This document shows, piece by piece, positions 1-64,000 of a stretch of 64,000 bases of DNA. The translations under genes were made by a program, and so were the position numbers. Source of the stretch: an uncultured bacterium (GTDB lineage: Bacteria; Actinomycetota; Acidimicrobiia; Spongiisociales; UBA5794); contig CAWDDT010000004.1 in the NCBI GenBank assembly GCA_963801165.1, positions 32,001 through 96,000 on the forward strand, read 5' to 3'. The notes below the pieces were generated by a model, which had not been told where the DNA came from, searched no databases, and saw only the letters and a program-made list of their open reading frames with translations. Numbering within the stretch: position 1 is the stretch's first letter; every line of letters starts with the position of its first letter.

Positions 1-72
1 AATCTAAACGATTCAGACTCATATTTCAAGTAAGAGTCGACTAAGAATATTCCAAGTATATGTTTCTCACCC

Positions 73-864
73 ATGAAGAGCCTTTTGATCACAAACGATG
101 ACGGGATCGACGCCCCGGCGCTGGCCCCACTGGCAGCGGAGCTCGGGAAGATCTCGACGGTGACGGTGGCGGCGCCCGGCGGCGAGCGAAGCTGGATCGG
201 CAAGGCCATCACCCGAACCGGTGTCGTTGCCACCGAGAGGGTCATGCGTCACGGCATTGCGATGTGGTCGGTCGACGGCTACCCGGCCGATTGCGTCCAG
301 ATCGGCTCCTACGGGATCCTGGATGCCCGACCGGATCTCGTGGTGTCGGGCATCAACATCGGCTCAAACCGGGGCAGCGCCTTCGCGACTGCAAGCGGCA
401 CCCTCGGTGCCGTCGTCGAGGCTGCCAACACCGGAATCCCCGGGATCGCGTTCTCCGCCATGTCGGTTGGCGACTGGGCAAGCTGGGTGACATGGGTGCG
501 TACCGAGCCGGCGCTGGAGATGTGGACCCGTCTCGCCACGATCGCCGCCGACATTGTTGCCACCCTTTTTGACGCCGGCTTTCCCCCCGGCGTCGACGTG
601 CTCTCGGTGAACCTTCCTCCCGACGCCAACATGGACACGCCTCGTGTGGTGACCACTCTTGCCCGCACCCGGTACGGCCGGTTGTTTGCCGGCAGCAACG
701 GCGTCTATCACCACGAATTCGACGGGATCCTGCATGTGGAGGGAGAGGCCGACGGCTCGGACCTGGCCGCTCTCGACGCCGGTCTCATCTCGATCACCGC
801 GATCCGGATGGCGAACTCGGTCCCGCTGGACGGCTCGCTACGGGAGCGTCTCGAGCGGTCTTAG
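73..864 (+). CDS. surE: 5'/3'-nucleotidase SurE
   Basis: Motifs LLITNDDGIDAP, VDGYPADCV, DLVVSGINIGSN and SGT. Confidence 0.92.
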   Translation: MKSLLITNDDGIDAPALAPLAAELGKISTVTVAAPGGERSWIGKAITRTGVVATERVMRHGIAMWSVDGYPADCVQIGSYGILDARPDLVVSGINIGSNRGSAFATASGTLGAVVEAANTGIPGIAFSAMSVGDWASWVTWVRTEPALEMWTRLATIAADIVATLFDAGFPPGVDVLSVNLPPDANMDTPRVVTTLARTRYGRLFAGSNGVYHHEFDGILHVEGEADGSDLAALDAGLISITAIRMANSVPLDGSLRERLERS

Positions 865-1409
865 CTCTCGGTCAGGTACCGGGTGAGCAGGGTTGTCTGG
901 TTATGCGTGAATCCAACCAGGCGCACCTCGGTGAGCGCACCGGGGTTCTCGTCGAGCCAGGCCTCGACCGCGGTCACGATCACCCGGGCGGCCCGTTCCG
1001 GAGCGAAGCCGTGCGCACCCGAACCCAGTAGAGGAAACGCGACCGAGCGGAGGCCGCGGCTGCGGGCCGCGTCGAGGGCGGCACCGACCGTGTCGGCGAG
1101 GGTGGCGTCGCTGGTGTCGTCGACGAAGTGGGGAGCGACCGCATGGATCACGTGGGAGGCCTGCAACATGCCCCCGGTCGTCACCGCCGCGCCGCCGGGT
1201 GCGACCGGACCGTGCTGTCTGACCCAGGTGTTGGACTCCTCCTGGATGACACGGCCACCGGTGCGGACCACCGCCGCGGCGACGCCCTCGTTGTGTTGGA
1301 GGTTCTCGTTGGCGCTGTTGACGACGGCCTCGACGGGTTGCCGGGTGACGTCACCCTCGAGCGCGAGGATGTTCGCCCCGGCGACTCTCTTCAGCTCGCC
1401 CGTTTCCAT
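861..1409 (-). CDS. Macro domain protein (YmdB/ADP-ribose-binding family)
   Basis: GDVT, VVNSAN, VIHAVAP and SVAFPLLGSG match the macrodomain pattern; the Gly-rich loop is atypical. Confidence 0.85.
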   Translation of the reverse strand: METGELKRVAGANILALEGDVTRQPVEAVVNSANENLQHNEGVAAAVVRTGGRVIQEESNTWVRQHGPVAPGGAAVTTGGMLQASHVIHAVAPHFVDDTSDATLADTVGAALDAARSRGLRSVAFPLLGSGAHGFAPERAARVIVTAVEAWLDENPGALTEVRLVGFTHNQTTLLTRYLTES

Positions 1410-1418
1410 GACCCCAGC

Positions 1419-2096
1419 CTAGGTGTGTGGCTGCGTGCCCGGGCTGTTGCGGAGCAGCCGGATGGTTTCCCCGTACATCCGCTCCTTTATCGTCGTCAGC
1501 GTGATGCGGTCTTTGCCGGCCTGCTCTGCGGCAATCTCGATCGCCTTTGGCAACACCTGGTCCTCAGCGACCGCGTGATGGACGATGTGGAGCCTTGCGG
1601 CGTCCTCGCCCCCGATCCTGCGTCCCGTGACCATGACCTCGTGCGCCGCCGTGATGGTCATCCGTGACCGGATCAGCGAGTTCATACCAGGCGTGAACGG
1701 GATCCCGATGTCGACCTCGGGGAGGCAGAAGAACCCGCGGTCGGCCCGCATGACGCGAAAGTCGTGGGTGAGAGCCAGCATCGCGCCCGCCGCAAAAGTG
1801 TGGCCGTTGCAGGCAGCGACGGTGATGTAGGGGGAGGACAGGACCCGGGCGAGGAGGCACTCAACCTCGGCAACAAAGCTCGGCATGTCGACCTCGCCGC
1901 CGAGAAGCCAGTCGAGGTCGAGGCCGTTCGAGAAGAATTTGCCGGAGCCCGTCGTGACCAGCGCCAGCGGATCGGCCGCCCCATCGACGGCGTCCAGCGC
2001 GGCGTTCATCTCGTCGAGCCACCCGCGATTCATACGGTTCTCGCCGTCGTCCATGGTTAGGACGAAGACATCGCCGCGCCGGTCGAGGCTCACCAA
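1419..2096 (-). CDS. Enoyl-CoA hydratase/isomerase (crotonase) family protein
   Basis: FFSNGLDL, AACNGHTFAAGAML, LPEVDIG. Confidence 0.9.
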   Translation of the reverse strand: MVSLDRRGDVFVLTMDDGENRMNRGWLDEMNAALDAVDGAADPLALVTTGSGKFFSNGLDLDWLLGGEVDMPSFVAEVECLLARVLSSPYITVAACNGHTFAAGAMLALTHDFRVMRADRGFFCLPEVDIGIPFTPGMNSLIRSRMTITAAHEVMVTGRRIGGEDAARLHIVHHAVAEDQVLPKAIEIAAEQAGKDRITLTTIKERMYGETIRLLRNSPGTQPHT

Positions 2097-2140
2097 TCGA
2101 TTACTCCAATCGTCGAGGTGCTCACGGTAGTCTTCCCGCC

Positions 2141-2512
2141 ATGAGCGAACCCTCTGATCCGGCTGCCGGCGAGGTATCCCTACTCGTTACCGCGGGCGAC
2201 ACGGCGCTGGAGCATCACTCCGGAGATGTGCCCGTCCTGGCCACGCCCCGCGTGCTCGCCCTCGCCGAGCAGGCGGCCTTCCTGTCGTATGCGCGACGGG
2301 TCGGCGAGGAGCAGACGACAGTCGGTGTGTTCGCGGAGATCCACCACGTCAAGGCGACCAGCGTGGGTGAGCGCGTTACCGCCCGCGCCGAATTGGTCGA
2401 AGCGGACGAGAAGAATCTGTTCTTCAAATTCACGGTGACCCAGGGCGACGAGATGGTCGCCTTTGGAACGCATCGGCGGGTAATCGTCGATCGGACGCCG
2501 TTCCTCGGCTGA
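2141..2512 (+). CDS. Hotdog-fold thioesterase (FlK-like)
   Basis: SGDVPVLATP, E, TVG-x5-HH, GTHRR. Confidence 0.88.
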   Translation: MSEPSDPAAGEVSLLVTAGDTALEHHSGDVPVLATPRVLALAEQAAFLSYARRVGEEQTTVGVFAEIHHVKATSVGERVTARAELVEADEKNLFFKFTVTQGDEMVAFGTHRRVIVDRTPFLG

Positions 2513-2552
2513 AATACCTCCGACGGCACAGACGCGAGCTAGCATCGAACAA

Positions 2553-4583
2553 ATGTTCGTACCCGTGCCCGAGTCCCCGGGTTGGCTGGCCGACCTCAAC
2601 CGAGAGCAGCGCGCTGCCGTTCTGCACGACGGCGGACCATTGCTCGTCATCGCCGGTGCCGGCAGCGGGAAGACACGGACTCTCGCCAGTAGGGTCGCCC
2701 GGCTCATCGACGACGGGGCCCCACCGGAGCGGATCCTGCTGCTGACCTTCACCCGACGGGCCGCAGGGGAGATGCTGCGGAGGGCGGGGGCGTTCGTCGA
2801 TCGGCAGGCGACCGGCCGGGTATGGGGTGGCACCTTTCACTCGATCGCCAACCGGCTGCTCCGCCGCAACGCAACCGCAGTAGGTCTCCGCGACGGTTTC
2901 ACGGTTCTGGATCAGAGTGACTCGAGCGGTCTGTTTGGCCTGATCCGCGCCGAGTCGGGACACGCTGATGGCAAGGTCCGCTTTCCCAGACAGGAGACCA
3001 TTGCTGCCATCTACTCACGGGCGGTCAACGCTCAGGAGAAGCTCGGCGAGGTCCTCGACGAGCGCTTTCCCTGGTGCCGGGATCATGGCGAGGAACTAAA
3101 GGAGATCTTCCGCGGCTACACCGATCGCAAGCGCCGGCACAACGTCGTCGACTTCGACGACCTACTCCTCTACTGGCGGGCGCTGCTCGAGTCTCCGGAT
3201 GGGGACGCCGTCCGGTCGCTGTTCGATCACGTGCTCGTCGACGAATACCAGGACACCAACCGGATCCAGGCCGACATCCTCCGCCTGCTCACGGCATCCC
3301 ACGGCAACGTCACAGTTGTCGGTGACGACGCCCAGGCCATCTACTCCTTCAGGGCAGCCTCCGTCGCCAACATGCTTGAGTTTCCGGAGACCTTCCCCGA
3401 CACCACCGTTATCAAACTGGAGCAGAACTACCGATCGACACCGGAGATCCTCTCTGCCGCCAATGCGGTCATGGCTGCCGGCACCGGCACGTTTCCCAAG
3501 GAGCTGTGGTCGGGTCGGCCGTCCGGGCCTCGACCGGCGCTCGTGAAGTGCGTCGACGAAGCCGCCCAGGCAGATTACGTCTGCGATCTGGTTCTCGAGA
3601 TGCGCGAGTTCGGGATTCCGTTGCGTGACCAGGCGGTGCTGTTCCGCACCAGCCATCACAGCGACGGGCTCGAGATCGAGCTGAGCAGGAGAAAGATCCC
3701 CTACAAGAAGTTTGGCGGGATGCGCTTCCTCGAGGCCGGGCACGTCAAGGATCTGATGGCCATGCTGCGGATCCTCGACAACCCGCACGACGAGCTCGCC
3801 TGGTATCGGGTTCTCCAGCTCATCCCCGGCATTGGGCCGGCGACCGCGGGGCGCATCATGGGCGATCTCACCAGCGGTGCCGGGAGCCCGGTGCGCCGGT
3901 TCTGTGAGGGCTCGTTCCCCGTTGTCGCCGAGTCACGCCCGTTCCTGGTCGAGCTTCAGGATGGTCTTGGCGATTGCAACATCGGGAACCTCGGCCCGGG
4001 GGCGCAGATCGAACGGCTCATCCCGTTCGCCCGGGGTGTCATCGAGCGCAACTATGACGACGCTGCCGTGCGTGTGGCCGACATCGCCCAGCTTCGCGAC
4101 ATCGCCTCGAGCTATCGCGACCGGAGCCGCTTTCTCGCCGAGGTCACGCTCGACCCGCCGCACTCGACCACCGAGGTCGGGCCGCCGCATCTCGACGATG
4201 ACTATCTCGTCTTGAGCACGATTCATTCCGCCAAGGGTGGGGAGTGGCCGGCGGTGTACGTGATCCACGCCAGCGACGGCAACATCCCGTCGGACATGGC
4301 GCTGAATGAGCCCGGCGGTGTCGAGGAGGAACGGCGCCTGCTCTACGTAGCCCTCACCAGGGCGCAGGATCATCTCGCCGTCACCTTTCCCCAGCGGTTC
4401 TATCACCGTCGCTTCGGGGGCGACGGCAGACACAGCTACGCCGTTCCGAGCCGGTTTCTCGACGCGGCGATCGACCATTTCGAGCCGGTGGTCGCCGGTG
4501 TCCCGGAGGAAGAGGGCGGTGCGATCACGGCTTCCGGCGGCAAAGACACCGTTGCCGCGGTGCTCGAGTCACTCTGGGAGTAG
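2553..4583 (+). CDS. UvrD/PcrA/Rep family SF1 ATP-dependent DNA helicase
   Basis: Walker A AGAGSGKT, VDEYQDTN, VVGDDAQAIYSFR, STIHSAKG, EEERRLLYVALTRA. Confidence 0.95.
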   Translation: MFVPVPESPGWLADLNREQRAAVLHDGGPLLVIAGAGSGKTRTLASRVARLIDDGAPPERILLLTFTRRAAGEMLRRAGAFVDRQATGRVWGGTFHSIANRLLRRNATAVGLRDGFTVLDQSDSSGLFGLIRAESGHADGKVRFPRQETIAAIYSRAVNAQEKLGEVLDERFPWCRDHGEELKEIFRGYTDRKRRHNVVDFDDLLLYWRALLESPDGDAVRSLFDHVLVDEYQDTNRIQADILRLLTASHGNVTVVGDDAQAIYSFRAASVANMLEFPETFPDTTVIKLEQNYRSTPEILSAANAVMAAGTGTFPKELWSGRPSGPRPALVKCVDEAAQADYVCDLVLEMREFGIPLRDQAVLFRTSHHSDGLEIELSRRKIPYKKFGGMRFLEAGHVKDLMAMLRILDNPHDELAWYRVLQLIPGIGPATAGRIMGDLTSGAGSPVRRFCEGSFPVVAESRPFLVELQDGLGDCNIGNLGPGAQIERLIPFARGVIERNYDDAAVRVADIAQLRDIASSYRDRSRFLAEVTLDPPHSTTEVGPPHLDDDYLVLSTIHSAKGGEWPAVYVIHASDGNIPSDMALNEPGGVEEERRLLYVALTRAQDHLAVTFPQRFYHRRFGGDGRHSYAVPSRFLDAAIDHFEPVVAGVPEEEGGAITASGGKDTVAAVLESLWE

Positions 4584-4587
4584 CCGC

Positions 4588-5475
4588 TCAATGCGGTTGT
4601 AGCACCTTGTGGTGAATCCACTCGTCGACGAGTTCCACGAACAGGGCGGGGTTTTCGATCATGGGGGTATGCCCCATGCCCTCGATCATCTGGAAGTCCC
4701 AGTCCGGGCGCTCATTGGCCGCCCACCGGGCGGACGTGGGGTGGACCACACGGTCGTCGGTGCCGTGGATCAGCAAGGTCGGTTGCGAGATCTGGTGGAG
4801 GGTCTTGCGAAATCGCCTGCTCGAGGCAAGCTCGACGGCGATCGACCGGGCGGCCTCGGTGAACGCGGGGATGCTCCACTCCATCTCGCGCCTGGCACGG
4901 GCCATCTCGATTGCCGCGGCCCGGTGCAGCGGGCGCACCTCGGCCCCCCGGCTCAGCACCAGCCGGAACGTCTCGTCTACTTCCTGTTCGACGGTTCGCT
5001 CGTGGTAGTAGTAGCGGGCGGCATTGTTGCCGAGCAGCGGCACCAGCGGCCAGGCGAGACGCTGCGACTCCAGCGACAGCGACTTAACCGATACGATCGG
5101 GAGCGCCGTGTTGACGAGCACCAGACCGGCGACCAGGTCGGGGTGGCTCACGGCGGTGAGCATCGAGACGAGCCCGCCCATCGAGTTGCCGACCAGGATC
5201 ACCTGCTCGTCGCTCAGCGCATCGGCAAACCGGGCGAGCATCTCGGCGTTGCTGCGTACGGTTGCCTTGCGGCCATGGGGTGGAGTGAACCCGTGCCCGA
5301 TGAGATCGACGGCAAAGACGCGGTAGCTCTGGCCGAGCGCTTCGAAGACCGGGTACCACGAGATGTAGCTGGCTCCGATGCCATGCACCAGGACCATCAC
5401 CGGACCGCCGTCACCGGTCGCTACGTAGTGAACCGATCCGTCGACATCGATGAAGTGCGATCGCATGGGCGCCAC
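4588..5475 (-). CDS. Alpha/beta hydrolase
   Basis: HG oxyanion motif, GNSMGG nucleophile elbow, C-terminal GH. Confidence 0.9.
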   Translation of the reverse strand: MAPMRSHFIDVDGSVHYVATGDGGPVMVLVHGIGASYISWYPVFEALGQSYRVFAVDLIGHGFTPPHGRKATVRSNAEMLARFADALSDEQVILVGNSMGGLVSMLTAVSHPDLVAGLVLVNTALPIVSVKSLSLESQRLAWPLVPLLGNNAARYYYHERTVEQEVDETFRLVLSRGAEVRPLHRAAAIEMARARREMEWSIPAFTEAARSIAVELASSRRFRKTLHQISQPTLLIHGTDDRVVHPTSARWAANERPDWDFQMIEGMGHTPMIENPALFVELVDEWIHHKVLQPH

Positions 5476-5576
5476 GGTAGTCGGCGGCCGACATCACCGG
5501 TCAATCCTCCCTGCCCTCCGACCGCCGGTACTCTCGACCAGGTTCGTGGCCAGATCCTGCTACGAGTTTTGATACC

Positions 5577-6383
5577 TCAGACGGGCGATTCCACGATGCG
5601 TGACGCACCGCAATAGACGTTGCAGGAGCCATCCCGGACGAACCCGGCGACCGTCATCCCCAGCTCGTCGCCCAACTCGACGGCCAGCGACGATGCGGCT
5701 GAAACTCCGCAGACGACAGGGATGCCGACCACGGCGCATTTCTGTACGATCTCGAAGCTCACCCGCCCCGACACCATCGCTACGAAGTCGTGCAGGGGCC
5801 AGTGCCTTCCGGCAAGATCCCCAATCAGCTTGTCCACAGCGTTGTGGCGCCCGATGTCCTCGCGGATTGCCACCAATTCGCCGTCGGCAGTGAACCCCGC
5901 GGCAGCGTGGATACCCCCGGTCAGGTCGAACTCAGACTGGGCCGCCCGCATTGTCTCCGGCATCCGGGCGATGATGGTCATGTCTAGCTGTGGTCCCGGT
6001 GCGAGAGGTGGCGCTGCGATCAGGACCGCATCGATCGACGCCTTGCCGCATACTCCGCACGATGACGACGTGTAGGTGTTTCTCCTGAACTGATCCGGGT
6101 CAACGGTGACACCCGGGGCGAGCACGAGGTTCCAGCGATCGTCGTCGGCAGTGACGCCGGCGCGCTCGATCCCGACGAACTCGCCGGGTTTCGAGATGAT
6201 CGACTCGCTGAGTGCGAAGCCACGGGCCAGGACCTCGTCGTCGCCGGGGGAGCGCATCAACACGGCAACAGGAACACCGGACAGACGGAACTCCACCGGC
6301 CGCTCGACGACCAGAGCGTCATCAACCGAGTCACGCCGGCCGGGACCGAGCCGCTCGATTCGGCGGATAGCGGACTTGCTCAT
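5577..6383 (-). CDS. fdhD: Formate dehydrogenase accessory sulfurtransferase FdhD
   Basis: SSCGVCGK, TGGIHAAA, REDIGRHNAVDK, SGRVSFEIVQK; ATG at 6383 overlaps the upstream stop. Confidence 0.93.
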   Translation of the reverse strand: MSKSAIRRIERLGPGRRDSVDDALVVERPVEFRLSGVPVAVLMRSPGDDEVLARGFALSESIISKPGEFVGIERAGVTADDDRWNLVLAPGVTVDPDQFRRNTYTSSSCGVCGKASIDAVLIAAPPLAPGPQLDMTIIARMPETMRAAQSEFDLTGGIHAAAGFTADGELVAIREDIGRHNAVDKLIGDLAGRHWPLHDFVAMVSGRVSFEIVQKCAVVGIPVVCGVSAASSLAVELGDELGMTVAGFVRDGSCNVYCGASRIVESPV

Positions 6384-7237
6384 GTCGATACGTGGGCGTA
6401 TCCGAAGCGGCCCTTGATGCAGAGGTGCCCGTGGGTGACGGAGTGATCGGACGGTGAGGTCACCTTGACGATCTCGTTGTCCTGGACGTGCAGCTCCAGG
6501 TTGCACCCGACCCCGCAGTACGGGCAGATGGTCGTGGTGACCGCCTGCTTGCTCTCGTCCCAGGTGCCTTCCGCCCTCATGTCGTACTCGGTCTTGACCA
6601 TCAGCGCACCGGTCGGGCACACAGCGACACAGTTGCCGCAGTACACGCAGGCTGAATCGGGAAGGGTCACGTCGAACTCGGTCGAGATCTCGCTGGCGAA
6701 GCCACGCCCCGCCGCAGTGATGGCGAACGTGTTCTGGGCATCTGAGCCACACGCGGAGACGCACCGAAAACACAAGACGCACTTCGAGTAGTCCCGGATG
6801 TACAGATCGTCCTGGATCTTTACCGGCTGCGCCACGGTGGCAGGTTCGTTGCCGAACCGACCGGCGTCGACGTGGTAGCGGTCCATCCAGGCGTGGGTCG
6901 TGTCGTCGACGAGCGACATGTCGACCGATGACGCCAGCAGTTCGTAGACCAGCTTGCGGTTCTTGGCGATCCTGTCGCTTTCCGTCGTGATCTCCATCCC
7001 CTCGGTCACCTCCCGCGAGCAGGAAGGGACCAGGGTGCGTGACCCGCTCACTTCGACCACGCAGACTCGGCAGGCGCTGGGCGGTGTCAGGTTGTCGAGA
7101 TAGCACAGCGTCGGCACGGGGACGTCGTTGCGGCGGCAGGCATCGAGGATGGTGCTCCCGGCCGGGACGGCGACCGGTTGCCCGTCGAGGGTGACGTTGA
7201 CGAGCGGCCGTGGCTCCGGCAGCGGCATGGCGGTCAT
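6380..7237 (-). CDS. Formate dehydrogenase Fe-S subunit (2Fe-2S, two 4Fe-4S motifs, and a C-terminal molybdopterin-proximal 4Fe-4S domain)
   Basis: PTLC..CRVC..C, CVLCFRCVSAC, CVYCGNCVAVCP, CPYCGVGC..LCIKGRFG; resembles the N-terminal part of FdsA/NuoG; ATGA coupling at 7234-7237. Confidence 0.9.
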   Translation of the reverse strand: MTAMPLPEPRPLVNVTLDGQPVAVPAGSTILDACRRNDVPVPTLCYLDNLTPPSACRVCVVEVSGSRTLVPSCSREVTEGMEITTESDRIAKNRKLVYELLASSVDMSLVDDTTHAWMDRYHVDAGRFGNEPATVAQPVKIQDDLYIRDYSKCVLCFRCVSACGSDAQNTFAITAAGRGFASEISTEFDVTLPDSACVYCGNCVAVCPTGALMVKTEYDMRAEGTWDESKQAVTTTICPYCGVGCNLELHVQDNEIVKVTSPSDHSVTHGHLCIKGRFGYAHVST

Positions 7238-9003
7238 CTGTTGCCTCCGATCAGACCTTGCTGTAGCGCCGATTGCACCGCCCAGGAGGCGGCGTGGCCG
7301 AAGCCACAGATCGAGGAGTCGCCCATCACCAGGGCCAGGTCGGCGAGAACCGTGTCCTCGCCTGCGCCTCCTGCGGCGAGACGGAGCAGCGACTCCTCCT
7401 GGCGCATGGTGCCCACCCGGCACGGAACACATTGGCCACACGACTCGTCACGGAAGAAGGCGCCGATACGCACGAGCAGGTCGGTGAAGTCTGTCTGGTC
7501 GTTGAAGACCATGACCACTCCGGAGCCAAGCGATACCCCTGCAGCCCGCGCTGCTTCGAAAGTCAGCGGGAGATCGAGCTTGTCCTCCAGGAGAAACGCA
7601 CCTGCCGCCCCGCCGGCGAGCGCAGCCCGGAAGGTACCGGTGACGCCACCCGCGATGTCGATCAGGTCCTGAAGCGTTGCCCCGAACTCGACTTCGTAGG
7701 AGCCGGGGCGGGTGACATCGCCGGAAAGACAGAAGATCTTGGTCCCGGTCGACTCGGCCGTTCCGATCCGGGCGAACGCCTCACCGCCATCGGCGACGAT
7801 TTGCAGCACGTTCACCAGCGTTTCGACGTTGTTGATGACCGTCGGCTTGCCGAACAGACCGGCCTGCGTGGGGAACGGAGGTTTCTGGCGGGGCATGCCG
7901 CGGAAGCCCTCGATGGAGTTGAAAAGTGCCGTCTCTTCTCCGCAGATGTAGGCGCCGGCGCCGCGTCTGACCTCGATGTCGAACCGAAATCCCCGCCCGG
8001 CGACATCGGTGCCCAGCAGACCCACGGCCCGCGCCCGGCCGACCGCCGTCTCGAACCGATGTTGAGCTACCGGGTATTCACCCCTGATGTATAGATATCC
8101 CTGCTCGGCGCCGATGGCAAACCCGGCGATGGTCATTGCCTCGACGACGGCAAACGGATCCGATTCGAGAAGAACGCGGTCCTTGAAGGTCCCCGGTTCG
8201 GACTCGTCGGCGTTGCAGACCAGGTATTTGGTGTCCGCAGGCTCGTCGGCGACGGCCCGCCACTTGATCCCTGTGGGGAATGCTGCCCCGCCGCGTCCGC
8301 GGAGGCCTGCGGCGACGACCGCGGCGATGACCTCGTCACGACCCATGGTCACGGCGTGGTCGAGGCTCCGGTAGCCGCCCAGAGCGCGATAGTCGTCGAG
8401 GCTGGACGGGTCGGTTCGACCCACTCGTACCAGCAGACGATCTCCCTCGGCCACCACCGGGCCGTCGACGTCGCCGTCGACGGCGGTCCCTTCGAGTACG
8501 GCACGGACGTCCTGTTTGCGCACATCGGTGAGCACGACGTCGCTCTGCCCGGCAATCTGGATGAACACGGCCGGGGCGCGATCGCACTGGCCGAGACACG
8601 GGCTGGGGTGAATGTCGTCCCTGTCGCCCAGATCTTCGAGGATCTCGAGGCCACCGGCGTTGCGGCAGGCGAGGTCGTCACATACGTGGGCGACACGGGT
8701 GGGGCGCTCCTCGGTCGCCAGCAGTGAATAGAAAGAGGCTACGCCGTACGCGTCGGCGAGCGGGACCTGGACTCTCTCGCAAACGTAGTTGAGCGCACCC
8801 CGGCTTATGTAGCCGACGGCCCCCTGCACGGCCCATAGCGCCGGGAGCAGCAAGTTCCGCTCGGCCATGGCACCGTGGAGACCGCCGAGTGCGGCCCTCC
8901 CCCCTGCGATCAACCCGAGCCCGTCGGTAGCGGAGCCGAGCAGCCCATCGACTGCGGCTCGTTCCTCCGCCGTTGCCAGATCCGACATCAGGTGTAGCTC
9001 TAT
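7234..9003 (-). CDS. NuoE-NuoF-like fused diaphorase subunit of NAD-linked formate dehydrogenase
   Basis: CDDLAC..CLGQC (2Fe-2S), GRGGAAFPTG, NADESEPG, GAGAYICGEETAL, ESCGQCVPC; start is ATA 9003 or ATG 8988. Confidence 0.9.
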   Translation of the reverse strand: MELHLMSDLATAEERAAVDGLLGSATDGLGLIAGGRAALGGLHGAMAERNLLLPALWAVQGAVGYISRGALNYVCERVQVPLADAYGVASFYSLLATEERPTRVAHVCDDLACRNAGGLEILEDLGDRDDIHPSPCLGQCDRAPAVFIQIAGQSDVVLTDVRKQDVRAVLEGTAVDGDVDGPVVAEGDRLLVRVGRTDPSSLDDYRALGGYRSLDHAVTMGRDEVIAAVVAAGLRGRGGAAFPTGIKWRAVADEPADTKYLVCNADESEPGTFKDRVLLESDPFAVVEAMTIAGFAIGAEQGYLYIRGEYPVAQHRFETAVGRARAVGLLGTDVAGRGFRFDIEVRRGAGAYICGEETALFNSIEGFRGMPRQKPPFPTQAGLFGKPTVINNVETLVNVLQIVADGGEAFARIGTAESTGTKIFCLSGDVTRPGSYEVEFGATLQDLIDIAGGVTGTFRAALAGGAAGAFLLEDKLDLPLTFEAARAAGVSLGSGVVMVFNDQTDFTDLLVRIGAFFRDESCGQCVPCRVGTMRQEESLLRLAAGGAGEDTVLADLALVMGDSSICGFGHAASWAVQSALQQGLIGGNR

Positions 9004-9091
9004 GGTGCCCTCCGTCCTCCTTCGGAACACACTAACAGTCGGTCCCGGCTGCACCCGGTGTGTATGCTCGGAGATACGGAAAGGAGGTGAG

Positions 9092-10963
9092 ATGGCGTAC
9101 CAGAGACTGACCGAACCGCTCGTCCGCGACGGCGGGGTGTTGCGTCCCGCGACATGGGACGAAGCCCTCGACCGTATCGCTGCGGGCCTTGCCCCGTACC
9201 CGGGTCGCGAGTTCGGGATGTTCAGCTGTTCGAAGGCGACCAACGAGACGAACTACCTCGCCCAGAAGTTCGCGCGGGTGGTTATGGGGTCGCACAACGT
9301 CGACAGCTGCAACCGTACCTGACACGCTCCTTCGGTCGTCGGTCTGGCGACAGTGCTGGGAGCGGGAGGCGGAACATCCTCCTACGAAGAGATCGAGACC
9401 ACAGACGTCATCTTGCTGTGGGGGTCGAACGCGCGTGAGACGCACCCGATCTTCTTCCACCATCTCCTCAAGGGCCTCCGCAACGGCGCCAAGATGTACT
9501 CGATCGATCCGCGGCGTACCTCGTCCGCGGAGTTCGCCGACGTCTGGCTCGGCATCGATGTCGGTTCCGACATCGCCCTCGCCAACGCCGTCGGCCGTGA
9601 GATCATCACCGCCGGTCTGACCAACAACGCCTTCATCGAGCACTCGACCTCGGGCTTCGACGAGTACGCGGCTGCGGTCGACTCGTACACACTCGACCGG
9701 GCGGCGGAGATCACCGGTGTGCCCGCCGCTCTGATCAAGCAGATGGCACACGACTATGCATCCGCCGACACGGCACAGCTGTGCTGGACGCTCGGCATCA
9801 CCGAGCACCACAATGCCACCGACAACGTGTTCGCTCTCATCAACCTGGCGCTGCTCACCGGGCACGTCGGCCGCTACGGGTCGGGTCTCGTCCCGATCCG
9901 CGGGCAGAACAACGTGCAGGGCGGCGCCGACGTCGGCGGTCTGCCCAACAAGCTGCCGGGATACCAGAACATCGAGGATCCGGAGCATCTCGCCAAATTC
10001 AACGCCGCCTGGAACACCAACATGCCGGCCGAGAACGGCTGGCACATCTCCCGGATGTTCGACGCCATGGAGGACGGAGATCTGAAAGCGCTCTACGTCC
10101 TCGGTGAGAACCCGGCCCAGTCCGAGGCGGACAGTGGGCGTGCGGTTCGGTGTCTCGAGAGCCTCGACTTCATGGTGGCGCAGGACATGTTCCTCACCAA
10201 GACTGCCGAGCTTGCGGATGTGGTGCTTCCTGCCGCAGCCGGGTGGGCGGAGACAGAAGGGACCGTCACCTCCTCGGAGCGGCGGACCCAGCGGGTGCGC
10301 CGTGCCGTCGAACCGCCCGGGGAGGCCAAGGACGACATCGAGATCCTGGCGCTGGTGGCGCAACACATGGGCCATGACTGGCCGGTGCGGTCCGCATACG
10401 AGGTTTGGGAAGAGGTCAGGAGTGTCTCTCCGATGCACGCCGGGATGTCTTACGAGCGTCTCGAGAAGGAGGGCGGTCTGCAATGGCCGTGCCCGAGCGA
10501 GGATCACCCCGGGACGCAGTTCCTCCACGGGTGGTTGTGGGAGGACCCGATGCCGCGGGGCCCGGCACCGTTCACGCCCACCGAGTACGTCCCACCGCTC
10601 GATGAGCTCACCGACGAGTACCCGGTCCGGCTGACCACGGGCCGGCGGCTCGAGTCGTACAACACCGGCGTTCAGAGCGGCCGCTACAAGTCACCGAAGC
10701 GTCTCGGCGGGGTCATCGAGCTGGCCCCCGAGGACGGTGTCAATTATGGGGTTGCGGAGGGTGATCGCGTCATGGTGGTCTCCCGGAGGGGCAGCATCGA
10801 GGCGCCGGTGCGGTTCGCCCGCAACCTGCGTCCCGGTCTGGCGTTCATGGCGCTGCACTTTCCGGACGAGACAAACATCAATCTGCTCACCAACGAGTTC
10901 TGGGACCCCAAGGCCGGCACGGCCGAGTTCAAGGCGACCGCGGTGAGGATCCAGAAGGTCTGA
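9092..10963 (+). CDS. fdhF: Selenocysteine-containing formate dehydrogenase catalytic (Mo/W-bisPGD) subunit; in-frame TGA at 9320-9322 read as Sec
   Basis: AAGGAGG RBS before ATG 9092; frame reads NVDSCNRT-UGA-HAPSVVGL; RGQNNVQG, molydopterin C-terminal domain; the ORF track splits it in two. Confidence 0.93.
9323..9351 (+). promoter_or_regulatory. Bacterial SECIS hairpin
   Basis: Stem GTCGTC (9335-9340) pairs with GGCGAC (9346-9351) around loop GGTCT, starting 12 nt after the UGA, similar to the E. coli fdhF SECIS. Confidence 0.85.
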
Positions 10964-10967
10964 CCGG

Positions 10968-11906
10968 TCAGGCGCCGGCGTCCCACCAGTCGAGCACACG
11001 AAGCGCACGTAGGGTGTTCCAGCGACTCGGCGTTCCTACGTCACCCTCCATGTCGAAGTGGACCCGCCCGGGATGAACGCGATCGAGTAGCCACCGGCCG
11101 TCGGGCTGCCGCTTCGACCGCACGAGCTCCACTCCTTCTGCCATTCGGGGCTCCGGGTCGGTGCCGGCACGGCGGAAGTAATCGAGCGCCCGCAGGACGT
11201 CGTAGTGCCAGTAGTAGGGGAAGGCGAACTCGACATATGCGGGGTCGGCGATCGAGCCGGTGCTCTTGCGGCGGAACATGTTGTGCTCGAGCAGGTACTC
11301 CTCACCGCGGTGCCGGGCAGTCCGTACCTCGGCCGACCCGCCGGTCGCTCTCTCGAACTCAAGCAGCCCGTCGAGTACGTTGATCGTCGTGTCGAAAGAG
11401 GAGCGCACGGAACCGTTCTCGGCCTCACAGTTCCAACCGCCGTCGTCAAGTCGCTCTCCGAGGACTCGTGCGACGATCGGGGCGACGTCAACCCCGAAGT
11501 AGGCACCCGTCTCGATTGTCCGGCCATTTATGCACGGCTCGACCTCACCGTCGAAGTAGTGCTGCCCGGCGTGCTCCCAGCGACCGTTTTCGGCAACGAG
11601 GTCGATGGCCCGGTGGGCAGAATGCGCCGCCGGATCGAGCCCGAGAATCTGCAGCGTTTGCAGCGTATGCATCGTCGCCGTCCACGGTTGTCCCGGTTCA
11701 TTGCCGGTATAGGAGGCCGGGAAGCAGGCGCCGCCGTCCCAGAGCCCGTCGGGGTCCTCGGCATCGAGGAGACGGGCGCCCCAACCGTCGGTGGCGACAC
11801 GGGCTCTCTCTGCCGAGATGTCATCGGGGGAGGCGGATGCGAGGTCGCGCTTGACCTGCCAGCGGATGGCGGGGTCTCCCTCGAGGAGCCATTCGATCAC
11901 GTCCAT
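10968..11906 (-). CDS. Conserved hypothetical protein, prenyltransferase/squalene-cyclase-like alpha-alpha toroid
   Basis: QW-like repeats (DPDGLW, LDDGGWNC, QPDGRW), YWHYDVLRALDY, PSRWNTLRALRVL. Confidence 0.7.
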   Translation of the reverse strand: MDVIEWLLEGDPAIRWQVKRDLASASPDDISAERARVATDGWGARLLDAEDPDGLWDGGACFPASYTGNEPGQPWTATMHTLQTLQILGLDPAAHSAHRAIDLVAENGRWEHAGQHYFDGEVEPCINGRTIETGAYFGVDVAPIVARVLGERLDDGGWNCEAENGSVRSSFDTTINVLDGLLEFERATGGSAEVRTARHRGEEYLLEHNMFRRKSTGSIADPAYVEFAFPYYWHYDVLRALDYFRRAGTDPEPRMAEGVELVRSKRQPDGRWLLDRVHPGRVHFDMEGDVGTPSRWNTLRALRVLDWWDAGA

Positions 11907-11934
11907 GACCGGCAGATTACCGGGGGCGTGCGAC

Positions 11935-12303
11935 CTACTCCTCCCTGATGGCGTTCAGGTAGTTGTAGATGGTGATCCGGCTGACGTCCATGGTGTCGGC
12001 GACCGACTCGATCGACCTACGCAGCAGGAATGCGCCCTGCTCGTCGAGCCGGCGTAGGGCGACCTGCTTGCCGACCCGGTCCAGCTCGTTGAGCGGGGCG
12101 CCCAACTCCGTCTCGATGCGGGAGATCAAGATGTCGAGTGAATCCGACAGGGGAGGCAGACGAACCCCCGCGACCACTGTGCCGCGCCATGTGATTGGAA
12201 CGTCACCCCCGCTGAGATCCTCCGGTGCGATCGACTCCCCACCAATGGCCTCGAGCAGGGGGCGGATCGCAGCCAGAACGGCGTCAACATCGTCACTCAC
12301 CAT
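11935..12303 (-). CDS. YheO/DauR-type C-terminal HTH protein (no PAS domain)
   Basis: K..LRRLDEQGAFLLRRSIESVADTMDVSRITIYNYL. Confidence 0.82.
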   Translation of the reverse strand: MVSDDVDAVLAAIRPLLEAIGGESIAPEDLSGGDVPITWRGTVVAGVRLPPLSDSLDILISRIETELGAPLNELDRVGKQVALRRLDEQGAFLLRRSIESVADTMDVSRITIYNYLNAIREE

Positions 12304-12538
12304 GCACCTGGACCTGGATCGAGACGCGGCTTGCTCCCGCTGCGGTTGCGGCGTCCAGGAGATCCTTGACGGCCTCCATCACCAGGTCAGGCTCGCCACT
12401 TATGGTCGTGCCAAACGGTCCGATCTCCGGCTCGAAGCCGAGTGAGCGCACGGCAGCGAACGCGGCCTCAACGTGGGCACCGGGGTGCCCCACCTCGAAC
12501 GGCTCGACGAGGAACTCGGCGGTGCAGACTGAGGCCAC
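12293..12538 (-). CDS. Thiamine-binding-protein-fold small protein
   Basis: AEFLVEPF..EIGPFGTTISG..AGASRVSIQV; overlaps the HTH gene. Confidence 0.78.
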   Translation of the reverse strand: MASVCTAEFLVEPFEVGHPGAHVEAAFAAVRSLGFEPEIGPFGTTISGEPDLVMEAVKDLLDAATAAGASRVSIQVQVHGE

Positions 12539-12549
12539 TGGTCTTGCCT

Positions 12550-13539
12550 CTATCCGCCGAACATGCCGGCGAGATCGCTGCCGTCGGTCACCTGATCGGC
12601 GGGCGGCGCTTCGATGTTGATGTCGGCGCCGAAGTCGTACATCTCCCAGGTCATCGTCATCGACCCGAAACCGTTGGACGAGTCACCGGATCCATCGAAC
12701 TGCATCACCATCTTGTGCATGACGTTGTCGTCGCCGAGCCAGAACTCGACGGGCATCGTGTCCGGAAGCGTGCCAAAGCTATTCAGGTCGGTCTGGACCT
12801 GGGCGTCGGCGGCATCCATCATCCCGGCTACGTCAACGACCGCCCGGTAATGCGTCGTGTTCACCCCGCGCACCGTTTCCGTTCCGAGATCTTCGACGTT
12901 CGACCATGCCGAGGCACCCCACGCCTGCATCAGATCCTCCGGGTTGGTGGGCCCGGCGCCAAAGCCCGACGCCATGCCCCCGGCGTCGGTCGCGGGCATG
13001 CTGACCCAATCGGTCGTGATACCCAGCATCGAGAACAGACCGAAACGCATATAGGACGTGTCCCCGATCGTTCTGATCTCCATCTCACCGAAGAGGTCGC
13101 CCATGCCGGGCGGCATCGTCTCACCGGTGGGCGCCGCATTGGCCAGCTGCGACATGTCCAGGGTGAATGAGCTGTTGCCGGCGGTGTTGTCGAACTCACC
13201 GGAGAAACCCATGGTGACGTCGCCGGACGCGCCGGCGACGTCGGTCATCGTCATCGACCCTTCGATACGCCCGGATGTGGCGGCGGCGGAGTTGGCGAGT
13301 GCGGCTTGAAGGGCCGTAGCGTCACCACCCGACGAAGCCGTTGTGGTGGTCTCGGCCGCTTCGGTGGTTGCGGGCGCTGAGCTTGTTGTGGTCTCAGCTG
13401 CTGCCGCGGTTGTGCTCGCGGCGTCCGACGTCGCGGCGGCAACGGTGGTCGTGGACCCGCTGTCGGAATTCCCGTCGCTGCCACCACAGCCGGCTACGAG
13501 CATTGCGAGAGCGAATACGAGTGAGAGAAGTTTGCGCAT
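12550..13539 (-). CDS. Lipoprotein, LppX/LprAFG-like, with Thr/Ala-rich linker
   Basis: Lipobox LVAGC; GTETVRGVNTTHYR; YDFGADINIEAPP. Confidence 0.78.
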   Translation of the reverse strand: MRKLLSLVFALAMLVAGCGGSDGNSDSGSTTTVAAATSDAASTTAAAAETTTSSAPATTEAAETTTTASSGGDATALQAALANSAAATSGRIEGSMTMTDVAGASGDVTMGFSGEFDNTAGNSSFTLDMSQLANAAPTGETMPPGMGDLFGEMEIRTIGDTSYMRFGLFSMLGITTDWVSMPATDAGGMASGFGAGPTNPEDLMQAWGASAWSNVEDLGTETVRGVNTTHYRAVVDVAGMMDAADAQVQTDLNSFGTLPDTMPVEFWLGDDNVMHKMVMQFDGSGDSSNGFGSMTMTWEMYDFGADINIEAPPADQVTDGSDLAGMFGG

Positions 13540-13612
13540 TTCCTACCTCGATCCTTTTACAGATCGTTCACAGTAGTTGTCTGTCCGCGGAAGTCCAGAT
13601 TGCTCTCACGGG

Positions 13613-13631
13613 TTTTTACAAAATGTACAAA
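13613..13631. promoter_or_regulatory. Imperfect AT-rich palindrome between divergent operons (candidate operator)
   Basis: TTTTTACA-AAA-TGTACAAA, 45 nt upstream of the xdh ATG. Confidence 0.5.
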
Positions 13632-13676
13632 CGCCTAGACTAAGAGCACGATGCTTGTATTGAAGAGGAGGGTGTG

Positions 13677-16252
<2,576 letters not shown>

Positions 16253-16256
<4 letters not shown>

Positions 16257-17275
16257 CGGCAACAACGCCCGGGCTCGTTTGCGCCCACCATCACCTCTAC
16301 TCGGAGCTGGCGCGAGGCATGCCGCCGCCGCCCGAGGTCGCAACCAACTTCCAGGAGATCCTGGAGCAGATCTGGTGGCGGCTCGACGTTGCCCTCGACC
16401 TGGACATGCTGTATGCGTCGGCGCGACTCGGTGCCCTCGAGGCGCTCGAGGCGGGGACGACGGCGATCGTCGATCACAACGAGACGCCCAACGCCATCGA
16501 GGGCTCGCTGTCGGTCATCAAGCAGGCGTGTGACGAGGTCGGGGTGCGCATCCTGCCCGCCTACGGGATCACCGACCGGCACGGTGCCGACGGGGCCAGG
16601 CGTGGTCTCGCCGAGAACGAGCGGTTCATCAAGGATGGCAACAAGGCCCTGGTCGGTATCCACGCCAGCTTCACCTGCACCGACGAATCTCTGGAGGCGG
16701 CCGCCGGTTTGGCCACGGACCTCGGTGTCGGCGTTCACATCCATGTGTGCGAGGGGATCGGTGACGTCGATGCGCCGCGACGGCTCGAGGGACTGACCGG
16801 CGACAACTGGCTGCTCAGCCATTGTGTCCATCTTCCCACCGACCATAATCTGAAGGGCACGATCCTCCACAACCCGCGCTCCAACTTGAACAACGGGGTC
16901 GGCTACGCCAATCCGGTGCGCTTCATTAATCCCGTCGCGCTCGGCACCGACGGCATCGGGGCCAACATGATCGAGTCGTTCCGGCTCGCCTACGTGATGC
17001 ACCGCTCCGTTGATGTCACCGCCGGTCCCGACCCCGCCTGGTCCTGGCTGGAGGAGGGATGGAACATCGTTCCCGAAGCCAGAGAAGACGAAGTCACCTG
17101 GTCTTATGACCCGATGGACCCGTGGCACCTCGCCTTCACCGCCGGGGTGCACCCGCTCGAAGTGAAGGTCGGGGGAGAGGTCGTATTCAGTGACGGCAAG
17201 CCCACCAGGGTCGACGCGGACGAGGTCCGTGCCAAGGCCCGGGAGCAAGCCGAGAGATTGCACGCCAAACTGTGA
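16253..17275 (+). CDS. ssnA: SsnA-like amidohydrolase
   Basis: PGLVCAHHHLYSELARG, WWRLD, GTTAIVDH, HASFT, HIHVCE, LGTDG. Confidence 0.82.
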
Positions 17276-17285
17276 GGAGGCGCTG

Positions 17286-20200
17286 ATGTCGGATCGTTTC
17301 CATCCCGTGACGATGGAACAGCTGACCGATTGGGTTTTCACCGAGCTCGATCAGAAGGACTCGATCTTCGGTATACCCCGGGCCTCGTTCTTCGTCCCGT
17401 CGTCTGCTGACCGGTTCCGGATAGAGAAGTACGGCCAGCTGCTCGAGACCCCCTTCGGCGTTGCTGCCGGCCCCCACACCCAGATGGCGCAGAACATCAT
17501 TGTGTCGTGGTTGGTCGGCGCCCGTTTCCTCGAGCTGAAGACAATCCAGACGCTCGACGAGCTCGACGTCAACAAGCCGTGCATCGATATCGAGGATGAG
17601 GGCTACAACGTGGAGTGGTCCCAGGAGCTCAAGGTCTTCGAGTCCTTCGACGAATACCTGCGCGCCTGGGTGCTGATTCACGCCCTGCACAAGAAGCTGG
17701 GCTTCCCCGGCGACTCACCCGGGGTGATCTTCAACATGTCCGTCGGCTACAACCTCGAGGGCATCAAGAAGCCGAACGTGCAGTGGTTCCTCGACACGAT
17801 GGCCGATGCTTCCGCTTATAAGCAGGCGTTCGTCGATATCGTCGCCGAGCACTATCCCGAGATCCGTGACATCGACATCCCCGATACCGTTTCGGATACC
17901 ATCACTCTGTCGACGATGCACGGCTGCCCACCGGACGAGATCGAGGCGATCGTCCTCTACCTGCTCAACGAGCGCAACATCCACACCTCGGTCAAGTGCA
18001 ACCCGACACTCCTCGGGGCGGACCGGGTGCGCGGCATCATCAACGACGACCTCGGGTTCACCGACATACCGGTGCCCGACGAAGCCTTCGGTCACGATCT
18101 CAAGTACGTCGACGCCGTCCCGATGTTCCACAATCTACGCCGGGTCGCCAGGACCAATGGGCTCACTTTTGGCCTCAAGCTGAGCAACACGCTGGAGGTA
18201 GAGAACCACCGCCGCGTCTTTGAGTCCGACGAGATGATGTACCTGTCGGGCCGGGCTCTCCACGCCGTTACCACCAACCTGGCGCTGCGGCTCACCGAGG
18301 AGTTCAACGGTGACCTGCTCGTGTCCTACGCCGGAGGCGCCGACGCTTTCAACGTGTCGGATCTGTTGCGGTCGGGCATGAAGACGATCACGGTGTGCTC
18401 CGACCTGCTCAAGACCGGTGGTTACCTGCGTCTCCCGCAATACATCGAGGAGCTCAACAAGGCGCTCGACAAGGCGGGGGCGGCTGATCTCAGTGAGTTC
18501 ATCGCCAATACGGCGCTGGAGCAGGAGAACATGGGCGATTTCGCCTCGACCCTTGCCTACGGTGCCCTCACCGAGAGCGGGCTCAACCTCACCCCTGCTC
18601 AGGCGGCGTCTCTCAGCGACGCTCTACGGTCGGTGAGCGACGGTCAATCGTCTATTGCGGCGATCGAGAGCTGGGCCGGGGAAAACGGCTTCGACGCGAA
18701 CCGCAGCGGCGAACTCGTGGCGCTGACAATCAACGCGCTCAAGCGGGTAAACCTGCGTCAGTACGCCGGCTTTGTCCGCACCGACTGGCGCTACCAGAAG
18801 GGGTCGTTCCGCACCGACCGCTCCAAGACCGAACGGGAATTGCACCTCTTCGACTGCATCCAGGCTCCCTGTGTCGACGAGTGCCCGGTCGACCAGGACG
18901 TGCCCGCCTACATGAGGGCGGTTCGGGAAGGCGACTATGCCAGGGCGGTATCGATCGTCCGCGCCGACAACCCGCTCGGCTCGATACTCGGTCGGGTTTG
19001 TGACCACCTGTGCGAGACGACGTGCATCAGAACCCATCTCGACGAGCCGTTGGCCATCCGCGAGATGAAGCGGTTCATCATGGAGCACGAGACGGCGAAC
19101 GGGAAGACGGCCGCCCCGGGGTCGGCTGCGAAGGTTGCGATCATCGGCGCCGGGCCCGCCGGCATCGCCGCAGGTGAGGAACTCGGCCGCGCCGGGCTCT
19201 CGGTGACGATCTTCGAAGCCCATCCCTACGCAGGCGGGATGGTCGGAGGTGCCATCCCCGTGTACCGGATCCCGCAGGCCAACATCGATCAGGACCTGCA
19301 GAGGCTTCAGGATCTCGGTGTTGAGATCAAGTACAGCATGAAGGCGGGTCGCGACTTCACCCTGGCCGACTTGCGTGACCAGGGGTATCGGTACACCTTC
19401 GTCGCGGTGGGGGCTCAGCTGCCCAAACATCTCGGCTTCGAAGGAGAGGACGCCGAAGGCGTGATCGATGCGCTCGCATTCCTCCGCAGCGTGCGCGAAG
19501 GTCACCCGATGCCGGTCGGTCCTCGCGTTGGTGTCGTCGGCGCCGGCGACACCGCCATGGACTGTGTGCGATCTGCATGGCGGGTCGGTGCAACCGAGAC
19601 ATCGTTGATATACCGCCGCACCAGAGACCAGATGCCCGCCGATCGCGAGGAGGTCCACGAGTCGCTTGCCGAGGGCGTTCGGTTCGTCGAGCTGGCCAAC
19701 CCGCATGCGCTCCATGTCGAGGACGGCAAACTGCGGGGTCTGGTGTGCACCAGGACCGAGTACCGGGGCGACCGTGACGAATCGGGCCGGAAGATCCCAT
19801 TCGACGTTCCCGACTCCGAGTTCGAGATCGAGTTGGACACGCTGATCCTGGCGATCAGCCAGCACTCGCTGCTCGACTTCTTCGGCGACGAGCCACCCGA
19901 TCTGACCTCCAAGGGCTACCTGGTCGTCGACCCGGTCAGTCTCGAGACGACGCTCCCCGGCGTCTATGCAGGCGGCGACGTAGCCGCTCACGGCCCGTCG
20001 TCAATCGTCAAGGCGGCCGCCGACGGCAAAGCGGTGGCGGCGGCGATCATAAAAGCCGTTTCGGGAACGCCGGTACCGATGCCGGTGACCTGGAAGCCGT
20101 TGGAGCTGGATCTCTCCGGGATGGTGGCGCGACGGGCCCGCCGTGAATATCGGGTGCCGGTGCGCCACGCGCCGCTCGATGAGCGCGACAACTTCGATGA

Positions 20201-20861
20201 GACCCTTCACGGGTACACGGTCGAAGAAGCGCAGACCGAGGCTTCGCGTTGTCTCGACTGCGACACCATCTGCAGCCTCTGTGTCGGGGTCTGTCCCAAC
20301 ATGGCATTGATGACCTATCAGATGTCCCCGTTCCGGGCCGAGCTACCGGCACTCGCGGTCGACAACGGTGCGGTGGCCGTTGGAGAGAAAGCGACCTTCC
20401 GGGTGGATCAGTCGCTCCAGATCGCTGTCCTCACCGACTTCTGCAATGAATGCGGTGACTGTGTCACCGCGTGCCCGACGTCGGGTGAGCCGTACCGGGA
20501 CAAGCCGAGGCTTTACCTCGACAGGGCGGATTTCGAGTCGCAGAGCGACAACGCCTTCTGGGTCAGCCGGGACGGTGACACATCGGTGGTTGAGGCGCGC
20601 TTCGGCGGGGAGACACACAGCCTGGCTATCAATGGCCAGGTTGAGTACACGACACCCGCCCTGCGGGCCATCCTGGAGCCCGACACGCTGGCTCTGGTGG
20701 CGGCCGAAACTGGAGCCGGAGCGACAGACGGGCAGCAGTTGACGCTGGAGCCCGCCGCCCAGATGTACACGCTGTGGCGGGGCCTCGACGGGTCGATGCC
20801 GCAGATACCTCATGCCGGTGTTGCCGGTACAAGGATTGGTCATCCCGGCTACCAGGAGTAA
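17286..20861 (+). CDS. ygfK: YgfK-type Fe-S flavoprotein oxidoreductase (DPD/GltD-like)
   Basis: MSDRF, GVAAGPHTQMAQNI, ELKTIQ, YNVEWSQEL, KLSNTL, GAGPAG, GAGDTAMD, C-terminal ferredoxin motifs; GAGGAGG RBS. Confidence 0.9.
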   Translation: MSDRFHPVTMEQLTDWVFTELDQKDSIFGIPRASFFVPSSADRFRIEKYGQLLETPFGVAAGPHTQMAQNIIVSWLVGARFLELKTIQTLDELDVNKPCIDIEDEGYNVEWSQELKVFESFDEYLRAWVLIHALHKKLGFPGDSPGVIFNMSVGYNLEGIKKPNVQWFLDTMADASAYKQAFVDIVAEHYPEIRDIDIPDTVSDTITLSTMHGCPPDEIEAIVLYLLNERNIHTSVKCNPTLLGADRVRGIINDDLGFTDIPVPDEAFGHDLKYVDAVPMFHNLRRVARTNGLTFGLKLSNTLEVENHRRVFESDEMMYLSGRALHAVTTNLALRLTEEFNGDLLVSYAGGADAFNVSDLLRSGMKTITVCSDLLKTGGYLRLPQYIEELNKALDKAGAADLSEFIANTALEQENMGDFASTLAYGALTESGLNLTPAQAASLSDALRSVSDGQSSIAAIESWAGENGFDANRSGELVALTINALKRVNLRQYAGFVRTDWRYQKGSFRTDRSKTERELHLFDCIQAPCVDECPVDQDVPAYMRAVREGDYARAVSIVRADNPLGSILGRVCDHLCETTCIRTHLDEPLAIREMKRFIMEHETANGKTAAPGSAAKVAIIGAGPAGIAAGEELGRAGLSVTIFEAHPYAGGMVGGAIPVYRIPQANIDQDLQRLQDLGVEIKYSMKAGRDFTLADLRDQGYRYTFVAVGAQLPKHLGFEGEDAEGVIDALAFLRSVREGHPMPVGPRVGVVGAGDTAMDCVRSAWRVGATETSLIYRRTRDQMPADREEVHESLAEGVRFVELANPHALHVEDGKLRGLVCTRTEYRGDRDESGRKIPFDVPDSEFEIELDTLILAISQHSLLDFFGDEPPDLTSKGYLVVDPVSLETTLPGVYAGGDVAAHGPSSIVKAAADGKAVAAAIIKAVSGTPVPMPVTWKPLELDLSGMVARRARREYRVPVRHAPLDERDNFDETLHGYTVEEAQTEASRCLDCDTICSLCVGVCPNMALMTYQMSPFRAELPALAVDNGAVAVGEKATFRVDQSLQIAVLTDFCNECGDCVTACPTSGEPYRDKPRLYLDRADFESQSDNAFWVSRDGDTSVVEARFGGETHSLAINGQVEYTTPALRAILEPDTLALVAAETGAGATDGQQLTLEPAAQMYTLWRGLDGSMPQIPHAGVAGTRIGHPGYQE

Positions 20862-20931
20862 CCCGCCGTATCCGTACCCTCTCCGGTAGGCTTGCGACCC
20901 GAGGGAGCCACCGCAGAGGGAGGAGAGCTTC

Positions 20932-21669
20932 ATGCAACGGTGGATTGTGGTGGGGATCGGTGTCGTGATCGTGGCCGCGGTGGTCGCAATCCTGGCGGCA
21001 AGCGGCGGGGATACAGTCACCGAGACGACGCTCGCCACCGACGACACGACGACCTCGACGGAAGCGGCCGGGACGACCCTGTCGGCCCCGGGCACAGCCG
21101 GCGTGACGCAGACCACGTCGGCTAGTACGACGGTAACGGCGGCCGCGAGCTGCCAGCAAGTGCAAACCGACTACGTCGTCGGTCAAGGCTGGTTCTCCAA
21201 CTTCACCGATCACCAGGTGCCAAACGGGGGAGAGATCGTCGACAACACTCTCTATGCGTGGAACGTCGTGCAGATCCAGTTTCCCGTCGATGGCGGACCG
21301 ATGTACCTGTACGGCAGCGCTTTCCTCACGAGGGACAACGGGGACATCGAGACGTATGGGTTTGTGCGCGATAGCCGCAGGGAGCCGGCCCCGGCGGGTG
21401 GCTCGGTTCTGCGCTACGACCCGGCGACCCAGACGATCGCAGGCGAGGTGCCGGTGTCGGCCTCGGTGACGTCTACTGCGGGGACGACACCCGCAAAGTT
21501 CGACGAGCCGGGCACCGTGGCCGCGCAATACGACCCGGCGAGCGGTGCCGTGACCGGTACCGTCACCTATTCGCAGCTGACTCTGGAGCTGCAGGTGTCG
21601 ACATCGGAAGAGGTCCTCGACGTCTTCACAACCCCGGAGTGTTGGGACACGCTTGTCGAACAGCCGTGA
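20932..21669 (+). CDS. Hypothetical secreted or membrane-anchored protein
   Basis: N-terminal hydrophobic helix, Thr-rich linker, beta-rich domain bracketed by two Cys; GGAGG RBS. Confidence 0.7.
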   Translation: MQRWIVVGIGVVIVAAVVAILAASGGDTVTETTLATDDTTTSTEAAGTTLSAPGTAGVTQTTSASTTVTAAASCQQVQTDYVVGQGWFSNFTDHQVPNGGEIVDNTLYAWNVVQIQFPVDGGPMYLYGSAFLTRDNGDIETYGFVRDSRREPAPAGGSVLRYDPATQTIAGEVPVSASVTSTAGTTPAKFDEPGTVAAQYDPASGAVTGTVTYSQLTLELQVSTSEEVLDVFTTPECWDTLVEQP

Positions 21670-21678
21670 CGGCTTGTC

Positions 21679-22470
21679 TCACTCGAGGTTCAGAAAGCGG
21701 AGCCTTGGCAGGACGTGGACGAGCGCACACGACGCCAGGCCAACGCCGAGGGCGGCGGCCGTCACGGTGAGATCGACGGGGATGGCGGCGAAGCCCCAGA
21801 TGATCTGGCCGAGCCCGAATAGGAATATCCCGGCGAGAGCGGCGGCTCCGCCGGTGCCGGCGATGCGGCGCTGCCGGGGAAGCGCCGGTGCGAGCGCGAT
21901 TAGTAGGCAGCCGGCCGCGACCATGATGAACCCGACCGTCATCAGGGCGTCGCCGAGCGGTGTGTCTACGAACGGGTAGTCGTACGGCCAATCTGCTTGG
22001 GTGGGCATGTTCAGAGCCATACCGAGCGTCCCGGTCCCGAGTGCGATGGCGGGCCAGCGCAGCCTCTTGAGGACGACTCGCCGCGGGCTACGGATGAGGG
22101 CGAGCCCTCCAAGTCCAAGCCCGACGGCGCACAACAGGGTCGGCCGCCTTATGTTCGCCGGATAGGCACGGGAGAGCAGTCCGGCCTCGGTCGAGGCCAT
22201 GGCCATGATCGTGAAGACCAGGGCCGCGGGCAGCGCGGTCATGTCGTGTTCGTCGATCCGGCTGAAGATGGCGGCTGGTACGCCCCGGATCGCCCTGCCG
22301 AGCAACCGCACGGTTCCGAAGTCGCGGTGCATCAGCTCCCAATCGCTGTCGGTCTCGAGAAGGATCTCCTTCCGCCTACGGGGTTCCATCCCCCAGGTGA
22401 GGATCCGGGTGAGCCGTCTGGCCGCGGCCAGGGCTATCGGTGAGCGATGGTGTTGCCGTGTCTCCATCAT
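21679..22470 (-). CDS. Hypothetical multi-pass membrane protein, coupled to the PadR gene
   Basis: About 6 hydrophobic segments; start overlaps the PadR stop. Confidence 0.7.
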   Translation of the reverse strand: MMETRQHHRSPIALAAARRLTRILTWGMEPRRRKEILLETDSDWELMHRDFGTVRLLGRAIRGVPAAIFSRIDEHDMTALPAALVFTIMAMASTEAGLLSRAYPANIRRPTLLCAVGLGLGGLALIRSPRRVVLKRLRWPAIALGTGTLGMALNMPTQADWPYDYPFVDTPLGDALMTVGFIMVAAGCLLIALAPALPRQRRIAGTGGAAALAGIFLFGLGQIIWGFAAIPVDLTVTAAALGVGLASCALVHVLPRLRFLNLE

Positions 22471-22838
22471 CAGCTGCTCCCGGGCACCAGCCTGCCCTTG
22501 ACCCAGCTCAGCTGGTGGGCGCGCAGCTCCGCGTGAGCCAGCTCGACACCGGCGCTCGTTATCCAGTAGTAGCGGCGGGGGCGACCTTCACGTCCGTGGG
22601 ATGAAGCCTCTTCGAGGCTCTCCCATTTGCTGGCGAGCGCCCCCCTTTCCTCGAGACGTCGCAGCGCCCGGTACAGGGTTGGTTGCGACATGATCGAGTC
22701 GGTCTGTTCGGTGGCTGCCAGGTGTCGCGCTAGGTCGTAACCGTGGAAACGATCGGTCCCCGTCATCTGGAGGTCGGCTGCGGTCAGCAACAAACGAAGC
22801 TCGTTTCTGACCAAACCGGTCCCTGCTTTTCGTCTCAA
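22470..22838 (-). CDS. PadR family transcriptional regulator
   Basis: FHGYDLAR, TLYRALRRLEERG, W, RPRRYYWITSAG. Confidence 0.88.
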   Translation of the reverse strand: MRRKAGTGLVRNELRLLLTAADLQMTGTDRFHGYDLARHLAATEQTDSIMSQPTLYRALRRLEERGALASKWESLEEASSHGREGRPRRYYWITSAGVELAHAELRAHQLSWVKGRLVPGSS

Positions 22839-23095
22839 GAGTCACTCCAGGTGTTTGGTGCGATTCTGCCCCGATCGGTGTGCCCGAGTCGAATCGCCAG
22901 AATCCGGGCTGGTCCACCATTGGGCGACACCCGGCCATGGCTTTGATATGTAGGTAGGTGCGTTTACGATGGGAGACGAGTCAATGGACGGACGGGTGGT
23001 GACTGTGCCCTTGGCACGTGCGTCGTCCGGGATCGGCAAGGCGGATGCCGAGATAGGTCCACGGGATCCGATAGGGGGGACCCGTGGACTCGTTC

Positions 23096-23200
23096 TTATC
23101 TCAGGTTGAGGGCGATCAGCGGAACCACCAGTCCGATGGCGATGATCGCTCCGGCGATCGCGCCGAGAAGAAGCGATTCTCGTCTGCTCCTGTCCGTCAT
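23096..23200 (-). CDS. Small single-TM protein (34 aa)
   Basis: MTDRSRRESLLLGAIAGAIIAIGLVVPLIALNLR with GAGG upstream. Confidence 0.45.
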   Translation of the reverse strand: MTDRSRRESLLLGAIAGAIIAIGLVVPLIALNLR

Positions 23201-23352
23201 GGCCAAACCTCGTCGACGACTGTTGTGCGGGTGGAACCCTACTATCGCCGGCAACAGGGACTTGCGCTGTACCGGCGCCGATCTAGCGAAGGCGTCGAAA
23301 AGGACACTAATCTTCCGCACGTTGATTCTCCAGCGACGGCGGTAACGACCAG

Positions 23353-23832
23353 ATGACAGGCAAGGACTCGATGGAAAGCACAGGCGCGCCAGAAGACGGG
23401 CAGGACCAGGAGAAATCCTTCTTCGGGCGTGGAGCGTTGCTCGGTCTCATTGGTGGCGCTCTGGTAGCGGTGATGTTGATGGGCGTCATCGGGTCGGTGG
23501 GTTCCCTGATTGATGACGTCTTCGGCTCGGGAACACCGGCGGCAGCCGACGAGCAGAAAGCACCGGTCGATCCCCAGGTGGCGCGTGGCAAGGATCTGGC
23601 TTCCCAGAACGGTTGCGTGGCCTGTCACACCACCAACGGTGTCAATATGACGGGCCCGTCGTGGAAGGGATTGAACGAGACGAGGACCGCCGAGTACATC
23701 AGACAGTCCATCGTTGATCCGAACGCCGACATCGTTGCGGGCTTCACCGCAGACGTCATGCCGCAGACATTCGCGGGCACGCTATCGCCGGACGACATCG
23801 ACGCCCTCGTCGCCTACATACTGTCGCTGTAG
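23353..23832 (+). CDS. Membrane-anchored monoheme cytochrome c
   Basis: TM helix, CVACH, GPSWKGL, distal MP. Confidence 0.9.
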   Translation: MTGKDSMESTGAPEDGQDQEKSFFGRGALLGLIGGALVAVMLMGVIGSVGSLIDDVFGSGTPAAADEQKAPVDPQVARGKDLASQNGCVACHTTNGVNMTGPSWKGLNETRTAEYIRQSIVDPNADIVAGFTADVMPQTFAGTLSPDDIDALVAYILSL

Positions 23833-23960
23833 CTCGCCGGATCGCCGGTCGAGTCAAGCAATCCCCGGCATCTGCACGAAGCAGTGCAGAACACCTGCTT
23901 CCAGCTGCCGGAGGTCTTCATCCTCGAACGAGTCGTTCGGAGTGAGCTCGATCGAGTCGA

Positions 23961-24272
23961 TCACACTCGTTCGATGACTTCGAACTCGAGCAGAGCGGAA
24001 TCGGTGCTCACCGGCGGGCGCTGCGGGGCTCCGGAATCGCCGGTGTGGCCGTGCTGGAACGCCTGGGAGTTGAGCCAGTTCTGAAAGTCGTCCTCTGTCG
24101 TCCAGCGGGTATAGACGAAATAGCGACTCTCGCCCTTTGTGGGTCGTAGCAACTCGAAGCCCTCGAAGCCGGGCATGTTCTCGACGGCGCCTAACCGGGC
24201 GGCGAAACGCTTCTCCAACTCGGCACCGGCTCCCTCGGGAACAGCGATTGCGTTGATCTTGACGACACTCAT
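23961..24272 (-). CDS. mhuD: ABM-family heme-degrading monooxygenase (MhuD-like)
   Basis: MSVVKINAIAVPEGAGAELEKRFA..VENMPGF..LLRP..RYFV..LLEFEV; AAGGAGG RBS. Confidence 0.8.
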   Translation of the reverse strand: MSVVKINAIAVPEGAGAELEKRFAARLGAVENMPGFEGFELLRPTKGESRYFVYTRWTTEDDFQNWLNSQAFQHGHTGDSGAPQRPPVSTDSALLEFEVIERV

Positions 24273-24376
24273 CAGGTGTACCTCCTTCAGGCCCATTATC
24301 ACCGCATTGGCGTTTGAGTTTGTCGGTCGCGGGGAGTCCGTCGAATGAGGCCACCGTCTTGATAGCCTGAGACCTC

Positions 24377-24772
24377 ATGGAGAAGAATGTTCTTGGTTCA
24401 GAGCTCGAGAGCTGTGGCACGGATCCGGTGACCGGCTGGTTCCGGGACGGGTCGTGCCGGACCGGTCCCGGAGACCGGGGGAGCCACACAATCTGCGCTG
24501 TCGTGAGCAGCGAGTTTCTCGAGCATCAGCGAAGCATCGGCAACGATCTGGTCACGGCCATGCCGCAATACCGATTCCCCGGGTTGTCGCCCGGTGACCG
24601 CTGGTGTGTCACCGCTCCCAACTGGCTGCGGGCGCACCTCGACGGCGCGGCGTCGCCGGTAGTGCTTGCCGCCACTCACGAGAGCGTGCTCGATATCGTG
24701 CCGCTGGATGTGCTGCAACGGTACGCGGTCGACGTACCTCCCGATCTGAGCGGTCTCGAGGTCGAAGGGTGA
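24377..24772 (+). CDS. DUF2237 family protein
   Basis: NVLG..C.TDPVTGWFRDGSC, GSHTICA, PGDRWCV. Confidence 0.88.
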   Translation: MEKNVLGSELESCGTDPVTGWFRDGSCRTGPGDRGSHTICAVVSSEFLEHQRSIGNDLVTAMPQYRFPGLSPGDRWCVTAPNWLRAHLDGAASPVVLAATHESVLDIVPLDVLQRYAVDVPPDLSGLEVEG

Positions 24773-24778
24773 GAAAAC

Positions 24779-25963
24779 CTACGGGGTGATGGTCACCGTG
24801 ACGCCGCCCTCGGCGATGATTCGGGCCGCTCGGGAGGCGATCGTGCCGTCTTCGATCAGGGCGTACAGGTTCTCGCCCGGGCAAGTCGTCGCAGCCAGGT
24901 CGCGATGACCGTTGACGGTCGCAACGCCTACATCGAACTGTTGTGAGCCCCACGCCACCATTTCGGCCAGCATCTCGACTTGCTCCGGCGTCGGTGTTAC
25001 TACGTCGAAGTCACCCTCGACCACGATCAGCAGGTGGCCCCGAGGGTCATACTCCGTGGCGGTGTCTCCGGCGGCGGTGTAGGGGCGTCCCTCGTAGACC
25101 TTGCCGTCGAGGCCGACGATGAAGTGATAGGCGATATCGGGCCAACCCAAATGGAAGTGCCAGTTCTGCCACGAGCGGAACTGGGCGGGCCCGGTGAGCC
25201 CGTCCCAGCTTCCGGCGTGATGAATGGTGATCTGATCTATATGGTGGCTGGTGTAGGTGCCGCGGGCAGGTGCTGCATCCCACTGTTCCCGGCTGACGAC
25301 CCTGATCTGATATGCACGTGCGGTCACGGGGATCAGGTCCAGGTGGAGAGCGCGCGCCAGGAAGGTCGCCATTTCGGCTCGGGTCACGGGCCTTGTGGGG
25401 CAGAACTCGTCGTTTTCAGGCGGGTTGCAGCCGAGTGTGATACCGGCCAGGTGAATCCGCTCGATGGCGTTCTCAAAGACCGAACCGTGGTCATCGGTGA
25501 AGGTATCCGCCCCGGAGTCGGGGAGAGCGAGTGCCCGAGCCAGGAACGCCGCCATTTCGCCCCGGGTAACCGGCTGCTCGGGACAGAACCGGTCGTTGTC
25601 GGGAGGGTTGCAGCCATAGGTGATTGCGGCTGTGGCGAGACGATCGACGTCGCTGGAGAAGACCGAGTCATCGGTATCGATGAACCCCGCATCTTCCGCT
25701 CCAGGGAGATCGAGCGCCCGCCCCAGGAACGCCGCCATCTCGCCGCGGGTCACCGGGTCGTCGGGGCAGAATCGCGTTCCGAATGGGGGATTGCAACCCC
25801 GCGTAATCCCGGCCAGGGCAATGGCTTCGATGGCGCCCTGGTGCGGACTCGAGTCGTCGTCGACGAACGTCCCACCCGGGGGCAGAGTGCCTGCGCTGCC
25901 GGCCACAGGGCCCATGAGGGCCAGGACGATGGTGGCGAGGGTGAGCCGGATAGCCGTATGCAT
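24779..25963 (-). CDS. Secreted SLH-domain protein with a C-terminal N-acetylmuramoyl-L-alanine amidase (PGRP-like) domain
   Basis: Signal peptide; three GIT.GCNPP..FCP..VTR.EMA repeats; ITIHH, WPDIAYHF, YEGR, GHRD..TTCPG. Confidence 0.88.
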   Translation of the reverse strand: MHTAIRLTLATIVLALMGPVAGSAGTLPPGGTFVDDDSSPHQGAIEAIALAGITRGCNPPFGTRFCPDDPVTRGEMAAFLGRALDLPGAEDAGFIDTDDSVFSSDVDRLATAAITYGCNPPDNDRFCPEQPVTRGEMAAFLARALALPDSGADTFTDDHGSVFENAIERIHLAGITLGCNPPENDEFCPTRPVTRAEMATFLARALHLDLIPVTARAYQIRVVSREQWDAAPARGTYTSHHIDQITIHHAGSWDGLTGPAQFRSWQNWHFHLGWPDIAYHFIVGLDGKVYEGRPYTAAGDTATEYDPRGHLLIVVEGDFDVVTPTPEQVEMLAEMVAWGSQQFDVGVATVNGHRDLAATTCPGENLYALIEDGTIASRAARIIAEGGVTVTITP

Positions 25964-26052
25964 GCCAACAACGGTACAAAAAGATGCGCGAACTCCCAAT
26001 AGTGGGGTGGTGATGCTTAAAGGGATAGCCATCTCGTGTCGATAGGCGTTTT

Positions 26053-26844
26053 GTGAGCTCTGTAGACAGCGGTAACACGCAGACCGATAATCAGCACGAC
26101 TTCACGATCGCCCGCAAAGGCTATGAGCCCGTTGAGGTTGATCGCCTCCTCGCCGAGTACGAGGAAGCTCTTCGCGAGTTGGAGGACTACGCGGCCAGGC
26201 TCAATCTGGAGCTGAAAGAAGCCCGGCTCGAGATCTCACGCCTGGAGGCAGGCGAGCAAGAGTCGGTGGACCGGGCCATGCTCGCCGTGTTCGATGCCAA
26301 AGAACGCATCATGGAGCGTGCGTTGGAGCGGGCTCGTGAGATCGAAGAGGCGGCTCGGCACTCTGCGGGTCTGGCAGGACCCTTGCTAGAGCCCGATCCG
26401 GTGCGGGCGACCCCCGAACCATTGGCCGAGGCCGTCGCTCTTGCCATCTCCGGCGAATCGGTCGACCCCGAAACCGTCCTCGACAAGATGCTCGTAGAGG
26501 CGGAAGCCATACGGAACCGGCTCGACAGCGGCCTCGCGGCCGCCTTTGACCACATGGAGAAGGTGCAGCGCGACGCCGAGGTGCGAGCTGCCGACCTGAT
26601 CGCCGACGCCCGCCGTGAAGCTGCGCTGCTCAAAGCGGCGGCTGCGGCCCGCGGGCCGGAGGTCGAGACCGCCATCGCAGTGAACCTGTCCGGAGACACC
26701 GCTCCCGGGCCGGAGCGCCCATCGCGGTATTCGCGCCACACAGCGCGGCTTCCCCGTCTCGGTGAGGACGCGGGCCCGTCGGTCCTGGCTTCCATGAACG
26801 GTCTTCGCACGAAGCTGCGCGAGAGCGGGAATTCCTCGCCCTGA
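26053..26844 (+). CDS. DivIVA-domain coiled-coil protein
   Basis: FTIARKGYEPVEVDRLL followed by coiled coil. Confidence 0.78.
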   Translation: MSSVDSGNTQTDNQHDFTIARKGYEPVEVDRLLAEYEEALRELEDYAARLNLELKEARLEISRLEAGEQESVDRAMLAVFDAKERIMERALERAREIEEAARHSAGLAGPLLEPDPVRATPEPLAEAVALAISGESVDPETVLDKMLVEAEAIRNRLDSGLAAAFDHMEKVQRDAEVRAADLIADARREAALLKAAAAARGPEVETAIAVNLSGDTAPGPERPSRYSRHTARLPRLGEDAGPSVLASMNGLRTKLRESGNSSP

Positions 26845-26864
26845 CCGCACCTCCGGGACCGTTT

Positions 26865-29495
26865 ATGCTCACTGAATCACGAGGGAGGAACCGGGTGGGC
26901 TCGTTTTCCCGACGCGGGGCGCAAATCATCGGAACAGCTGCAGTCGTCGTCCTGATCATGGGTGGGACAACGGCCGGAGCCGTTGAGCCCGGCGGTGCCG
27001 TCGCCGCCGCTAGGGGCATCGAAGCCCCGAACCTGACCAGCGACACCCGATTCGAGGTAGCCCCGGCTTCGAGCTTTGATGAGCTCGACGCGGTCGCCGT
27101 CGCCGACGGCTCGGTGCGGGTCATCGTCACTCTGCGCACACGGTGGGTGCCCGGGCAGCTGCTCGGTGGGTTCGATCGGGCGGCCCAGGCCAGCACGATC
27201 CACGATCTCCAGCAGCATGTCATCGACCGGTTGCAGGATCACAGCAGCCGGGTGACGCATCGCTACGACTACCTCCCGGCATTGGCCATGGAGCTCGACC
27301 GCGGTGGCTTGGCCGAGCTGCGTGCGTCGGGTCTCGCCGCCCGGGTACAGCTCGATGAGGTCGACCGGGTAGAGCTGAGCGAGTCGGTACCGCTCGTCAA
27401 CGCCGATGACGTCTGGGCGCTGGGCTACGACGGCGACGGTGAGTCGGTGGCGGTTCTCGACACCGGTGTTGATCGAACCCACACGTTTCTGTCGGGCCGG
27501 GTGGTCGGGGAGGCGTGCTTCAGTGCGTACGGCGACTGTCCCAACGGTATGACCGAGCAGCACGGCACGGGTGCCGCAGCCCCATGCGACTACCACGCGG
27601 CTTGTGAGCATGGGACACACGTCGCCGGGATTGCCGCGGGCGACGATCGGCCGACCCTCGCCGGGGTTGCCCCGGGGGCAGACGTGGTCGCCGTCCAGGT
27701 GTTCTCCAACTACCTGGGCGCACCCGCGTCGTTCACCTCAGATCAGCTGAAGGCACTCGAGTACGTCTACTCGGTGCGCGATACCTACAGCATCGCCTCG
27801 GTGAACATGAGCCTCGGCGGCGACCCGACCCACAAGCACGCCTGCGACGACGACGTCCGCAAACTGGCCATCGACAACCTGCTCGGTGCCGGGATCGTCA
27901 CCGTCATCGCCGCCGGGAACGACGGTCAGGACGACTACGTCAGCGCACCGGGGTGTATCTCGACGGCGGTCACCGTCGCCAGCAGCACCAAGAGCGACAT
28001 ACTCTCCGATTTCTCAAACGCAGGCCCGATGGTCGACGTTATCGCCCCGGGATCGTCTATTTACTCCTCCATTCCCGGTGGCTGGGCCACCTACAGCGGG
28101 ACGTCGATGGCGACGCCGCACGTTGCCGGGGCATGGGCCTTGCTCAAACAGGCCTACCCGGATGCCGCGGTCGACGACATCCTCGCCGCCATGAAGTACT
28201 CGCCTGTCACCGTTTCGGCCGCGGGGCGCGACCTGCCGCGGCTCGACGTCGCAGATGCGCTCACCCGACTCGCCGATCCGTGGCCTGCGAATGACCCGTA
28301 CGCAGATGCGATCACATTGACGTCACCGGTGACGCTGGCCGCTGCGACAGGACGGGCGACGACCGAGTCATGGGAACCGGTGGTGTGCGCGGACCCCGGC
28401 AGCGAGACCGTCACAGATATCGGAGCCACCATCTGGTACCGGCTGGACCCGGCGTATCACACCGAGGTGACCATCGATACCGCCGGGAGCGACTTCGATA
28501 CCACGCTGGGCCTGTATCAGGGCTCGAGCCTCGACACCCTGACGCCGGTCGCATGCGGCGACGACTTCGGAGTCGACCTCCAGGCCAGACTCGTCGCCGC
28601 GGTGGTCGGAGATGCCACATACTGGCTCCAGGTGGGGGGGTATCTCGGCGATACCGGCAACCTCGCCCTCAACATCTCCGACAGCGGTGACATCTCGGAT
28701 CCCCCGACCTGGCCGAGCACCGCGCTCACCGCGACGAACGTTCTGAAGAATGCGATCACCGTGTCGTGGCCGGCGGCATCAGATGACGATGCTGTGACCG
28801 GTTACCGGGTGTATCTGGACGGAACCCTGAAGACGACGACGACCTCGAGAACGTACACCGTGCAGGGTCTCCAGTCGAACCACTCGTACCATTTCGAGAT
28901 CGAGGCGGTCGATCCGGGCGGCCACCACACGGTTGGCCCCACCGGGACCGTCACAACGGCCCGCGATTTCATCGATACCGATGGCCTGGTCTTCGAGGAG
29001 GACATCGAGTGGTTGTCCGGTGCGGGGATAACCCAGGGCTGTAATCCGCCGGCGAACGACATGTTCTGCCCGAACGGCAATGTGACTCGTGGTCAGATGG
29101 CGGCGTTTCTGGTGCGGGCGTTGGGGTTGACGGATCGGGGGTCTGTCGATTTTGTTGATGATGACGGATCGCTTTTCGAGGCGAGCATCGAGATGCTGGC
29201 TACGGCGGGGATCACCAAAGGTTGTAATCCGCCGGTGAACGACATGTTCTGCCCGAACGGCAATGTGACTCGTGGTCAGATGGCGGCGTTTCTGGTGCGG
29301 GCGTTGGGGTTGACGGATCGGGGGTCTGTCGATTTTGTTGATGATGACGGATCGCTTTTCGAGGCGAGCATCGAGATGCTGGCTACGGCGGGGATCACCA
29401 AAGGTTGTAATCCGCCGGTGAACGACATGTTCTGCCCGAACGGCAATGTGACTCGTGGTCAGATGGCGGCGTTCCTGCGGCGAGCTCTCGGGTGA
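26865..29495 (+). CDS. S8 subtilase with FN3 and C-terminal SLH repeats
   Basis: VAVLDTG, HGTHVAGIAAG, AAGNDG, SGTSMATPHVAG; FN3 (VSWPAA..VTGYRVY); SLH tail; start uncertain. Confidence 0.92.
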   Translation: MLTESRGRNRVGSFSRRGAQIIGTAAVVVLIMGGTTAGAVEPGGAVAAARGIEAPNLTSDTRFEVAPASSFDELDAVAVADGSVRVIVTLRTRWVPGQLLGGFDRAAQASTIHDLQQHVIDRLQDHSSRVTHRYDYLPALAMELDRGGLAELRASGLAARVQLDEVDRVELSESVPLVNADDVWALGYDGDGESVAVLDTGVDRTHTFLSGRVVGEACFSAYGDCPNGMTEQHGTGAAAPCDYHAACEHGTHVAGIAAGDDRPTLAGVAPGADVVAVQVFSNYLGAPASFTSDQLKALEYVYSVRDTYSIASVNMSLGGDPTHKHACDDDVRKLAIDNLLGAGIVTVIAAGNDGQDDYVSAPGCISTAVTVASSTKSDILSDFSNAGPMVDVIAPGSSIYSSIPGGWATYSGTSMATPHVAGAWALLKQAYPDAAVDDILAAMKYSPVTVSAAGRDLPRLDVADALTRLADPWPANDPYADAITLTSPVTLAAATGRATTESWEPVVCADPGSETVTDIGATIWYRLDPAYHTEVTIDTAGSDFDTTLGLYQGSSLDTLTPVACGDDFGVDLQARLVAAVVGDATYWLQVGGYLGDTGNLALNISDSGDISDPPTWPSTALTATNVLKNAITVSWPAASDDDAVTGYRVYLDGTLKTTTTSRTYTVQGLQSNHSYHFEIEAVDPGGHHTVGPTGTVTTARDFIDTDGLVFEEDIEWLSGAGITQGCNPPANDMFCPNGNVTRGQMAAFLVRALGLTDRGSVDFVDDDGSLFEASIEMLATAGITKGCNPPVNDMFCPNGNVTRGQMAAFLVRALGLTDRGSVDFVDDDGSLFEASIEMLATAGITKGCNPPVNDMFCPNGNVTRGQMAAFLRRALG
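29040..29473 (+). repeat. Near-perfect 183-nt intragenic tandem repeat (about 2.4 copies) encoding SLH units
   Basis: GTAATCCGCCGG recurs at 29041, 29224 and 29407; units are almost identical at DNA level. Confidence 0.92.
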
Positions 29496-29502
29496 GCCCG
29501 TC

Positions 29503-30219
29503 TCAGTGTGCCCGGTCGAAAACGACTACATCCGAGATGCGGGGATGGATGCTGAGGCGGTGCCGGAGCGCCGTGGCGCTGCCGCGCTCGGCCGGACCGA
29601 CCTTGGTGATGGCTACAACAACCCGGGCCGTGTCGGGGCAGGCGCGGAGGATGCCGTTCGGGTGGGTGAGGATGTGGGCGCAGTCGGCCGCGGTCAGCAC
29701 GTGGTGGGGCAGGAGCCCGGTGAAAGCAATCGCCTGCTCGATACGATGGGCTACGTCGGCAAGCGGTTTGCCGACGGCATCGACACCGATCAGGATGACG
29801 ACTGTGGTGGTTGCCGGGGGAACCACCGGTTCATGGTCCGCAGGCGCCTTGAGCGGTCGTCCCCGCGAGCCGTCAGCTTCGACGATTATGTAGTCGGCCC
29901 CGGATTCGGCGAATACCCGGTCGACGACGTCCGGCGGCGGGCCCGTGACCTTATGGCCGGCACCCTCGTCGAGAAGCATGACCGGGCCCGGCTGATCGAG
30001 TGCGTCCACGACGCAGTCGATGTCTGACGACCAGCAGATGGTCGGGGCCATCGTTGCCTGGGTGCGTCCCATCTTGGTCGTGGTGGTCAGGATGACCCTT
30101 TTGCCTTCGCCGGCGAGCTCGGTGCCGAGGGCAAATAGAAGGGTCGATTTGCCACCTCCACCAACCAGCGCCACCAGCTCCCGGTCGCCCAGCCCGAGCC
30201 GCTCGCGGTAGGAGATCAC
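29503..30219 (-). CDS. yqeC: Selenium cofactor biosynthesis protein YqeC
   Basis: LVGGGGKSTLL, TTTTKM, IVEADGSRGRPLKAPADHEPVVP; GTGA overlap with the yqeB stop. Confidence 0.9.
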   Translation of the reverse strand: MISYRERLGLGDRELVALVGGGGKSTLLFALGTELAGEGKRVILTTTTKMGRTQATMAPTICWSSDIDCVVDALDQPGPVMLLDEGAGHKVTGPPPDVVDRVFAESGADYIIVEADGSRGRPLKAPADHEPVVPPATTTVVILIGVDAVGKPLADVAHRIEQAIAFTGLLPHHVLTAADCAHILTHPNGILRACPDTARVVVAITKVGPAERGSATALRHRLSIHPRISDVVVFDRAH

Positions 30220-31019
30220 CTGCGGTTGTCGAGCCACGTGAGCACAGCCTCGACGACACCGCCACCGATCGAAAGTGCTTCGTCGGAGATCTCGAAGCAG
30301 GCGCGGGTGTCTGCGTGCGGATCGACTTCGGCGATCTTCCAGTTCCACTCGACCTCGTACCCTGCGGGAAGCTGCCCCCGCACCACCCCGCCGATGCGCG
30401 AGCGAACCGGGACGCCGTTGATGTCGCCGAGTACGTCGCCGACCGCTACGAGGTCACCAATGGCGACTTTCCATTCGAGCACTCCGAAAGTCGGTGCGCG
30501 GATGATTCGCTCGGAGGGTTTGCCACCTGGCCAACCGGGCTCGCCCGGCGTCGCCGTGGGGGACCCGTCCCATATGACCCTTCCCAGGAAGTGGCCGCGC
30601 ATTGTCTCGATGACCGCGTGACAGTCGATACCGGCGGTGAACCCGGGTCCGAGACCGAGAACGAGGGGAGCGTCGGCGATCGTGGTGTCGATGTTCGCTT
30701 TGGCATGGCGAGCGTCGACGACGACCGACGGTTCCCACGGAAGCTGGATGAGTGTCGGGCTGACCAAGACCGGAACGGCACCGGAGCGAGCAACCTCGAG
30801 AGCCTCATCGACATCCTGGATGTAGATGGCGTCGAGGTCCTCGATCAGGGCGCGGCCATCGACGATCGCGGCCGCCACGGCTACGCTACGCCGGATCGCC
30901 AGCGGCTGGTCCAGCTCGAACACAACAACGGGAAAACCCGCCCGGCGCAGCCGGTATATGGCACCGGTCGCAAGATCGCCCCCTCCACGAAACACGACGA
31001 GATGGTCGCCGAACAACAT
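30216..31019 (-). CDS. yqeB: Selenium-dependent molybdenum hydroxylase system protein YqeB
   Basis: RGGGDLATG, AIRRSVA, VVDAR..K, GLGPGFTAG, VIETMRGH.LG; GAGGAG RBS. Confidence 0.9.
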   Translation of the reverse strand: MLFGDHLVVFRGGGDLATGAIYRLRRAGFPVVVFELDQPLAIRRSVAVAAAIVDGRALIEDLDAIYIQDVDEALEVARSGAVPVLVSPTLIQLPWEPSVVVDARHAKANIDTTIADAPLVLGLGPGFTAGIDCHAVIETMRGHFLGRVIWDGSPTATPGEPGWPGGKPSERIIRAPTFGVLEWKVAIGDLVAVGDVLGDINGVPVRSRIGGVVRGQLPAGYEVEWNWKIAEVDPHADTRACFEISDEALSIGGGVVEAVLTWLDNRR

Positions 31020-31195
31020 CAGTGCTCCTCTCCAACGCCGGGACGTTACGGGTGGGCGCACCGTTCGAGTCCGTCTCGCCATCGCCGCTGTCCGAGGCGG
31101 TCACGAAGGATAGTTGCCGCAGACGCGGCCATCCCGTTTCTGTGCCGAGCTTGTGGGCAAGGGTATGGTGCGGCAGTCGGGAAGCGAGATGAGGT

Positions 31196-31807
31196 GTGAC
31201 GGACGTGGGCGACGTCGGGGGCATGGTGCTGGCGGCAGGGCTCTCGGAGCGGATGGACGGCCCGTTGCCCAAGCAGCTACTCCCGTTGGGGGCGCGCACG
31301 ATTGCGGAACAAACCGTCCGGAACGTCGAGGCGTCACGGCTAGATCGAGTCGTTGTAGTCACGGGGTATCGGGCGGAGGAGGTTGCGGCCAGCGTCGCCG
31401 GCGGTCGCGCCCTGGTAGTCGAGAATCCGGACTACCGGTCGGGCAACCTCTCATCCTTCCGGGCCGGCGCCGCGGAGCTCGAGGATTGCGAGGCGGTTGT
31501 GGTCACGTTGGCAGACATGCCGGGGGTGACAACGGAGATGATCGATCGGCTTGTCCAGGAATGGCACCGGCACCACCCGTGGGCGGCCTGGTCCTCGTAT
31601 CACGACGGCCCCGCACACCCGCTGCTGTTCTCGGCACGAGCACTCCGGGAGGCCGCGGCGACAGAAGGGGCCAAAGGGGTTTGGCGGTTCCTCGAGTCGG
31701 CACCCGCCGGTGCGGTCTTGCCGGTTGCCTTTGCGATGGACGCGCCCTCCGACCTCAACACGAGGTCCGAATACGAGCGCATGTTCCGCGATCAAGCGCC
31801 TTCCTGA
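31196..31807 (+). CDS. mocA: MocA/YgfJ-like molybdenum cofactor nucleotidyltransferase
   Basis: VLAAGLSERM..KQLLP, NPDY..G, LADMP, HPLLF; divergent from yqeB. Confidence 0.8.
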   Translation: MTDVGDVGGMVLAAGLSERMDGPLPKQLLPLGARTIAEQTVRNVEASRLDRVVVVTGYRAEEVAASVAGGRALVVENPDYRSGNLSSFRAGAAELEDCEAVVVTLADMPGVTTEMIDRLVQEWHRHHPWAAWSSYHDGPAHPLLFSARALREAAATEGAKGVWRFLESAPAGAVLPVAFAMDAPSDLNTRSEYERMFRDQAPS

Positions 31808-32934
31808 GTAAGCCAGCGTCTTATCTCATCACCGTGCTCGTCCAGACCCGGTGGTGGCAGCGGCGATGTCGCCGGGGAACCGTCGAGGCGGATCGGGGAC
31901 CTGACGGCTCGACCCCCGACTGCGGGGTACTCGACGGTCGGGTCCAGTCCCGCGTCGGTCGCCCAGATGAACGCCTCGTCGATCCTGTTGATCGGGCCCG
32001 CCGGAATCCCGGAAGCACGCAGGGCATCTATCCATTCGTGCGCCGGGCGAGCAGCGAACGCTCGATTCAGCTCTCCGGCCAGGTCGTCGACATTGCCGCG
32101 GCGGTCTGCATTGGTGCGGAACCTGGCATCTGTTGCAAGGTCGTCCCGCCCGAGCACCGTACAGGTGCGCTGCCATAGCTTGTCGTTGGCGGCGGCCAGG
32201 ACGAAATCCCGGTCGGCGGCTCGGAAGACCTCGTACGGGGCGATCGAGGGGTGCCGGTTGCCCTGCGCCGTCGGGACGACACCGCTGTTGAGGAACCCCG
32301 ACCCCTGGTTGAGCAGCGCGTTGAGCGCGGCGTCGAACAGCGACACCTCGACATGTCTCCCGCGATTCGTTGTCAGCCGCTCGTGCAACGCAGCAAGCAC
32401 GCCGATAGTGGCGTACAGGCCGGCCGCCATGTCGATAACGGCCGCTCCAACCTTCGTAGGGGAGTCGGCCGACTGGCCGGTGATGCTCATCATGCCGCTC
32501 ATCGCCTGGATCAGCAGGTCGTAGCCGGGAAGGGTCGCGACGGAGCCTTCTGCTCCGAAGCCGGAGACCGAGCAGTACACCAACCCCGGGTTGGCCGCGC
32601 TGAGCGTTTCGAAGCCGAGCCCCAGGTCGTCCATGAAACCGACCCGGAAGTTCTCAACGAGGACGTCGGCGCGTTCCCCGAGGCGGCGTGCCAGTTCGAG
32701 ATCGTGCGGGTGGCCGAGGTCGAGCACCACCGATCGCTTCCCCCGGTTCAGCGCCAGGTAGTAGCTCGATGACCCGTCTCCGGCCCACGGAGGACCCCAT
32801 GCTCTGGTGTCGTCGCCAGATTCCGGCCGTTCCACCTTGACGACGTCGGCCCCGAGATCAGCCAGGGTCATCGAAACAAGCGGTGCGGCGAGCACACGAG
32901 AGAAATCCGCAACGAGTATCCCCGACAGCGGCAT
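31792..32934 (-). CDS. Family III CoA-transferase (CaiB/BaiF)
   Basis: LADLGADVVKVE, GDDTRAWGPP, NRGKRS, ENFR, GYD, GNRHPSIAPY. Confidence 0.93.
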   Translation of the reverse strand: MPLSGILVADFSRVLAAPLVSMTLADLGADVVKVERPESGDDTRAWGPPWAGDGSSSYYLALNRGKRSVVLDLGHPHDLELARRLGERADVLVENFRVGFMDDLGLGFETLSAANPGLVYCSVSGFGAEGSVATLPGYDLLIQAMSGMMSITGQSADSPTKVGAAVIDMAAGLYATIGVLAALHERLTTNRGRHVEVSLFDAALNALLNQGSGFLNSGVVPTAQGNRHPSIAPYEVFRAADRDFVLAAANDKLWQRTCTVLGRDDLATDARFRTNADRRGNVDDLAGELNRAFAARPAHEWIDALRASGIPAGPINRIDEAFIWATDAGLDPTVEYPAVGGRAVRSPIRLDGSPATSPLPPPGLDEHGDEIRRWLTQEGA

Positions 32935-32939
32935 TCCGG

Positions 32940-33314
32940 CTACGCCAGCAGCTCGAGCGCGCGGTTCAGCGTGTCCGCCGGATCGAGCAGCTCGACCATT
33001 GCGGGAGCGTCGGGAATGATCCGGCGCGCCGACTCATGCAGGTGCGTAGGCACTTCCAGGAGCAACGGGATGCCGTAGGTCTTGCAGATGTGGAAGATGT
33101 GATGTGTCTGGATGTTGTCATTGGCAGCCGCGATGATCTTGTGCAGGTATCCGACCAGCACGTCGTAGCGGTTCTGGCTGTTGACGAGCATGATCGATTG
33201 CCCGTGATGATCGGATCCGTTCGACACCGGCAGGGTGTCGAACCCGGACATGACCAGATGCGAGAGCAGCCGGGAGTCGGTTCCTTCGAAGTAGCCGACC
33301 GATTTTCTCGTCAT
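32940..33314 (-). CDS. Hypothetical protein, paralogue B of a tandem pair (receiver-like pattern)
   Basis: 124 aa; 75/124 identical to 33329..33703 by manual gap-free alignment; GAGG RBS. Confidence 0.85.
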   Translation of the reverse strand: MTRKSVGYFEGTDSRLLSHLVMSGFDTLPVSNGSDHHGQSIMLVNSQNRYDVLVGYLHKIIAAANDNIQTHHIFHICKTYGIPLLLEVPTHLHESARRIIPDAPAMVELLDPADTLNRALELLA

Positions 33315-33328
33315 GATCCCTCGCGCTC

Positions 33329-33703
33329 CTATGCGAGGAGCTCGAGAGCACGGTCAAGGATCACTGATGGGTCGAGGAACTCGACGACATCGGGGGCATC
33401 CGACATCAACTTCTTGGCTGCCGGCTGCAGATGGGTTGGCACCTCGAGCAGCAGCGGGATCCCATAGGTCCGGCAGATGTGAAAGACCCCCTGATACGGC
33501 AGGTCGTATTCGACCGGCGCGTACAACTTGTGGAGGTAGCCGATCAGGATGTCGTACTTCTCCTGCTGGTTTATCCGGCGCACGTTCTTGCCGTGGTGGT
33601 CCACCCCGTTGGAAACGGGGAGAGTGTCGTAGCCGGCACAGATCAGACTGGTCAGCAGCAAGGAGTCCGTGCCTTCGAAGTATCCGACTGACTTTCTAGC
33701 CAT
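33329..33703 (-). CDS. Hypothetical protein, paralogue A of a tandem pair (receiver-like pattern)
   Basis: 124 aa; GGAGG RBS; starts 54 nt after the gdhA stop. Confidence 0.85.
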   Translation of the reverse strand: MARKSVGYFEGTDSLLLTSLICAGYDTLPVSNGVDHHGKNVRRINQQEKYDILIGYLHKLYAPVEYDLPYQGVFHICRTYGIPLLLEVPTHLQPAAKKLMSDAPDVVEFLDPSVILDRALELLA

Positions 33704-33757
33704 TCATGCCTCCACCCTGCATTATCGCGGGCCTCACAGTCTCCGAATCCATATCGC

Positions 33758-35101
33758 TCAGACCACGCCCTGGGCGACCATCGCGCCGGCCACTTTGAGG
33801 AAGCCGGCGATGTTGGCGCCAACGACATAGTTGCCGGGAGTGCCGTGCGCCTCGGCGGCCTGGTAACAATTCTTGTGTATGTCCACCATGATGTTGCGCA
33901 GCTTCTTGTCGACGGTGTTGCGGTCCCACGACGTGTGGCCGGCGTTCTGCGACATCTCCAACCCGCTGGTGGCGACACCGCCCGCATTGGCCGCTTTGCC
34001 GGGTCCGAACAGGACGCCCTCGTCCTGGAAGAAGCGCACCGCCTCGGGCACCGTCGGCATGTTGGCGCCCTCGGCCACCAGCATCAGGTTGTTGGAGACC
34101 AGGCTCTTGGCGTCGTCGAGATCGAGCTCGTTCTGGGTAGCGCAGGGGAACGCGCACTGCGCCCCTTCCACCGCCCATGGCCGTTGTCCCGGGAAGTAGT
34201 CGACACCGAAGTGCTGGGCGTAGTCGGAAATTCGTCCCCGCCGGACGTTCTTGAGGTCTATCACCCAGGCGAGTTTCTCGTCGTCGATACCTGCGGGGTC
34301 GTAGATGAAGCCGTCAGAGTCGGAGAGAGTCACGGCCTTGCCGCCGATCCGGTTGATGTTCTCAACGGCATACTGGGCGACGTTGCCTGAGCCCGACACC
34401 AGACAGGTCTTCTGATAGAGGCTGTCCTGCTTGACTTTGAGCATCTCCTCAGCAAAGTAGATGACCCCGTAGCCGGTGGCTTCGGGACGGATCAAGCTGC
34501 CACCCCAGCCATAGCCCTTGCCGGTGAGGACGCCGGCGAACTCGTTGGCAAGGCGCTTGTACTGGCCGAAGAGGTAACCGATCTCCCGGCCACCTACGCC
34601 GATGTCGCCGGCAGGGACGTCGGTGCGGGCTCCGATGTGGCGCCACAGCTCGTTCATGAACGACTGGCAGAACCGCATGACCTCCATGTCGGTCTTGCCC
34701 TTCGGGTCGAAGTCGGATCCGCCCTTGCCGCCGCCCATGGGAAGGGTGGTGAGGGCGTTCTTGAAGACCTGTTCGAAACCCAGGAACTTGAGAATCCCCA
34801 GGTTGACACTGGGGTGGAAGCGCAGCCCGCCTTTGTACGGGCCGATGGCGCTGTTCATCTCGATCCGGAAACCACGGTTCACCTGGATCTCTCCCTGGTC
34901 ATCGACCCAGGGGACCCGGAACATTATGACCCTCTCGGGTTCGACAATCCGCTCCAGGATCTTCGCCGCCCGAATCTCCGGGTAGCCGTCGAGGATCGGA
35001 AGGATCGACTCGATGACTTCGGTCACCGCCTGGTGGAACTCGGGCTCGCCCGGGCTGCGCCGAACCACCTGGTTCATGAACGCCGATACAGAATTGGTCA
35101 C
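33758..35101 (-). CDS. gdhA: NAD(P)-specific glutamate dehydrogenase
   Basis: EPEFHQAV, GPYKGGLRFHP, GGGKGGSDFDP, DVPAGDIGVG, RPEATGYG, SGSGNVA; GTG 35101 with GGAGG. Confidence 0.96.
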   Translation of the reverse strand: MTNSVSAFMNQVVRRSPGEPEFHQAVTEVIESILPILDGYPEIRAAKILERIVEPERVIMFRVPWVDDQGEIQVNRGFRIEMNSAIGPYKGGLRFHPSVNLGILKFLGFEQVFKNALTTLPMGGGKGGSDFDPKGKTDMEVMRFCQSFMNELWRHIGARTDVPAGDIGVGGREIGYLFGQYKRLANEFAGVLTGKGYGWGGSLIRPEATGYGVIYFAEEMLKVKQDSLYQKTCLVSGSGNVAQYAVENINRIGGKAVTLSDSDGFIYDPAGIDDEKLAWVIDLKNVRRGRISDYAQHFGVDYFPGQRPWAVEGAQCAFPCATQNELDLDDAKSLVSNNLMLVAEGANMPTVPEAVRFFQDEGVLFGPGKAANAGGVATSGLEMSQNAGHTSWDRNTVDKKLRNIMVDIHKNCYQAAEAHGTPGNYVVGANIAGFLKVAGAMVAQGVV

Positions 35102-35379
35102 GCCTATGCCTCCGTCGTACGGGTATCGAGAACGCATCTCTCTTCTGTTTCGGCAGCAGCCGCACGTTCTTGCAGCGATCTCCGCAGACGGCGATAACGG
35201 GAAGCCGTGCCTGAATCCCGGGAAAGAGAGCACCGAGCATTCATTGTGCTCAGTTTATACCTCTATGCAGTCGATGTAGCGGACCGTATTACCCTCGACA
35301 CAGGTCCGACCGGCACCCGTCAACTCAGGCCCCGGCCGGGGGTCTGGGATTGCCCGACGTGGTTGATTATGGTTTTGGC

Positions 35380-35928
35380 ATGGGCGACATAAACCTGGTC
35401 GATCCGAGATATCAGGAGCCGTTACGGCCGGGGTGGTGGAAGACCGGTGCCGGGTGGCTGGCCCTGCTCCGATCGAACCGCGTCGACCGCCGTGCCAAGC
35501 CGGTCGTCATTGTGTTGATCGTAATCGTGTTCTTGCTCGTGAACTGGGTGACCAACCGGCAGATCTGGGGTCCTCTCGCGGCGCTCTCGGGCATTCTCGT
35601 CGCAGTCGTACTGATCTATAGCCCGATCGATTCCGCCAAGGCTGCGCCGCGTCAACCCCTCCAGCCCGGCTGGTGGAAGACGCGCGACGGGTGGAGCGGG
35701 CTGCCCCATGCTGGCTTCGACGAGCCGGGTGTCGGGGTGTTCCGGCTGGTCACCGGCCTAGTTATCGCCGCCGGCATCGTGGCGTGGCGAGGTTGGAGAG
35801 GCGTTCCGTTGGCAGTTCTGTTCGTTCCCTCCCTCGGCAGGGGGGTGTTTCCGGAGCGGTTCAGGCCGTATGTACGCCCCGTTTCGCTTGTTGGTTTCTT
35901 CGTCGCAAGCGCGCTCTGGTGGCGGTAG
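35380..35928 (+). CDS. Hypothetical membrane protein with an internal duplication
   Basis: QEPLRPGWWKT and RQPLQPGWWKT each precede hydrophobic helices. Confidence 0.65.
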   Translation: MGDINLVDPRYQEPLRPGWWKTGAGWLALLRSNRVDRRAKPVVIVLIVIVFLLVNWVTNRQIWGPLAALSGILVAVVLIYSPIDSAKAAPRQPLQPGWWKTRDGWSGLPHAGFDEPGVGVFRLVTGLVIAAGIVAWRGWRGVPLAVLFVPSLGRGVFPERFRPYVRPVSLVGFFVASALWWR

Positions 35929-35938
35929 CTCGTCGCCC

Positions 35939-37636
35939 TCACCGCGGTTGCGTGATCGCTCGGAACCGACTCATCCATGCCTGCCATGCGAGATCTCCTT
36001 CAGGCACCGAGATAGGGTTGTCTTCGTTCGGTTGCAGGGCCCTCTGAGTCTCCTGCGATACGTCGTCGAGGAGATGATCGATCCGGCTCTGAGGCCAGTT
36101 GACGCCCCCGAGGTCCCATGCAGCTTCACCACCGATAGCCAGCAAGCCCTCGAATACAGGCGCCAGCGCACTCGCCAGCCCGATAGCAATCGTTCCGACA
36201 ATCCAAACCTGGTTCTTGGCGTCGTCGGCGTATCGTCCGAGGGCGTTGGTGAGCGTCCCGGCGAGGTAGGCGAGGTTCTGTGCCTGCGGGAAGGGGTAGC
36301 CCGCGTCGGTGCCCCGCTCTGCGAAGCTGGCCGGGTCGACGGCATTCCCGCCCCGCAAGGCGTTGGTGATGAGAGCCAGGTCGCCGAATCGCTGCCGGTC
36401 GACGAGCTGGTAGAGAAACCCCGTCGTCGCAATGCCTTCCGGGTCGAGCGTCGTTGCCAGCTCGGTGATAACGCCGCTGGCGTCTGTCAGTAGAAGGCTC
36501 ATGGAGTCTGTAAGGAGCTCGTCCCGGCTGCCATCCAGCAACACGGTGGCGGCGTCCCGGTTCCGAGGTATGTAGCCGGGTTCCGGTCTCCAGGTGGCCT
36601 CGAGGTCGTACCGACGATCCAGCAGAGAATGCAGTTGGTCTGGATCGGCGGCGATATCGGCGATGCCGTGGAACGCCCTTGCGATCAGAACCGGATCGGC
36701 TCCACGACAGATGGTGTCGACGACAGAGCCGAGAACGTCGACGCCGTCGGTGTGAGCGATGAGGCCGTCGACGATCATGAGATGCAGCGCGCCGTCGGTG
36801 GTGACGATGGCCCGCGCTGCGGCGGCAGCGGCGCTGCTGTCTTCGATCCCGGTGACGGCGAGACCGGAGGCGAGCGTCGAGAAGCGGTGGTCCGGCAGGT
36901 CGGTGGCCATGACGTAGGCGACGAAATCGACGATGACCTGGTCGGGGGATTCGACCTGGATCGCCATCCCCAAGTCGATGATGTCCTCTTCCGATCCACC
37001 GGCGAGGACGGCGTCGTGGATCTTCCCGAGCGATTCGCTGTTGGCGTTTGTGGCCAAGATGGCAAACAGCCTCCGTTTCTCGTCTCGCGAGAAGCCGTTG
37101 ATGCTGTGACCCATCTCCTCTATCCAATGTCTCAGCTGTCGTGGCGAGAGTGCCCCGACAACCCGGTCCAGCTCATCGCCGGCGAGCCCTTCGAGTGTGT
37201 TGCCTATGTTGTGAAGATCGTTGTTGGTTACGTCGAAGTCGTTCCAGCGTTGATCCAGCCAGTGGGTGATGTTGGCGACTGCCGTGTCGACTCGTTGCCG
37301 GCTCTCCAGCCACCCCTGGAATGCCCGCTCCGGGTCGCAGTCGGGGAATACGCCGGTCGCCGCAAAGTCCGCTCTGAGCCTGGCCCAGGTGTTCTCTGGC
37401 GAATTCTGACCGGTTCGAATGAGCTCGACACGCCAGCGAAGAGCGTCTGCCGTCTCGTCGCCCCAGGTACTGACCCTGTGACACAACGCCTGAAGCGATG
37501 CCGCATCCGCGCGGTGTCCCCAGCGACTCAAGATCTGCACACCCGGTCGCAGCAGTGCCGCCGGCCGCGCCGCGCTGAACGCGAGCTGCGCGCCCAGCTC
37601 GCCCAAGCCTTCTGGATCAATTCCCCGGAATCCCAT
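35939..37636 (-). CDS. Hypothetical alpha-helical protein with a possible WXG100-like N-terminus
   Basis: 565 aa ORF with GGAGG RBS; starts MGFRGIDPEGLGELGAQL..RWG; no signal peptide. Confidence 0.65.
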   Translation of the reverse strand: MGFRGIDPEGLGELGAQLAFSAARPAALLRPGVQILSRWGHRADAASLQALCHRVSTWGDETADALRWRVELIRTGQNSPENTWARLRADFAATGVFPDCDPERAFQGWLESRQRVDTAVANITHWLDQRWNDFDVTNNDLHNIGNTLEGLAGDELDRVVGALSPRQLRHWIEEMGHSINGFSRDEKRRLFAILATNANSESLGKIHDAVLAGGSEEDIIDLGMAIQVESPDQVIVDFVAYVMATDLPDHRFSTLASGLAVTGIEDSSAAAAAARAIVTTDGALHLMIVDGLIAHTDGVDVLGSVVDTICRGADPVLIARAFHGIADIAADPDQLHSLLDRRYDLEATWRPEPGYIPRNRDAATVLLDGSRDELLTDSMSLLLTDASGVITELATTLDPEGIATTGFLYQLVDRQRFGDLALITNALRGGNAVDPASFAERGTDAGYPFPQAQNLAYLAGTLTNALGRYADDAKNQVWIVGTIAIGLASALAPVFEGLLAIGGEAAWDLGGVNWPQSRIDHLLDDVSQETQRALQPNEDNPISVPEGDLAWQAWMSRFRAITQPR

Positions 37637-37696
37637 CGCCCACCCTCCGCTGTGTGACGTTAGATATCATTATATAGCGGAGACTGACGATAGAAT

Positions 37697-39358
37697 CTAG
37701 CCGGTCTGGCGCAGATCCCTCCGATTGAATGCAAAGACCGACAAGGCCACCAGTACCAGGAACGTCGCGGCGAGCACGGCCGCGTTGGCCCAATCCATCC
37801 CGTTGCTGAGTGGGGAGTTGGTCAGGTAGTGGCCGAACGGGGTGAACGCGGCAACCACGTCGACGGTGTGGTTGAGGATGGCGATCGAGTTGACGAGGAA
37901 CATCGCCAATGTGATCCCGATAGTGCCGTATAGGGCAACCTTCGTCCTCCCCGTGCTGGCACTGAGGAGCAGGGCCAGCGCCCCAAAGACGAGACCGACC
38001 AGGACCGCCAGCAACGTCGCCGCAGCGATGTCGACGGCACTGATCCCGAGACCGCCGAGCAGCGAGCCGATCCAGACCCCGGCCCAGGTCGCAAAGCCGA
38101 CGACGACGGCATAGACCGTCATGGTGTAGGTCTTCTCCACGACGACGGTGGAACGTCGGATCGGGTTGGCCAGCAGCAAACCCATCGTGCGGTTGGCTTC
38201 CTCGCCGGCCAAGGCTCTGGAGCCGATGGTCACAGTCATCACCATCACCGCCATCCAGGCCATCAGGCCGAATATCTCTCCTTCGTAGAAGTCCTGGGGG
38301 GTGCTCATTCCTTTGGCCGTGGATCCGACGAACGCCCATACCGCTTCGGGAAGTTGGTCGGTGTATTGGAGCAAGACTTGGTCCATGAGGTTGTAGAGCA
38401 GGCCCACCATGGCCGACATGAGGAACATGATGTAGGCGACGACGATGAAGAGTCCCTGGTGCTCGGAGAATGTCTTCATCCAGATGCGGGAGACCCTTAT
38501 GGACCCGGCGACTCGGTCGGCGATCTTCTTGGTCATAGGGTGTTCCCGGAGACGGTCGACGAGGGTGGTGCCTACCGTCTGCCCCTTGAGGTCGCGCCGA
38601 TTGATCCCGACGTAGGCAGCCACTCCCAGCAACAACGTCGCGACCAGCAACACGGCGAAATGACCCGCGCTGAATCCATTACTGGCGGGTTGCGATCCGT
38701 TGAAGTAGTACCAGGGGATGACCTTGGACAAATTCTCCCAGCCCTTGAGCAGCGGAAACACACCAGTGAGGATGAGCCCGAGGATCATCAGGCCGGTGGG
38801 TACCCCGATGGCAGCGCCGCGGTTCCCCGTCCAGGCGCCGAGAGCGCACGCGAGCATCCCGTAGAAGAGCGCATTGATCCACAAATGTGCGCCGTACCCG
38901 GCCACGTGCAGACCACCGAGGGAAACTCCGAGCAGTCCCGCAACGACATAGGCAAGGGCCCAGAGGGCGACGGTGGCTGCTGTGACGAGCGCCACCATGT
39001 TGCCGATCTTGCCGCCGAGCACGTTGCTGCGACTCTTGGGATTGCCCAGTAGAAGCCCCAGGGTCCCGTCACGCTCTTCACCGGCGATCGAGGCGGCGCC
39101 CATGGCGATCGACATCCCGGCGAGGGTGAGCGCACCGTACATGCCGTAGAAGACGGCAATGGCGAGACTGGCGACGTCGGCGTTCTCGGGGATGTTCATC
39201 AACGATCGGAACGCTTCGGGGAGCTTGCTGAGGACATCTGTGGCGAAGCCCCTGTAGACGTACATCGCAAGCAGCAGACCAAGGCCGAGCGAGACCACGG
39301 CTATCGCCATTCCCCGCCAACGATCTCGCACCGTCTTGGTGAAGACCGAGGTCAGCAT
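37697..39358 (-). CDS. ABC-2 type permease (two fused halves)
   Basis: Repeated AGEE..T.GLLL.NP..RS and RRDL motifs. Confidence 0.9.
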   Translation of the reverse strand: MLTSVFTKTVRDRWRGMAIAVVSLGLGLLLAMYVYRGFATDVLSKLPEAFRSLMNIPENADVASLAIAVFYGMYGALTLAGMSIAMGAASIAGEERDGTLGLLLGNPKSRSNVLGGKIGNMVALVTAATVALWALAYVVAGLLGVSLGGLHVAGYGAHLWINALFYGMLACALGAWTGNRGAAIGVPTGLMILGLILTGVFPLLKGWENLSKVIPWYYFNGSQPASNGFSAGHFAVLLVATLLLGVAAYVGINRRDLKGQTVGTTLVDRLREHPMTKKIADRVAGSIRVSRIWMKTFSEHQGLFIVVAYIMFLMSAMVGLLYNLMDQVLLQYTDQLPEAVWAFVGSTAKGMSTPQDFYEGEIFGLMAWMAVMVMTVTIGSRALAGEEANRTMGLLLANPIRRSTVVVEKTYTMTVYAVVVGFATWAGVWIGSLLGGLGISAVDIAAATLLAVLVGLVFGALALLLSASTGRTKVALYGTIGITLAMFLVNSIAILNHTVDVVAAFTPFGHYLTNSPLSNGMDWANAAVLAATFLVLVALSVFAFNRRDLRQTG

Positions 39359-40260
39359 CAGGAACGCACCTCCTCGTAGTAGGTGAGGAAGATCTCCTCC
39401 AGATCCGCTTCCTGTGTGCTGATGTCCAGGAGGTGGTGACCGTTGCTCGCCACCTTCAGCAGCTCGGCCATGTGGCCGTCGAAGGAGACGACGACGTGAT
39501 TGTTGTCGACGGTGACTTCGCGGACACCGGGGACAGCGTCGAACTCGGATTCGTCCACCGGCTCGTCGAAAATCATCGTGACAGTGCGGATGCCCTTGGA
39601 TCTGAGCTCGGCCACGCCCTCGACCGCGATCAACTTGCCGTGGCGGATGATCCCGACCCGATCGGCGACCCGCTGCACCTCGGAGAGCGTGTGGCTGGAG
39701 AGAAAGATCGTGCGGCCGCTGTCGGCGACCTCCCGCATCATCTTCTGGAACTCGCGTTGCACCAATGGGTCGAGACCCGAGCTCGGCTCGTCCATGATGA
39801 GAAGCTCAGGCTTGTTCATGAACGCCTGGATGAGGCCGACCTTCTGGCGGTTACCCGAGGAGAGATCGCCGACCTTCTTGCTGAGATCGGCATCGAGCCG
39901 GTCGGCAAGCGACTCGACAAAGTCCCAATCCACGCCGCCCCGAAGATTGGCAAAGTACGTGATCGTGTCGCGACCGGTCAGGTTTGGGTACATGGCGAGG
40001 TCGCCCGGCACGTACCCGATGTGGCGTCGGATCTCTACCGACTGTGCGTGGCTGTCCAAGCCAAGGATGGTCGCCTTGCCGGTTGTCGGCCTGATCTCGT
40101 CGAGGATGGTGCGGATCATCGTTGTCTTGCCCGCCCCGTTGGGGCCTAGGAAGCCAAAGACCTCTCCGACCCGGACCTCGAGGTCCAGATCGACGAGCGC
40201 GGGGAAGTCGCCGTAGTGCTTGGTCAACTTCTCGGTGTGGATTGCCGTCTGCTCTGTCAC
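39358..40260 (-). CDS. ABC transporter ATP-binding protein
   Basis: GPNGAGKT, LSSGNRQK, IMDEP, SSH. Confidence 0.95.
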   Translation of the reverse strand: MTEQTAIHTEKLTKHYGDFPALVDLDLEVRVGEVFGFLGPNGAGKTTMIRTILDEIRPTTGKATILGLDSHAQSVEIRRHIGYVPGDLAMYPNLTGRDTITYFANLRGGVDWDFVESLADRLDADLSKKVGDLSSGNRQKVGLIQAFMNKPELLIMDEPSSGLDPLVQREFQKMMREVADSGRTIFLSSHTLSEVQRVADRVGIIRHGKLIAVEGVAELRSKGIRTVTMIFDEPVDESEFDAVPGVREVTVDNNHVVVSFDGHMAELLKVASNGHHLLDISTQEADLEEIFLTYYEEVRS

Positions 40261-40925
40261 TGCTGCCTCTCCTTCGGGGACTCGGGTGGGGGTGCGACGA
40301 ACGCGTCTCGCATCATCTTCACTGTGGCTTCGGTTACGAATCCCTCGCTGACGAGCTCGAGGATGGGACCTATGTACGCCGCGAGTGCGGTTGGATCCTG
40401 TGTGTAGTCGCCGGTTGGGTCGATGCCGATGAGCCGTTCGACATGGTCGTGGAGGACGAGTGCACCGAGCGACCAGATTGCCAGGATCGCCGCCCGCTCG
40501 TACGGATACTGGGATGGTTTGATCATGCCGGTCTCAATACCGGTCTCCATGTACTTGACCGAGTCGGCAACGATCTCGTCGACGAGGTCGGCGACGCGCG
40601 GTGACCCGTCCACCAGCGTTCGGGCGAGGTAGCGGCTATACGGAGGGCTGTCCTTGATCGAGTTGAGCGCCGCTCCCACATCGAAGCCGACACCGGCTGT
40701 CATCGCACTGCTCTTGAGGTCCCGGATGATCGCGGCGACGTGTTGGTCGCATGCCTCCCGAAGCTCCTCCTTGGACCCGAAGTAGTGGATCACGAGGCCG
40801 GGCGACACGCCCGCGGTGGTTGCGATCGTTCTGATGCTGGTGCCGGCGACACCGCCGTCGGCGAAGCATTCAATGGCCGCATCACGGATGCGAGCCCGGG
40901 TGGTGCGGTCGCTCTTTGAACGCAT
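40257..40925 (-). CDS. TetR family regulator
   Basis: IRDAAIECF..TSIRTIATTAGVSPGLVIHYFGSK. Confidence 0.93.
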   Translation of the reverse strand: MRSKSDRTTRARIRDAAIECFADGGVAGTSIRTIATTAGVSPGLVIHYFGSKEELREACDQHVAAIIRDLKSSAMTAGVGFDVGAALNSIKDSPPYSRYLARTLVDGSPRVADLVDEIVADSVKYMETGIETGMIKPSQYPYERAAILAIWSLGALVLHDHVERLIGIDPTGDYTQDPTALAAYIGPILELVSEGFVTEATVKMMRDAFVAPPPESPKERQQ

Positions 40926-40951
40926 GTTCAATACATTAAACGATCGTTCAA
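40916..40951. promoter_or_regulatory. Tandem palindromic operator overlapping the TetR start
   Basis: TTGAAC-GCAT-GTTCAA (40916-40931) and TTAAAC-GATC-GTTCAA (40936-40951). Confidence 0.75.
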
Positions 40952-40976
40952 CAGTTGTGAAGATGGCTCTTCCGCG

Positions 40977-41013
40977 AAAAAGGGGGGGTGGCGGTGATAC
41001 CCGCCACCCCCCC
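40977..41013 (-). terminator. Intrinsic terminator
   Basis: 13-bp stem GGGGGGGTGGCGG/CCGCCACCCCCCC followed by TTTTT on the minus strand, just after the 41031 stop. Confidence 0.85.
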
Positions 41014-41030
41014 GCTCGGCGCTGCGTGGA

Positions 41031-42155
41031 TCACACCCTTACCTCGAAGCTGTTGGTCCAGGTGAGCAGTTCGTCGGAGAGCGAGCGGAGCACGACCGCT
41101 GATTCTGGGTCTGTGTCATCGGCAGCATCGATCACCTGATGCATCCGCTTGGCCATACGGGCAAGCCGGGAGGTGAATGCCTTGATAGCAGTGGGCTTGT
41201 CGTATGGACCCGGACCCAGTGGTTCATAATTCAAGTCCTGATAGACAGTGTTGAGGCGACCGTCGGGAGCGACTCCCAGAGTACGCATCCGCGCCGCAAT
41301 TGCGTCACAACCTGCTCTGACGAGTGCGTCGAAGTCGTCTAGCTGCTCGCGCAGTGTCTCGGCATCGTCATCGACGTTCCAGCGCAAATGCTGGATTTGG
41401 AGAGTGAGATCAACCAGATCACCGAGTACCCGCTGTAGCCCGTGTCCGTCGCCGGCGGCAGCCGCACGGTCGTCCGATCCGTTGCTGCCGGCCTGGCTGT
41501 CGTTGTTCCGCTGGTACCTGTCTCTGTCGAACGGCGGCAGTGCGCCAACCGTGGTTGGATCCACACTCAGGTGGACGCCGCCGTCGCCGATGCGTTGTAC
41601 AAAGGTGATCGGTACAGCGCGTTCTGGTGCGGGCACGTCGTAGTTGATGACGAGGTGCGTCGCCCGGCCATCTTCATTGGTGATGACCTCGCTGATCGTC
41701 CCGATCTGGTCACGATCCTTCGAAAAGACAGGCGACTCCGGCTCCAGAGCCACCGCACGCTCCGGAATGTTTCGAGCCGTCACGGTCCTCGTGTATGGCA
41801 ATTCAGGCGGCAGTGGAGCCCCATAAGGGCCGTACCACGCGAGCGACGGAATGGTCGGGTTCGGGGTTGGTGTACCCGAAGCGTCCGTAGCGCCGGATGG
41901 GTTGACCGCCACATATCGGCTCTCGTCAAAGGGCCGGTACTCATCGGGTCTGGCGCTGTCCTTGAGTTCGACGCGCTCCTTGGTGGCTGTGGCGATGTCG
42001 GAGACGGGGACGATCTTCTCCTCAGGCAGGAAGATGCCCTTGCGTACCACCAATTGTGTGACCTCGTCTGCCACCGGATCGATGATGATGCGATCGATCT
42101 TGCCCAGGTCGTCATTGCGGGCGGTATAGACGCGTGCGTTCTCATTGAATTCCAT
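41031..42155 (-). CDS. Fusion of two PRC-barrel domains and a degenerate Dps/ferritin-like domain
   Basis: LGKIDRIIIDP..VTQLVVRKG, IGTISEVI..ATHLVI; LQRVLGDLVDL..WNV..QLDD..DAIAARMRTLG.APDGR; AAAGGAG RBS. Confidence 0.8.
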   Translation of the reverse strand: MEFNENARVYTARNDDLGKIDRIIIDPVADEVTQLVVRKGIFLPEEKIVPVSDIATATKERVELKDSARPDEYRPFDESRYVAVNPSGATDASGTPTPNPTIPSLAWYGPYGAPLPPELPYTRTVTARNIPERAVALEPESPVFSKDRDQIGTISEVITNEDGRATHLVINYDVPAPERAVPITFVQRIGDGGVHLSVDPTTVGALPPFDRDRYQRNNDSQAGSNGSDDRAAAAGDGHGLQRVLGDLVDLTLQIQHLRWNVDDDAETLREQLDDFDALVRAGCDAIAARMRTLGVAPDGRLNTVYQDLNYEPLGPGPYDKPTAIKAFTSRLARMAKRMHQVIDAADDTDPESAVVLRSLSDELLTWTNSFEVRV

Positions 42156-42185
42156 GGATCTCCTTTCTCGTTCCATGCCGGAGAC

Positions 42186-42212
42186 CTACCCGTTTGAGCC
42201 GTGATGCAAACC
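42186..42212 (-). promoter_or_regulatory. SigB/SigF-type promoter for the PRC-Dps gene
   Basis: GGTTT-N16-GGGTAG on the minus strand. Confidence 0.75.
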
Positions 42213-42229
42213 CGGACAGGATCACACCA

Positions 42230-42256
42230 GGTTTGGAAAGGAGCCACAGCGGGCAC
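42230..42256 (+). promoter_or_regulatory. SigB/SigF-type promoter for the small protein at 42293
   Basis: GGTTT-N16-GGGCAC. Confidence 0.6.
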
Positions 42257-42292
42257 TTCTGCGCGAGTCGAGCAACAGAGGGGGCCAACACC

Positions 42293-42487
42293 ATGAAGGC
42301 CGTATCCGCCATCGTCGTCGCCGCAATCGTCACAGTTGTCGCAGTTCTGATCTTCGCGCGTCGTGGACGCGAGGTCCCAGGTGAGTTCGCGCCAAAGCAT
42401 GAGCAAAGGACCCAGGACGGCGGCTCGGTTGTCGAAGAGTGGGGTGAAGAGTCATTCCCCGCCAGCGACGCACCGCAGTCCTGGTAG
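42293..42487 (+). CDS. Small membrane protein with an ESFPASD motif
   Basis: TM helix then VVEEWGEESFPASDAPQSW; GAGG RBS. Confidence 0.7.
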   Translation: MKAVSAIVVAAIVTVVAVLIFARRGREVPGEFAPKHEQRTQDGGSVVEEWGEESFPASDAPQSW

Positions 42488-42491
42488 CCGA

Positions 42492-43775
42492 TCAGGCCTT
42501 CTCCACCTCGGGCAAGCCCCTGGCGGCAAACGCTCCAGCGACGCCCGCCAATGCAAGGCCGCCCAGGGTCAACTGGCTACCCAAGACGCCGGTCAGAGTC
42601 GAGATCGCACCGGTGCCAAGCAGCACAACGCCGATGACTGTGTTGGATGCAGCTACATAGTTGGTGCGCTGGTCGCCTGTGCCCATGTCTACAACGTACG
42701 TCTTTCTCCCCATACGTGCGCCCGCGTGGGCCACCGCGAGCAGAAAGTAGATGGTGACCGTCAACCAGAGTGGGTCGCCGACCAGCTGGCGGGCAAAAAG
42801 AAACACAAATACGATCACCCCTCCACCCAGCGCCGCAGCCGCCATCACTGAGCGACTGGAGTGATCGCTGAGTCGACCCCACCCCGGTGAGCCGAGGAAC
42901 GAAGCGGTCCCTGCGGCAATTACAAACGGGCCGAGGCCGCGCAGAGTGGCGGAAGTTGAGGCGGCCAACGCGATAACCAGAGGAGGGCTGAGCGCAGTGA
43001 CCAGGAGCAGTGATCTCGCCGCAATGAATCTTCGGAAATGCGGATCACGTCTGAGCATCGAGACGATTGGTTCGGCCCCAATGGTGTCATCGTGGCTCGA
43101 TCGATTCTCCTCAATCGTCGCAAACACCCCACCGGCGGCCACCCAGAGAGCGGCGGCCCCTGCGACGATGGCCACCAGCAATGTCGACTCGGTCTTACCG
43201 CCGAGCAGAGCGACTGCACCGCCGGCCGCTATGGCAATCACCCCGGATATCGCGGCTGCGATGCCGGTGATCGATCCACGTTGCCCTTTGGGAATCGTCT
43301 TGCCGATCACATCCTTGGCGGATATGGAAGAGAGTGACCTCGATATGGCAAACATGGCGAGCGAGAGCAGCATCGCTGCGGCAGCGACTGCGCCAGACCA
43401 CAGGGTTGCGCTGGCTGCTATGGCCAGCACGGCAATCGCCTGCCCGACGCTGCCGACGATCCAGACATATTTCCGCAGAGCGAACCGCCGCACCCAGCGG
43501 ACCAGCAACGCCTGAGGCAGCAGCGACCCGGCTTCGCGGATGGGGACCAACAGGGTGGTGCCAAACGACGGGGCACCGACCGCGTGCATCAGCCACGGAA
43601 GGGTGGTCTTTGGGTCGACAACGCGATCGCCCAGTTTGGTGAGTGTGAAGGCACCGATGAGCCTGGCGGCGTTCTCGGGAACCTCGTGGCACGCGTCGTC
43701 GGGCAGATCCGGGCACCCATCATCTTCGGTGTCATCAACGGCAAGCGAGTAGAGACGGGTGGCGGCTTGGGACAT
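42492..43775 (-). CDS. MFS transporter
   Basis: About 12 TM segments; LVPIREAGSLLPQ, WGRLSD, GRKTYVVDM. Confidence 0.88.
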   Translation of the reverse strand: MSQAATRLYSLAVDDTEDDGCPDLPDDACHEVPENAARLIGAFTLTKLGDRVVDPKTTLPWLMHAVGAPSFGTTLLVPIREAGSLLPQALLVRWVRRFALRKYVWIVGSVGQAIAVLAIAASATLWSGAVAAAAMLLSLAMFAISRSLSSISAKDVIGKTIPKGQRGSITGIAAAISGVIAIAAGGAVALLGGKTESTLLVAIVAGAAALWVAAGGVFATIEENRSSHDDTIGAEPIVSMLRRDPHFRRFIAARSLLLVTALSPPLVIALAASTSATLRGLGPFVIAAGTASFLGSPGWGRLSDHSSRSVMAAAALGGGVIVFVFLFARQLVGDPLWLTVTIYFLLAVAHAGARMGRKTYVVDMGTGDQRTNYVAASNTVIGVVLLGTGAISTLTGVLGSQLTLGGLALAGVAGAFAARGLPEVEKA

Positions 43776-43784
43776 GTATCGGCC

Positions 43785-44117
43785 TCAACTCCGGGCGGCC
43801 ATCATCGAGGCGTCGAACGGCTCAATCATGATGCACTCACCCGGGCATTCCTCGGCGGCCTCAACGGCAACTTCGATCTGATTATCCGGGATCCTGGCCA
43901 CACCCCTGGCGCCGTCGGGCCCATGGCCATCTCCGTCGGCTCCGTCGAAGACGATTGTTTCTCCGAAATTGCTCGACTCTTCCTTGACCACCCACAGGCC
44001 GTCATCCCGCCCCATGAATACGTCGGGGCAGATCTCTTCGCAGATGCCGTCTCCGGTGCACAGATCTTGATCGATCCACACCATCAGTTGGGTCCCGTCA
44101 GCCATCGTCTTTGTCAC
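43785..44117 (-). CDS. Single-cluster ferredoxin
   Basis: IDQDLCTGDGICEEICPDVF..AEECPGECI. Confidence 0.9.
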   Translation of the reverse strand: MTKTMADGTQLMVWIDQDLCTGDGICEEICPDVFMGRDDGLWVVKEESSNFGETIVFDGADGDGHGPDGARGVARIPDNQIEVAVEAAEECPGECIMIEPFDASMMAARS

Positions 44118-44530
44118 GCTCCCTGTGAGTCGGCGGTGGAGCGGAGTGTCCTTATCCGCCGCGCTTCTGCGCTCGTCTTCTCGAGCAGATCGATGCCGTG
44201 GTTGAAGGACCGGGCGTCGCGGCCGTGCTTGATGTAGGTCAAGCCTTCGACCTGCCGGATGGAACGTGCGGTTCGTCCCAAGCGCTTTGCGATCCTCGAG
44301 TAGGTCTCGCCCCTCGAGCGGAGTGCGATAACACGCCGCTCAATCGGGCGTGGACCGGGCCGGTGCCGTCGACCGTTCCGCTCGAGCTTCATCCATTTGA
44401 GCATGCGCCGCACGAGACCCGGGCTTTTCTGTATCCGATCGGCGATTTCGGTGATCCCATCGCCCTTGTCACGCATCTGGCGCACGACCCGCTCGATCGG
44501 GCGCAGCTTCTGTGTCGGTACCTGCTTCAT
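44114..44530 (-). CDS. Tandem-HTH protein
   Basis: Repeated RPIER.V...R..G....IA.R..... unit; GAGG RBS before MKQV; stop overlaps the ferredoxin start. Confidence 0.72.
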   Translation of the reverse strand: MKQVPTQKLRPIERVVRQMRDKGDGITEIADRIQKSPGLVRRMLKWMKLERNGRRHRPGPRPIERRVIALRSRGETYSRIAKRLGRTARSIRQVEGLTYIKHGRDARSFNHGIDLLEKTSAEARRIRTLRSTADSQGA

Positions 44531-44730
44531 ATCAGTTCGTTCCTCTCTTCTCGTTCCGTTGGCATTACCTTCTGCGCCACCTTCTGCCTCACCTTCTGCG
44601 GCGGGCCGCCAGATCGAGGTATCTTCCTCGACCTTCTCGATCAGGAACGCCGGTGCCGCAACCATGGAGTGTCTGTGCGGCCCGGGCTGTGCAACGCGCC
44701 GGTGCAACGCCTTCACCGTTGCCCGTAGGT

Positions 44731-44762
44731 TTCATGTGTAGAAACGTTCATGTGTAGAAACG
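44731..44762. repeat. Exact 16-nt tandem direct repeat
   Basis: TTCATGTGTAGAAACG twice. Confidence 0.85.
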
Positions 44763-44815
44763 GTTGTGTAAGCCACTGATACCCCACTCGTATGCTCGTT
44801 CAGGGTGTCCTTGCC

Positions 44816-44842
44816 ATACCCGGCGCGGTGGTGCACCAAACC
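44816..44842 (-). promoter_or_regulatory. SigB/SigF-type promoter for HTH-ferredoxin-MFS
   Basis: GGTTT-N16-GGGTAT on the minus strand. Confidence 0.72.
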
Positions 44843-44865
44843 CATGAACGGCCAAACCCATGAAC
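44836..44865. repeat. 14-nt direct repeat with 16-nt period
   Basis: CCAAACCCATGAAC at 44836 and 44852. Confidence 0.85.
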
Positions 44866-44881
44866 CTTTGTTGCAGAAGTT

Positions 44882-44908
44882 GGTTTCAAGTTCTGTCTCG
44901 AGGGGTAT
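44882..44908 (+). promoter_or_regulatory. SigB/SigF-type promoter for the anti-sigma gene
   Basis: GGTTT-N16-GGGTAT. Confidence 0.75.
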
Positions 44909-44982
44909 CGACCGTGAGAGCTGTAAGTGCGAGCCAGTGTGAATCCGAATCTGCAGTTAGGCTCGGTCTGGCTGAGGTACGC

Positions 44983-45354
44983 ATGCAAGTGAGCGAGGCA
45001 AAATTCCCGGCGGACGCTGCTGCGCCCGCTGCGGCGCGTCGGTTTGTACGCGAGGCAGGGATTGTGCCCGAGGACCGTGTCGAGGATGTCGTGCTTCTGG
45101 TCAGCGAGCTAGCGACCAACGCCGTAAAGCACGGGCCGGATCAAGCTGAGATGATCCGGGTTCGGATCACGAAATTGGCCGACTCGGTCCGCGTAGCGGT
45201 TGAAGATCCCGGCTCGGGCTTTGATGACCCAACACCAGCGCCGAGACGCCCGGGTTCGGGAATGGGTCTCTACCTGGTCCATGAACTTTCCAGCAAGTGG
45301 GGTATCGAAGGAGATGGTCAGACGGTGGTCTGGTTCGAGATCGCCGGTGGTTAG
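44983..45354 (+). CDS. rsbW: RsbW/SpoIIAB-like anti-sigma factor kinase (HATPase_c)
   Basis: LLVSELATNAVKHG, VEDPGSGF, GSGMGLYLV..KWG; GAGG RBS. Confidence 0.85.
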   Translation: MQVSEAKFPADAAAPAAARRFVREAGIVPEDRVEDVVLLVSELATNAVKHGPDQAEMIRVRITKLADSVRVAVEDPGSGFDDPTPAPRRPGSGMGLYLVHELSSKWGIEGDGQTVVWFEIAGG

Positions 45355-45357
45355 CGG

Positions 45358-46440
45358 CTAGTCGGATCCCTGTATCCACTTTCGGAGCGACTCAACCGAT
45401 CGTGCCAGGAGCCGTGACACGTGCATCTGCGAGATCCCGACTCGCTCCGCTATCTCGGCCTGGCTGAGGTCTTCGTAGAACCGAAGATATAGGATCCTCT
45501 GCTCCCGCTCTGGGAGTTGATCCATAACCAACGACAGATCGGACCACTCTGGTGCCATGTCGAGGCGTGCGTCGTGGGATGGCAAGACGTCGCGGAGGGC
45601 ACGCGCATCCTCGTCGCCTCTCGGGGCATCGAGTGAGGTCGCGGAGAACGACTTGCGTGCCAGGAGCGCCTGGCCCACTTCACCGGGGTCGGCGTCGATA
45701 TGCTCGGCAAGCTCGTCGAGAGTGGGCTCGCGCCCCTCAGATTGCTCCAGTTGCTCGGCGGCGAGTTTGGCCTCGAGGCCGAGCTCCTGCAAGCTGCGGG
45801 GAACCCTTAGTGACCAGCCCGAGTCACGCAAGTACCGTTTCAGCTCACCGTTGATGGTACGGGCCGCAAAGGTTGTGAACCTGACTCCCCGGTCGGGGTC
45901 GAAGCGGTCGATCGCCTTGATCAGGCCTACTGCGGCTACCTGCCCCAGCTCGTCCCGCTTCAGGCTCGGCCCGGCGAATCTGCGTGCCAGGGAGTAGGCA
46001 AACGACTCGTAGCGACGTATCAGCTCGGCTCGTGCCGGAGTATCCCCCGAGGAAGCCCTGGCAAATAGATCTGATTCCCCGGTGCCTGCAGTGAATGTGT
46101 AAGGGTGATCGAGGGTGAATACTGCTTGGCCGGGCTCGACGAACCAGGTGGATGCCAATGTCTCCAACAGTTCCTCGGCGAGGGGGTCGAGCGACTCCGC
46201 GATGCCATCGCTGCTGGCGGCTACGCGGATCCCGGTGCCGTTGCGCACCACCTCCAGGGTTACCGGAGCGTCGACGTCGATGGCCACCGCCATAACCAGC
46301 TCGTTGACGAGGACCATCAAATCCGAGCGGTCCCTGGCGCGCAGATCCCCAACCATGTCTCTGAGGGCGCGTCGGGCGGCGCGTGCGGCGCTTGCAGTAG
46401 GGAGCTCGAAGCGAGCGGTGTGCTCTCCTCCTCCGGTCAC
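45358..46440 (-). CDS. SigB/SigF/SigG family sigma factor with an N-terminal degenerate RsbW-like domain
   Basis: VGLIKAIDRFDP, TINGELKRYLRD, LRVPRSLQE, SQAEIAERVGISQMHVSRLL; the first ~115 aa resemble HATPase_c. Confidence 0.9.
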   Translation of the reverse strand: MTGGGEHTARFELPTASAARAARRALRDMVGDLRARDRSDLMVLVNELVMAVAIDVDAPVTLEVVRNGTGIRVAASSDGIAESLDPLAEELLETLASTWFVEPGQAVFTLDHPYTFTAGTGESDLFARASSGDTPARAELIRRYESFAYSLARRFAGPSLKRDELGQVAAVGLIKAIDRFDPDRGVRFTTFAARTINGELKRYLRDSGWSLRVPRSLQELGLEAKLAAEQLEQSEGREPTLDELAEHIDADPGEVGQALLARKSFSATSLDAPRGDEDARALRDVLPSHDARLDMAPEWSDLSLVMDQLPEREQRILYLRFYEDLSQAEIAERVGISQMHVSRLLARSVESLRKWIQGSD

Positions 46441-46763
46441 GCCGAATCGGAGAGGGCCGAGAAATCGTCGACAACGGCGAACACCTGGGCCATGTCTGTG
46501 AGGCTCAACAGCCGTTGTACCACCGCGCTGGGGGAGATCAGAGCAACAGGTTCGGCCGTCTGGTTGAGCTGGAACAGCGCACGTAAGCCGCTCGAGTCGA
46601 TGAATCGGACGCCGGAGAGGTCTATCGCTAGATTCCCGTCGACCTCGGCGCTGGATTCGAGGAGGCGGGGCGCGGTGGCCATGTCGAGATCCCCGCTGAC
46701 AGAGACCCTCGTCCAGATACCGTGCTTGTCTACGGCAATGTCGATTGGCAGCTCTTCTGGCAT
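46437..46763 (-). CDS. rsbV: STAS-domain anti-sigma antagonist (RsbV-like)
   Basis: VSGDLDMATAP, DLSGVRFIDSSGL; GTGA overlap with the sigma gene. Confidence 0.85.
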   Translation of the reverse strand: MPEELPIDIAVDKHGIWTRVSVSGDLDMATAPRLLESSAEVDGNLAIDLSGVRFIDSSGLRALFQLNQTAEPVALISPSAVVQRLLSLTDMAQVFAVVDDFSALSDSA

Positions 46764-46942
46764 ATGGGCGAGGCTCCAGTCGGCGACCGAGGGATACATG
46801 GGCGCGTCGCTTGGAGGTCCGGGCACCCTCTGCGCAATGCGCCCGCTGAGTATAGAAGGACTGGCCTCAGTCCGATCGACGCGGCGCGACCATGCTGGGC
46901 CGGTTTCGAAACAGAAGTGGGGCCGTGCAGATAGGATTGGTC

Positions 46943-48544
46943 ATGTCGGTGGTTGTAGAGATAGGGAATGCGATAACTCGGCAAGCGTTTTCACACCTAG
47001 AGGTGCGTTACGAGTCGCTTCGTGCGCTCGCCATCGATCTGGCCGCGGCAACATCGGTTGACGAAGTCACGGCGGCGATTGCATCAACGGCGGCAAGAGC
47101 ACTTGATGCGCTTGTGTGTGGCGTTCTGGTGGTGCGCCAGGGCGTCGACGGTGTCCATTCGGTGATCAAGGAAGCCGATCGCGATCTGAAGGCAGTTCTG
47201 GATGCCTGCCCGGGGCTACTGGACTCGATGTGGAAAGCGGTCGACCAGGAGATGCCCGCGCGACTCGACCTCGATGTGTGCGAAACCGCACGCGTCGGGT
47301 CGGCCGAGGTGTACCCGATCCCACTGGAGCCGCGCCGTGTGGCAGTTTTGGTGCTGGCCTGGAGCGGGCGCGCCCTTTCCTCATCCGACATTGGAGCTGT
47401 TGTCGGGTTGTGCCGGGCCGCACTAGTCCGGGCCTGGGCCACCCGCCGGGTTCGTGAACTGTCCCCCATCATGGATGCGCTCTTCGAACAAGCGGCGATC
47501 GGATTGGCGTTCCTGGACACTGATTTGCGCTATCAACATGTGAACCACCGTCTCGCTGCTATCCACCAGCGGCCGGTCTCGGAGCATCTCGGCCGGACGC
47601 TGCGGGAGATGACGCCCCACATGGCAGACACCGTTGAGCCCTTGTTGCGCAAGGTGATCGAAACTGGTGAAGCTACCGGCAAGGTCGAAGTGACGGGCCC
47701 GGCGCCGGACGGGAATGGCTCGGCGATCTTCGAAGTCGCCTACCTGCCCGTTGAGGTCGACGGTGAGGTTGTTGGCGTTGCCGCTGTTGTCGATGATGTC
47801 ACCGAGGACCGGTTGCGGCTCGAGGACCTGCGGCACCGCTATGAGTTCGAGCGAGACGTCGCTGCCCGGCTGCAACGCGGGCTGACCCCACGTGACTTGC
47901 ACCAGCCGGAGGGCTACGAGGTGGCGACCAGTTATGCGGTCGGCTCTGCGGGCCTTGGGATCGGTGGAGACTGGTACGACGTCATCGAGCTCCGCGACGG
48001 GTGTGTGGCTTTTGTCATGGGGGATGTTGTCGGGCACGGTCTCGACTCGGCGCTGGCCATGGTGAGGCTCCGGCACACGCTGGCCGGTCTCGCCCATTCC
48101 GGGCTCGATCCAGTCGAGGTCCTCGGCAAGCTCGACGAATATGCTACCGACACCGGTGATCAGTTCGTAGCCACCCTTGTGTATGGCTTGCTCGAGCCGG
48201 AAGGGGGTGGGATCACGTTGAGCTCGGCGGGTCACCTACCCCCATTGCTGATCACCACGGCGCACGTCGACCCTATCCACGCCGCGGGCACGCCGGTCGG
48301 GGTGACGGCAGGAAAGCGCACCCCGACTAACTTCTCGATGGATCACGGAGACACGCTCCTGCTATACACCGACGGGGTGATCGAAGAGCGTGGAGAGTCG
48401 GTGGCGATAGGTCTGCAACGACTCATGGATCTGGCTAGTAAGCCGTTCTCGTCGGCCCAGGAGTTGGCGGACAGGATCTCTGCCGAGGCGGCCCGACACA
48501 ACAACTCGGATGACGCCGCCGTAATGGTGCTGCGCCGATTCTGA
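46943..48544 (+). CDS. GAF/PAS-containing SpoIIE/RsbU-type PP2C phosphatase
   Basis: PAS (AIGLAFLDTDLRY..VN), GGDWYD, GDVVGHG, AGHLPP, LYTDG, DD; start uncertain (46892-46943). Confidence 0.9.
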   Translation: MSVVVEIGNAITRQAFSHLEVRYESLRALAIDLAAATSVDEVTAAIASTAARALDALVCGVLVVRQGVDGVHSVIKEADRDLKAVLDACPGLLDSMWKAVDQEMPARLDLDVCETARVGSAEVYPIPLEPRRVAVLVLAWSGRALSSSDIGAVVGLCRAALVRAWATRRVRELSPIMDALFEQAAIGLAFLDTDLRYQHVNHRLAAIHQRPVSEHLGRTLREMTPHMADTVEPLLRKVIETGEATGKVEVTGPAPDGNGSAIFEVAYLPVEVDGEVVGVAAVVDDVTEDRLRLEDLRHRYEFERDVAARLQRGLTPRDLHQPEGYEVATSYAVGSAGLGIGGDWYDVIELRDGCVAFVMGDVVGHGLDSALAMVRLRHTLAGLAHSGLDPVEVLGKLDEYATDTGDQFVATLVYGLLEPEGGGITLSSAGHLPPLLITTAHVDPIHAAGTPVGVTAGKRTPTNFSMDHGDTLLLYTDGVIEERGESVAIGLQRLMDLASKPFSSAQELADRISAEAARHNNSDDAAVMVLRRF

Positions 48545-48665
48545 CGATCCTCGATAGCGCGACCGATTCCAGTCGGTTCGGCGGACTACAACACGGGCTA
48601 GGACGGTTCGACGCTGATCTGTAATCTCGGGATGGATCAGTGTCGAAGAGCACGAAGGAGTTGCC

Positions 48666-50108
48666 GTGACGCTCGTTGCTGGGGTCGACTGCTCTACTCA
48701 GTCCACCAAGGTCTTGGTCGTCGATCTCGAGTCGGGCGAACAGATCGCCATCGGGCGAGCCTCCCACGTGGTGTTCGGTACCGGTGGGGCCCGTGAGTCC
48801 GACCCCGAGGGCTGGTGGACCGCATTGCGGGACGCCGTCGCCATGACAGGCATGGGCGCCGAGATCGGAGCCATATCCGTCGCCGGTCAGCAGCACGGCA
48901 TGGTGGTGCTCGACGCCGCCGGCCGCCCGCTGCGAGCTGCCAAGCTCTGGAACGACACCGAATCTGCGCCGGATGCGGCAGCGCTGGCCGAAGCCCTTGG
49001 TGGCCCCGATTGGTGGGCGAACCACATCGGATTGGTTCCGGTTGCCTCATTCACGGCAACGAAGTGGGCCTGGCTGCGTCGTATGGAGCCCGATGTCGCG
49101 GCTGCGACCGCGGCGATCCGGCTGCCTCACGATTTTGTCACGGAGCGCCTAACGGGAGTCGGTGCATCCGACCGCGGAGATACCTCGGGTACCGCATGGT
49201 GGTCCACCGAGACCGGCGAATACGCTGCCGCCGTCCTGGAGCACGCGTTGATCCAGCTGGATCCGGCACTTCTCCCCAAAGTCCTCGGGCCCGATGAGCG
49301 CGCCGGGACCGTCACGACGGCGGCGTCGGAGTTTCTCGGGATCCCGGAGGGCATTGCGGTCGGGCCCGGCACGGGCGACAACGCCGGTGCTGCGGTCGGT
49401 CTCGGGCTGGAGTCCGGAGTTCCGGTGATCAGCCTCGGCACCTCGGGTACCGCGTTCATGGTCTCGGAGTCCCGGATCATCGACCCGACCGGGACGGTTG
49501 CCGGGTTTGCCGACGCCACCGGGCGGTTCCTGCCTCTGGCGGCGACCCTCAATTGCACTGTGGCCGTCGACCGGCTGGCGGCGTGGCTCGGTCTCGACCG
49601 CGAGGATGTTGCCAACGAGACCGGGGTGGTGGTACTCCCGTACTTCGATGGCGAGCGCACCCCCAATCTGCCGAACGCCGCAGCAACCATCGTTGGGCTC
49701 CGGCACACAACCGAGCCGCGCGAGATCCTGCTCGCTGCCTATCGCGGCGCCGTTGTCGGCTTGCTCGATGCGTTGGACGTGATCGATAGCCGGAGCTCGG
49801 GTATCGCCGAAGACGCACCGGTCGTTCTCGTCGGCGGGGGCGCCAAGGGAGAGACATGGCGGAAAGTCGTCGGGCGGATGACGGGCCGGGCGGTGCAGAT
49901 TCCGGAGAACACCGAGCTGGTCGCCCTGGGTGCAGCCGCTCAGGCCGGGGCCATGGTCACGGGGGAGACCCCCGACGAGGTCGCCCGTCGCTGGGATACT
50001 CGCAGGGGGACGACGCTCGACCCCGTGCCGCGAGACGACGAGGCCAGAGCACGCATCGATCGGGTCCGGGAACTCACCGCTGAGTTCAACGAGGAGCGTC
50101 TCGGCTGA
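48666..50108 (+). CDS. xylB: Xylulokinase (FGGY family)
   Basis: AGVDCSTQSTK, GQQHG, LWND, LPHD, GTGDN, SLGTSG, GERTPNLP; AAGGAG RBS. Confidence 0.9.
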   Translation: MTLVAGVDCSTQSTKVLVVDLESGEQIAIGRASHVVFGTGGARESDPEGWWTALRDAVAMTGMGAEIGAISVAGQQHGMVVLDAAGRPLRAAKLWNDTESAPDAAALAEALGGPDWWANHIGLVPVASFTATKWAWLRRMEPDVAAATAAIRLPHDFVTERLTGVGASDRGDTSGTAWWSTETGEYAAAVLEHALIQLDPALLPKVLGPDERAGTVTTAASEFLGIPEGIAVGPGTGDNAGAAVGLGLESGVPVISLGTSGTAFMVSESRIIDPTGTVAGFADATGRFLPLAATLNCTVAVDRLAAWLGLDREDVANETGVVVLPYFDGERTPNLPNAAATIVGLRHTTEPREILLAAYRGAVVGLLDALDVIDSRSSGIAEDAPVVLVGGGAKGETWRKVVGRMTGRAVQIPENTELVALGAAAQAGAMVTGETPDEVARRWDTRRGTTLDPVPRDDEARARIDRVRELTAEFNEERLG

Positions 50109-50197
50109 GCACGATGTAGGTCAGCTGTCCCCAAGGGTGATGCTGATCACAATTAGCATCACCACTCGAGAATCTGTCGAGCTCGATCACACTTTGT

Positions 50198-50226
50198 TCT
50201 CAGGAAACTCCCAGGGTTCGCACAGG
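50198..50226 (+). promoter_or_regulatory. Three direct repeats with 11-bp period (OmpR/PhoP/MprA-type box)
   Basis: TCTCAGG, TCCCAGG and GCACAGG at 50198, 50209 and 50220, upstream of the response regulator. Confidence 0.72.
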
Positions 50227-50272
50227 TTTGGCTAAGGCTGGGCATCTATGGTTGGCTTCGTTGAACCACGGA

Positions 50273-51004
50273 ATGGACACTCTGGGAGTAGGCGTGGAGA
50301 CTCACAAAACCAACACCCCGCGAGCTCAGGTGCTTGTTGTCGACGATGAGGAATCGCTTGTCGACATGTTGACGACGGCATTGCGCTTCACCGGCTACGA
50401 CGTTGTCAGTGCAGGATCGGGTTTCGATGCGTTGCGTGCGGTCAAGGACTCCCGACCGGACCTGATAGTGCTCGATGTGAACATGCCCGACCTCGACGGC
50501 TTCGAGGTGTGCCGGCGTATCCGGCGTGACGGCATCGATTCCCCTGTCATCTTCTTGACGGCGCGCGATGCACCTGAGGATCTCCGCATGGGCTTCTCTC
50601 ATGGTGGCGACGACTACTTGACCAAACCGTTCAGCCTCGAGGAGCTTTCGCTCCGGATCGAGGCCATTCTGCGCCGGGTGCGTGGCACCGGGACCGAATC
50701 GAACCGGCTCGTCTGTGGCGAGTTGCTTCTCGATGAAGATGCGCACCAGGTTTTCGTGGGTGCCAACGAGATCGAGCTGTCACCGACCGAGTTCCGGTTG
50801 CTGCGCTACCTCATGCTCAACCAGGGCCGGGCGCTATCGAAGCTGCAGATCCTGGACTACGTCTGGGAATACGACTTCGATGGCAACGCCGCGGTTGTGG
50901 AGACCTACATCAGCTATCTACGCAAGAAGCTCGGGCCCGAGGCCGCCGAATGGTTGCGAACGGTGCGTGGGGTCGGGTACATGTTGCGGCATACGTCGGC
51001 GTGA
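50273..51004 (+). CDS. OmpR-family response regulator
   Basis: VLVVDDE, VLDVNMP, FLTAR, KPF, LSPTEF, TVRGVGY; start uncertain. Confidence 0.93.
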   Translation: MDTLGVGVETHKTNTPRAQVLVVDDEESLVDMLTTALRFTGYDVVSAGSGFDALRAVKDSRPDLIVLDVNMPDLDGFEVCRRIRRDGIDSPVIFLTARDAPEDLRMGFSHGGDDYLTKPFSLEELSLRIEAILRRVRGTGTESNRLVCGELLLDEDAHQVFVGANEIELSPTEFRLLRYLMLNQGRALSKLQILDYVWEYDFDGNAAVVETYISYLRKKLGPEAAEWLRTVRGVGYMLRHTSA

Positions 51005-51008
51005 CACG

Positions 51009-52391
51009 ATGCGGTTACGTACCCAGCTGGTAGTCACCTTCACCCTGTTGCTGCTGGCGGTGATAACCGCGGTCGCATTTGTTGTCGTCCGCTCGAGCCG
51101 GGCGGTGCTCACCAATCAGGTCGACGACTCGCTCAGGGGAATCCAGATCCGTATCGAGCCGAACCGGCTGATTCCCATAGGTGCTCCCAATCGAGCCGGG
51201 GACCCTTCCCCCCAGCATGTTGCCCACATCGTGCTCGACGCCGCCGGCAACGTCGTATTCGAGGACCCGTCGGGTTTTCGCGATTCGCCCGATCCTCTGC
51301 CCTACATCACCGACCTCTTCGAGAACGCGTCTCTTCGTGAGATCGTGACGATTCCCTCCGTCGACGGGTCGTTGCACTACCGGGCGTTCTACCAGGAACA
51401 GCCAGACGGGCGCGCCGATGTGTGGGCGGCGCCGCTTACCGAGGTGGACAACGCGGTCAATCGGATGCTGCGGATGCTGCTGCTGGCGGGTGCCGGTGTC
51501 GCTCTGATCGGGGCGACGGCGACGTGGTGGCTGGTGAGGCGCGGTCTCCAACCTGTCGATCACATGGTCGAAACCGCTACTGCGATAGGCGGCGGCGATC
51601 TGAGCCGCCGGGTACCCGCGGCCAAGCCGAAGACCGAGCTCGGTCACCTGGGCCTGGCGCTCAACGAGATGATGACCCAGATCGAGGATGCCTTCGCCCA
51701 CGAAGCGGAAGCACAGGAGCGGCTCAAGACGTTTGTCGCCGATGCGTCCCACGAGTTGCGAACCCCGATCGCCGCCATCCAGGGCTATGCCGAGCTGTAC
51801 CGGAAGGGTGCGCTCGAGGAGGAGGGGGCGCTGAACAATGCGATGCGCCGGGTCACATCCGACGCGGCCCGGATGCACCGGCTGGTCAGCGACCTGCTGC
51901 TGCTGGCCCGACTCGATCGCGGTCAGGTGAGCGAGCCGCGCTCGATCAACGTCGCCAACGTCATCCACGATGCGGTCACCGACTTCGGGGCCATCGATCC
52001 GGAGCGGGATATCGTGGTCGAGGGGAGCCTCGACTCTGCGAAGGTGCTCGGTGACTATCACCAGCTCGCCCAGGTCTTCTCGAACCTACTGGCGAATGCC
52101 CGTATGCACACTCCGGCCGGCACACCGGTGACGATCCGGATGCGCCACGATGCTGCCGCTGTCGTCGTCGACGTCATCGACGACGGCCCGGGTCTGCCCG
52201 AGGATGTCACGGCAAAGGTGTTCGATCGCTTCTACCGGATCGACACGTCACGAGCCCGTAAGAGCGGTGGCAGCGGTCTCGGTCTGGCCATCGTGGCTGC
52301 GATCGTCGCCGAGCACGGCGGCACGGTGGAGGCCGGCAACGAGCCGGGCCGTGGGGCGAGGTTCACCGTACGGCTCCCGGTGGTTGCCTAA
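51009..52391 (+). CDS. HAMP-domain sensor histidine kinase
   Basis: Two TM segments, DASHELRTP, NLLANA, DDGPG, FDRFYR, GSGLGL. Confidence 0.95.
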   Translation: MRLRTQLVVTFTLLLLAVITAVAFVVVRSSRAVLTNQVDDSLRGIQIRIEPNRLIPIGAPNRAGDPSPQHVAHIVLDAAGNVVFEDPSGFRDSPDPLPYITDLFENASLREIVTIPSVDGSLHYRAFYQEQPDGRADVWAAPLTEVDNAVNRMLRMLLLAGAGVALIGATATWWLVRRGLQPVDHMVETATAIGGGDLSRRVPAAKPKTELGHLGLALNEMMTQIEDAFAHEAEAQERLKTFVADASHELRTPIAAIQGYAELYRKGALEEEGALNNAMRRVTSDAARMHRLVSDLLLLARLDRGQVSEPRSINVANVIHDAVTDFGAIDPERDIVVEGSLDSAKVLGDYHQLAQVFSNLLANARMHTPAGTPVTIRMRHDAAAVVVDVIDDGPGLPEDVTAKVFDRFYRIDTSRARKSGGSGLGLAIVAAIVAEHGGTVEAGNEPGRGARFTVRLPVVA

Positions 52392-52396
52392 TCCCT

Positions 52397-52700
52397 CTCA
52401 GGTCCAGCTCCGCCGGCCAGGCGTACCTCAACGCCACGGGGTAGATGTGCGCCGGGTTTGCCGCCGCTGATTACCACGAGCTGGCTGTCGATGCGCTGCG
52501 TTGCCAGATCGATTCGACTTGTGTCGATTGCCAGCGTGTCGGTCTGGATGTCGATCGTCGCGGTTCGCTGACCTCGATCGAATCGGCTCAGATCGGGTAC
52601 GAAGGCCTCGATCAGAAACCGGCCACCCGGTCGCAGGTGAGACGCAACCGAACGGAAGCAACTCAGCTGGGCATCATGTGTGAGTAGGCCAAGGATTCCC
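52397..52700 (-). pseudogene. Internal fragment of a class I SAM-dependent methyltransferase with a frameshift
   Basis: Manual translation LLTHDAQLSCFRSVASHLRPGGRFLIEAFVPDLSRFDRGQ..TQRIDSQLVVI, then IYPVALRYAWPAELDL in a shifted frame; no start and no SAM-binding motif I. Confidence 0.7.
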
Positions 52701-52824
52701 CGGTCGTATTGGTGGTGGGATCACCTGACCGCCGCGGCGAACCGTGACGCCTGGCCGTCCCTCGCAGTGGTGTCGACGGCGTAGCATGTGGGTCCGCCCG
52801 CCGAGATGAGAAAGGGCGTGTCGC

Positions 52825-53805
52825 GTGAAGACACCGGGAGCACTCGAGGCGGACGCGATGCCGGACGGGCCTGCGCTGACGGCCCAGCGTCTCACCAAGC
52901 GGTTCGGGGACCGCCTCGCGGTGGACGACGTCTCGTTCGAGGTGGCGCGCGGCGAGGTGTTCGGGTTCCTGGGTCCCAACGGCGCCGGCAAGACGACCAC
53001 GGTGCGCATGCTGGGGACGCTGATCGCGCCGACATCGGGCTCCGCGTCCGTCCTCGGCATCCCCATCACCCGGACGAGTGGCGTTGAGATCCGGCAACGG
53101 GTCGCCGTCATGCCGGAGGTGCCGGGGCTGTATGCCCGGCTCAGCGTCCGCGAGAACCTCGAATGCTTCGCCGACCTGTACGAGACGCCCGATCCGAAGG
53201 CGCGCATCGGCCAGGCGCTCGAACTGGTCCACCTGTCAGACCGGGCAAATGACGTCTGCGGTGGCCTGTCGAAGGGACTCCGACAGCGGGTCGCCCTGGC
53301 CCGGGCCCTGCTGAGCGACCCGGAGGTCCTGTTCCTCGACGAGCCCACGGCAGGACTCGATCCGGCCGCGGCCCTGGAGGTGCACCAACTGATCGACGGC
53401 CTTCGCAAGCAGGGCGTGACGATCTTCCTCACCACCCATCGGCTGGAAGAAGCGGAGCGGCTGTGCGACCGCGTCGCCATCCTGAACACGAGCCTGCGGA
53501 GCATCGGCAAGCCGGAAGCCTTGCGTGATCAGCTGTTCAAGCGTTCCCTGGTCGTGCGGACCGCTGCACCCCTGGCCGATCCGGACGCCGTGTTCAGCGG
53601 TCTGCCGGGGGTGGACGGTTGGCACGCCGATGGCGTGGCCTCCTACGTGCTTGCCGTGACGGACGCCTCGATGGCCGCTCCGTCGGTGACGCGCGCGCTG
53701 GTTGCCGCAGGCGCCGACGTGCTCACCGTCGGCAAGTCGCAGCACTCACTCGAGGATGTCTACCTGGAGCTGGTCGACGAGAGCCGGCCGGCGGCGGCGT
53801 CATGA
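52825..53805 (+). CDS. ABC transporter ATP-binding protein
   Basis: GPNGAGKT, LSKGLRQR, FLDEP, TTH. Confidence 0.94.
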   Translation: MKTPGALEADAMPDGPALTAQRLTKRFGDRLAVDDVSFEVARGEVFGFLGPNGAGKTTTVRMLGTLIAPTSGSASVLGIPITRTSGVEIRQRVAVMPEVPGLYARLSVRENLECFADLYETPDPKARIGQALELVHLSDRANDVCGGLSKGLRQRVALARALLSDPEVLFLDEPTAGLDPAAALEVHQLIDGLRKQGVTIFLTTHRLEEAERLCDRVAILNTSLRSIGKPEALRDQLFKRSLVVRTAAPLADPDAVFSGLPGVDGWHADGVASYVLAVTDASMAAPSVTRALVAAGADVLTVGKSQHSLEDVYLELVDESRPAAAS

Positions 53806-54524
53806 ACCACAGCTGGCGGCGCATCAGCGCCATCACCCGCAAGGAGCTGCGCGAGTACGTGCGCAACCGACCTGTGCTGGTGGCCGTGGCGATATTCCCG
53901 CTCATCTTCCTGATCCAGCCCGTGGTGCTGGTCCTGAAGCTGCCCACTGAGGTCGCGGTCCAGCTGAGCCAACGACACCTCCTGCTCTACATGCTGGCGG
54001 TGCCGATCCTGGCGCCCGGCATCCTGGGCGGGTATTCCGTAGCGGGGGAGCGTCAGCAGGAGAGCCTGGAGCCGGCGCTCACCACGCCCATCCGCAGCGA
54101 CGAGTTCCTGCTGGGCAAAGCGATTGCCGCCGTGGTGCCCTCGGTGGTGATCGCGTACCTGGTCTTTTCCCTGTTTATGGGCTTCGTACTGCTCTTTGCC
54201 CCGCCGGGGGTCGGTTCCGGTCTGCTGCAGCCAGGCGACATCGCCGCACAGGCCATCCTCACCCCGTTGCTCGCCGCGGCGGCGACGTGGATCTCGGTGG
54301 CCGTCTCGACCCGCATGAGCGACACGCGGGTGGCGCAGCAGCTCAGCCTGCTCGGGTGCATGCCGCTGGTGGTGGTGACCTCTCTCGTCGCCTTTGACGT
54401 GATCCCCATTCAGGACACGCCGCTGGTCCCCGTGGCGGTGCTGCTTCTCGTCGCCGATGTCGTGGGCTGGCGCCTGGTTGTGCCCCTGTTCAACAGGGAA
54501 CGCCTGATCACCGGATCGAGGTAG
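53802..54524 (+). CDS. ABC-2 type permease
   Basis: RKELREY, VAGERQQESLEP.LTTP, LLGK, FNRERL; ATGA coupling. Confidence 0.9.
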   Translation: MNHSWRRISAITRKELREYVRNRPVLVAVAIFPLIFLIQPVVLVLKLPTEVAVQLSQRHLLLYMLAVPILAPGILGGYSVAGERQQESLEPALTTPIRSDEFLLGKAIAAVVPSVVIAYLVFSLFMGFVLLFAPPGVGSGLLQPGDIAAQAILTPLLAAAATWISVAVSTRMSDTRVAQQLSLLGCMPLVVVTSLVAFDVIPIQDTPLVPVAVLLLVADVVGWRLVVPLFNRERLITGSR

Positions 54525-54579
54525 CCTGCCGACCGCGACGTCGGAGCCGGGCTCACGGCCCCACGTCGGGACCGTTCGG

Positions 54580-54760
54580 TCACCAGGCCGGAGCGCGGTC
54601 GGCGATCGCCACGATGTCAGTGGCGTCGACGGACGCGGGCCCTCCCGTGTACCGGGCCTCGAACCGGATATGGGTGAAGCCGGCGAGCTCGAGGATCAGG
54701 CGCAGCTCCTGCGCCGAAGTAGAGCGAGCGGCACCCGGCCAGCATGTCCTCCGAGGGTCC
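54580..54760 (-). pseudogene. C-terminal remnant of a methyltransferase-like gene
   Basis: ELRLILELAGFTHIRFEARYTGGPAS..IVAIA with no plausible N-terminus. Confidence 0.5.
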
Positions 54761-54793
54761 GCCTCATGGACGCCGAGGCCCTCCGCCACCAGC

Positions 54794-55024
54794 GGGATCC
54801 AGGGGTCAAAGCCCCGCACCGGCGTCGGTGTCATCGACGGTAACCATTTCGTATTCGTCGTCGTCGACGGTCGGGCCACCGGATACAGTCGGGGCGTCAC
54901 CATGACCGAGTTTGCCGGCAACTACGGAATCATCCATCTGCTGTACCGGCGGTTCGGGATCAACCTCGCCTTGGCCAAGATCGCCACCGAATCGGTGCTC
55001 TTTGCAGCCAGCTACCACGCCTAG
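54794..55024 (+). pseudogene. Chimeric remnant joining a phosphodiester glycosidase fragment to a GtrA-like fragment
   Basis: PRTGVGVIDGNHFVFVVVDGRATGYSRGVTMTEFA joined to NYGIIHLL..LAKIATESVLFAASY. Confidence 0.6.
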
Positions 55025-55145
55025 CGGACCTTCGTGTTTCGTCCCGAGAAGGTCGAATCGGTGTCGCGGTCGGTTCTTGCCGACTACCGCTGAGCGGAAT
55101 GAGCCGGCGACCCGAACCGCGCCCGGGTCATGCCGGGCATTCGGG

Positions 55146-55541
55146 TCAGTCGCGCAACAACTCGATCCTGCAGCGTGGGCCGTGGGCGGCGGCGAGTCTG
55201 CGGTCGAGCGTGAGCAATGTTGCGTTGGCCCGCTCGGCGATTGCGACATAGGCGGCGTCGTACGGCGTGACGGAGTCCCTCAGTTCCCAAATTCGGCGCA
55301 CGAAGTTGGCGTGGGAGTGGCGGTAGATTCTCATCCGGCTAAGCCCGCCCAGGACATGCAGCGCGTCAGGGGGTGTGACTTCGCCCTGTACTGCTAACCG
55401 CCTCAGCGCGGAAAGGACTTCGAGATCGATCAACTCAGGGGCGTGGATCTCGGTCGAGCCGAGGCGGTAGCGGGCGAGCCGACCGTACTCGCCCGACGAC
55501 AACAGGGCCTCGAGCACGACCCCGGCGTCAGCGACGATCAC
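55146..55541 (-). CDS. vapC: VapC/PIN-domain toxin
   Basis: IVADAGVV, APELIDLEV, WELRDSVTPYDAAYVAIAE, LLTLDRRL. Confidence 0.92.
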   Translation of the reverse strand: MIVADAGVVLEALLSSGEYGRLARYRLGSTEIHAPELIDLEVLSALRRLAVQGEVTPPDALHVLGGLSRMRIYRHSHANFVRRIWELRDSVTPYDAAYVAIAERANATLLTLDRRLAAAHGPRCRIELLRD

Positions 55542-55761
55542 GTTTGTCTGCGATGATCGCATCGACGATGACATCGTGGTCGATGTCGATTCGATACGGT
55601 TCCATCTCCTCGAATACCTCGGCGAGCGACTTTTGCTCGAGCAGATTGCTCAGCTCCCGCTTTAGGAAGTCGGAAAGCGACATTCCCTCTCGAGCGGCCC
55701 GCGCCTTGAGCTCGGCGTGCATCTCTTCCGGTACGTTGCGGATCTGGATCATCTTTGACAC
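55528..55761 (-). CDS. FitA-like ribbon-helix-helix antitoxin
   Basis: IQIRNVPEEMHAELKARAAREGMSLSDFL; overlaps the toxin start. Confidence 0.88.
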   Translation of the reverse strand: MSKMIQIRNVPEEMHAELKARAAREGMSLSDFLKRELSNLLEQKSLAEVFEEMEPYRIDIDHDVIVDAIIADKRDRR

Positions 55762-55774
55762 ACTCCCAACCTAG

Positions 55775-55793
55775 CACATGTGTCTCACATGTG
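55775..55793. promoter_or_regulatory. Duplicated palindrome upstream of the TA operon (autoregulatory operator)
   Basis: CACATGTG-TCT-CACATGTG. Confidence 0.7.
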
Positions 55794-55836
55794 GCAGAGA
55801 TATCAGAAGTAGAATGCCATACCTAGAGATATATAG

Positions 55837-56520
55837 TCACCCGTGGATGATGCGGCTGATGACATCCTGATCGGGCTTGCCGTCGTAGACGACCTCGCCA
55901 TCGCGCAGCCCGATACAGCGGGAGGAGATGGTAGTGAGGTTGGGCTGATGGGTCGAGCAGATGACGCTCTTACCGGCCTCGGCGAGAGCGCCGAGGATCG
56001 TCACCAGGGCGTTCTGCCCGGCGACGTCGAGCCCGAGGAACGGCTCGTCGATGAGCAGCAGCTCGAAGGGGCGTACCAGCCCGACGATCATCGCCGCCTT
56101 CTGCCGCATGCCCCGAGAGAACCTGGCAGGCAGATCGTCCATCCGGTCGGTGAGTTGGAAGTTGGCGAGGAGCTCCTCGGCTGCCGCCTCCCATTCGGGG
56201 GCGTTGTGGAGCGCGGCGTTGAAGGCGATGTGCTCCCAAAGTGTGAGGTCGTTGTAGAGGATCGGCTCGTCGGGGAGGTAGCTGCGGCTGGTGCGGGCGG
56301 TGACGCTGTCGGGAGACGCACCGAGGATGGAAACGGAGCCTTCTGTGGGGTCGAGAAAGCCGCTGAGCAGACCGAGCAGCGTGCTCTTGCCCGATCCGTT
56401 GTGTCCGACGAGCAGCACCAGCTCGCCGCTCCCAACCGTCAGGTCGGTTGGGGAGAGGCCGAAACCGTCGCCGTAGTCCTTGGCGAGTTGTTCTGCGGAC
56501 ACCACAGGTTGGTCGTTCAT
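55837..56520 (-). CDS. ABC transporter ATP-binding protein
   Basis: GHNGSGKS, FSRGMRQK, IDEP, STH; start MNDQP at 56520. Confidence 0.92.
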   Translation of the reverse strand: MNDQPVVSAEQLAKDYGDGFGLSPTDLTVGSGELVLLVGHNGSGKSTLLGLLSGFLDPTEGSVSILGASPDSVTARTSRSYLPDEPILYNDLTLWEHIAFNAALHNAPEWEAAAEELLANFQLTDRMDDLPARFSRGMRQKAAMIVGLVRPFELLLIDEPFLGLDVAGQNALVTILGALAEAGKSVICSTHQPNLTTISSRCIGLRDGEVVYDGKPDQDVISRIIHG

Positions 56521-58073
56521 GTCATCTCCGGTTTGCGAGAACGTAGCCACATCAGGGCGAGGCTGCAGGTGATCCCCATGAGGAACAGGCTGTTGGTACC
56601 GCTCGCAGCGGGCGCAACATCGCCGACGATCCCGGCGACGACCGGGATAAGGGGGATGACGGCGATCGCCGGCGGCGCCAGAATCCGCGGCACGGTGGTG
56701 AGGGCAAACATCTCGGACTCCATAGATGCCGACGAGATCGTGGGCGCCCCGAGAACCGTGCTGACCCCGGCACCGACTGCGGCGCCTACGGTTGCGGCAG
56801 GCACGGCACCGAGTGCGACGACCAGCATGTCGACGCCGCCGACGAGCCAGGCCGTCACTACCGCGACAACGGCAACCGGCGCCATGCACGCGGCGCCGGC
56901 CATGGTGAGCCGGACCACAATGTCACCCGGCCAGACCGGTTTGTTGGCCCAGAGCGTCGGCTTGTCTATCTCCTGGGCGAGCGCCTCGACGAAGTCGTAG
57001 GCAGCGAGGAACAGGAGCAGACCGGTGAGCAACGCCACAGGGGCGGCCCACCGTTGTGCCAGCCCCAGGGCAGCCCCGGCGCCTATCCCGAGCGTCGCCG
57101 CCCTGATGAGCGTCGACGGCGGCGAGTGGAGAAGGCCGCGCATGGTTCGCTGGAGCGCCGGCGCCCGGTTCCCTGTCGTGCGGGGGATCGGGAGCCACGC
57201 CTTCGATCTGTGAGTGTGCCCGGTGAGGCGGCGCCGCAGCACCACCACCGTCCGCAGATCCTGCATCGTGAGCGCGAATCGGATCTGGCTCACCAGACCG
57301 GAACGACGCAGCGCGGCCTCGAGCGAGATGGAGCCGGCCGAGGCCATGGCGAGAAAGAGCAGCGCAGCGACGACAACGATCCCGATGAGTGAGGTGACTC
57401 GAGCCGTGTCTTTGAGCAGAGCGAGCTCACCGATGAGACTCATCGGCGATGTAGCCGTCCTGGCGACCAGGTCGGCCGCAGACCACCCGACGACGGCAAG
57501 CCCGATTACGGCGGCGCCGGTCGGTTTGAGCCGGTGTCCGGAAGCGACGAGCGCAGACGCAAACAGTGCGACGGCCGTAAGCACACCCACGACGCCAAAC
57601 CCGACGACGAGCAGGAATGCTCCCCCCGGCAGCGCCGCCGAGGTACCGAGACCGACAGCCATACCACCACCTGCCCCCCAGGTCGCTGCCGAGCGGAGCT
57701 GGCTGAGCGCGCTGCGTCTTGTGATGAACGCCCGATCGACCGGGGATTGGAGCAGGTAGTGCACTGTCGGTGGCTCGAACACCAGAGGCCCGCCACGCGA
57801 GCCCGATCGCAGCCCGACGGCAACAGCAAGCGCGAGCACCAGCCCGACCACCGCAGGCGCACGGGCGATGACTGTGGCGAACTCGCCGGCGGTGACCTGG
57901 TCTTCGGGCAGGAACGAGGCGACCACGGCCGCCGCCCCGGCGAGGGCGAAGCCGGCAACATACGCCTGGTAGAGCGCCTCCCAGAAGTCGATCCGTTGCC
58001 GCCGCGAGTCCCGCCGGGCTCGCTCCAGATCACGAACCGCGTCGCGCGCGTCGAACTCTGCTTCCTCGGTCAT
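56517..58073 (-). CDS. Multi-pass membrane protein, probable ABC exporter permease
   Basis: About 12 TM segments, GGPL motif, coupled to the ATPase gene. Confidence 0.75.
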   Translation of the reverse strand: MTEEAEFDARDAVRDLERARRDSRRQRIDFWEALYQAYVAGFALAGAAAVVASFLPEDQVTAGEFATVIARAPAVVGLVLALAVAVGLRSGSRGGPLVFEPPTVHYLLQSPVDRAFITRRSALSQLRSAATWGAGGGMAVGLGTSAALPGGAFLLVVGFGVVGVLTAVALFASALVASGHRLKPTGAAVIGLAVVGWSAADLVARTATSPMSLIGELALLKDTARVTSLIGIVVVAALLFLAMASAGSISLEAALRRSGLVSQIRFALTMQDLRTVVVLRRRLTGHTHRSKAWLPIPRTTGNRAPALQRTMRGLLHSPPSTLIRAATLGIGAGAALGLAQRWAAPVALLTGLLLFLAAYDFVEALAQEIDKPTLWANKPVWPGDIVVRLTMAGAACMAPVAVVAVVTAWLVGGVDMLVVALGAVPAATVGAAVGAGVSTVLGAPTISSASMESEMFALTTVPRILAPPAIAVIPLIPVVAGIVGDVAPAASGTNSLFLMGITCSLALMWLRSRKPEMT

Positions 58074-58118
58074 TCGGACGATTGTGGCACTTCTCGGCCC
58101 GGAGCCGTGCCACGCGGG

Positions 58119-58601
58119 TCATTCAATCCAGTGGTTGTCGTGTTGGAGGTAGAACGCCAGACGCTCGTCGTCCGACATCGTGGCAACCTCGACCAACCCC
58201 TCGAAGTAGCCCTCGCGGGGAGCACCCGGTGTGAATAGGAGCAGCATCGACGCCGGCACACCGGCAGTGCTGCGGAATCCGTGGATCCCCCCCGGCGGGA
58301 CGAACACGAAGTCGCCCGGCTTGGTGTCGACCCATTCGTGACCGTTGAAGATCAACATAGATCCACTGAGGATGTAGAACGACTCGGCGATCGTGCGGTG
58401 GTAGTGCGGGCCGGGGCCACTCTCGGCCGGTCCCGTGGTCCACCGGTACAGACCCATCAGGCCGCCACTCCCGGCACCTGTAGTGAGATAGTGGACGGTG
58501 GTGCCGTTGGGGTATATCAAGTCCGGAGGCGCATCGGACGGGTGGAGACGTGCCGTCGTCTCGCCTTCTGAACCTCCGTAGAGGGCCGGTGGGTAACTCA
58601 C
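58119..58601 (-). CDS. Cupin domain protein
   Basis: PHYH..ESFYILSG, PGDFVFVPPGGIHGF. Confidence 0.9.
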   Translation of the reverse strand: MSYPPALYGGSEGETTARLHPSDAPPDLIYPNGTTVHYLTTGAGSGGLMGLYRWTTGPAESGPGPHYHRTIAESFYILSGSMLIFNGHEWVDTKPGDFVFVPPGGIHGFRSTAGVPASMLLLFTPGAPREGYFEGLVEVATMSDDERLAFYLQHDNHWIE

Positions 58602-59053
58602 TCGTACCGTCCTTGTTCATCGCCGCGGAGCAGAGCCCGCAGCGCCGTCTTGAACTTGTCTATGTCCGGGGAGGAGAGCGGGGCAAAGAACGTCTGCTCT
58701 GCGGCGGCGACCTTCTTGCGCGCCCGCTCGAGGGTGCGGCGCCCGTCGGTCGTCAGTTCGACGATGTTCTTACGGCGGTCCTCGGGGTGCCGGCTGCGCC
58801 GGGCCAGGCCCTTGTCCTCCAGCCCGTCGACGAGCGCCACCATCGTGGTTCGATCGATTCCGAGCGCGTTAGCCGCCTCCTGCTGGGACAACTCTTCGCC
58901 GGATCCGATAGTGACCAGCACTGCCCATTGCTTGCCGTCGATGCCTAACTGCTCGAGAGCCGCACCGGCAAGTTGCTGATACCGGCTCTGAACATGCTTG
59001 AGGAGGTACCCAAACCGGTTCTCGATTTCATTGCCCGCAGTCTCGTCGCTCAT
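58598..59053 (-). CDS. MarR family regulator
   Basis: SQQEAA..IDRTTMVALVDGLE.KG, DRR..LT..G. Confidence 0.93.
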   Translation of the reverse strand: MSDETAGNEIENRFGYLLKHVQSRYQQLAGAALEQLGIDGKQWAVLVTIGSGEELSQQEAANALGIDRTTMVALVDGLEDKGLARRSRHPEDRRKNIVELTTDGRRTLERARKKVAAAEQTFFAPLSSPDIDKFKTALRALLRGDEQGRYE

Positions 59054-59072
59054 GGGGGCATTCTACCGGTAC

Positions 59073-59101
59073 ACTGATAATCAGTAATACCGATAATCAG
59101 G
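59073..59101. promoter_or_regulatory. Twin palindromes between marR and the LLM gene (candidate MarR operator)
   Basis: ACTGATAATCAGT (59073-59085) and CCGATAATCAGG (59090-59101). Confidence 0.68.
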
Positions 59102-59124
59102 GTACATGACGAGAAGGGAAGGCC

Positions 59125-60024
59125 ATGCACCGACTGCGCTTTGGGATCAAGACGACGCCGATGAATACGAGCTACGAGGACATACTCAGGGTATGGCTCG
59201 AGGCAGACCGAGAAGAGCTCATCAGCGATGCCTGGCTCTGGGACCACTTTCTGCCGCTTGCGCCGGATCCGGCTGTTCCCGTTCATGAAGGATGGACCCT
59301 GTTGGCGGCTCTCGCCGCACAGACCAGAAGGCTGCGTCTCGGGCTGCTCGTGACCAGCAACGCAGTGCGCCCACCCGCAGTGTTGGCGAAGATGGCGGCC
59401 ACCGTCGACGTGATCTCGGGGGGTCGGCTGATCCTCGGCATCGGTGTCGGGGGGACCCGCCAGCCCGCCGGAGTGGCCAACCCGGCCACCCGCGAGCATG
59501 CGGCCTATGGGATACCTCTCCCGTCACCCGCCGACGGCATCGCCCGGCTCGACGAGGCCTGTACCCTCATCCGTCGCCTCTGGCAGGAGGACGGCTTCGA
59601 TTACACCGGGACGCACTATCAGCTGCAGGGGGCGACGTGTCGACCCCGACCTGTCCAGCAGCCCGTGCCACCGCTGCTGCTGGGCGGCTGGGGAGACAAG
59701 ACGCTTGGCGTTGTCGCCCGTCACGCCGACATGTGGAACATCCCCGGCCCGCCACACGGTGAGATCTCTTTCCTTATCGAGCGCAACGAGGCGCTGGACG
59801 CCGCCTGCCGGGAGATCGGGCGCAACCCGGACGAGATCGTGCGGTCCACCCAGATGATCGCCGACTACGACGATCCCGGCGCCGTGCGTAATTTCGTTTC
59901 CGAGCTTGCAGACGCCGGGTTCTCGCACTTCGTCGTCGCGCTGCGCCCTCCCTATCCCGAGGGCGCCGCCCGATGGCTTGTCGACGAGGTCATCGCACCC
60001 GTTACAGCCCGACCCGCTGGTTGA
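59125..60024 (+). CDS. LLM-class (luciferase-like) flavin/F420-dependent oxidoreductase
   Basis: AWLWDH, EGWTLLAALAA.T, LAKMAATVDVISGGRL. Confidence 0.9.
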   Translation: MHRLRFGIKTTPMNTSYEDILRVWLEADREELISDAWLWDHFLPLAPDPAVPVHEGWTLLAALAAQTRRLRLGLLVTSNAVRPPAVLAKMAATVDVISGGRLILGIGVGGTRQPAGVANPATREHAAYGIPLPSPADGIARLDEACTLIRRLWQEDGFDYTGTHYQLQGATCRPRPVQQPVPPLLLGGWGDKTLGVVARHADMWNIPGPPHGEISFLIERNEALDAACREIGRNPDEIVRSTQMIADYDDPGAVRNFVSELADAGFSHFVVALRPPYPEGAARWLVDEVIAPVTARPAG

Positions 60025-61459
60025 ACTGGTCGATCAGCTTGTCGATGGGGTCGACCAACGCCTGGATGTTGGTCCAGTAGTCCGGGTCGTACCACTGACG
60101 CTGGATCTCGTCGTAGGTCTTGCCTTGCTGCTCGACCCAGGTGTAGTACTTGAGGTTGTGGATTCGCTTGCGCTCGTAGTAACCGAGTTCCTGGGTGTTG
60201 GCGGTGCTCTGACCCATCAGATGGCGGTGATAGGCACCGGCTGCATCCGAGGCGGTGAACTCGCCACGCTCCTGACGCAGCTCGTTGATCCGTGACCCGT
60301 ACATCTCCATCGAGTCGGTGCCGAGCGTCATGACGATGTCGTTGCCGGTGAGCTCGTACCACTTGGCGAATTTGATTGCCATCAGCATGTTGGCGACACC
60401 GGAGATACCGAGAAGCGGCAGCTTCTCGATGAAGTCCGCCGACACACCCTGCTTGGCCAGGTACTCCTGACCGGCCGGCTCGTTGAAGAGACGGATCAAG
60501 CTCATCGGCGACTCGTCGTCAATGGCCATCGCCATGTCCGTGTTCCTTATGTTGTGGACCCACGGGATGTGCTTGTCACCGATGCCTTCGATGCGGTGCT
60601 CGCCGAAGCCGTTGAGGATCATCGTCGGGCACTCGGTCGCCTCGCCGGCGACGATCTTCGAAGTGGGGTACACCTGCTTCAAGTAATCGCCCGAGCCGAT
60701 GGTCCCGGCAGAGCCCGTAGTCAGGGTGACGCCGGCGAACCGGTCGCCCGCACCCATCACCTGCTCCAACACTTCGACCATGGCGGGGCCGGTCACCGAG
60801 TAGTGCCACAGGTAGTTGCCGAACTCGTCGAACTGATTGAAGATCACCAGGTCCTGGCCGGACGCCCGCAGCTCGTTGCACTTGTCGAAGATCTCCTTGA
60901 CGTTGGACTCTGAGCCCGGTGTCTTGATGATCTCGCCGGCGACGTTCTCCAGCCATTGAAAGCGCTCCTTGCTCATCCCCTCGGGGAGGATGGCGATGGA
61001 TTCGCAGCCAAGCAGGTTGGAGTCGTAGGCACCGCCGCGGCAGTAGTTGCCGGTAGACGGCCAGACGGCCTTCTGCGTGGCGGGGTCGAACTGACCGGTG
61101 ACGAGACGCGGGGCGAGGCAGCCGAACGCAGCGCCGACCTTGTGGGCGCCGGTGGGGAACCACTTGCCCTCGAGCATGATGATCCGGGCGTCAACACCGC
61201 TGATCTCCTTGGGGATCTCCAGGTAATTGACCTTCCCAAAACCTCCACCCGACGCCGTCGGCTCGTTGTGCCAGGTGATGCGGAACAGGTTCAGCGGGTT
61301 GAGATCCCACAGTCCGACGTCGCTGAGCTGATTCTTGATGGAATCCGGGATCAGGGCCGGGTTGCGCATCTGCTTGAAAGTAGGAATCCGAATCGATCGA
61401 TCCCGCGCCACCCTGGCTGCGGATTCGAGCACCGACTCGTTGACCGTCAGATCGATCAT
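60002..61459 (-). CDS. PLP-dependent fold-type II enzyme of unknown specificity
   Basis: FPTGAHKVG (PLP lysine), PSTGNY, NQF, TGSAGT, HRIEGIG. Confidence 0.85.
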   Translation of the reverse strand: MIDLTVNESVLESAARVARDRSIRIPTFKQMRNPALIPDSIKNQLSDVGLWDLNPLNLFRITWHNEPTASGGGFGKVNYLEIPKEISGVDARIIMLEGKWFPTGAHKVGAAFGCLAPRLVTGQFDPATQKAVWPSTGNYCRGGAYDSNLLGCESIAILPEGMSKERFQWLENVAGEIIKTPGSESNVKEIFDKCNELRASGQDLVIFNQFDEFGNYLWHYSVTGPAMVEVLEQVMGAGDRFAGVTLTTGSAGTIGSGDYLKQVYPTSKIVAGEATECPTMILNGFGEHRIEGIGDKHIPWVHNIRNTDMAMAIDDESPMSLIRLFNEPAGQEYLAKQGVSADFIEKLPLLGISGVANMLMAIKFAKWYELTGNDIVMTLGTDSMEMYGSRINELRQERGEFTASDAAGAYHRHLMGQSTANTQELGYYERKRIHNLKYYTWVEQQGKTYDEIQRQWYDPDYWTNIQALVDPIDKLIDQFNQRVGL

Positions 61460-62721
61460 TAGTTGGTTCCCTTCTGTATCGCTTCTTTGAGTGCTTCGAG
61501 TGTCGGGTCGACAACCATCGGTGTCGTTCCAGCGGCGGCCACTGCCTTCATTGCCGAGGCAACGTCCTTGAGGCCGGAACCGGTGGACAGCACGACGACC
61601 TCTTCGTTCTCCTTGACCAGACCGGTAGCAACCGCCTTGATCAGGCCGGCGTATGCGGTCGCTCCGGCAGGCTCGGCGAACACGCCGGAGCCGCGTGCCA
61701 GCAGCGGCATCGCCGCCAGGATCTCGCCGTCGCTAACCCGGACGTAGGCGCCGTTGGTCTCGGTGACTGCTCGCATCGCCTTGATACGGTCCCGGGGGAG
61801 GTCGGCGCTAATCGAGTCGGCGATCGTATCTGCGGAGATGGGTGCCTTGGTCAGCACATCCTCACCGGACTCGAACGCCTGCACCATGTAGTCGCTGCCT
61901 GCGGCCTGGATGCCGTAGATCCTGGGGGAGTAGTCGATCCAGCCGAGGGCCAGAGCGTCCTTCATGGCCTTATGCACGCCGCCGATGATGGAACCGTCGC
62001 CGACGCTGACGAAGATTGCATCGGGCGGACTCCAGCCGAGGTCTTCGAGGATCTCCCAGCCTGCGGTCTTCTTGCCTTCGGTCATGTACGGGTTGTAGCC
62101 GGTGTTGCGGTTGTACCAGCCGTACTCAGCAGCCGCCAGCATGCACAGCTCGAAAGCGTCGCCGTAGTTGCCGTTGACCAGCGCCACCGTCGACCCGTAC
62201 GTCAACAGTTGGGCGATCTTGGCCTCAGGCGCTGTCTTGGGGACGAAGATGACGTTCTTCTGCCCGACGCTCGCCGAGATACCGGAAAGTGCCGCTGCGG
62301 CATTGCCGGTGCTGGCGGTGGTGACCACCTCGGCGCCGACCTCGCGTGCCTTGACGACGGCCATGGCTGAAGCCCGGTCCTTGAGCGACGCTGTCGGCTG
62401 TCGCCCCTCGTCCTTGACCCACACCCTTGCTATGCCGAGGTCGGCAGCAAGGGGCCTGGCGTCGTACATCGGGGTGCAGCCAACCGTGAGCGGCGGCACC
62501 TCAGCGTCCGGGGCAACCGGCATCACCGGCTTGTATCGCCACATCGTGCGGTCCGGGTTGGCGGCGAGGTCTTCCTTGGTCCATTCGGACGAGATCGTGT
62601 CGTAGTCGTACTGGACGTCGAGGATGCCTTCATTGCCGTGGTCGGTGCAGACGTACCCGGCGTAGTCCGCCGGGTACGTCTTGCCGCAGATCACACAGGT
62701 GAGCCCGGTGACATGGTTCAT
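61459..62721 (-). CDS. Threonine-synthase-like PLP enzyme
   Basis: N-terminal CxxC, PTASLKDR, ASTGNAA, EGKKT, VGDG, FAEPAGA, TGSGLKD. Confidence 0.88.
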   Translation of the reverse strand: MNHVTGLTCVICGKTYPADYAGYVCTDHGNEGILDVQYDYDTISSEWTKEDLAANPDRTMWRYKPVMPVAPDAEVPPLTVGCTPMYDARPLAADLGIARVWVKDEGRQPTASLKDRASAMAVVKAREVGAEVVTTASTGNAAAALSGISASVGQKNVIFVPKTAPEAKIAQLLTYGSTVALVNGNYGDAFELCMLAAAEYGWYNRNTGYNPYMTEGKKTAGWEILEDLGWSPPDAIFVSVGDGSIIGGVHKAMKDALALGWIDYSPRIYGIQAAGSDYMVQAFESGEDVLTKAPISADTIADSISADLPRDRIKAMRAVTETNGAYVRVSDGEILAAMPLLARGSGVFAEPAGATAYAGLIKAVATGLVKENEEVVVLSTGSGLKDVASAMKAVAAAGTTPMVVDPTLEALKEAIQKGTN

Positions 62722-63659
62722 CGAACGATCCTGGTGCCGGTCTCGCCGGCAACGGCGCGCTCGATGTTCTCGGGGTTGGTGATGAGAGCTTCCTTGCCGC
62801 CGCCTTCGAGGAACTTGACCACGGCCCTCATCTTCGGGGCCATCGACCCCTCGGCGAAGTGGCCGCCCTCTTCGAGGTATTGCTTGACCTCGGCGAGAGT
62901 GAGCTTGTCCATCCACTCCTCATTTGGCTTGCCGTAGTTGAGGGCGACCTTCTCGACTGCGGTCGAGATCAGCAGCATGTCTGCGTCGATATCGAGAGCC
63001 AGCAGTGCAGAAGCCAGGTCCTTGTCGATGACGGCAGCGACACCTTGCAGGTCGCCGTTCTCGGTGGTGACGACGGGAATGCCGCCACCGCCGACACAGA
63101 TCACAACGACACCGGAATCGATCAGCTGTCGTATGACATCGATCTCAACGATGCGTTGTGGCTGTGGGGAAGCGACGACCCGACGCCAACCACGTCCGGC
63201 GTCTTCCTTGATCGACCAGCCTTCTTCGTCCCTGCGCCGCTTGGCTTCGTCCTCCTCGAGGAAGGTGCCGATCGGCTTCGACGGGTTGATCATGGCGGGG
63301 TCTTCCGCGCTCACCTCGACCTGGGTGACCACCGTCGCCACGGGCTTGTTGATACCCATCGCGCGGAAGTCGTTGATCAGGTTCTGCTGCAACGCATAGC
63401 CGATTGCTCCCTGCGTGTCGGCTCCGGCGACGTCCATCGGGATCTCGTGAAGCTCATGGCGCGAGAGCTCCGAGCGCCGCATGATGAACCCGACCTGTGG
63501 TCCATTTCCGTGCGAGATGGCTACGTCCCATCCGGCCTTGACCAGTTCGGCGATGTGCTGGTCGGTGACCGCAGCTGCCGCATACTGGTCGGCGACCGAC
63601 TGATGCGCCTTGTCGGCGATCAGCGAATTGCCACCAATGGCGATGACGACTTTAGACAT
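62718..63659 (-). CDS. arcC: Carbamate kinase
   Basis: AIGGNSL, HGNGPQVG, PSKPIG, EDAGRGWRRVVASP, GGGGIPV, VIDKD, GSMAPK. Confidence 0.95.
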   Translation of the reverse strand: MSKVVIAIGGNSLIADKAHQSVADQYAAAAVTDQHIAELVKAGWDVAISHGNGPQVGFIMRRSELSRHELHEIPMDVAGADTQGAIGYALQQNLINDFRAMGINKPVATVVTQVEVSAEDPAMINPSKPIGTFLEEDEAKRRRDEEGWSIKEDAGRGWRRVVASPQPQRIVEIDVIRQLIDSGVVVICVGGGGIPVVTTENGDLQGVAAVIDKDLASALLALDIDADMLLISTAVEKVALNYGKPNEEWMDKLTLAEVKQYLEEGGHFAEGSMAPKMRAVVKFLEGGGKEALITNPENIERAVAGETGTRIVR

Positions 63660-63662
63660 CCC

Positions 63663-64000
63663 TCACTCCCAGACTCCGAGGACGGAAGACAGGAGAGCCA
63701 TACGCATGACGACGCCGTTGTAGGCCTCTTGCCAGTAACGCGCGTGACGGGAATCGTCGACCTCAGGAAGTAGCTCGTCACGACGGGGGAGCGAGTGCAG
63801 GATGATCGAGCTGCCCTTGGCCTTCGACATCACCTCTGAGGTCACCTGGTACTTGGCGTCGGTGTGGGCGTATACCTCTTGCTTTTCCTGACGAGCCTTT
63901 GTGTAGTCGGGCTGGACCACCGGCTCCATGTAGATGACGTCTACCTCGTCGATCACGTCGTCGATGTGGTCGACGATGCGGTAGTTGGTGCCCTTCTCAT
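63663..64000 (-). CDS. Aspartate/ornithine carbamoyltransferase family protein (C-terminal part; runs off the window)
   Basis: DVIYM, ILHSLPR.DEL, Y..EA.NGV.MRMALL; frame stays open to the window edge. Confidence 0.85.
   Translation of the reverse strand, partial: EKGTNYRIVDHIDDVIDEVDVIYMEPVVQPDYTKARQEKQEVYAHTDAKYQVTSEVMSKAKGSSIILHSLPRRDELLPEVDDSRHARYWQEAYNGVVMRMALLSSVLGVWE

Follow-up and report, generated by a model that had tools for sequence, protein, structure and literature searches.

Partner switching is usually explained as the release of a free sigma factor from an anti-sigma dimer. The locus described here raises the question of how such a switch might work when the sigma factor cannot leave its partner. 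Within a 64,000-nucleotide stretch of DNA from an uncultured acidimicrobial bacterium (the window), one gene encodes a sigma factor joined in frame to an anti-sigma-type domain. A conserved covalent sigma/anti-sigma pair of the RsbW class would have to function without release.

The fusion is real. Its reading frame runs through 360 amino acids with zero internal stops (Table 1), and Pfam places sigma70 regions 2, 3 and 4 at residues 140–354. The protein narrowly passes the TIGR02980 SigBFG model (235.5, cut-off 234.35), and the closest match to its region 4 is mycobacterial SigF (8jzt_A, E 4e-16). A first-pass annotation of this DNA had described an in-frame fusion to an intact SigB/F-type sigma factor, and these results bear it out. 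The junction near 46100 was checked in contigs from four runs of one study and is crossed in three of them. Run X1, which may be the source sample, has one contig that covers the whole stretch, and one X2 contig and two X3 contigs cross with no indel listed there; the listed pieces of run X4 extend just 22 nt beyond 46100. Together with the in-frame relatives described below, these contigs rule out an assembly artefact as the source of the fusion. The database entry for the protein, P0006, begins at Met29 (332 aa) and so omits the first 28 residues; residues 7–28 make up strand 1 and helix 1 of the fold and contain the invariant Arg23. A monomer model of the full-length protein (pTM 0.54) gives no domain arrangement, and a predicted complex of two N-domains with sigma residues 211–360 scored 0.21 and 0.12 against a mark of 0.32, a result that weighs neither for nor against contact.

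Table 1. Features of the fusion locus, in window coordinates.
Feature	Position	Strand	Remarks
Fusion gene, RsbW-fold putative pseudokinase domain + SigB/F-type sigma	45358..46440	-	360 aa, GTG start
Putative pseudokinase domain, residues 7–113	46102..46422	-	keeps Arg23, Asp40, Glu47, Trp99; lacks the N-box Asn (Ala51 position), the G1 Asp (Ser77 position) and G2
Short linker, residues 114–121	46078..46101	-	contigs from three runs cross it
Sigma domain, regions 1.2 to 4, residues 122–358	45367..46077	-	Pfam, TIGR02980, region-4 comparison
STAS anti-anti-sigma, 108 aa	46437..46763	-	GDLD and FIDSSG motifs; sole STAS match in the genome
Stand-alone RsbW-type Ser kinase	44983..45354	+	N, DxG and GxG motifs; the genome's only strong HATPase_c_2 match
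Sensor phosphatase: weak GAF-like region, PAS, SpoIIE/PP2C	46943..48544	+	alternative start 46892
SigF-type promoter match, GTTT-N16-GGGTA	44883..44907	+	precedes the kinase gene; G003 and G005 have it at the same position
SigF-type promoter match	44817..44841	-	upstream of the tandem-HTH gene 44114-44716
SigF-type promoter match	42187..42211	-	upstream of the PRC-barrel/Dps-like gene 41031-42176
CTATACTC, possible housekeeping -10 of the STAS-fusion operon	46848..46855	-	invariant in 3/3 aligned genus members

The N-terminal domain is assigned to the RsbW/SpoIIAB fold by its predicted structure. Pfam finds no anti-sigma family in residues 1–115, pairwise BLASTP against the neighbouring RsbW is not significant (E 1.4), and the query domain alone, used as a pattern against the genome contigs, finds no relative. 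A profile–profile comparison of 31 motif-less fused domains with 32 stand-alone RsbW-type kinases returns a probability of 99.7 and E 3.6e-27. Because those kinases were retrieved by a profile that itself held the fused domain, the fold match is the more independent test. A model of the domain alone (pLDDT 91, pTM 0.85) superposes on B. subtilis RsbW 6m36 (Z 15.5, rmsd 1.5, 98 aligned), UsfX 8ih8 (Z 15.4, rmsd 1.7, 107 aligned), SpoIIAB 1l0o (Z 14.4, rmsd 1.8, 109 aligned) and Rv1364c (Z 14.3, rmsd 2.5, 107 aligned). Below RsbW, UsfX and SpoIIAB come three more entries at Z 10.8–14.3, and then a drop; histidine kinases reach Z 7.7 at most. Foldseek with the whole fusion model returned sigma factors only among the matches listed. 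The predicted domain has a Bergerat fold, on which the first-pass annotation had staked its proposal beforehand, including the N-terminal strand 1/helix 1 dimer surface. The resemblance of the first ~115 residues to the neighbouring RsbW, argued there from eight quoted peptides that are all present, thus holds in profile and in fold (Z ~15).

The same annotation had reported that the domain lacks the N-box Asn and the DxG and GxGL motifs. In the register alignment none of them is present (Ala51 and Ser77 occupy the N-box Asn and G1 Asp positions), and the description 'catalytically dead' is well supported by these absences. The lid segment has 14 residues, against 18–21 in the four fusions that keep all motifs. 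Annotation is nearly blind to the domain, with HATPase_c_2 (Pfam) above cut-off in 1 of 30 representatives.

The neighbouring genes supply the other parts of a partner switch. The STAS stop codon overlaps the fusion start (GTGA, 46437–46440), and rsbW converges on the fusion, ending at 45354, 3 nt from its stop, with the N, DxG and GxG motifs kept; both the STAS coupling and the intact convergent kinase gene had been noted at the outset. The PAS-PP2C phosphatase gene is divergent from the STAS-fusion operon. The source genome is 98% complete with 5.6% contamination. One marginal SpoIIE match accompanies its single strong one, the fusion is its sole SigB/F-type sigma, and the local UsfX-type profile picks up the kinase and the fusion only. 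Since the single STAS protein, the strong RsbW, the strong PP2C and the SigB/F sigma are all encoded here, this locus appears to be the genome's partner switch.

On balance, and by a modest measure, we favour the reading in which the fused domain serves as an anti-sigma tethered to its target and is opened by STAS in its unphosphorylated form; the separate kinase and phosphatase would set the state of STAS. In the resting state, the kinase-dead RsbW-fold domain would keep the sigma domain off RNA polymerase, probably with two fusion chains paired as a dimer, while the stand-alone RsbW kinase maintained STAS phosphorylation. The PAS-PP2C phosphatase would strip the phosphate, allowing STAS to dock on the Arg23/Asp40/Glu47 face of the fused domain, and the docked STAS would displace the sigma domain. 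A tethered sigma could not diffuse off, and the switch would therefore be a closed-to-open change within one polypeptide. The active sigma would then transcribe GTTT-N16-GGGTA promoters, including that of the kinase gene, producing negative feedback. The observations cover the predicted fold, the missing motifs, sequence conservation, the gene neighbourhood and the promoter enrichment; dimerisation, sigma binding, STAS binding, inhibition and feedback are all steps that we infer. This reading is favoured by the source genome itself, where the parts of the switch are single and co-located and a UsfX-type gene is missing. It is also favoured by the STAS proteins of fusion loci, 71 of 75 of which keep the G[ED]xD and phosphorylated-Ser motifs. 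Autoinhibition in cis, one of the two roles that the first-pass annotation had suggested, gains some indirect backing from the retained STAS-docking residues and from searches that found another dedicated anti-sigma neither in this genome nor in 43 of 62 fusion genomes.

Promoter patterns likewise speak for the tethered anti-sigma. The window contains five matches where 0.99 are expected, three of them GGTTT-N16-GGGTA and within 3.2 kb of the fusion; the mycobacterial SigF consensus is given as GGWWT-N16-17-GGGTAY in the available part of PMC7693655. Across 73 other fusion loci (565 kb), which are mutually related and come in some cases from genomes with a second, unfused sigma, spacing 16 yields 159 sites against 0–6 per spacing outside 15–17, an enrichment that favours our reading. 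Sites are present in 65 of the 73, and 21 of 52 kinase genes have one within 250 nt upstream, compared with 0.7 expected from shifted spacings. Genome-wide in the source genome the signal is weak (19 sites at spacing 16, 3–15 at other spacings). Judged from its gene content, the fusion is the only candidate sigma there for SigF-type promoters. The STAS-fusion operon may use the possible housekeeping -10 listed in Table 1, an element left uncalled by a sigma70 consensus scan.

Several features near these promoters deserve separate mention. The gene at 41031–42176 (minus strand), behind a SigF-type promoter, joins a PRC-barrel region to a Dps/ferritin-like domain. Of 61 genomes, only the three genus members with the sigma fusion have it at full length; six others, one of them unpublished, show partial matches. 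The gene at 44114–44716 (minus strand) encodes a small protein with two similar HTH repeats and adjoins ferredoxin and MFS genes. A 16-nt tandem repeat at 44836–44866 bears the -35 box of a minus-strand SigF-type promoter; relative to the window, an additional copy is present in contigs of runs X1 and X4. There is a second short duplication at about 44730–44762.

Sequence traits of the family indicate that the fused domain descends from a kinase-type RsbW that later degenerated, converging on the state of UsfX. Many of the loci carry separate small dead RsbW genes, and a profile of 38 of these stand-alone genes matches both B. subtilis RsbW (E 1e-14) and UsfX (E 7e-14). Against the PDB, the kinase profile finds no UsfX chain at E 0.01, and the profile of dead fused domains finds nothing better than E 1.6. 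A helix-3 Trp motif is shared by the kinases (71 of 76) and the dead fused domains (51 of 54; 91 of 98 when all fused domains are counted), while every one of the 43 UsfX-type genes lacks it. Conversely, the UsfX-type D-L-[RK]-L-A signature is found in 28 of 43 stand-alone dead genes and 0 of 98 fused domains. The kinase profile gives the higher score for 86 of 98 fused domains. A 'UsfX fused to SigF' is ruled out at the family level by the Trp motif, the signature counts and the profile matches. This ancestry counts against the tethered anti-sigma, as the fused domain stands outside the UsfX lineage, whose anti-sigma role is proven. So do the query domain, which scores 25.7 bits on the kinase profile and the UsfX profile alike, and the 12 of 54 dead domains that score no better on the kinase profile.

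The family also extends beyond the dead domain first described, as it includes members with intact or partly intact kinase motifs. Read from alignment columns, the motif classes among 99 fusions are 55 with none of the three motifs, 4 with all three, 32 keeping the Asn and G2 with the G1 Asp mostly changed to His, 6 keeping the Asn only and 2 the DxG only. The N-retaining loci L057–L093 and many nearby stand-alone kinase-type genes have the G1 Asp replaced, often by His, with the N-box Asn and G2 kept. A quick tree of 94 sigma domains gathers all fusions into a single clade (support 95), within which six unfused sigmas also lie, and shows four changes between fused and unfused. One fusion with later fissions and several separate fusions both fit this tree.

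The residues that the fused domains share point to STAS. Arg23 is R and position 47 is E/D in 99 of 99 aligned fusions; position 40 is D/E, and Trp99 is kept, in 95 each. Arg23, Asp40 and Glu47 align with Arg23, Asp42 and Glu49 of B. subtilis RsbW, which form hydrogen bonds with RsbV (PMC7340262, in the portion available); the position of RsbW Tyr118 is not conserved among the fusions. Retention of STAS-contact residues at a median identity to the query domain of 25% (lowest 16%) favours the tethered anti-sigma. Arg23 and Glu47 are equally invariant in 32 stand-alone kinases, and UsfX-type genes conserve the Arg to at least 90%. These residues are therefore indicators of fold family and of STAS docking rather than of sigma binding, and their sharing with the kinases weighs against a tethered inhibitor.

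Substitution rates bear on whether the domain does anything at all. It could be the relic of an old gene fusion, retained for folding or solubility alone with no regulatory role, and the six unfused sigmas nested among the fusions would suit such a history. So would the fused domain's rate of change, which exceeds that of the sigma in each of 10 pairs picked by hand from close relatives. The domain dN/dS is nevertheless 0.10–0.29 in all ten, which shows purifying selection and favours the tethered anti-sigma. With these values below 0.3 and a surface Arg invariant down to the lowest identity, we judge a relic very unlikely.

The linker raises another alternative. The distance from Phe108 to Asp133 is 23–27 residues in 99 of 99 aligned fusions, although the linker sequence is variable. 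The domain might be a removable pro-domain that keeps the sigma inactive until the linker is cleaved proteolytically, by analogy with the IutY sigma/anti-sigma hybrid or Streptomyces SigH. Fused ECF anti-sigmas (PMC8999054) and N-terminal SigH processing (PMC8346170) are precedents in the available parts of those papers. We find this explanation extremely improbable, however, for a short linker of variable sequence in a locus that has a complete reversible STAS/kinase/phosphatase set and a conserved STAS-docking face.

UsfX-type genes complicate the identification of the anti-sigma. Among 62 fusion genomes (two near-duplicates left out; completeness 57–100%), such a gene lies in the fusion locus in 16 and elsewhere in 3. 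None is shown in 43, the source genome among them, in a search with a loose pre-filter in which every match of at least 35 bits was accounted for and weaker ones were inspected in part (20 regions fetched). Held-out UsfX-type members score at least 37 bits in 38 of 38 tests. The 43 genomes favour the tethered anti-sigma; the 16 and the further 3 count against it, and the 16 that keep a separate UsfX-type gene beside the fusion make it less likely that inhibition falls to the fused domain in every case. Where STAS lies upstream (44 operons), the tally is 27 dead fusions without and 2 with a UsfX-type gene, and 14 motif-retaining fusions with and 1 without. Thus 27 of 29 fully motif-less fusions directly follow STAS, and 14 of 15 motif-retaining ones have a UsfX-type gene between, an arrangement that supports our reading. 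On the other side, motif loss and UsfX loss are not significantly linked (two independent pairs on well-supported branches), and a local UsfX-type gene is also missing beside 22 of 34 N-retaining fusions.

UsfX-type loci (L101, L102, L062, L063, L066, L089 and others) usually have a second dead RsbW gene, divergent and beyond STAS. By analogy with M. smegmatis RsbW3, its product could act as an antagonist.

Both the tethered domain and the stand-alone kinase have precedents as inhibitor. As described in the available part of PMC7693655, the kinase-negative RsbW1 of M. smegmatis binds SigF, the kinase RsbW2 does not, and the rsbW1 mutant is unstable. This division of labour favours the tethered anti-sigma, and yet the failure of RsbW2, the best-studied mycobacterial kinase, to bind SigF can also be held against it. 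Several RsbW homologues of Streptomyces phosphorylate BldG and also bind sigmas (PMC8346170, as far as available). The stand-alone kinase here could thus itself be the anti-sigma, as in Bacillus, which is a further point against our reading. The fused domain would then be a STAS-docking module instead of an inhibitor. The kinase or a UsfX-type protein would restrain the sigma, and the domain would tune the switch by keeping STAS near, buffering it or letting it act directly on the sigma, with either sign. Such a role would suit the conserved residues, which are those mapped to STAS contact, as well as the 19 of 62 genomes with both a fusion and a UsfX-type gene and the existence of an 11-member cluster of STAS-domain-sigma triple fusions. 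It sits poorly with the 43 genomes without a UsfX-type gene, where the kinase would be the sole anti-sigma, and with the tight linker length, which suggests a fixed geometry relative to the sigma. We consider it rather improbable.

A stronger candidate, though still an unlikely one in our estimation, is a heterodimer. The fused domain would pair with the stand-alone RsbW kinase (or a UsfX-type protein), the pair would hold the tethered sigma, and the fusion would fix specificity and stoichiometry instead of being the inhibitor by itself. RsbW and SpoIIAB dimerise by strand 1 and helix 1 with one sigma per dimer (PMC7340262, available portion), which a 1:1 pair would satisfy. The fused domain and the kinase are of the same lineage, and a kinase-type gene is present in 27 of 31 dead-class loci. 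For M. smegmatis, the accessible part of PMC7693655 proposes RsbW1–RsbW3 heterodimers but also reports that RsbW1 failed to co-purify with the kinase RsbW2. Moreover, the kinase gene lies behind a SigF-type promoter and may be scarce at rest, and PDB 8jzt, with three SigF region-4 and three UsfX chains, suggests from its chain counts only that a partner-free 1:1 complex is possible.

The fusion is common in one order of uncultured Acidimicrobiia and unseen outside that order in the genomes sampled. A junction-spanning profile matches 66 of 301 genomes of the order. When the loci were translated, 61 of 301 proved to be in-frame fusions, one of them with a truncated sigma end; of the remaining matches, G104 has a copy that a frame change splits, and in four genomes the genes are separate. 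Relatives thus keep the fusion rather than two genes, as the single-gene proposal had implied. The frame change in G104 (L106/L017) lies inside the RsbW domain, and the sigma of G066 (L103/L014) ends early; either may be a sequencing error. By family, the fusion is found in 48/74 in one family and 4/74 in the window's own, and two of 14 genus relatives have it. Among 401 genomes sampled from the class, no stop-free junction-spanning match lies outside the order. In a phylum sample of 401 genomes, five of them unpublished and giving negative rows only, the full-length stop-free matches among the best 150 of 310 lie only inside the order. Two cases outside it, once translated, have separate dead-RsbW and sigma genes with a stop between. 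The metagenome distribution is based on protein searches. Among the best 150 matches in a 50%-identity protein library, 29 of 30 scanned junction-spanning proteins carry sigma regions 2, 3 and 4; library relatives are labelled Acidimicrobiia and nest among the order's fusions on the sigma tree.

Other architectures and copy numbers were seen in these searches. Seven genomes (G119, G128, G204, G212, G222, G236 and G260) have two or three fusion paralogues each, often differing in motif class, and some paralogue loci (L093, L146–L148) lack neighbouring switch genes. P0031 (494 aa) and its cluster are STAS-degenerate RsbW-sigma triple fusions with 11 members, 8 of them of 483–498 aa and one labelled Acidimicrobiia; the STAS domain of P0031 has Thr where the phospho-Ser usually sits. 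P0032 (336 aa) has the reverse order, sigma regions 2–3 followed by an intact-motif RsbW domain, and no region 4; it is a single member on a 1.8-kb contig and possibly an artefact.

Taken across the order, the fusions may reflect a general stress response that runs by partner switching without partner release. A sigma-fused RsbW kinase would have given up ATP binding stepwise, from intact motifs through Asp-to-His to the loss of every motif, and taken over the anti-sigma job. UsfX would have become dispensable, and STAS phosphorylation would have been turned into an open/closed change in a single polypeptide. We offer this scenario tentatively, holding it a little short of an even chance. If it is true, the STAS-pseudokinase-sigma triple fusion would be its end point, a one-chain, phosphorylation-gated sigma.

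The family would offer several opportunities. It forms a natural series from active kinase to pseudokinase and would mean that a UsfX-like dead RsbW arose a second time, independently. The fusion would allow a test of whether STAS docking alone, by steric displacement, suffices to switch a sigma on, and a single-chain, phosphorylation-controlled sigma could serve as a compact synthetic switch. Its significance is limited by hosts that are uncultured and by a parts list that is that of a known system.

Several known systems share features with the fusion. The Bacillus RsbW-RsbV-SigB and SpoIIAB-SpoIIAA-SigF switches (PMC7340262, available portion; 6m36, 1l0o) share its fold (Z 15.5 and 14.4), counterparts of the RsbV-contact residues and the STAS motifs. 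However, their anti-sigmas are free dimers that are both kinase and anti-sigma, whereas the fused domain lacks N, G1 and G2. ECF sigmas with fused regulators (IutY, ECF36/41/48/52/53) also combine a sigma and its own regulator in one chain. They belong to group 4, carry membrane, ZAS or SnoaL-type extensions and act through release by proteolysis or conformational change, and neither an RsbW fold nor STAS phosphorylation appears among them in the available part of PMC8999054. No membrane-spanning anti-sigma extension of the IutY type is found here; the fusion is a group 3 sigma with a soluble alpha/beta N-domain. Rv1364c (PP2C-RsbW-STAS; PDB 3ke6; PMC7693655, in part) is an actinobacterial case of fused partner-switch components (fold Z 14.3), but there the regulators are fused to one another and the sigma is excluded. 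Searches of the open-access literature turned up no account of a SigB/F sigma joined to an RsbW-fold domain, and none appears in the available parts of PMC13712970 and PMC12008989.

The closest relative is the mycobacterial SigF switch (RsbW1/UsfX, RsbW2, RsbW3 and RsfA/RsfB; PMC7693655, available part; PDB 8ih8, 8jzt). The two share a SigF-type sigma and promoter consensus, a kinase-negative RsbW-fold protein adjoining the sigma (fold Z 15.4), and a separate kinase and PP2C acting on STAS; as with UsfX/RsbW1, a dead RsbW fold occurs here in a genome with a separate kinase, STAS and PP2C. They differ in that no stand-alone dead gene lies upstream of the sigma gene. The dead domain instead sits in frame on the sigma chain, cannot be released, and appears to be of kinase-type lineage, with true UsfX-type genes separate in some relatives. 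The parts and logic are thus already known from the mycobacterial SigF switch, and the covalent joining of an RsbW-fold domain to a SigB/F sigma is a new variant of it.
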